A stretch of DNA of 24,000 nt from Rickettsiales bacterium (GTDB taxonomy: Bacteria; Pseudomonadota; Alphaproteobacteria; Rickettsiales; UBA3002): contig JAIXZB010000023.1 in NCBI GenBank assembly GCA_027489915.1, positions 7,854 through 31,853 on the forward strand. Reading direction: 5' to 3'. The notes below the pieces were generated by a model. That model was not told the DNA's origin. It searched no databases and saw only the letters and a program-made list of their open reading frames with translations. The translations under genes were made by a program, and so were the position numbers. The stretch's first letter is position 1; every line of letters begins with the position of its first letter. Positions 1 through 24,000 of the stretch are shown one piece after another.

Positions 1-197
1 CCCGATATGAGCTGCGTGGTCGCGGTTTTGCCTTTGAAATGGTTGGTGGCAACAGCGCGTGCAATCATGCCCCCATTGGCCTTATCGAGCGCAGCAAGCA
101 GCCCTGAAAAGGACAACGCATCGCTTACGAAAAATACTGCGGCAGTGCCAGCGCTGGATTTAGAAGCAGGGCTTGCAGCAAAAGAGATGGAGAGCAT
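1..197 (-). CDS. pepA: Leucyl aminopeptidase (M17, PepA) N-terminal fragment; runs off the left edge
   Basis: Absent from the ORF track because it is open at the window edge. The reverse complement of 1-197 translates to MLSISFAASPASKSSAGTAAVFFVSDALSFSGLLAALDKANGGMIARAVATNHFKGKTATTQLIS. This fits the usual PepA N-terminal pattern (LDKA.GG.I.RA....F.GK......L). GAGG lies 4 nt upstream of the ATG at 197-195. Divergent pepA/lptF is the classical arrangement. Confidence 0.6.
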   Translation of the reverse strand, partial: MLSISFAASPASKSSAGTAAVFFVSDALSFSGLLAALDKANGGMIARAVATNHFKGKTATTQLIS

Positions 198-224
198 AAA
201 ACCTCGAAAAATTAGGGTGAAATC

Positions 225-253
225 TTGCCCGCAGCATAGCAAACATTTGTAAT
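225..253 (+). promoter_or_regulatory. Candidate sigma70-type promoter for lptFG in the pepA/lptF divergent region
   Basis: TTGCCC (225-230), a 17-nt spacer, then TGTAAT (248-253), about 55 nt upstream of the lptF ATG. Other weaker hexamer pairs exist in 198-306, so the choice is uncertain. Confidence 0.25.
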
Positions 254-306
254 TCTACAAGCATTGTCATGTAATGTGCGCGCTGAGTAATTTAGTGGCA
301 TGATGC

Positions 307-1458
307 ATGCTGTGGCGCTATAACAGCCCGATGCAACGCTATATTCTATATCTCATGCAGCATCTTGCGTGGCCAAGTCTGGTCATCACCGCAAGTCTGA
401 CGGGTATTATCTGGCTGACGCAGGCGCTGCGCTTTATTGATTTCATGCTGAGCCGCGGATTATCGGCGGGGGATTTTCTCTATCTCACCGGTCTTATGGT
501 GCCATCGCTACTGCTGATTATCATCCCCATCGCGTTGCTGCTTGCGGTGCTATATGTGTATAATAGGCTGATGGGCGATAGTGAGCTGATTGTATTTTCA
601 GCCGTGGGGGTAAGCCGCATGCAGCTTGCACTTCCTGTGATTGCAGTGGCAAGCATTGCAATGCTGTTCACTTTTATCATCTCGCTCTATTTAATGCCGC
701 TTGCGAACCAGAAATTTCGCGATATTCGGGTGTTTTTCCGCGATCAGTATGCTTCGGTGCTGCTTGAGGAAAATGTGTTTAATACTCCCATTGATGGACT
801 CACTGTGTTTGTGCGTGAGCGTTTGAATGATGGCATCATGCGCGGCATTCTCATTCAGGATAACCGTGATTCCGCACATGTGATAACCATGATGGCAGAA
901 GAGGGAAAACTGGTACAATCGGCGACTGGCCCACGTTTTTTGCTCAAACAAGGACAGCGTCAGGAACTTAATACTGGCAAAGCGAATATCAGTTGGCTTT
1001 CGTTTGAAGATTATGCGCTTGATATTGCGTTTTATGCCAATGCGATTGAGCGCAAACGCGATGCGGATGAGCGCACGCTGGGACAGTTATTTGATACCAA
1101 AGATATACCGCCTGAGGAAATCCCTGTATTCCGCGCGGAAGCGCATCAGCGCATTACTTGGCCGATATACACGCTGGCGCTACCGCTGTTTGTGTTGGCA
1201 ACGTTGATGTCGAGCCAGTTTAATCGCAGGGGGCAATGGAAGCGGATTGTGTTTGCTGCGGTGATGGCAATTGTTATTGTGCTCATTGCATTTTCGCTGC
1301 GCAACATTGCGGTGCGCCACCCTTGGGCGATTGGACTGATGTATACATTATCGCTCGGCACGATTGCGGGTTCGCTTGCAGTGCTTAAAAGCGGCAAATT
1401 TATTCATGTCCCGTGGGCGGATATTCGCTACCTCTGGCAGCAGAAGGTGGCCTCATGA
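307..1458 (+). CDS. lptF: LPS export ABC transporter permease LptF (YjgP/YjgQ family)
   Basis: 383-aa ORF. It has the YjgP/YjgQ-type layout: N-terminal TM helices, a central periplasmic domain and C-terminal TM helices. It pairs with lptG through an ATGA overlap and sits divergent from pepA. The start could instead be the ATG at 331 (MQRYILYL...). Confidence 0.85.
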   Translation: MLWRYNSPMQRYILYLMQHLAWPSLVITASLTGIIWLTQALRFIDFMLSRGLSAGDFLYLTGLMVPSLLLIIIPIALLLAVLYVYNRLMGDSELIVFSAVGVSRMQLALPVIAVASIAMLFTFIISLYLMPLANQKFRDIRVFFRDQYASVLLEENVFNTPIDGLTVFVRERLNDGIMRGILIQDNRDSAHVITMMAEEGKLVQSATGPRFLLKQGQRQELNTGKANISWLSFEDYALDIAFYANAIERKRDADERTLGQLFDTKDIPPEEIPVFRAEAHQRITWPIYTLALPLFVLATLMSSQFNRRGQWKRIVFAAVMAIVIVLIAFSLRNIAVRHPWAIGLMYTLSLGTIAGSLAVLKSGKFIHVPWADIRYLWQQKVAS

Positions 1459-2579
1459 AGCTGCCCATCACGTTATCGCTCTATATCGGGCGGCAATTTT
1501 TCTCGGCGATTGCTTACACGTTGCTTGTAATTTTTGTGCTGATTGGCCTGATTCAGCTGATTGATATGGTGCGCGAAGCATCGCAGGTGCAAGGCGGTAT
1601 TCCATTCGCAACGGTAGTAGAAATGGCACTGCTTAGGCTGCCGCTTGCGGTCAATAAAACCTACCCGTTTGCAATTCTGATTGGCGGTATGATAACCCTC
1701 TCGCGTTTGACACGTAGCCATGAGTTGATTGTGGCGCGCGCAGCAGGGGTTTCGGCATGGCAGTTTCTAATGCCTGGTGTGGCAGCCGCACTGCTGATTG
1801 GGTGCATTATTGTGCTGGTGCTAAGCCCGCTTTCCGCCTCGATGCTTAAGCGGTTTGATACGCTAGAGAAACGCTACATCACCAAGCGTGAAAGTATCCT
1901 GACTATTTCGCCATCTGGTTTGTGGCTTCGGCAGGTGGAACGTACGCCGATAGTGTTTAACGGCACGCAAATTAGCGAGTATATTTTGCATGCGCGCTAC
2001 ATTGAGCAGAATACCCTGAATCTGCAGGGGGTTATCTTTTTTATGTTTGATGCGAATAAGAAATTTATTGGCCGCATTGACGGGGATTCGGGCACCTTGA
2101 CGGATGGAAAATGGACCGTGAATGGAGCGCGTATTTCCACAGCGGGATTGCCCACTGTAACGCAGCCTTCCTACACACTGATGACCGATTTATCGATCGC
2201 ACAAATTCAGGATTCGTTTGCTGATCCGCAAACCCTATCCTTCTGGCAGTTGCCAGGGTTTATTCGTATTCTGGAAAGCTCGGGATTTCCTGCATTGCGG
2301 CATAAGTTATTTTTGTATTCGCAACTGGCGTTGCCGCTGCTGCTTGCGGGCATGGTGCTGATTGGTGCGTTATTTTCGCTCAGCCTTCCGCGCAGGGGCC
2401 GCACAGGGGTGATGATTGTGTTTGGTATCATCACAGGATTTACGTTTTATTTTCTCTCGAATCTGGTCTATGCGTTCGGTGCTTCGGGAAGCCTTCCTCC
2501 GTGGCTTGCCGCATGGGCGCCATCGCTGGTCGCGATGATGGCGGGAGCCGCGCTTTTGCTGCACTACGAGGATGGTTAA
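1455..2579 (+). CDS. lptG: LPS export ABC transporter permease LptG
   Basis: The ORF track starts at 1413. I place the start at the ATG at 1455 (MKLPITLSLYIGRQF...), which overlaps the lptF stop (ATGA) and follows AAGGTGG. It is a YjgP/YjgQ-family paralog of the preceding gene. Confidence 0.85.
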   Translation: MKLPITLSLYIGRQFFSAIAYTLLVIFVLIGLIQLIDMVREASQVQGGIPFATVVEMALLRLPLAVNKTYPFAILIGGMITLSRLTRSHELIVARAAGVSAWQFLMPGVAAALLIGCIIVLVLSPLSASMLKRFDTLEKRYITKRESILTISPSGLWLRQVERTPIVFNGTQISEYILHARYIEQNTLNLQGVIFFMFDANKKFIGRIDGDSGTLTDGKWTVNGARISTAGLPTVTQPSYTLMTDLSIAQIQDSFADPQTLSFWQLPGFIRILESSGFPALRHKLFLYSQLALPLLLAGMVLIGALFSLSLPRRGRTGVMIVFGIITGFTFYFLSNLVYAFGASGSLPPWLAAWAPSLVAMMAGAALLLHYEDG

Positions 2580-2625
2580 CCGCGTAAGCCTAAAAACACA
2601 GATTATTCCATTGAAGTGAAGTGCT

Positions 2626-2651
2626 TAGAACGCTAGAACCATTAGGTTCTA
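2626..2651 (+). repeat. TAGAAC half-site triplet and hairpin in the lptG-lptD spacer
   Basis: TAGAAC (2626-2631), gc, then TAGAACC (2634-2640), atta, then GGTTCTA (2645-2651). That is a perfect 7-bp inverted repeat with a 4-nt loop plus a third direct copy. No U-tract follows. Function unknown; it could be an operator or an RNA hairpin. Confidence 0.5.
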
Positions 2652-2679
2652 TTACAACATACTCAAAAACTTCGCTCGG

Positions 2680-4869
2680 ATGACCCCTCAGATACGTGCA
2701 AATGCTAGGTTGCTACTGGCCTTGTTGATGGTGATATCAGCAAGCTCTGCGTATGCACAGGCGCCAGCAACGGCATTTGCCAACCCAACCCCTCCGAGCT
2801 TTGCTGCTCCTGAAATCAATACCGATGCGCCCGTGAACCTCGAAGCGGACCGCATGGGCTATGATCAGGATAAACGCATTGTGGTGGCTGAGGGCAATGT
2901 GGAAGTGGTGCAAGGCGATTACATCGTGCGTGCCGATCAGCTGACCTATTACCAGAATGATAATCTGGTGCGTGCGGACGGCAATGTGAGCGTGCTGCAA
3001 CCCACGGGGGATGTGTATTTTGCCGACCATGTGGAACTTACAGGCGATATGAAATCGGGTGTAGTGCAGCGCTTTTCTGCCCGTCTTGCGGATAATTCGG
3101 TGGTGGCAGCCAATGAAGCCGTGCGCGTGAACCCCGCAGTGACAAAAATGACCAAGGCCGTCTATTCGCCGTGCGACTTGTGTGAGAACGAAGACCCGTT
3201 CTGGCAGCTTAAAGCGAGTAAGGTGAAGGTGGATAACATCGATGAGACCGTAACTTACCGCGATGCCACGTTGGAGATGGGCGGAGTACCTGTGTTTTAC
3301 ACCCCGTATTTCTCGCACCCCACACCCGATGCGGGTCCGAAGAATGGATTTTTGGTGCCCGAATATTCGCAAAGCAGTAATTTGGGCACGATGGTGCGCG
3401 TGCCGTATTATTGGCGTTTAAGCCCCGATAAAGAGCTGACACTCACACCGTGGTACACCACCAAAGAAGGCCCGCTTTTGCAGGGGCTCTATGAACAGGT
3501 GACGGATAACGGAGCCTATTCACTCGATTTCAGCGGCACATTCCCCGAGGAGCTGGATGCCAGCGGAAACCCGATTGGCAGCAATCAATTCCGTGGCTAC
3601 GTGTTCGCCAAGGGGCAGGAAAATATCAGCCCTTACGCGCGTTATGGGTTTGATGTGCAGCGCTCGAGCGATGATACATATCTACGCCGTTATGGTTTTG
3701 GTAGTCAGTTTTCGCTCACCTCACGGGCGTATGCGGAAGCAGCGCAAGACCGCAATTATGCACTAGGTGAAACGATTCTGTTTCAGGGATTGCGGGTGGA
3801 TGATGACCCATCCAAAACACCGCGTATCCTGCCAAGCCTAAGTGGCTATTATGAAACCGAGCCAATGGCACATGGTGCGCGGCTTTATGCCAGCGGAAAC
3901 CTGCAGAACCTGACGCGACCAGAGGAGGCCACCTATCAACGTGCAAGCATGACGACGGGAACAAAAATTCCGCTCGTAACGGAAGGCGGCCATGTATTTG
4001 AAGCGGGCGCCGAAATGCGCGCCGATGCCTATTCGGTAAGCGATGTGAGTGTCAATAACGGCACCAGCACGTTTGAGGGCGAGAAATACCGCGCTGTGCC
4101 GCAAGCCTCGCTTTCATGGCGCTATCCGTTAATTACGCAGGTAAGCGATGCGAGCCTTACAGTGGAGCCTATCACCGTGGCGGTTGCGCAACCTAATGGT
4201 GGCAACCCACAAGAAATTCCTAATGAAGATAATCGCGTGGTGGAGCTTACTGACACCAATATTTTTGCCACCAACCGTATGCCAGGATATGACACGGTGG
4301 ATAGCGGCAGCCGTGTGGCATATGGGATGCGCTCGCAGATGCTGTATGCAAAAGGGCAATCGATAGATGCACTCATTGGGCAGAGCTACAACGTATCGGA
4401 AACGCCGTTTCCTAACTCGCGCATACTTGGCGAAGAATTTTCAGATTACATTGGCAGGGTTGGATTTACCTATGCGCCTATTACGGTGACGTACAGATTC
4501 GCGGTGGATCAGAATAGTTTTGAAGCCTCGCGCAATGAACTATGGACGACTTACGCCGATGAAAGATTGCAACTTACCGCAGCGTATCTGACCATTGAAA
4601 ACAGCCCGTATGTAAGCAACAGCGAAGAAGTGCTTGCAAATGCCTTCCTGAGGGTTTCCGATGAATGGCGAATATATGGCAATGCAAGGCGTGATATTAT
4701 GAACAATGCAATGGTATCGGCAGCAAACGGCGTCATTTATGAAAATGAATGTTTCAGTTTCTTGACCCAGTTGCAGCGTACCTATACGCGTGACCGTGAT
4801 ATTGAGCCTTCCACCGAAGTCTCGCTTCGTGTCGGGTTCAAGAACTTTGGCGAATTTGGTAATAACTGA
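2680..4869 (+). CDS. lptD: LPS-assembly outer-membrane protein LptD (OstA)
   Basis: 729 aa with a Sec signal peptide (..ISASSAYAQA). It has an OstA-like N-terminal domain (LEADRMGYDQDKRIVVAEGNVEVVQGDYIVRADQLTY...) and a long beta-barrel-type C-terminal region. It sits immediately upstream of surA, as in the canonical lptD-surA cluster. Confidence 0.9.
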   Translation: MTPQIRANARLLLALLMVISASSAYAQAPATAFANPTPPSFAAPEINTDAPVNLEADRMGYDQDKRIVVAEGNVEVVQGDYIVRADQLTYYQNDNLVRADGNVSVLQPTGDVYFADHVELTGDMKSGVVQRFSARLADNSVVAANEAVRVNPAVTKMTKAVYSPCDLCENEDPFWQLKASKVKVDNIDETVTYRDATLEMGGVPVFYTPYFSHPTPDAGPKNGFLVPEYSQSSNLGTMVRVPYYWRLSPDKELTLTPWYTTKEGPLLQGLYEQVTDNGAYSLDFSGTFPEELDASGNPIGSNQFRGYVFAKGQENISPYARYGFDVQRSSDDTYLRRYGFGSQFSLTSRAYAEAAQDRNYALGETILFQGLRVDDDPSKTPRILPSLSGYYETEPMAHGARLYASGNLQNLTRPEEATYQRASMTTGTKIPLVTEGGHVFEAGAEMRADAYSVSDVSVNNGTSTFEGEKYRAVPQASLSWRYPLITQVSDASLTVEPITVAVAQPNGGNPQEIPNEDNRVVELTDTNIFATNRMPGYDTVDSGSRVAYGMRSQMLYAKGQSIDALIGQSYNVSETPFPNSRILGEEFSDYIGRVGFTYAPITVTYRFAVDQNSFEASRNELWTTYADERLQLTAAYLTIENSPYVSNSEEVLANAFLRVSDEWRIYGNARRDIMNNAMVSAANGVIYENECFSFLTQLQRTYTRDRDIEPSTEVSLRVGFKNFGEFGNN

Positions 4870-6191
4870 TGGATGAGAGCATGAAGCAGCTAATGAAGTC
4901 ACTAATGCTGGCAGCGACACTGATGAGCAGTGCAGCGGTTGCTGCTGAAGCACCGCCTATTCCGAAGGTGGTGCAGTTGCCTTACGCCCGCCCGATGAGC
5001 ATTGCTGCGGTGGTCAATGATGATGTGATAACCTCGCAGGATGTAGAAGACCGTGCACTATTGGTGATGGCGCTTACGGGGGCTGGAAAAACACCCGAAG
5101 ATCGCGCCCGCCTTATCAGCTCCACATTGGGCAGCCTGATTGATGAAACCTTGCAGTTTCAGGAGGCCGAACGCCAATCGGTGAAAGTGACGGATAAAGA
5201 TATTGAAGGAGCTATGGCAGGGATTGAGAAAGCACGTGGCAGACCGCCCGGAAGCTTGCTGGGTTTTGTCGAAAAAGCAGGGCTTTCCAAGGAATCTATC
5301 AAGCGCCAGTTTAAAGCGCAGATTGCATGGAGCCGCGCGGTGACACGCAAAATTCGTCGCACGGTGAACGTAACCGATGCCGAAATTGCCCGCGCGCAAC
5401 AAGCAGCCCTAACTCCGCGCGATGTGCCGCAGGTGCTTATCAGTGCGCTGTCGATCCCGCTTTTGACCCCCAAGGATGAACCAAGAGTGGCGGCACTTGC
5501 TAAGTCGCTCGGCGATAGATTGCGCGCAGGGGAAAGCTTTGAATCCATCGCCCGCAGCAATGCGAATAACAAGGATGTGATTATTGTTCCGACATTGTGG
5601 GTCGATGAATCGAAGCTGGAGCTTGGCATTGCGCAGGCCTTGCGTGGGGTAGAAAAGGGCGGGTTCACACAGCCTATTCGCTCACAGGAAACCTACCAGA
5701 TCATTCGCCTGCTCGACAGACGCGCAGTGCCGCCTGTGAGCCCTAAAACCGAAGTGGCGGTGAAACAGATGCAGCTATCGCTTTTACCAACTGCGCCGAT
5801 AAGTGAAATCGATGCGCTGATGCAAATCGCCAAAGACGTGCAGCAAAACCCTGGAAGCTGCGGCGAGAAAGGCATTGCAGGCATTGAGAGTTTTGATGGG
5901 CTTGATATTCGGGTGAATTATGTGCGCTCGACCTTTGAAGCCATGACGAATGAAATGCGCAGCCTAGTGATTCCGATGGGTGTGGGTGATGTTTCGGTGC
6001 CATATGCCACGCAAAAAGGGCTTGAGCTGTTGATGCTGTGCGAAAAAATTGAGGCGCCTTTGCCCTTACCAAACCGCGATCAGGTGAAAGAGAAAATCTT
6101 TGCTGAACGCGCGGAATTGGAATCGTCACGGATGCTGCGTAACCTGAAGCGCGATGCATTTATCGAGATAAAATCAGGTAAGCAAGAGTGA
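4869..6191 (+). CDS. surA: Periplasmic chaperone / parvulin-type PPIase SurA
   Basis: 440 aa with signal peptide MKSLMLAATLMSSAAVAAEA. It has a SurA_N-like segment (IAAVVNDDVITSQDVEDRALL...) and a parvulin-like region, and lies in the conserved position after lptD. The start is ambiguous (ATG at 4869 overlapping the lptD TGA, or ATG at 4881). Confidence 0.8.
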   Translation: MDESMKQLMKSLMLAATLMSSAAVAAEAPPIPKVVQLPYARPMSIAAVVNDDVITSQDVEDRALLVMALTGAGKTPEDRARLISSTLGSLIDETLQFQEAERQSVKVTDKDIEGAMAGIEKARGRPPGSLLGFVEKAGLSKESIKRQFKAQIAWSRAVTRKIRRTVNVTDAEIARAQQAALTPRDVPQVLISALSIPLLTPKDEPRVAALAKSLGDRLRAGESFESIARSNANNKDVIIVPTLWVDESKLELGIAQALRGVEKGGFTQPIRSQETYQIIRLLDRRAVPPVSPKTEVAVKQMQLSLLPTAPISEIDALMQIAKDVQQNPGSCGEKGIAGIESFDGLDIRVNYVRSTFEAMTNEMRSLVIPMGVGDVSVPYATQKGLELLMLCEKIEAPLPLPNRDQVKEKIFAERAELESSRMLRNLKRDAFIEIKSGKQE

Positions 6192-7006
6192 CGCTGCTTA
6201 CGATAAAAGAAACCATCGATTTTTACGGGCTGGCGACCAAAAAATCGCTCGGCCAGCATTTTCTGCTGGATAGTAACATCACCACCCGCATCGCCCGCGC
6301 GGCGGGACATTTGGCAGGTGTGACGGTGATTGAAATTGGCCCTGGCCCTGGTGGGCTAACACGCGCCTTGCTGGAATCGGATGCAGCACGGGTGATTGCG
6401 ATTGAAAAAGATGCGCGCTGTATAGCGGCGTTAGCACCCCTGCAGGCACATTTCGGTGCACGGTTTACCTTGATAGAAGAGGATGCGTTGCGCATATCGC
6501 CGCAGCAATTATGCGAGGGGCCACGCGCGATTGTGGCCAACCTACCTTATAATGTGGGCACCGAGCTGGTGACGCGCTGGATAAGTGAATTGTACCATGA
6601 TGCCACTGCATACCAGTCTATCACCGTGATGCTGCAACGCGAGGTAGCAGAGCGTTTGAGTGCTATACGCGGCGGCAAGGATTACGGCAGATTATCGGTG
6701 CTTACACAGGCGATTTGCAGCGCACAAGGATTGCTGGAATTACCCCCTGGTGCGTTTTCACCGCCGCCGAAAGTGACCTCAACGGTGATTCAGCTAAAAC
6801 CCAAACCCCGTGCGGAGTTTGATTTGAATGCGCTGGAGCGTGTAACCAAAGCGGCGTTTGGCAACCGCCGCAAAATGCTGCGCCAATCGCTTAAGAGCCT
6901 ACGAGTGGATGCAGAAAGCTGGTGCGAATCACATGGCATTGCTCCGACTGAACGTGCTGAGCAATTAACGGTGGAGCAGTTTATTATGCTCGCCAATGCA
7001 CTATAA
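6188..7006 (+). CDS. rsmA: 16S rRNA (adenine1518/1519-N6)-dimethyltransferase RsmA/KsgA
   Basis: 272 aa with LGQHFL, the SAM-binding motif VIEIGPGPGGLT, and NLPYNV. The GTG start overlaps the surA stop (GTGA). Confidence 0.9.
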   Translation: MTLLTIKETIDFYGLATKKSLGQHFLLDSNITTRIARAAGHLAGVTVIEIGPGPGGLTRALLESDAARVIAIEKDARCIAALAPLQAHFGARFTLIEEDALRISPQQLCEGPRAIVANLPYNVGTELVTRWISELYHDATAYQSITVMLQREVAERLSAIRGGKDYGRLSVLTQAICSAQGLLELPPGAFSPPPKVTSTVIQLKPKPRAEFDLNALERVTKAAFGNRRKMLRQSLKSLRVDAESWCESHGIAPTERAEQLTVEQFIMLANAL

Positions 7007-7017
7007 ACTAGAACAAC

Positions 7018-7665
7018 TCAGCTCTTACACAATGTATCGATAAAGCCGTTCAGTGTGGTTTGGCGTGAGCGTTTGACGCGTTCGGCCTCTAAGATATGGA
7101 CGATGCGCGCAAGTGTTGCATCGAGATCGGTGTTGACGACCACGTAATCATATTCCGCCCAATGGCTGATTTCGGCTTCGGCTTTACTCATGCGTTTTTG
7201 CACGACTTCTTCGCTATCCTGTGCGCGGGTACGCAGGCGTCGCTCCAACTCGCTGAGCGAGGGGGGGAGAATGAACACGCTGACCAAATCTTCGCGACAC
7301 GCTGCAGCAAGCTGGCGTGTGCCCTGCCAATCGATATCGAATAATACATCGACCCCTTTTTCAAGCGATTCCATGACGGGGCCGCGTGGGGTGCCATAGC
7401 GGTAATCGAATACGGTGGCATGCTCGAGCAGGTCGTTTTGTGCCACCATGCTGTGATAGGTATCATCGCTGATGAAATAGTAATCCTTGCCATCGATTTC
7501 GCCCGGGCGCATGGCGCGGGTAGTAACAGACACAGACAAAGTGAGCCCCGGATGGGAGGCAAGCAAGCGGCGCGAAAGAGTGGTTTTACCCGCACCTGAA
7601 GGCGAGGAAAGCACAAACATGAAACCACGACGGTGGCCAGTATCACATAAAGCGGGAGTGGGCAC
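7018..7665 (-). CDS. gmk: Guanylate kinase
   Basis: 215 aa with P-loop SSPSGAGKTTL, then TTRAMRPGEIDGKDYYF and DIDWQG. The start could also be the internal Met at 7620. Confidence 0.9.
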   Translation of the reverse strand: MPTPALCDTGHRRGFMFVLSSPSGAGKTTLSRRLLASHPGLTLSVSVTTRAMRPGEIDGKDYYFISDDTYHSMVAQNDLLEHATVFDYRYGTPRGPVMESLEKGVDVLFDIDWQGTRQLAAACREDLVSVFILPPSLSELERRLRTRAQDSEEVVQKRMSKAEAEISHWAEYDYVVVNTDLDATLARIVHILEAERVKRSRQTTLNGFIDTLCKS

Positions 7666-7732
7666 AGAACAACCTTTCTATGCGAAGCGAGTATAGAGGT
7701 GTTTATGCGGTGTGACTAGCAGTAAAAAACGC

Positions 7733-8161
7733 CTAACGCAGAAATTCGAGCAGTTTTTTCTGGCTTACCTGAACGGTGACTTGCTGCGGCTTCGCATGGG
7801 TAAAATGAAGTATGGCTTTGAATCTGTCGCCTTCTTTGAGGGGGCGTGTGAGCTTGTAAAGCATGATATGCAGCCCGCGTGGTTCGAGTGTTACCTTGGT
7901 ATTTGCTGGCAGGGGAATCGAATCGAGCTTGCGCATGCGCAGGATGCCATTTTCTTTGAGATGCGTGTGAAGCTCGATGCTTTTTGCTACAGGTGACGTG
8001 ATGGATACAAGCGCATCATCGCTAGTACTGTGCAGTGTTACGTAGGCAACACCAGTGGTAGTGCCAATGAGGGAAGGCGGCGCCCATGCATTCGACACGC
8101 CAACCGCAGCAAAGGCAGGAGAGGCAGCGCAGACACATAACAATGAGATTACAAAACGCAT
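7733..8161 (-). CDS. Periplasmic copper chaperone PCu(A)C (DUF461 family)
   Basis: 142 aa with a Sec signal peptide (..CAASPAFAAV). The PCu(A)C copper motif H-x10-M-x21-H-x-M matches exactly (HTHLKENGILRM, then 21 residues, then HIM). It starts 3 nt after the stop of the SCO1 gene. Confidence 0.8.
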   Translation of the reverse strand: MRFVISLLCVCAASPAFAAVGVSNAWAPPSLIGTTTGVAYVTLHSTSDDALVSITSPVAKSIELHTHLKENGILRMRKLDSIPLPANTKVTLEPRGLHIMLYKLTRPLKEGDRFKAILHFTHAKPQQVTVQVSQKKLLEFLR

Positions 8162-8163
8162 GC

Positions 8164-8757
8164 TTAACGCATAAACTGTTTTAGCTTGTTTGTAAGCTCT
8201 GACTCGGAAATGCCGTGAGAAAAATGGGCGATGTACTTACCACGTGTATCCATGAGATACATGAAGCCTGAGTGATCGATGAGGTAATCTGCGGCGCTAT
8301 CTTGTTGCTCCACACGAGAGTAATACACGCGGTAGGCATTTGCGGCTTCTTTAATTTGCTGCGCGGAACCTGTGAGGCCAACCAGCGTATCGCCAAAATT
8401 GGTAACATATTTGCCGACAGCTTCAGGTGTATCGCGCTCAGGATCGAGTGAAATAAAGATGGGAGCAATGCTCTTTTTCTTCTCACCCAATGCATCGATA
8501 GCGTTTTTCATCACCAGCAATGTGGTAGGGCAAATATCGGGGCAATGGGTGAAGCCAAAATATACCAGCATGTAACGGCCACGAAAATCACTGGCCTGCA
8601 CTTGTTTTCCTGAACCATTTACAAGGCTAAAATCGCCGCCTATCAGCGCATCACCGCCTCCCTGAGGAGGATCAAGTAAGTAGCGCGGGCCCACCAACAC
8701 CAAGAGTGCAGCGAGTGCCAGCGAACAAACCAACCATGAGACCATCGATAAACGCAT
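8164..8757 (-). CDS. SCO1/SenC copper-binding thioredoxin-like protein (cytochrome oxidase CuA assembly)
   Basis: FGFTHCPDICP (CxxxC) plus the downstream DHS histidine (YLIDHSGFMY), with an N-terminal membrane anchor. The ORF track extends to 8922. I trim to the ATG at 8757 (MRLSMVSWLVCSLALAALLVL...) because the extension is Cys/Ser-rich junk that runs through the divergent promoter. Confidence 0.85.
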   Translation of the reverse strand: MRLSMVSWLVCSLALAALLVLVGPRYLLDPPQGGGDALIGGDFSLVNGSGKQVQASDFRGRYMLVYFGFTHCPDICPTTLLVMKNAIDALGEKKKSIAPIFISLDPERDTPEAVGKYVTNFGDTLVGLTGSAQQIKEAANAYRVYYSRVEQQDSAADYLIDHSGFMYLMDTRGKYIAHFSHGISESELTNKLKQFMR

Positions 8758-8824
8758 GCAAGTCACATAGTACTCTGCAACCAGAAGTAAAGTGAAGCTA
8801 TTATGACAATCGCAAGCAGCGCAG

Positions 8825-8853
8825 TTGATTGTAATGCTAAAATGCGGTATAAT
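8825..8853 (+). promoter_or_regulatory. Near-consensus sigma70-type promoter
   Basis: TTGATT (8825-8830), a 17-nt spacer, then TATAAT (8848-8853), 24 nt upstream of the ATG at 8877. Confidence 0.4.
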
Positions 8854-8876
8854 AAAAGAAAAAGACCAACTAGACG

Positions 8877-9518
8877 ATGTATGTGAACGCGCCCATGGGG
8901 GTGACACAGGCCGCTCAGGCACCTGTGCCAGTAGCCCCGACCGTAACGCCGCAGGTAACGCCCGCGGCGCGGCGGCTGCTTAGTATTGCAGTGACGGGTA
9001 CATCGACCCCGCCGCAAGTAGCGCCCGATAGAAAATTCGTTGCGCCTGCCGCATCTTCCCGCCCACCAGTCGTATCTTTGGCACCTGATGTTACAACAGA
9101 TGCAGAAGCAGTGGATGGTGCTGTGACCACACGCCAATTGCTGCAATCTGTAACGCCGAAGCAGACAGCGTCGTTACTTCCCTCCAATATGGCTGGTTTT
9201 GCAGCGCAACTACTAGCGCAGGAGGATATGAGCGAGATTATGCTTCCAGCATCGGTGCAGATTTCGGACATGCTCAAAAAAATATCGGATAAAAAGCAAA
9301 ATACAGCACAAGCGACCACTGCACCTATTATGCTGGGTGCGAATGAAAAGACCATTCGTGTTACAAGCCAACCTGTGCTTAACACCGTGATGCGCCGCGA
9401 CACGCAAGGTGCGGTGCAGGTGCCTGGTGGTGCGCCTTCTTACATGCAGGCAGCGCAGCGTATGTTGCGCTATGACAGTGAGCCTGTGCAGGCGATTGAT
9501 GTGAATGAGGACGCTTAG
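8877..9518 (+). CDS. Hypothetical Pro/Ala/Thr/Val/Gln-rich protein, probably largely disordered; no family recognised
   Basis: The 213-aa ORF exactly fills the gap between the promoter at 8825-8853 and the stop of the convergent gene at 9519. I see no signal peptide or TM helix. It carries repeated P-Q-V-(T/A)-P motifs. No convincing Shine-Dalgarno precedes 8877 or the alternative ATG at 8895. A competing antisense ORF (8915-9403) looks like a shadow. Confidence 0.5.
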   Translation: MYVNAPMGVTQAAQAPVPVAPTVTPQVTPAARRLLSIAVTGTSTPPQVAPDRKFVAPAASSRPPVVSLAPDVTTDAEAVDGAVTTRQLLQSVTPKQTASLLPSNMAGFAAQLLAQEDMSEIMLPASVQISDMLKKISDKKQNTAQATTAPIMLGANEKTIRVTSQPVLNTVMRRDTQGAVQVPGGAPSYMQAAQRMLRYDSEPVQAIDVNEDA

Positions 9519-10058
9519 TTAAGCTGCCAGCTTGCCCAATGTAATGCTATCTACTGCCTGAGAGGCAAGCGCCGTTTCGAATTGCTGCAAGTGGGAGAGC
9601 AATGCATCCATTCCCGCATCGGCACGTGTGGTATCGCCGCGATAGACGTTATCGAGCACAGCAGCTCTCCGCGAAGCACTGTCTGCCCAGTCGCGCTGGT
9701 ATCGGGTGAGGCGGCCATGGCAGGCATCACCCATTTTGCGGATGCGTTTTCCTACCCCTAAATCGCCTACCCCAAGCTCGCGCAGTGACCTGTCGAGCGA
9801 GCTGAAGAAACATTCAAGCAACGCGCGCTGCATGGATTCGGTTCCAGAATCGCGCTTGAGGCGCTCGAGTGTAAGGAATACCAGCAACACATGCATATCG
9901 AAGCGGCCATCGATGGTATCGGCAACCTGTGCATCGGTATAGAAAAAGGGGTTTCGCGCATGGTCTGATAGTGCTACATAGAGCGCATGCGCCGAGTAGG
10001 TTTCGGGCGCAGGAGAAAATAGCAATCGCCAAAGGCGTGTGTCAGTGAGAAGTTTCAT
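9519..10058 (-). CDS. Ubiquinol-cytochrome c chaperone family protein (Cbp3-like, Ubiq_cyt_C_chap)
   Basis: Family-typical segments: YVALSDHARNPFFYTDAQVADTIDGRFDMHVLLVFLTLERL and SLRELGVGDLGVGKRIRKMG. I place the start at the ATG at 10058 (MKLLTDTRLW...) rather than the track start at 10211. That upstream extension would overlap bamE. Confidence 0.75.
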   Translation of the reverse strand: MKLLTDTRLWRLLFSPAPETYSAHALYVALSDHARNPFFYTDAQVADTIDGRFDMHVLLVFLTLERLKRDSGTESMQRALLECFFSSLDRSLRELGVGDLGVGKRIRKMGDACHGRLTRYQRDWADSASRRAAVLDNVYRGDTTRADAGMDALLSHLQQFETALASQAVDSITLGKLAA

Positions 10059-10551
10059 GAACAGACTATGTGGACCATTTGCAGGGTTTTTCAAGGGGTT
10101 TGTAGCATGTGCGGTGCTGGGTGCATCGGCATGTTCGCCGATTGTGGATAATCGTGGCCATTCGGCACAATCGATGGATATGAGCCAGATTATCAAGGGA
10201 CAATCGAGCAAAGAAGATGTGGAAGCCTTGCTTGGCAGCCCCTCGGCAGCAAGCGATTTTGGCGATCCTTCATGGTATTACATCACTGCACAGAAAGAAA
10301 CCGTTGGCGTATTTTCACCCGAAATCACCAAACAGGATGTAACCGAAATTGTGTTTGATAAGGCGGGGGTGGTGAAGGGGATCAATACCTACGATAAGAA
10401 AAATGGTAAGCCTATCGAGGTGGTAAGTAAGGAAACACCTGCAGCAGGACACAGCCTTACTTTTATGGAACAGTTGCTGGGTAATCTGGGTCGTTTTGGT
10501 GCGCCAGGGCGCGATATTTCAAGCGGTCAGGGTAGAACAGGCCGTTTTTAA
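10057..10551 (+). CDS. bamE: Outer-membrane lipoprotein BamE (SmpA/OmlA family)
   Basis: Signal peptide with lipobox (..AVLGASAC|S), then an SmpA/OmlA-like core (IKGQSSKEDVEALLGSPSAASDFGDPSWYYI...). I place the start at the ATG at 10057; the track uses an upstream GTG at 10039. Confidence 0.75.
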   Translation: MNRLCGPFAGFFKGFVACAVLGASACSPIVDNRGHSAQSMDMSQIIKGQSSKEDVEALLGSPSAASDFGDPSWYYITAQKETVGVFSPEITKQDVTEIVFDKAGVVKGINTYDKKNGKPIEVVSKETPAAGHSLTFMEQLLGNLGRFGAPGRDISSGQGRTGRF

Positions 10552-10556
10552 CAGCG

Positions 10557-11504
10557 CTAAAAATGGGTAAATCCTTGCTCGCGGAAGCGAATCGCTTCAC
10601 CGTTTGCATCGCATAATGTAACGCCTTCTCCCGCTTCAACCGTGCCAATACGTGTGATGGTAACGCCTGTATCCTCGGCTATGTGGTGTAAGCTGTTTTC
10701 GTGTGCCATGGGTGCGGTGAAAAGCAATTCGTAATCATCGCCACCACTCACAATGCGTCGCAGCAGCGCGGGGGATTGAGCATATAAGCGGCGAGCTGAA
10801 TCCGACAAAGGCAGTGCATCGGCGCGGAGTGATAAGCCAACGTTACTGCTGGCCGCGATGTGCGATGCATCTTGCAGCAGGCCATCGGAAATATCCATGC
10901 AGCTATGGGCGATGCCGTGAAGGGTGCTTGCAACACTCAGCCGTGGTTCGGGATAGTGATAGCGCGCAATCAGCGCAGCATCTGGGGTAAGTTTCCCTTG
11001 CAGCATATCAAGCCCAAGCGCTGCGTCGCCTAATGTGCCTGTGACATACACACCATCACCCATCTGCGCGCCGCTGCGTAGCAAGGGTGGGGTGGTGAGG
11101 GTGCCAAATGCGGTGAGTGATAAACTAAGCGGCCCTGTGGTTGCGGCCGTATCGCCACCCAGCAAGGTGATGCCAAACATATCCTGACATTGCGCCAAGC
11201 CATGAGCGAAATCTTTGAACCAAGATTCAGGCGTATCGCGCGGCAGCATGAGCGATACCAAATAGGCATACGCAGATGCGCCCATTGCTGCGATATCGGA
11301 TAGGTTTCTGCGCATCAGTTTATGTGCAAGCATGGAGGCGGATTCATCGCCGATGCAATGGATGCCTGCAATCACACTATCGCACGTGGTAACGAGTTGC
11401 GCACCAGCTGGAGGTGTGAGCAGCGCTGCATCATCGGTAAGACCAAAGGCTCCTTCGCCCGCAAGTGGGGCAAAGTAGCGAGCGATGCGTGAAAACTCAT
11501 TCAT
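10557..11504 (-). CDS. thiL: Thiamine-monophosphate kinase
   Basis: AIR-synthase-like fold motifs (FGLTDDAALL, NLSDIAAMGA, LLGGDT, ISDGL). The likely start is MNEFSRIARYF at 11504; the track start is 11534. Confidence 0.85.
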   Translation of the reverse strand: MNEFSRIARYFAPLAGEGAFGLTDDAALLTPPAGAQLVTTCDSVIAGIHCIGDESASMLAHKLMRRNLSDIAAMGASAYAYLVSLMLPRDTPESWFKDFAHGLAQCQDMFGITLLGGDTAATTGPLSLSLTAFGTLTTPPLLRSGAQMGDGVYVTGTLGDAALGLDMLQGKLTPDAALIARYHYPEPRLSVASTLHGIAHSCMDISDGLLQDASHIAASSNVGLSLRADALPLSDSARRLYAQSPALLRRIVSGGDDYELLFTAPMAHENSLHHIAEDTGVTITRIGTVEAGEGVTLCDANGEAIRFREQGFTHF

Positions 11505-11549
11505 CCTTATGCCATAACACAGATGTGCAGACAAAAGGTACTGAGAAGA

Positions 11550-11774
11550 TTACTTCGCAACGGGAACTATTTCACCAATCAATGTGCCTTGTGTGTCGTA
11601 GACTTTGCCGCCTTTGATGGGGTCGAATTCGACAGTGCCGTAGTAACGGTTATCATCACCAACCATGCGCAGTTTTTGATTGAGCGATCCTGCTTTAGGT
11701 GCTTCGCGCGAATCGCAGGCGGTGGTGGTGAACATCAGTGCGGTAAGTGCAAATGCAGTGGCGAGTTTGATCAT
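11550..11774 (-). CDS. Small putative lipoprotein or secreted protein, unknown function
   Basis: The sequence MIKLATAFALTALMFTTTAC|DSRE... fits the loose lipobox pattern. AGGA lies 5 nt upstream of the ATG at 11774 (the track start at 11786 lacks an SD). An AT-rich spacer with a T-tract separates it from nusB. Confidence 0.5.
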   Translation of the reverse strand: MIKLATAFALTALMFTTTACDSREAPKAGSLNQKLRMVGDDNRYYGTVEFDPIKGGKVYDTQGTLIGEIVPVAK

Positions 11775-11851
11775 AATAATCCTCATAAGTGATTCTTTTC
11801 TGTGTTCTCTATATACTATGTTTTTATAAAAAAGCGATGGGGTTTGCGTAC

Positions 11852-12334
11852 CTACCCAATACGCAATCCACGTGCAAGATGATTGAGCGCACTGTGGATG
11901 AAAGGCTGCTCGCCATCGCTGATGAAGCTTGCGGCGACGGTGGAGTATTCATCGATGAGCATGATATCTTTTGCCTCGGGACGTGCGAGCATTTCGCCGC
12001 CAAAGGCACGCAGGCACGACATCAGCACCGGGCTCATGCGCTCCTTTTTCCAACCGGGTAGAATGAGTCCGTCTATTTGTTCTTCAATAGTATCGGCGCC
12101 AATGATTGCAGCTTTAAGAATTTTCTCAAGCAAGGTTGCATCGGGCGCTACGTCCATTGCAAAATCGGGTTCTTCTGAACTGATGGAATCTTTCCAATGC
12201 GCAAGAATATTTGCGAGCATTTTGTTCACATCGATTTTCTTAGGCCCTGATACGGTTTGTGAATACAGCGCCTGCACAGCAGCCATGCGCGCCGCACGTT
12301 TTTTGGCAAGCGACTTATTGAGGGGCTTGTTCAT
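11852..12334 (-). CDS. nusB: Transcription antitermination factor NusB
   Basis: 160 aa with AARMAAVQALYSQ... It overlaps the ribH stop (ATGA), the classical ribH-nusB pairing. Confidence 0.9.
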   Translation of the reverse strand: MNKPLNKSLAKKRAARMAAVQALYSQTVSGPKKIDVNKMLANILAHWKDSISSEEPDFAMDVAPDATLLEKILKAAIIGADTIEEQIDGLILPGWKKERMSPVLMSCLRAFGGEMLARPEAKDIMLIDEYSTVAASFISDGEQPFIHSALNHLARGLRIG

Positions 12335-12777
12335 GCCGCACCCGTGGTCTCTAGGCTGAAGGCCTGTGCAATGCCGAGTAGCGCAAGTGCAGCATGCGCC
12401 GCTTCGCCGCCTTTGTTGCCTTGCGTTGGGTTGGCGCGCACTAATGCCTGCTGTTCGTTTTCGCAGGTGAGGATACCATTACCGATTGCCAAGCGCTCGA
12501 AAATCGCAAGATCCATAAGCCCACGCGCGCTTTCGGTGGCGACTGTATCGTAATGCGAGGTTTCGCCACGTATCACGCAGCCGAGCGCCACAAAAGCGCA
12601 GTAACGTTTGGAATCGGACGCGAGTGCCAGTGCGGGGGCAATTTCAAGCGCGCCCGGTACTTCAAGAATCTCGGCAGCAAACCCTGCATCCATAATGGCT
12701 TGCGTGGCGCCTGCGACCAGTTGATCGGCAATGGCGCGGTAGTAAGGAGCAACGATAATCAACACAGGTTGCGACAT
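12331..12777 (-). CDS. ribH: 6,7-dimethyl-8-ribityllumazine synthase
   Basis: 148 aa with VPGALEIAP, GCVIRGETSHYD and NKGGEAA motifs, inside the rib operon. Confidence 0.9.
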   Translation of the reverse strand: MSQPVLIIVAPYYRAIADQLVAGATQAIMDAGFAAEILEVPGALEIAPALALASDSKRYCAFVALGCVIRGETSHYDTVATESARGLMDLAIFERLAIGNGILTCENEQQALVRANPTQGNKGGEAAHAALALLGIAQAFSLETTGAA

Positions 12778-12782
12778 AAGTT

Positions 12783-13892
12783 TTAAGATGCCTTGATAGG
12801 GGTGTAGCCGAGCACTTCGAGTCCATAGCCTTCGAGGCCAATGATGCTTTTCGGTGCGTTGGTGAGCAGGTGCATGGATTTCACACCTAAATCAAGCAGG
12901 ATTTGCGCGCCAATGCCATAATCGCGCAAAATGGGCCCTTCGGGCTGCTCGGCTGTGCGTGCAATCAGCTTTTCGGACACGGCGGAGCGCTTGGGCTCGC
13001 GCAGCAATACCAACACACCCGATTCAGCTTCTGCAATCGCTTTAAGCGAGGCATCCAGCATATCGTGGCGGTTACCATGCGTATCGCCCAGTACATCGGT
13101 TAGTGTATCGAGCGCATGCATGCGCACGAGTGCTGGGGTATGCTCAGACAAGGTGCCTTTGACCAGTGCAATATGTTCGGCATAGGAAATGCGGGTGGCG
13201 AATACATGGGCGGTGAAGGTGCCGTGACGGGTGGAAAGTTCGGTACTCACCAGCCGCTCGACAAGCTGTTCGCTGCGGCGGCGGTAGGCGATTAAATCGG
13301 CGATGGTGGCAACCTTGAGGCCGTGCGTGGCAGCAAATTGCAGCAGCTCGGGCAGGCGCGCCATGGTGCCATCGTCACTCATGATTTCGCAGATAACACC
13401 TGAAGGATTCAGCCCCGCAAGCCGCGAAATATCAACGGCTGCTTCGGTGTGGCCAGCGCGTACCAGCACCCCACCATCGCGTGCTTCAAGTGGGAAAATA
13501 TGGCCGGGTGACACAATGTCGCGCGCGGATGTATAGGGGTTGATAGCCACTGCAATCGTGGTGGCGCGGTCAGCTGCGGAGATGCCTGTGGAGATGCCTT
13601 CGCGTGCTTCGATGGATACGGTGAACGCTGTGGAATGGCGCGAAGCATTGTGGCGCGCCATGGGCGGCAGGCCAAGCTCGCGCACTCGCTCTGAGCTTAG
13701 CGCAAGGCAAATGAGCCCGCGCCCATGCTTGGCCATGAAATTGACAGCATCTGGGGTGCAGGCAGAAGCGGGCATAACCAAATCGCCCTCGTTTTCGCGG
13801 TCTTCATCATCGACCAGAATGAACATGCGCCCTGCGCGTGCTTCGGCGATGATATCTTCGATGGAAGAAAGTTGTGTGTTTTTAGGGCTCAC
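12783..13892 (-). CDS. ribBA: 3,4-dihydroxy-2-butanone-4-phosphate synthase fused to a degenerate GTP cyclohydrolase II-like domain (RibBX-type RibBA)
   Basis: The N-terminal half carries DHBP synthase motifs (VDDEDRENEGDLV, RAGHTEAAVD). The C-terminal half keeps the RDYGIGAQIL.DLGV..LLTN.PK end of GCH II but has no cysteine at all. The GTG start overlaps the ribE stop (GTGA). Confidence 0.85.
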   Translation of the reverse strand: MSPKNTQLSSIEDIIAEARAGRMFILVDDEDRENEGDLVMPASACTPDAVNFMAKHGRGLICLALSSERVRELGLPPMARHNASRHSTAFTVSIEAREGISTGISAADRATTIAVAINPYTSARDIVSPGHIFPLEARDGGVLVRAGHTEAAVDISRLAGLNPSGVICEIMSDDGTMARLPELLQFAATHGLKVATIADLIAYRRRSEQLVERLVSTELSTRHGTFTAHVFATRISYAEHIALVKGTLSEHTPALVRMHALDTLTDVLGDTHGNRHDMLDASLKAIAEAESGVLVLLREPKRSAVSEKLIARTAEQPEGPILRDYGIGAQILLDLGVKSMHLLTNAPKSIIGLEGYGLEVLGYTPIKAS

Positions 13893-14479
13893 GCGGCACC
13901 TTGCAATAAACGTTCGACATAACGGGCGAGCATATCGACTTCGATATTGACCGCGTCACCTGCTTTTTTAGCGCTAAAACTGGTGACAGCAAGCGTGTGC
14001 GGAATGAGCATGACGCTGAATTGATTACCTTCCACCTGATTGACGGTAAGCGAAATACCATCGAGCGTGACAGACCCTTTGACGGCAATGTATTTGGAAA
14101 GTGGGGCGGGTGCTTCCATCACCCACGCGGAATTAGCACCGTGGGGTGTGATGGAAATGATACGCGCCACACCATCTACATGGCCGCTGACCATGTGACC
14201 ATCCATGCGGCTACTTAAGGTGAGGGCGGACTCGATATTCACCCCGTCCCCCTCTGCCCATGTGTGGGCGTTGGTGCAGCGCAGTGTTTCGGGCGATAAC
14301 GTAACGGTGAAATCATTTGCCGTAAACGCGGTGACGGTGAGGCAAATACCATTCACTGCAATCGATTGACCAATCGTATCGGCGACATTCGGGGCGGTGA
14401 TGGTGATATGCGTATTGCTTGCCTGCGCATCGGTGACGATACGTGCGATATGGGCGAGCTGTACTATACCTGTGAACAT
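13889..14479 (-). CDS. ribE: Riboflavin synthase (alpha chain)
   Basis: 196 aa starting MFTGIV, with an internal duplication carrying the GxSIAVNGxCLTV / GSVTLDGISLTV lumazine-binding repeats. Confidence 0.9.
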   Translation of the reverse strand: MFTGIVQLAHIARIVTDAQASNTHITITAPNVADTIGQSIAVNGICLTVTAFTANDFTVTLSPETLRCTNAHTWAEGDGVNIESALTLSSRMDGHMVSGHVDGVARIISITPHGANSAWVMEAPAPLSKYIAVKGSVTLDGISLTVNQVEGNQFSVMLIPHTLAVTSFSAKKAGDAVNIEVDMLARYVERLLQGAA

Positions 14480-14494
14480 GATTACGCTTTCGTG

Positions 14495-15604
14495 TTATGC
14501 AGCGTCATACACATCGAGCGCGTCACTATCAAGCGTTGTGCGGCCTATATGGGTGAAACGCTGTGCATTGGCAAGGGTTGCGGCGGCTTGCGCGCCCAGT
14601 GCCTGCTTACCATGCGGAATGAGAACGGGCGCGCGATACCAATACAGCCGCGAGACTACCCCTGCATCGACAAAGGCGGAGGAAAGTGCTGGCCCCGCTT
14701 CGACCAGAACGCGAGTGATGCCTTCGGCTGCAAGTGCTTGCAGTGCCTGCGTCGGGGTAATGCGTGATTCGCTTTCGATTGCCATGAGCTTAACACCATG
14801 CTCGCGCAAATCACTCGCGTGGCTGGCCTGCATTTCGATGGCGGTGGTGGTGGTGAGAATCCATGTGGGGAAATGATCGGCGGTGGCAACAAGCTGCGCG
14901 GCAAGCGGTGTACGCAAATGCGTGTCGAGCACCACGCGCACAGGGCTTTGCATCGCCAAGCCCGGCAGGCGGCAGGTGAGGACAGGATCATCGGCAAGCA
15001 CGGTGCCAATGCCAGTGATAATAGCATCGTGCAGCGCGCGGATACGGTGACCGTGGCGACGTGCGGCTTCGGCCGTTATCCATTGGCTTGCGCCTTCGTG
15101 ATCGGCAATCGCACCATCGAGCGAGGTGGCGAGTTTCATCGCCACATCGGGAAGGTGTTTCTGCACGCGCGCGAAAAATCCGCGGTGCTGTGCTACCGCT
15201 TCGGCTTCGCACACACCAACACTGACGGGGATGCGGAGTTTTTCGAGTGCGGCAATGCCGCGCCCCGCAACCCGCGCGTCGGGGTCGGTGGTGGCAATAA
15301 CGACACGTGCAACGCCTGCCTTGATGAGTGCATCGACGCAGGGCGGGGTTTTGCCTGTATGGGCGCAGGGCTCGAGTGTGAGATAAACAGTCGCACCTCT
15401 GGCGAGCGCGCCTGCTTGGGCGAGTGCGATGGTTTCGGCATGCGGGCGTCCTGCATCTTCGGTGCGGGCGGCACCGACCACCTTGCCTTCGCGCACTAGC
15501 ACACAGCCCACGCTGGGGTTGGGCCATGTGCGCCCGAGCCCCTGCGCCCCAAGCCGCAGTGCGTGACGCATGAAACGAATGTCGGCTGTATTATCTACCG
15601 ACAT
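14495..15604 (-). CDS. ribD: Bifunctional diaminohydroxyphosphoribosylaminopyrimidine deaminase / 5-amino-6-(5-phosphoribosylamino)uracil reductase
   Basis: 369 aa with the CDA zinc motifs HAE and PCxxxxxxPPC (LEPCAHTGKTPPC) and a C-terminal reductase domain. Confidence 0.9.
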   Translation of the reverse strand: MSVDNTADIRFMRHALRLGAQGLGRTWPNPSVGCVLVREGKVVGAARTEDAGRPHAETIALAQAGALARGATVYLTLEPCAHTGKTPPCVDALIKAGVARVVIATTDPDARVAGRGIAALEKLRIPVSVGVCEAEAVAQHRGFFARVQKHLPDVAMKLATSLDGAIADHEGASQWITAEAARRHGHRIRALHDAIITGIGTVLADDPVLTCRLPGLAMQSPVRVVLDTHLRTPLAAQLVATADHFPTWILTTTTAIEMQASHASDLREHGVKLMAIESESRITPTQALQALAAEGITRVLVEAGPALSSAFVDAGVVSRLYWYRAPVLIPHGKQALGAQAAATLANAQRFTHIGRTTLDSDALDVYDAA

Positions 15605-16053
15605 TACTCGCTCAATTCGCCAGCGAGCTGTTCAAAATCTTTGGCTTCGGTGAAATCTTTATACACCGATGCGAAGCGGATATAGGCCACGGCATCGAGT
15701 GCTTTGAGCTCTTCCATCACCAGCTGCCCGATGCGTGCGGAGGCGATTTCACTCTCGCCTTCACTCTCTAGGCGCTGCACAATGCGGTTGATAGAAAACT
15801 CCACCGCATCGGCTTCCACTGGCCGTTTGCGCAGGGCAATAGACATGGAGCGCGCGATTTTATCGCGGTCAAATAAGCGGCGCTCTCCGTTTGTTTTCAC
15901 CACGGTTAGTTCGCGCAGTTGCACCCGTTCAAACGTGGTGAAACGCGAATTACAATTAGGACAAAAACGGCGGCGGCGAATGGTGGATCCATCCTCGCTT
16001 GGCCGCGAATCTTTTACCTGCGTATCGTGGTGACTACAAAATGGGCAGCGCAT
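15604..16053 (-). CDS. nrdR: Transcriptional repressor NrdR
   Basis: [17 protein letters not shown]...[12 protein letters not shown] zinc ribbon plus an ATP-cone, 149 aa. The stop overlaps the ribD start (TAATG). Confidence 0.95.
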
Positions 16054-16520
16054 TATTCTACCTTAATTGATGTTTTTATGCCTTTTTCTTTAAAAGGAAC
16101 GATGTAATGCAAGACAAGGGCAGCACTTATGCCCGAGAAAATAACTAGGGGCGTGCCAGAGCCTAGAGCTAATACATGTTCAAATTTACAAGAACTGGTA
16201 AGATTAAAGTAACCCCTGCGAAAGCATTCGTATATTCCAACAAAAACAAAAAAAAGATATGTGATTACTCCAGAAAATAAGCTTAGCTTGAGTGTCATAT
16301 GCTGCTCGTTATGCTTATGAAGCTTTGCAGAAAAAGCTCCAGTTAGAAACGAAGGTATTGCCCCAATAAAATATGTCGCTACAATTACTAAAGGCCATAC
16401 ATTCGGCCTAAATAGTGCTGGTATAGACAATTTAAGCAAAATTGAGCTCAACAATATAAATACTACAGCACCAATAATTGGACCTAGTATAAAGAAGGTG
16501 AATGCTTGTCTCCAAACCAC
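16053..16520 (-). CDS. Hypothetical 4-TM membrane protein with no recognised family, encoded in an AT-rich insert
   Basis: 155-aa ORF with four clear hydrophobic helices. The GTG start lies 8 nt after the glyA stop, and the stop overlaps the nrdR start (TAATG). My hand count over 16081-16500 gives about 37% G+C, against roughly 47-57% in three adjacent 60-nt samples of nrdR and glyA. I recognise no family. Confidence 0.55.
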
Positions 16521-16528
16521 ACGGATAC

Positions 16529-17881
16529 CTAATTATAAATCGGGAATTTCGCGGTTAAGGCTTTCACCTTCTCGAAGGTGGCTTTCTCAACAGCGCTGTT
16601 ATCTTCCGGATTTGCACTTAAGCCATCGAGCACATCGCCGATGAGATTGGCAATCAGCTCAAACTCGGCCACACCAAACCCGCGCGTGGTTCCCGCAGGC
16701 GAGCCTAAGCGAATGCCAGAGGTGACAAACGGCGAGGCGGGATCGAACGGAATCGCGTTTTTGTTGCAGGTGAGACCCGCACGCTCAAGCGATGCTTCGG
16801 CAGCTTTGCCCGTAACATTTTTAGGGCGCAGATCCACTAAGCACAGATGGTTATCCGTACCGCCCGTGATGATGTTAAGGCCGCGTGTGACCAGTACCTT
16901 CGCCATCGCCCGCGCATTGGTGATGATGTCGTGACCATATTGCTTGAATTCGGGCGTGAGTGCTTCGCCGAATGCCACGGCTTTGGCGGCAATCACATGC
17001 ATGAGTGGGCCGCCCTGAATGCCCGGGAAAATGGCAGAGTTAAGCGCCATCTCGAGCGTTTGGTCTTTGCCCTGCATGGTTTTGCCCACCACAAGTTCGG
17101 GCATGTTGGAAAGAATCAACCCTCCGCGTGGGCCGCGCAGTGTTTTGTGCGTGGTGGTGGTGACGATCTGCGCATGCGGCAGAGGCGATGGGTAGGAACC
17201 CGCTGCAACCAGCCCCGAAATATGCGCCATATCGACAAGGAAATACGCACCCACTTTATCGGCGATTGCGCGGAAGCGCGCCCAATCAATGACGCGGCTA
17301 TAGGCAGAAAATCCTGCGATGATGAGTTTGGGTTTGTGCTCAAGCGCGAGCTTCTCCACTGCATCGTAATCGATGAGGTGATTATCTTCGCGCACACCAT
17401 ATTGAACGGCGTTGAACCATTTGCCCGATTGGTTGACCGCTGCACCGTGCGTGAGATGACCACCTGCGGCGAGCGACTGGCCAAGAATCGTATCGCCCGG
17501 TTGCAAGAGTGCAGTGAACACACCTTGATTGGCCTGCGAACCCGAGTTTGGCTGCACGTTGGCGTAGGTGCAGTTATAAAGTTCTTTCACGCGGTCGATA
17601 GCAAGCTGCTCTGCAATATCGACATATTCGCAGCCACCGTAATAGCGTTTGCCGGGGTATCCTTCGGCGTATTTGTTGGTAAGCACTGAGCCTTGCGCTT
17701 CCATCACCGCGCGGCTGGTGATATTTTCGGAGGCAATGAGTTCCACCTGCTGTTGCTGGCGCGTGAATTCTTTGCCGATGGCCGCGAACACTTCACTATC
17801 GCGGCTGCTGAGGGGTGCATTAAAAAAGTCGTCGGTGCTGTTTGTCATGGTGTTGTCCTGCTTACGTATTGCGTTGGTCAT
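16529..17881 (-). CDS. glyA: Serine hydroxymethyltransferase
   Basis: 450 aa with the PLP site [14 protein letters not shown] and YYGGCE. The start is either 17881 or the second Met at 17848. Confidence 0.95.
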
Positions 17882-17893
17882 AGTGTCTCCTCG

Positions 17894-18349
17894 TTATCCT
17901 AATTTCTCGATGCGTTGCTGATGTCTGCCGCCTTCGTAAGCGGTGGTTAGAAATTGTTCGGTGCATGCGGCTGCTTCGGCGATGCCAATCAAGCGCGCAC
18001 CGAGGCACAGCACGTTCGCATCGTTGTGCTTGCGCGAAAGTGTGGCGGCAAGGGCGCTGTGACAGAGCGCCGCGCGGATGCCAGCGAAACGATTAGCGGC
18101 AATGGAAATGCCGATGCCCGAGCCGCAAATAGCGATGCCAAATTCGGCGCGCTTTGCGAGTACTTCCGTTGAAACTTTTGCAGCGTAGTCGGGATAGTCT
18201 ACCGAAGCTGTGCCATGCGTGCCAACATCGTGCGCGGCAAATCCGCAGGCTTCGATGGTGGGAATCAAGGCTGCTTTCAAATCCACTCCTGCATGGTCGC
18301 TGCCGATGGCAACGATGAGGGGTGATGTGTTATGTGCATTACTATTCAC
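17894..18349 (-). CDS. rpiB: Ribose-5-phosphate isomerase B
   Basis: IAIGSDHAG, CGSGIG and NDANVLCLGAR motifs. The track ORF (to 18457) starts at a TTG that overlaps the divergent gene and adds a Cys-rich 36-aa extension. I trim to the GTG at 18349, which gives about 151 aa, the normal RpiB size. No SD is visible, so the start is uncertain. Confidence 0.8.
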   Translation of the reverse strand: MNSNAHNTSPLIVAIGSDHAGVDLKAALIPTIEACGFAAHDVGTHGTASVDYPDYAAKVSTEVLAKRAEFGIAICGSGIGISIAANRFAGIRAALCHSALAATLSRKHNDANVLCLGARLIGIAEAAACTEQFLTTAYEGGRHQQRIEKLG

Positions 18350-18378
18350 AAACGGTGCTACAGAGTTGTTTGTATTAT

Positions 18379-18394
18379 CTACTATATATGGTAG
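18379..18394. promoter_or_regulatory. Imperfect 16-bp AT-core palindrome in the rpiB / prepilin-peptidase divergent region
   Basis: CTACTATATATGGTAG has 4-bp arms CTAC/GTAG around the core. It matches 11 of 16 positions of the NrdR-box consensus as I recall it (acaCwAtATaTwgtgt). It may equally be just a -10-like TATA stretch. Confidence 0.25.
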
Positions 18395-18448
18395 TAGGCG
18401 TATGGTTATACACGCGCATGTGGATAACGCAACCGCAATAAGGCCACC

Positions 18449-19276
18449 ATGCAACAACTCGCCCAGATTTCTGCCGATTTTCCTTTGGGGGTGGGGGTGT
18501 TTCTAGGCTTGCTCGGAGCAGCTTTAGGCAGTTTTATGACCATGGCGACTTATCGTTTGCCGCTGGATTTGCCCATAGGCCGCACCCGCTCGCGCTGCCC
18601 TGCATGCGGCACATCGCTTAAGGCGCGTGACCTTTTCCCTGTCCTAAGCTGGGTGCTTTCGCGCGGAAAATGCCGCTATTGCAGCACAAGGGTGCATGTG
18701 CGCTACCCGCTGATTGAACTAAGCTGCGCAGCAGCCTGTGTGGTGACGTATGTGCTTATGGGGCTTAGCCCTATCAGCCTGTGTATTATGGTGCTGCTGC
18801 TTGGTATTATTGCCATTTTCATCACCGATTTTGAGCACCGCATTATCCTCGATGAAGTGCAGATAGTGCTGTTTTTTATGGGTGTGCTTTACGGCATGGC
18901 GAATGCAGTGCCATTGCCGCATGTGTTTGCGATGGCGGCGGTGGGCATTGCGATTGGGCTTACGCTGAAATACGGATTTTTGTTTCTTATGAATAAAGAC
19001 GGGCTTGGGCTTGGCGATGTGAAGTTTCTAGCCGTAGTGGGCGCATGGCTTGCTTCTGGCGCGTTGGATTTTACGGCTTTTGTGCCGTTTTTGTTTTATT
19101 CAGGAATCCTTGGGATTGTGACATCGCTTGCATGGAAGCTGGTCTCGAAAGATGAGCATTTTCCCTTTGGCCCTGCGCTTGCATTGAGTTTATTGGTATG
19201 CGTATTGTGGCCAGAATCGGTGGCCGCATTTTTCACGCTGTATGGAATTTTGCCACTTCATGTGGGGACGGTTTAG
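18449..19276 (+). CDS. Type IV prepilin leader peptidase / N-methyltransferase family (A24; PilD/GspO-like)
   Basis: 275 aa, polytopic. The N-terminal loop carries CPAC...22 residues...CRYC (C50, C53, C75, C78), the PilD-type zinc-knuckle region. Aspartyl-protease motifs are ITDFEH and GLGLGDVKF. AAGG lies 5 nt upstream of the ATG. Confidence 0.85.
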   Translation: MQQLAQISADFPLGVGVFLGLLGAALGSFMTMATYRLPLDLPIGRTRSRCPACGTSLKARDLFPVLSWVLSRGKCRYCSTRVHVRYPLIELSCAAACVVTYVLMGLSPISLCIMVLLLGIIAIFITDFEHRIILDEVQIVLFFMGVLYGMANAVPLPHVFAMAAVGIAIGLTLKYGFLFLMNKDGLGLGDVKFLAVVGAWLASGALDFTAFVPFLFYSGILGIVTSLAWKLVSKDEHFPFGPALALSLLVCVLWPESVAAFFTLYGILPLHVGTV

Positions 19277-19385
19277 TTATCCACAAGATTTCGCATTTGC
19301 ACTTATAGTTACAGTTGCGTTTTTCTGTCGGCCATGTTCTTACATATGGTAGAAATTTTTCTTCATCCTACTACCGGTTGTGTTC

Positions 19386-21278
19386 ATGCGCCGATTTATG
19401 ACTGTATCTCCCCATTTATTGGTACTGGTTGCTTTGACAGGCGCGGTTTTCACGCTGTCGGGCTGTAATTTAGAAGATGAGGTGGCCGGTTGGCGCGATA
19501 AAGATGTAGTTGATCGCCCGCAAAAACTATCGCGCGATGATTATCGTAATATGAACCGCAAGGAAAAGCTGCTTTCCGAAGACGGTGAATCTGCAGCGGC
19601 GCTCGGCGTTCCTCCTATTCCTGATGTGGCGCAGGTGATTGCCGCGCCGCGCCCACCTAAAGTGGGCAATACCAAGCTAGTGTCTATCGCTGTTACGGAT
19701 GATGTGCCGTTGCGTGATGTGTTGTTCGAGCTTGGGCGATTGGCAGATGTAGATATTGAAATTGGCCCTGGGCTCTCAAATCGCGGTATTAACCTTCGCG
19801 CAAAAGATAAGCCGTTTAATCAAGTCATTGAGCGCATTTCAGATTTGGCTGGGTTACGCTATTCGGTGAAAAATGGTGCGTTGCGTGTGGAGCGCGATAC
19901 GCCGTATTTCAAAAACTACACGCTCGATTTTCTCAACATCGTGCGCTCTAGCACAAGCAATGTGAATGTGACGAGTAATGTGCTTTCCTCTTCAGTGGGT
20001 GGCGGTAGCAGCGGTGGTGGCAGCACGGGCAATAGCAGCACAAGCGGTGGCGGTGGCGGCGGTGGCGGTAGTTCTAGCGGAGTATCAACGGGAACCACCA
20101 GCAGCATCACTGCGGGGTCTGAAAGTGATATTTGGTCTTCACTTGAAGCCAGCATAACTGAAATTTTAAATACGTCGGCAAGTGCAGCAGATTTAGCAGG
20201 GGCGGCTACTGCAGGCATTGGATCAGCTGGTACAGAGGGTGCAGCGGGAGCGGCTGGTACAACAGCTGGAGGTGGTGGTGCGGGTGCTTCGGGTGGTGCA
20301 AGCGTAAACTTCGTGGTGAACCGTCAGGCGGGAGTGCTTTCGGCCAATGCGACTGAGCGTCAGCACGACAAGCTTGCGATGTATTTGAAATTGCTGGAAC
20401 GTAATTCTTCTGCGCAGGTGCTGATTGAAGCGAAGATTGTAGAAGTAACCTTAAACGATCAATTCCAATCAGGCATTAACTGGAGCAATCTGGTTGGTTC
20501 TATAGATAGCAGTAATATTAGTCTTGGTTCATTCCAGCCAAATGGTGGTATCAACGATTTCTCACTAGGCTCAAACGGTGCGATTACCTTCACGCTTGAA
20601 AACGGGAATCTTGATGCCGTGTTGCAGATGACCCAGCGTTTTGGTACCACGCGCACACTTTCAAGCCCACGCCTACATGCGATTAATAACCAACAGGCTG
20701 TTTTAACGTTTGCACAAAACCGCGTGATACAAACCTGCAGCATCACTGAAGGTGACAGCGCAACGGCAACCGATACCGGCACTGTAACGCAGGGGCCTTC
20801 CTATGAGTGTGAAGTTTCGACGATTCCTATTGGTATTATTCTCAATATCATGCCGTCTATCAATCTGGATTCGCAGGAAGTAACGCTCAATGTACGCCCT
20901 ACATTGTCACGTCAGATTGATCAGGTAGAAAACGCCTCAACACGCCTCGCTGCGCGCGCTCTTCAGGATGATGAGCTGCAAAGCTTTATCCCAATTATTG
21001 AGGTGCGTGAGATTGATTCTGTCATGAAAATCAAATCTGGTGCGGTGATGATTATCGGCGGTCTGATGGAAGATGGCGCAAGTAATGAAGAGCGTGGCGT
21101 ACCTGGCGTGAGTGAAATTCCGTGGTTGGGTAATGCATTCAAGAGCCGTAGTGAGTTGTCTCAAAAACGTGAATTGATTATTTTTATCAAAGCTACTGTA
21201 GTTAATTCTTCGGGATCTGCTGACCCAATAGACCGCAGTATCATGAAGAAATACACGACTGACGCACGTCCGATTTAG
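19386..21278 (+). CDS. Lipoprotein secretin, MshL-like (T2SS/T4P secretin family)
   Basis: Signal peptide plus lipobox (..GAVFTLSGC|N, Cys codon 19464-19466). It has an N-terminal secretin_N-type domain (VSIAVTDDVPLRDVLFELGRLADVDI...ALRVE) and an MshL-like YTLDFLN..R / DIWSSLE..ITEIL region. The canonical secretin C-domain is present (QVLIEAKIVEVTLND..GINW; LSSPRLHAINNQQA; GVPGVSEIPWLGNAFKS...ELIIFIKATVV). The track start is the GTG at 19380; I prefer the ATG at 19386. Confidence 0.85.
   Translation: MRRFMTVSPHLLVLVALTGAVFTLSGCNLEDEVAGWRDKDVVDRPQKLSRDDYRNMNRKEKLLSEDGESAAALGVPPIPDVAQVIAAPRPPKVGNTKLVSIAVTDDVPLRDVLFELGRLADVDIEIGPGLSNRGINLRAKDKPFNQVIERISDLAGLRYSVKNGALRVERDTPYFKNYTLDFLNIVRSSTSNVNVTSNVLSSSVGGGSSGGGSTGNSSTSGGGGGGGGSSSGVSTGTTSSITAGSESDIWSSLEASITEILNTSASAADLAGAATAGIGSAGTEGAAGAAGTTAGGGGAGASGGASVNFVVNRQAGVLSANATERQHDKLAMYLKLLERNSSAQVLIEAKIVEVTLNDQFQSGINWSNLVGSIDSSNISLGSFQPNGGINDFSLGSNGAITFTLENGNLDAVLQMTQRFGTTRTLSSPRLHAINNQQAVLTFAQNRVIQTCSITEGDSATATDTGTVTQGPSYECEVSTIPIGIILNIMPSINLDSQEVTLNVRPTLSRQIDQVENASTRLAARALQDDELQSFIPIIEVREIDSVMKIKSGAVMIIGGLMEDGASNEERGVPGVSEIPWLGNAFKSRSELSQKRELIIFIKATVVNSSGSADPIDRSIMKKYTTDARPI
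19986..20303 (+). repeat. Bipartite Gly/Ser/Thr/Ala low-complexity insert inside the secretin gene
   Basis: Block 1 (19986-20117) encodes SSSVGGGSSGGGSTGNSSTSGGGGGGGGSSSGVSTGTTSSITAGS and includes an imperfect GGY triplet run at 20046-20069 (G8). Block 2 (20172-20303) encodes TSASAADLAGAATAGIGSAGTEGAAGAAGTTAGGGGAGASGGAS. A conserved-looking island (ESDIWSSLEASITEIL) separates the two blocks. Confidence 0.8.
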
Positions 21279-21280
21279 CT

Positions 21281-22045
21281 ATGTTCACTAATATCCGCTA
21301 TGTATTGCTAACCGCCATTCGTGACCGGCTTTTTGCAGGTCTGATTGTGGGTATATTGTTTGCGACCTATATCTCAAGCGCGATGGGCTCGACCGCGATG
21401 CTTGAGCCGCAACAGATGACGATTGCGTTTGCTGCCGCTATCTCGCGCATTATTGTGATGGTGGGAATTATCGTATTTATTGCGTTTCATATTCGTGGCG
21501 CGTTTGAAAGCCGCGAAATTGACTTACTGCTCTCGCGCCCTATTAGCCGCGCCACACTCGTGATGTCGTACTGGTTTGGTTTTGTGGTGGTAGCTACCTT
21601 GCTGTGCATACCCGCGATGGCGGTGCTTGCAGTGCTTGGTATTTTGGATGCAAAAGGGTATGCGCTGTGGTGCCTGAGCCTGGTGCTGGAATCTTGGCTT
21701 GTAGTATCGCTTGCATTATTTGCTGCGGTAACGCTGAGGAGCGGCGTGGTAACGGTGCTTGCTGGGCTTGGGTTTTACACCTTGTCGCGCATGATTGGTT
21801 TTTTCGTCGCCACCACCAAATCGGGCATGCTGTTTGAAAGCACGCTGCTCAATGAAGCCCTGCGATTTGTGATGAAAGCTATTTCTTCTGTCATACCGCG
21901 GATGGATTTTTTTGGTAAAGGAAGTTGGCTGGTATATGGACCCGAAACCATGCAGGCCTTGTGGTTGTTTGTAGCGCAAGGGGCGATATTTATTCCGCTA
22001 CTGCTTGCTGCGACCATCATTGATTTTTCACGGAAGCAGTTTTAG
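21281..22045 (+). CDS. Six-TM membrane protein, GldF/NosY-like ABC-2 permease fold; no partner ATPase in the window
   Basis: 254 aa. The layout is TM1, TM2, then GAFESREIDLLLSRPISR (21497-21550), then four more TM helices. Position and sequence resemble the E.E.GTLELLL..P(V/I)SR signature that follows TM2 in GldF/NosY-type ABC-2 permeases. It starts 2 nt after the secretin stop (TAGCTATG). Confidence 0.6.
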   Translation: MFTNIRYVLLTAIRDRLFAGLIVGILFATYISSAMGSTAMLEPQQMTIAFAAAISRIIVMVGIIVFIAFHIRGAFESREIDLLLSRPISRATLVMSYWFGFVVVATLLCIPAMAVLAVLGILDAKGYALWCLSLVLESWLVVSLALFAAVTLRSGVVTVLAGLGFYTLSRMIGFFVATTKSGMLFESTLLNEALRFVMKAISSVIPRMDFFGKGSWLVYGPETMQALWLFVAQGAIFIPLLLAATIIDFSRKQF

Positions 22046-22047
22046 CG

Positions 22048-22803
22048 ATGCGTGCAGCCATTGCAGTATTGATGCTTGCTCTTGCTGCGCAAGGCGGGTT
22101 CTGGTGGAAAACACGCAGTATTATTCCCGAAATGACGATTGTGCCTGATGTGCCAGGAGAAGCCACGGTGAAAGCATTGTCGCTCGGTGATGAGCAGGTA
22201 TTTTTCAGATTTCTCGCACTGAATGTGCAAAATGCAGGTGATACTTTTGGTCGATTTACTGCCCTGTATAAATACGATTTCAATAGGCTGTATCACTGGT
22301 TCAATCTGCTTGATACGCTCGATAACCAGTCGAACTATGTGCCCAGCATGGCGACGTATTATTTTAGCCAGACCCAGCATAAACCTGATGTAAAATACAT
22401 CGTGGATTATCTGGAAAACCATGCGAAGGGCCGTGTGAAGGACAAATGGTGGTGGGTGGTGCAGGCCGTGTATTTGAGCAATCACAAGCTGGAAGATAAA
22501 GACCGCGCACTGGAACTTGCGAATATGTTGAAAGATGTAAAAGATATACCGCTATGGGCGCAGCAGATGCCTGCCTTCATTCACGAACAACGTGGTGAGA
22601 TGGAAGAGGCGAGTGCCATCATTGAGAATATTTTGAAAAGTGAACAACAACTTAAACAGGGCGAGCTGAACTTCATGTATTTCTTTTTGAAAGACCGCAC
22701 CAAACGCCTAGATGAATTAAAAGGCGATTTGAAAGCAGCGCAGAAGCGCCACACACCAGGCGCAGATGAGCCGAAGCCTGTGGAGGGGTTGTTAGCTAAG
22801 TAA
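22048..22803 (+). CDS. Hypothetical N-terminally anchored (or secreted) helical protein, unknown family
   Basis: 251 aa with hydrophobic N-terminus MRAAIAVLMLALAAQGGFWW. A Trp/Tyr-rich body follows (KWWWVVQAVYLSNHKLEDKDRALELANML has a TPR-like flavour), then a charged C-terminal tail. It starts 2 nt after the previous stop (TAGCGATG). Confidence 0.55.
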   Translation: MRAAIAVLMLALAAQGGFWWKTRSIIPEMTIVPDVPGEATVKALSLGDEQVFFRFLALNVQNAGDTFGRFTALYKYDFNRLYHWFNLLDTLDNQSNYVPSMATYYFSQTQHKPDVKYIVDYLENHAKGRVKDKWWWVVQAVYLSNHKLEDKDRALELANMLKDVKDIPLWAQQMPAFIHEQRGEMEEASAIIENILKSEQQLKQGELNFMYFFLKDRTKRLDELKGDLKAAQKRHTPGADEPKPVEGLLAK

Positions 22804-23055
22804 CGAAACGTCGCGTTGTTCGTATTCTTTAATGGTTTCTTCAATACAGTGTGCAAAGTGCGCTACCGCTTCTTCCTCTGATGCAAAATAGCGGGGATTA
22901 GTTTTTGATCCGCGATCGCTGAAATAGACGCACCAGCCAGAGGAGGTCTGTTCAATACCGAATACATCACCACCGCCAAGTGTGCCACTCAGTGCATATA
23001 AATACTCAGGCACATGTTCAGCGTGAAGGCGTGCGAGCAAGGCTTCGAGTGTCAT
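22792..23055 (-). CDS. Small conserved-looking hypothetical protein (87 aa), function unknown
   Basis: It starts 2 nt after the panB stop (TAGCAATG) and overlaps the convergent gene by 12 nt. I have seen the pattern ...VPEYLYAL.G.....DVFGIE....GW.VYFSDRGSK.....F.SEEEAV..F in many uncharacterised small proteins, but I cannot name a family. Confidence 0.5.
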   Translation of the reverse strand: MTLEALLARLHAEHVPEYLYALSGTLGGGDVFGIEQTSSGWCVYFSDRGSKTNPRYFASEEEAVAHFAHCIEETIKEYEQRDVSLLS

Positions 23056-23057
23056 TG

Positions 23058-23891
23058 CTAATGTAACTCTTTAGCGCCAAAGCAATGCACGGGGGTGGGA
23101 AAGGTGCGTGTGCGCACGGCTTCGGCGTAGGCGGTGATGCCTTTGCTGATTTCAGAGCGTATATCGGCAAATTGCTGCACGAATTTGGGGGTGTGCTCAA
23201 ACAGGCCGAGCATGTCTTCGGTGACTAACACCTGACCATCGCACGCAGGAGAGGCACCGATGCCGATGGTAGGGATTTTGACCCGAGCGGTGATGTCGCG
23301 CGATAGCGGTTCTTCGGTGGCTTCGATAAGAAGGGCGAATGCGCCTGCTTCTTCGCAAGCGAGCGCATCTTCGAATATACGCTTGTGCGAGGCTTCGGTT
23401 TTACCTTGCGTTTTATAGCCACCATGGGTGTGCACATGCTGCGGCTTAAGGCCGATATGGCTCATCACGGGAATGCCGCGCTCGGTGAGCATACGCACGA
23501 TAGGGGCAAGTTCTTTGCCACCTTCGAGCTTCACGGCAGCGCAGCCTGTATCTTTGAGCATTTTGGCGCAGTTAAGAAATGCCTGCTGTGCTGAGGCCTG
23601 ATAGCTGCCAAACGGCATATCGGCAATCACCAGCGCTCGCTGCGAGGCTTTCACCACCGCTCGGGTGTGATTCACCATCATATCGAGTGTGACGGGAAGG
23701 GTGGATTCAAACCCGTAGAGCACCATGCCGAGTGAATCGCCGACCAGCAGAATATCGGCATGTGCGTCGATGAGGCGAGCCATGGGCGCGGTATAGGCGG
23801 TGAGCGCCACAATAGGTGTTTTACCCTTGAGCGCTTGCACGTCATTCACAGTAAAGCGTTTGATGCGCGTGGGGCTAGGTGCTTGGGACAT
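23058..23891 (-). CDS. panB: 3-methyl-2-oxobutanoate hydroxymethyltransferase (ketopantoate hydroxymethyltransferase)
   Basis: Motifs ALTAYTAPMARL, ILLVGDSLGMV, KLEGG and IGIGAS...DGQVLV. I place the start at the ATG at 23891 (MSQAPSPTRIKRFTV), which has AGGA 8 nt upstream. The track start is 23924. Confidence 0.9.
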   Translation of the reverse strand: MSQAPSPTRIKRFTVNDVQALKGKTPIVALTAYTAPMARLIDAHADILLVGDSLGMVLYGFESTLPVTLDMMVNHTRAVVKASQRALVIADMPFGSYQASAQQAFLNCAKMLKDTGCAAVKLEGGKELAPIVRMLTERGIPVMSHIGLKPQHVHTHGGYKTQGKTEASHKRIFEDALACEEAGAFALLIEATEEPLSRDITARVKIPTIGIGASPACDGQVLVTEDMLGLFEHTPKFVQQFADIRSEISKGITAYAEAVRTRTFPTPVHCFGAKELH

Positions 23892-24000
23892 GCGATTGAT
23901 CCTGAGGGACAGCGTTTGGAACATTATCGGGCTTGGCGGGCAGGCGTGCGGTGATGGTGGTACCTTTGTTCACTTCGCTTTCAATGAACAATTGCCCACC
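23875..24000 (-). CDS. C-terminal end of a sensor histidine kinase (HATPase_c tail); runs off the right edge
   Basis: Absent from the ORF track. The reverse complement of 24000-23875 reads GGQLFIESEVNKGTTITARLPAKPDNVPNAVPQDQSHVPST*. This has the characteristic GG.l...Se.gkGTt....LP ending of the kinase ATPase domain. The stop (23875-23877) overlaps the panB start by 17 nt. Confidence 0.45.
   Translation of the reverse strand, partial: GGQLFIESEVNKGTTITARLPAKPDNVPNAVPQDQSHVPST

Follow-up and report, generated by a model that had tools for sequence, protein, structure and literature searches.

What a prepilin peptidase and a secretin serve at a site that encodes no pilin, assembly ATPase or platform protein is the question raised by four co-directional genes between rpiB and panB. 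They lie in the 24-kb stretch of DNA that was analysed here as a whole (the window). Two of the four genes encode membrane proteins, termed P3 and P4, and directly follow the secretin gene.

The four genes and their surroundings

The coordinates of the four-gene set predicted at 18449-22803 were confirmed, and its members are as follows:

18449..19276, + strand: pilD-type bifunctional prepilin peptidase / N-methyltransferase, 275 aa (Pfam, conserved residues)
19380..21278, + strand: MshL-like secretin with a predicted lipoprotein signal peptide (Pfam, NCBIfam)
21281..22045, + strand: P3, ABC-2 (type V) permease-like inner-membrane protein, 254 aa (AlphaFold, Foldseek)
22048..22803, + strand: P4, probably an N-anchored helical-repeat (TPR-like) protein, 251 aa (AlphaFold, synteny)

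A Pfam scan of most of the other long open reading frames (ORFs) identified the housekeeping genes lptF, lptG, lptD, surA, ksgA, gmk, PCuAC, SCO1, bamE and thiL, while a nusB-rib-nrdR-glyA-rpiB block and panB were identified via synteny and tblastn to annotated relatives. When the window was searched by tblastn with E. coli GspC-O, HofB, HofC and PpdD, only the secretin and the peptidase were matched. No assembly ATPase, platform protein or pilin was found in the 24-kb window by Pfam and tblastn, nor were prepilin-type substrate genes or a cognate ABC ATPase for P3, which bears out the claim that the window holds no further type IV pilus or type II secretion gene.

The first ORF matched A24_N_bact (PF06750; 3.5e-26, 91.5 bits against a cut-off of 23) and Peptidase_A24 (PF01478; 2e-12, 47.9 bits against a cut-off of 26.5). 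Residues C50, C53, C75 and C78, as well as D127 and D190, the latter in the GxGDxK motif (G187-x-G-D190-x-K192), were kept in at least 95% of 43 homologues, and both aspartates aligned to Asp in E. coli GspO. The Pfam matches and this conservation confirm an A24 peptidase with the CxxC...CxxC region and both Asp motifs. Since every catalytic and zinc-site residue is kept, prepilin substrates are implied.

The second ORF matched Secretin (PF00263; 1.7e-31, 109.5 bits against a cut-off of 27.5) and Secretin_N_2 (3.9e-6), and contains a Gly/Ser/Ala-rich linker at approximately residues 195-305. Among nine secretin NCBIfam models, the best match was MshL (TIGR02519) with 214 bits, under the equivalog cut-off of 250.2 and compared with 125 bits for GspD; the secretin is MshL-like, as proposed earlier, but falls short of an MshL equivalog. 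The start is uncertain (candidates GTG 19380, ATG 19386 and ATG 19398), and the signal peptide ends in LSGC (residues 26-29; Cys codon 19464-19466). A cysteine ending the N-terminal hydrophobic stretch was present in all 47 full-length secretins of the window type and in six of six examined secretins from the complete loci described below. A loosened form of the classical lipobox pattern fitted 34 of these 47, and the cysteine was judged by eye in the remaining 13 and in L064. The secretin is predicted to be a self-lipidated liposecretin, and the earlier claim of a secretin with a lipobox is upheld by the Pfam match and by the cysteine conserved in relatives.

P3 of the window gave nothing significant in Pfam, the best match being ABC2_membrane_2 (PF12679; E = 0.18, 11.4 bits, cut-off 27.2), which the homologue in L067 matched at E = 0.004. 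Its AlphaFold model, of moderate confidence (pLDDT 66), consists of six long helices plus an N-terminal helix, and the best Foldseek match was NosY of NosDFY (E = 2e-4, TM 0.63-0.65), followed by ABCG2, PmtCD and CcmB. Because the six-helix model matches NosY best, the earlier assignment to 6-TM ABC-2-like permeases is supported, and a six-helix ABC-2 (type V) permease fold may be ascribed to P3 on the basis of the model. The ESREIDLLLSRPISR motif lies in its cytoplasmic TM2-TM3 loop. Between clades, the cytoplasmic elements were best conserved, with 44% for the N-terminal helix, 57% for the TM2-TM3 loop and 50% for the C-tail against 20-37% for the membrane helices, a pattern expected of a retained ATPase contact.

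P4 had no Pfam match even at E = 10. Its AlphaFold model (pLDDT 77) shows a membrane helix at residues 2-23 followed by 11 helices forming helical repeats, in agreement with the N-anchored helical protein without a family that had been described. The PDB profile matches to the TPR regions of LapB and SRP72 (E 0.08-0.3) and the Foldseek matches to MamA and a consensus TPR (E > 0.09) were weak, and some homologues carry the JGI label TPR. Judged from the model, P4 is probably N-terminally anchored, periplasmic and TPR-like.

The sequences TAGCTATG and TAGCGATG were found, as earlier described, at the secretin/P3 and P3/P4 junctions, respectively. The 2-nt spacing on which co-translation with the secretin had been proposed is specific to the window, the secretin-P3 gap of relatives ranging from 2 to 121 nt. 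The P3-P4 gap was tight in every called locus (-4 to +20 nt), and P4 is, to judge from sequence, translationally coupled to P3.

Gene order in close and distant relatives

Close relatives of the window locus (window-type loci) comprised 52 loci from uncultured alphaproteobacteria besides the window, 47 of which represent GTDB species. The order peptidase-secretin-P3-P4 was found in every window-type species locus with long enough flanks (47 examined), and was kept despite the partial or total absence of the rpiB/glyA/panB flanks in L032, L036, L039, L047, L048, L050 and L052. Inside this lineage P3 and P4 are 60-90% identical. A membrane AraC gene follows P4 in 11 window-type loci, and in five (L007, L009, L027, L042 and L049) prepilin-type ORFs (N_methyl) homologous to the pilin of the complete loci occur no more than 10 kb from the module. 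Within the same distance, none of pilB, pilC, pilT, pilU, the ABC ATPase gene or the three envelope genes of the complete loci was found in the window or the 52 loci. Furthermore, no long window-type contig (up to 735 kb) equalled in length a contig with one of the 120 top-scoring ABC ATPase hits; by our own estimate such non-overlap is expected by chance in approximately 16% of cases, and so is only weak evidence. The module is not indivisible, as L053 has P3 adjoining fliR without a secretin and L057 has secretin-P3 without P4.

In distant relatives, the module genes form the 3' end of a complete locus of approximately 15 genes, seen in about 30 loci with the order pilB-pilC-three envelope genes-ABC ATPase-TPR-pilD-pilT-pilU-secretin-P3-P4-AraC-pilin. 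All distant homologues of P3, and those of the ABC ATPase, were located in this one arrangement. No exception to the order occurs among 26 independent metagenome loci, and where flanks are long it extends as far as the secretin, P3 and P4. The GC content of the complete loci ranges from 35% to 63%. Identities between window and complete-locus proteins were 32-38% for the peptidase and pilD, 30-34% for the secretin, 31-39% for P3 and 30-38% for P4. The assembly ATPase, platform protein and pilin are thus all present in these relatives. Their PilB contains MshEN and T2SSE domains, with an MshE-type c-di-GMP motif at 70 bits (cut-off 38), and scores nearly alike against the PilB and GspE models. 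Two ATPases of the PilT/PilU family scored 474 and 441 bits (cut-off 319), the platform protein was best against GspF at 330 bits, under the cut-off, and the N_methyl-type pilin had weak scores against GspG and GspH. The three envelope genes had no Pfam or NCBIfam match. An ABC_tran ATPase gene lies five genes upstream of the secretin in every complete locus, which provides P3 with a cognate ATPase there. A P4 homologue follows P3 in all complete loci, and because the neighbours of P3 are fixed across them, secretin-P3-P4 represents a conserved pilus sub-module. Where flanks suffice, adjacency of the three genes extends over about 47 species loci and about 20 complete loci with identities as low as 30%, L053 and L057 being the exceptions, so the co-occurrence that the original prediction had proposed to check by gene neighbourhood is confirmed.

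Origin and possible role of the module

We consider it moderately probable that the four genes derive from the 3' portion of a conserved MSHA-like/type IVa-like pilus cluster carrying an ABC transporter, from which they have become detached. The cluster would have been broken in the window lineage, leaving only pilD-secretin-P3-P4 between rpiB and panB, with the AraC gene and the pilin still near the module in some relatives. We infer that pilB, pilC and the ABC ATPase gene persist elsewhere in the genome of this lineage, because five relatives have prepilin genes, the peptidase is intact and the P3 loops are conserved. In such a pilus system, PilD would cleave and N-methylate prepilins, and the pilus would pass the outer membrane through the channel made by the self-lipidated secretin. 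The membrane part of an ABC-2 transporter would be formed by P3, probably a dimer, with the ATPase encoded at another site, and P4, made in a fixed ratio with P3, would serve as the membrane-anchored periplasmic partner of P3. By analogy with M. xanthus PilG/PilH/PilI, pilus assembly or the export of pilin may require this transporter, which may also link ATP hydrolysis in the cytoplasm to a step that takes place at the secretin in the periplasm. We infer this role as well as physical contact among P3, P4 and the secretin.

One option in the original prediction was that the pilus genes are scattered and that P3 and P4 are unrelated hitch-hikers. The scattering fits the complete loci and the prepilin genes in five genomes. 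That P3 and P4 are an unrelated membrane pair merely sharing the secretin operon in the window lineage is, however, very improbable: P3 alone beside fliR in L053 and the lack of P4 in L057 would suit it, but the adjacency with the secretin survives down to 30% identity, across GC contents of 35-63% and with varied flanks, and synteny has already largely refuted it. The other option, a secretin working with an ABC-2-like protein and an anchored adaptor, stands as a conserved association, but not as a free-standing new secretion system. A finding named beforehand as speaking against such a system was that the permease's ABC ATPase is encoded elsewhere; the complete loci show just this, the ATPase gene lying alongside pilB, pilC, pilT, pilU and the pilin gene. 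A further reading, which we regard as possible though unlikely, is that the ABC ATPase, P3 and P4 constitute a machine dedicated to the secretin, in which P4 assembles, gates or plugs the lipidated channel. Cytoplasmic ATP hydrolysis would then drive periplasmic P4, like the force transmission of NosDFY or LolCDE across the inner membrane, and in a stronger form the module would work without any pilus motor in the window lineage. If true, this reading would account for the genetic linkage of P3 and P4 with the secretin gene rather than with the ATPase gene, and would offer a mechanism for the long-unexplained requirement for PilGHI in Myxococcus.

Two further alternatives to a dispersed pilus cluster concern the use of the apparatus and the fate of its motor. 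Protein secretion driven by a pseudopilus, instead of a surface pilus, would accord with the GspF-like platform, the weak GspG and GspH matches of the pilin and the nearly equal PilB and GspE scores of the assembly ATPase, and the Micavibrio genome paper treats pil and gsp genes as interchangeable (PMC3189940). Nevertheless, the secretin scores far better against MshL than GspD, GspC, GspL and GspM were not detected in the window by tblastn with the E. coli queries, and both PilT/PilU-family ATPases are encoded directly upstream of the complete-locus secretin. Retraction-type ATPases of this kind usually accompany retractile type IVa pili rather than type II secretion systems, and we judge this use to be clearly unlikely. 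Less likely still is an autonomous remnant, in which pilB, pilC, pilT, pilU and the ABC ATPase gene were lost and the peptidase, liposecretin, P3 and P4 became a novel motorless outer-membrane conduit for uptake or release, alone or with unrelated partners. Consistent with it, motor, platform and ABC ATPase genes are missing within 10 kb of the module in every window-type locus, the contig comparison points weakly the same way, and the identity of P3 and P4 inside the lineage indicates selection on the module in its reduced form. Against it, the intact peptidase implies prepilin substrates, and five relatives have prepilin genes close to the module; we know of no use of pilins without an assembly ATPase and platform. 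P3 is, moreover, best conserved in the parts with which ABC-2 permeases would be expected to touch their ATPase, and pil genes are commonly dispersed, as in Micavibrio (PMC3189940).

Comparison with known systems

Self-piloting liposecretins such as HxcQ and BfpB, the latter a lipoprotein secretin (PMC12531336), likewise have their own lipoprotein signal peptide, and there is no separate pilotin gene here; the window secretin, whose lipidation is predicted from sequence, differs in being MshL-like and not of the Hxc or Bfp type. NosY of NosDFY(L), the best structural match of P3, is likewise a small ABC-2 permease of six helices whose partners are a separate ATPase and a protein of the periplasm, but it shares only 14-18% sequence identity with P3 and its role, copper-site maturation of N2O reductase, is unrelated. 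NosD is a periplasmic beta-helix protein, unlike the helical-repeat P4.

The MSHA pilus (MshL, MshE, MshN) is resembled in three respects: MshL is the best secretin model (214-220 bits), the complete-locus PilB has the MshE-type c-di-GMP-binding motif above cut-off, and a TPR protein is encoded in the locus. In contrast, the secretin is under the MshL equivalog cut-off, the complete locus has pilT, pilU and an ABC transporter, and no MshI, MshJ, MshK or MshM was recognisable in it by Pfam and NCBIfam.

The combination had been thought not to correspond to any described system, but a precedent exists in PilGHI of Myxococcus xanthus (MXAN_5782-5780), whose receptor, ATPase and membrane components are needed for pilus assembly and PilA export (PMC3924187, PMC3724824). 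PilG-PilH-PilI (TCDB 3.A.1.144.5) is likewise an ABC transporter inside a type IV pilus cluster, adjoining pilD. Likened by kind of component, the PilH ATPase, the ABC-2-class membrane protein PilI and the extracytoplasmic PilG correspond to the complete-locus ABC ATPase, P3 and P4. The complete loci have this layout of ATPase, permease and extracytoplasmic protein in a pilus cluster, whereas the window has the permease and the anchored protein only. In Myxococcus, pilG, pilH and pilI are presumably contiguous, with pilQ elsewhere in the cluster. The complete loci differ in that P3 and P4 are joined to the secretin gene and the ATPase gene lies five genes upstream of it, after the three envelope genes. 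By this analogy, PilGHI would be the closest known analogue of the ABC ATPase-P3-P4 transporter.

The four-gene module and its products

Four co-directional ORFs were found at window 18449-22803, in agreement with the original prediction. The absence from the window of pilins, motor ATPase, platform and alignment proteins, a pilotin and any ABC ATPase, noted there as well, was confirmed by ORF, Pfam and tblastn analyses. The two downstream genes, P3 and P4, do start immediately behind the preceding stop codons.

Genes of the module
18449..19276 (+): pilD, bifunctional prepilin peptidase, ORF 1, 275 aa; Pfam A24_N_bact 3.5e-26, Peptidase_A24 2e-12
19380..21278 (+): secretin, ORF 2, 632 aa from GTG 19380; Pfam Secretin 1.7e-31 and Secretin_N_2
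21281..22045 (+): P3, ORF 3, 254 aa, membrane protein; start 2 nt past the previous stop codon
22048..22803 (+): P4, ORF 4, 251 aa, N-terminally anchored helical protein; start 2 nt past the previous stop codon

A tblastn search of the window with E. coli GspC-O, HofB, HofC and PpdD returned the secretin and the peptidase only. The scan for promoters and terminators found no more sites than in shuffled sequence, so the operon structure is read from gene spacing alone.

In an alignment of 43 homologues, residues C50, C53, C75 and C78 of the N-terminal domain of ORF 1 and its catalytic D127 and D190 (the latter within GxGDxK) were kept in at least 95% of the sequences, as expected of the A24 peptidase with cysteine and both aspartate motifs that had been predicted. 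For the secretin, ATG 19386 and ATG 19398 are equally possible starts. Its claimed likeness to MshL stood in that MshL was the top of nine NCBIfam secretin models, and did not extend to family assignment, since the score of 214 bits lay below the equivalog cut-off of 250.2. The signal peptide ends in LSGC, the predicted lipobox. An N-terminal hydrophobic stretch closed by Cys was present in every full-length secretin from related loci (47/47) and in 6/6 secretins examined from distant relatives with a complete pilus locus, which makes the predicted lipoprotein nature a family trait. Within the secretin, a long Gly/Ser/Ala/Thr-rich low-complexity linker (window ~19960-20300, secretin aa ~195-305) creates spurious antisense ORFs, such as 19916-20218 (-) with a poly-Pro run. 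At the 5' side of the module, the longest rpiB ORF (17894-18457 (-), 187 aa from a TTG start) extends across the start codon of pilD at 18449 (+). The true rpiB start is probably further downstream, because the rpiB calls of relatives measure 128-147 aa, and the divergent rpiB/pilD intergenic region would then probably span ~170 nt.

Neither P3 nor P4 had a significant match in Pfam or NCBIfam. The AlphaFold model of P3 (16 homologues, pLDDT 66) had six long helices preceded by a helix at the N-terminus, and a Foldseek search against the PDB ranked NosY, from the ABC transporter NosDFY, at the top (TM 0.63-0.65, E 2e-4), followed by ABCG2, ABCG25, PmtCD and CcmB, all of which are type V (ABC-2) permeases. 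Weak matches to Pfam ABC2_membrane (E = 0.18 for the window P3; E = 0.004 for the homologue in the complete locus L067) agreed with this result, and the predicted six-TM ABC-2-like protein was thereby upheld. By the positive-inside rule, a conserved ESREIDLLLSRPISR motif would lie in the cytoplasmic TM2-TM3 loop. A second motif, PRxDxxxxxxWLxYG, occupies P3 residues 206-220 (window 21896-21940) and is kept in the clades of both window-type loci, which have the four genes without the upstream half of the pilus locus, and complete loci. Its loop, poorly predicted in the model, is probably periplasmic, and through this motif P3 might contact P4 or the secretin. A PDB sequence-profile match of P3 to a cation/proton exchanger (E = 8e-4) was rejected as a hydrophobic-helix match to a different fold. 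The P4 model (pLDDT 77) showed a membrane helix at the N-terminus and then eleven helices. Its similarities to TPR-type proteins were weak matches only, and the label is thus limited to a helical-repeat, TPR-like protein. PDB sequence-profile searches with P3, P4 and a ~545-aa protein of the complete locus gave only spurious or weak TPR matches, and by tblastn neither P3 nor the ~545-aa protein matched any PLSDB plasmid.

Elsewhere in the window, the long ORFs are housekeeping genes, recognised by Pfam (lptF, lptG, lptD, surA, ksgA, gmk, PCuAC, SCO1, bamE, thiL) or, for the nusB-rib-nrdR-glyA-rpiB block and panB, through the gene order of annotated relatives. An 87-aa ORF at 22792-23055 (-) is convergent with P4 and overlaps its final 12 nt. 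The near-identical contig L006 has this ORF annotated as a gene; Pfam gave no match for it, and the other loci lacked a homologue. A multi-helix membrane ORF of 155 aa at 16053-16520 (-), between nrdR and glyA, matched only Vps55 at a sub-threshold level and had no tblastn homologue in related loci; in the related locus L001, which is annotated across this region, nrdR adjoins glyA.

Gene order in close and distant relatives

Scanning GTDB species, each represented by one genome, with a P3 profile yielded 47 loci, all from MAGs of uncultured Alphaproteobacteria that bear the label 'Rickettsiales bacterium', 'Azospirillum sp.' or 'Alphaproteobacteria bacterium'. Wherever flanks were present, tblastn recovered the order peptidase-secretin-P3-P4, with L053 and L057 as the exceptions, and the order was also kept in seven loci whose rpiB/glyA/panB flanks are partly or wholly missing (L032, L036, L039, L047, L048, L050, L052). 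In called genes, the P3-P4 gap was always -4 to +20 nt and the secretin-P3 gap 2 to 121 nt. L053 (OZ253531.1, an AT-rich Rickettsiales chromosome) holds a lone P3 homologue at 9929-10765 with 32% identity and an intact NKEIDLLLSRPISR motif; it sits between an alpha/beta-hydrolase gene and pepA, near fliR, without secretin, P4 or peptidase, and P3 may thus be able to act independently of the secretin. L057 has peptidase-secretin-P3 without P4, adjoining mreBCD. Furthermore, a membrane AraC gene followed P4 in 11 window-type loci, and five loci (L007, L009, L027, L042, L049) had, within 10 kb, a prepilin-type gene that is a homologue of the pilin gene in the complete locus. In L049 (7000-11700), peptidase, secretin and P3 are each broken over several frames and the neighbouring pilin gene is intact; the breaks could be long-read assembly errors or true pseudogenisation of the module in that MAG.

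An exhaustive P3 profile search gave 880 clusters at 50% identity, and neighbourhoods were inspected for the distant P3 members and for homologues of the ABC ATPase adjoining one of them. All inspected neighbourhoods shared a single fixed order, except that L064 lacks AraC: pilB-pilC-~545 aa-~220 aa-~190-290 aa-ABC ATPase-TPR-pilD-pilT-pilU-secretin-P3-P4-membrane AraC-pilin (N_methyl).

Further genes seen in relatives
L060:7196-9989, L067:6835-9986 and equivalents: conserved trio (~545, ~220 and ~190-290 aa) in complete loci
L003:11608-12699, L056:11523-12593 and equivalents: AraC-type regulator (HTH_18), ~360 aa, with a long hydrophobic N-terminal half, after P4

By NCBIfam, the pilB product carried an MshE-type c-di-GMP-binding motif above cut-off, both short ATPases exceeded the PilT/PilU family cut-off, and MshL was again the top-scoring secretin model (220 bits). 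The ABC ATPase is similar to DrrA, GldA and other ATPases of the ABC-2 type. The three genes of ~545, ~220 and ~190-290 aa fill the slot expected for PilM, PilN, PilO, PilP or MshI, MshJ, MshK, and their products had no Pfam, NCBIfam or PDB sequence match. The AraC regulator, absent from the window, was found in every complete locus extending far enough except L064, where pilin genes directly follow P4. Scanning of metagenomes with a five-sequence alignment of the ~545-aa protein added 26 loci, none of which departed from this order; those with long flanks reached secretin, P3 and P4, and all were of the complete type, the split arrangement occurring in 0/26. The GC content of complete loci ranged from 35% to 63%. 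Their identity with the window was 31-39% for P3, 30-38% for P4, 30-34% for the secretin and 32-38% for pilD. In L062, a complete-type locus is represented by its upstream portion alone, from pilC to the start of pilD; an apparent pairing of an ABC ATPase with window-type P3/P4 (6,860 bp) was rejected, L062 being a different contig. In a midpoint-rooted P3 tree without outgroup, most window-type loci lay apart from the complete-locus sequences, with L047, L048, L050 and L052 on the complete-locus side of the root; lacking an outgroup, the tree cannot tell which arrangement is ancestral.

Interpretation as a probable split pilus locus

The window genes match the pilD...secretin-P3-P4 end of the complete locus, with pilT/pilU missing between them and the upstream half absent, and the window-type lineage still shows traces of the downstream genes (AraC and the prepilin gene). 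P3 and P4 therefore belong to the regular gene set of a pilus locus, in which P3 also has its cognate ATPase. This largely refutes the suggestion that they are unrelated hitch-hikers, which we regard as very improbable. The secretin-P3-P4 association itself was recovered in window-type and complete loci, with L053 and L057 departing from it.

The window lineage presumably keeps pilB, pilC, pilT, pilU and the ABC ATPase elsewhere in the genome. The intact peptidase, the prepilin genes in relatives and the 60-90% identity of P3 and P4 across the lineage argue for such retention. Type V ABC permeases contact their ATPases through the cytoplasmic N-terminal helix, TM2-TM3 loop and C-tail, and these cytoplasmic parts of P3 are its best conserved between clades (44%, 57% and 50%, respectively, against 20-37% for the membrane helices). 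Counting against retention, no motor or ATPase gene occurred within 10 kb of the module in any window-type locus examined, a pattern that also fits an autonomous remnant without a pilus motor. We consider such a remnant quite unlikely. None of the long window-type contigs agreed in length with a contig carrying an ABC ATPase match, a weak argument since this is expected by chance ~16% of the time (estimate). A type II secretion-like use is unlikely, as pilT and pilU in the complete loci point to a retractile pilus.

In the split pilus locus, PilD would mature prepilins and the liposecretin would form the outer-membrane channel. Together with the anchored P4, translated in coupling with it, and an ATPase whose gene lies elsewhere, P3 would make up an ABC-2 transporter resembling PilGHI. 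Pilus assembly would require this transporter, which may act at the secretin. We hold this mechanism as a whole to be the most likely, with moderate confidence.

Comparison with known systems

PilGHI of Myxococcus has been known since 1998 as an ABC transporter inside a type IV pilus cluster (PMC3724824, citing Wu et al. 1998). As described in PMC3924187 and PMC3724824, M. xanthus PilG is extracytoplasmic, PilH is the ATPase and PilI the ABC-2-class membrane component, all in the pil cluster; the three are needed for pilus assembly and PilA export, a role described there as a requirement only, with no mechanism. Experimental data on PilGHI transport are lacking according to a review (PMC6060248). 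Given this precedent, the claim that the system is of an undescribed kind fails: the window carries a fragment of a conserved pilus locus with an embedded ABC transporter. What is new is the linkage of secretin, P3 and P4, at least two protein families that lack a database model, and the split arrangement in one lineage.

A comparable three-part transporter thus belongs to a rigidly conserved pilus locus of ~15 genes, which is spread through many uncultured bacteria and was recovered from marine, freshwater, soil and wastewater metagenomes. In the complete locus, permease and anchored partner always lie directly 3' of the secretin gene. A secretin-transporter link is a concrete hypothesis arising from these results, and the split lineage offers a natural isolation of this sub-module from the rest of the locus. 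P3 and P4 represent two family definitions missing from Pfam/NCBIfam, and three further locus genes are likewise without match. Genome annotators who meet such an orphan peptidase-secretin operon should treat it as a piece of a pilus system rather than as a new secretion system.

Dispersed pil genes have been reported for Micavibrio (PMC3189940), cited here as an example of dispersal only; a Micavibrio-like lineage was considered and dropped, nothing placing the window in that order. The secretin and PilB share MSHA-type traits, whereas the secretin falls below the MshL equivalog cut-off. M. xanthus PilG-PilH-PilI appears to be the closest described analogue, through a proposed likeness of function and not through family membership: the complete loci contain the same three kinds of part, but in them the genes for permease and partner adjoin the secretin gene, and the ATPase is encoded five genes upstream of the secretin.
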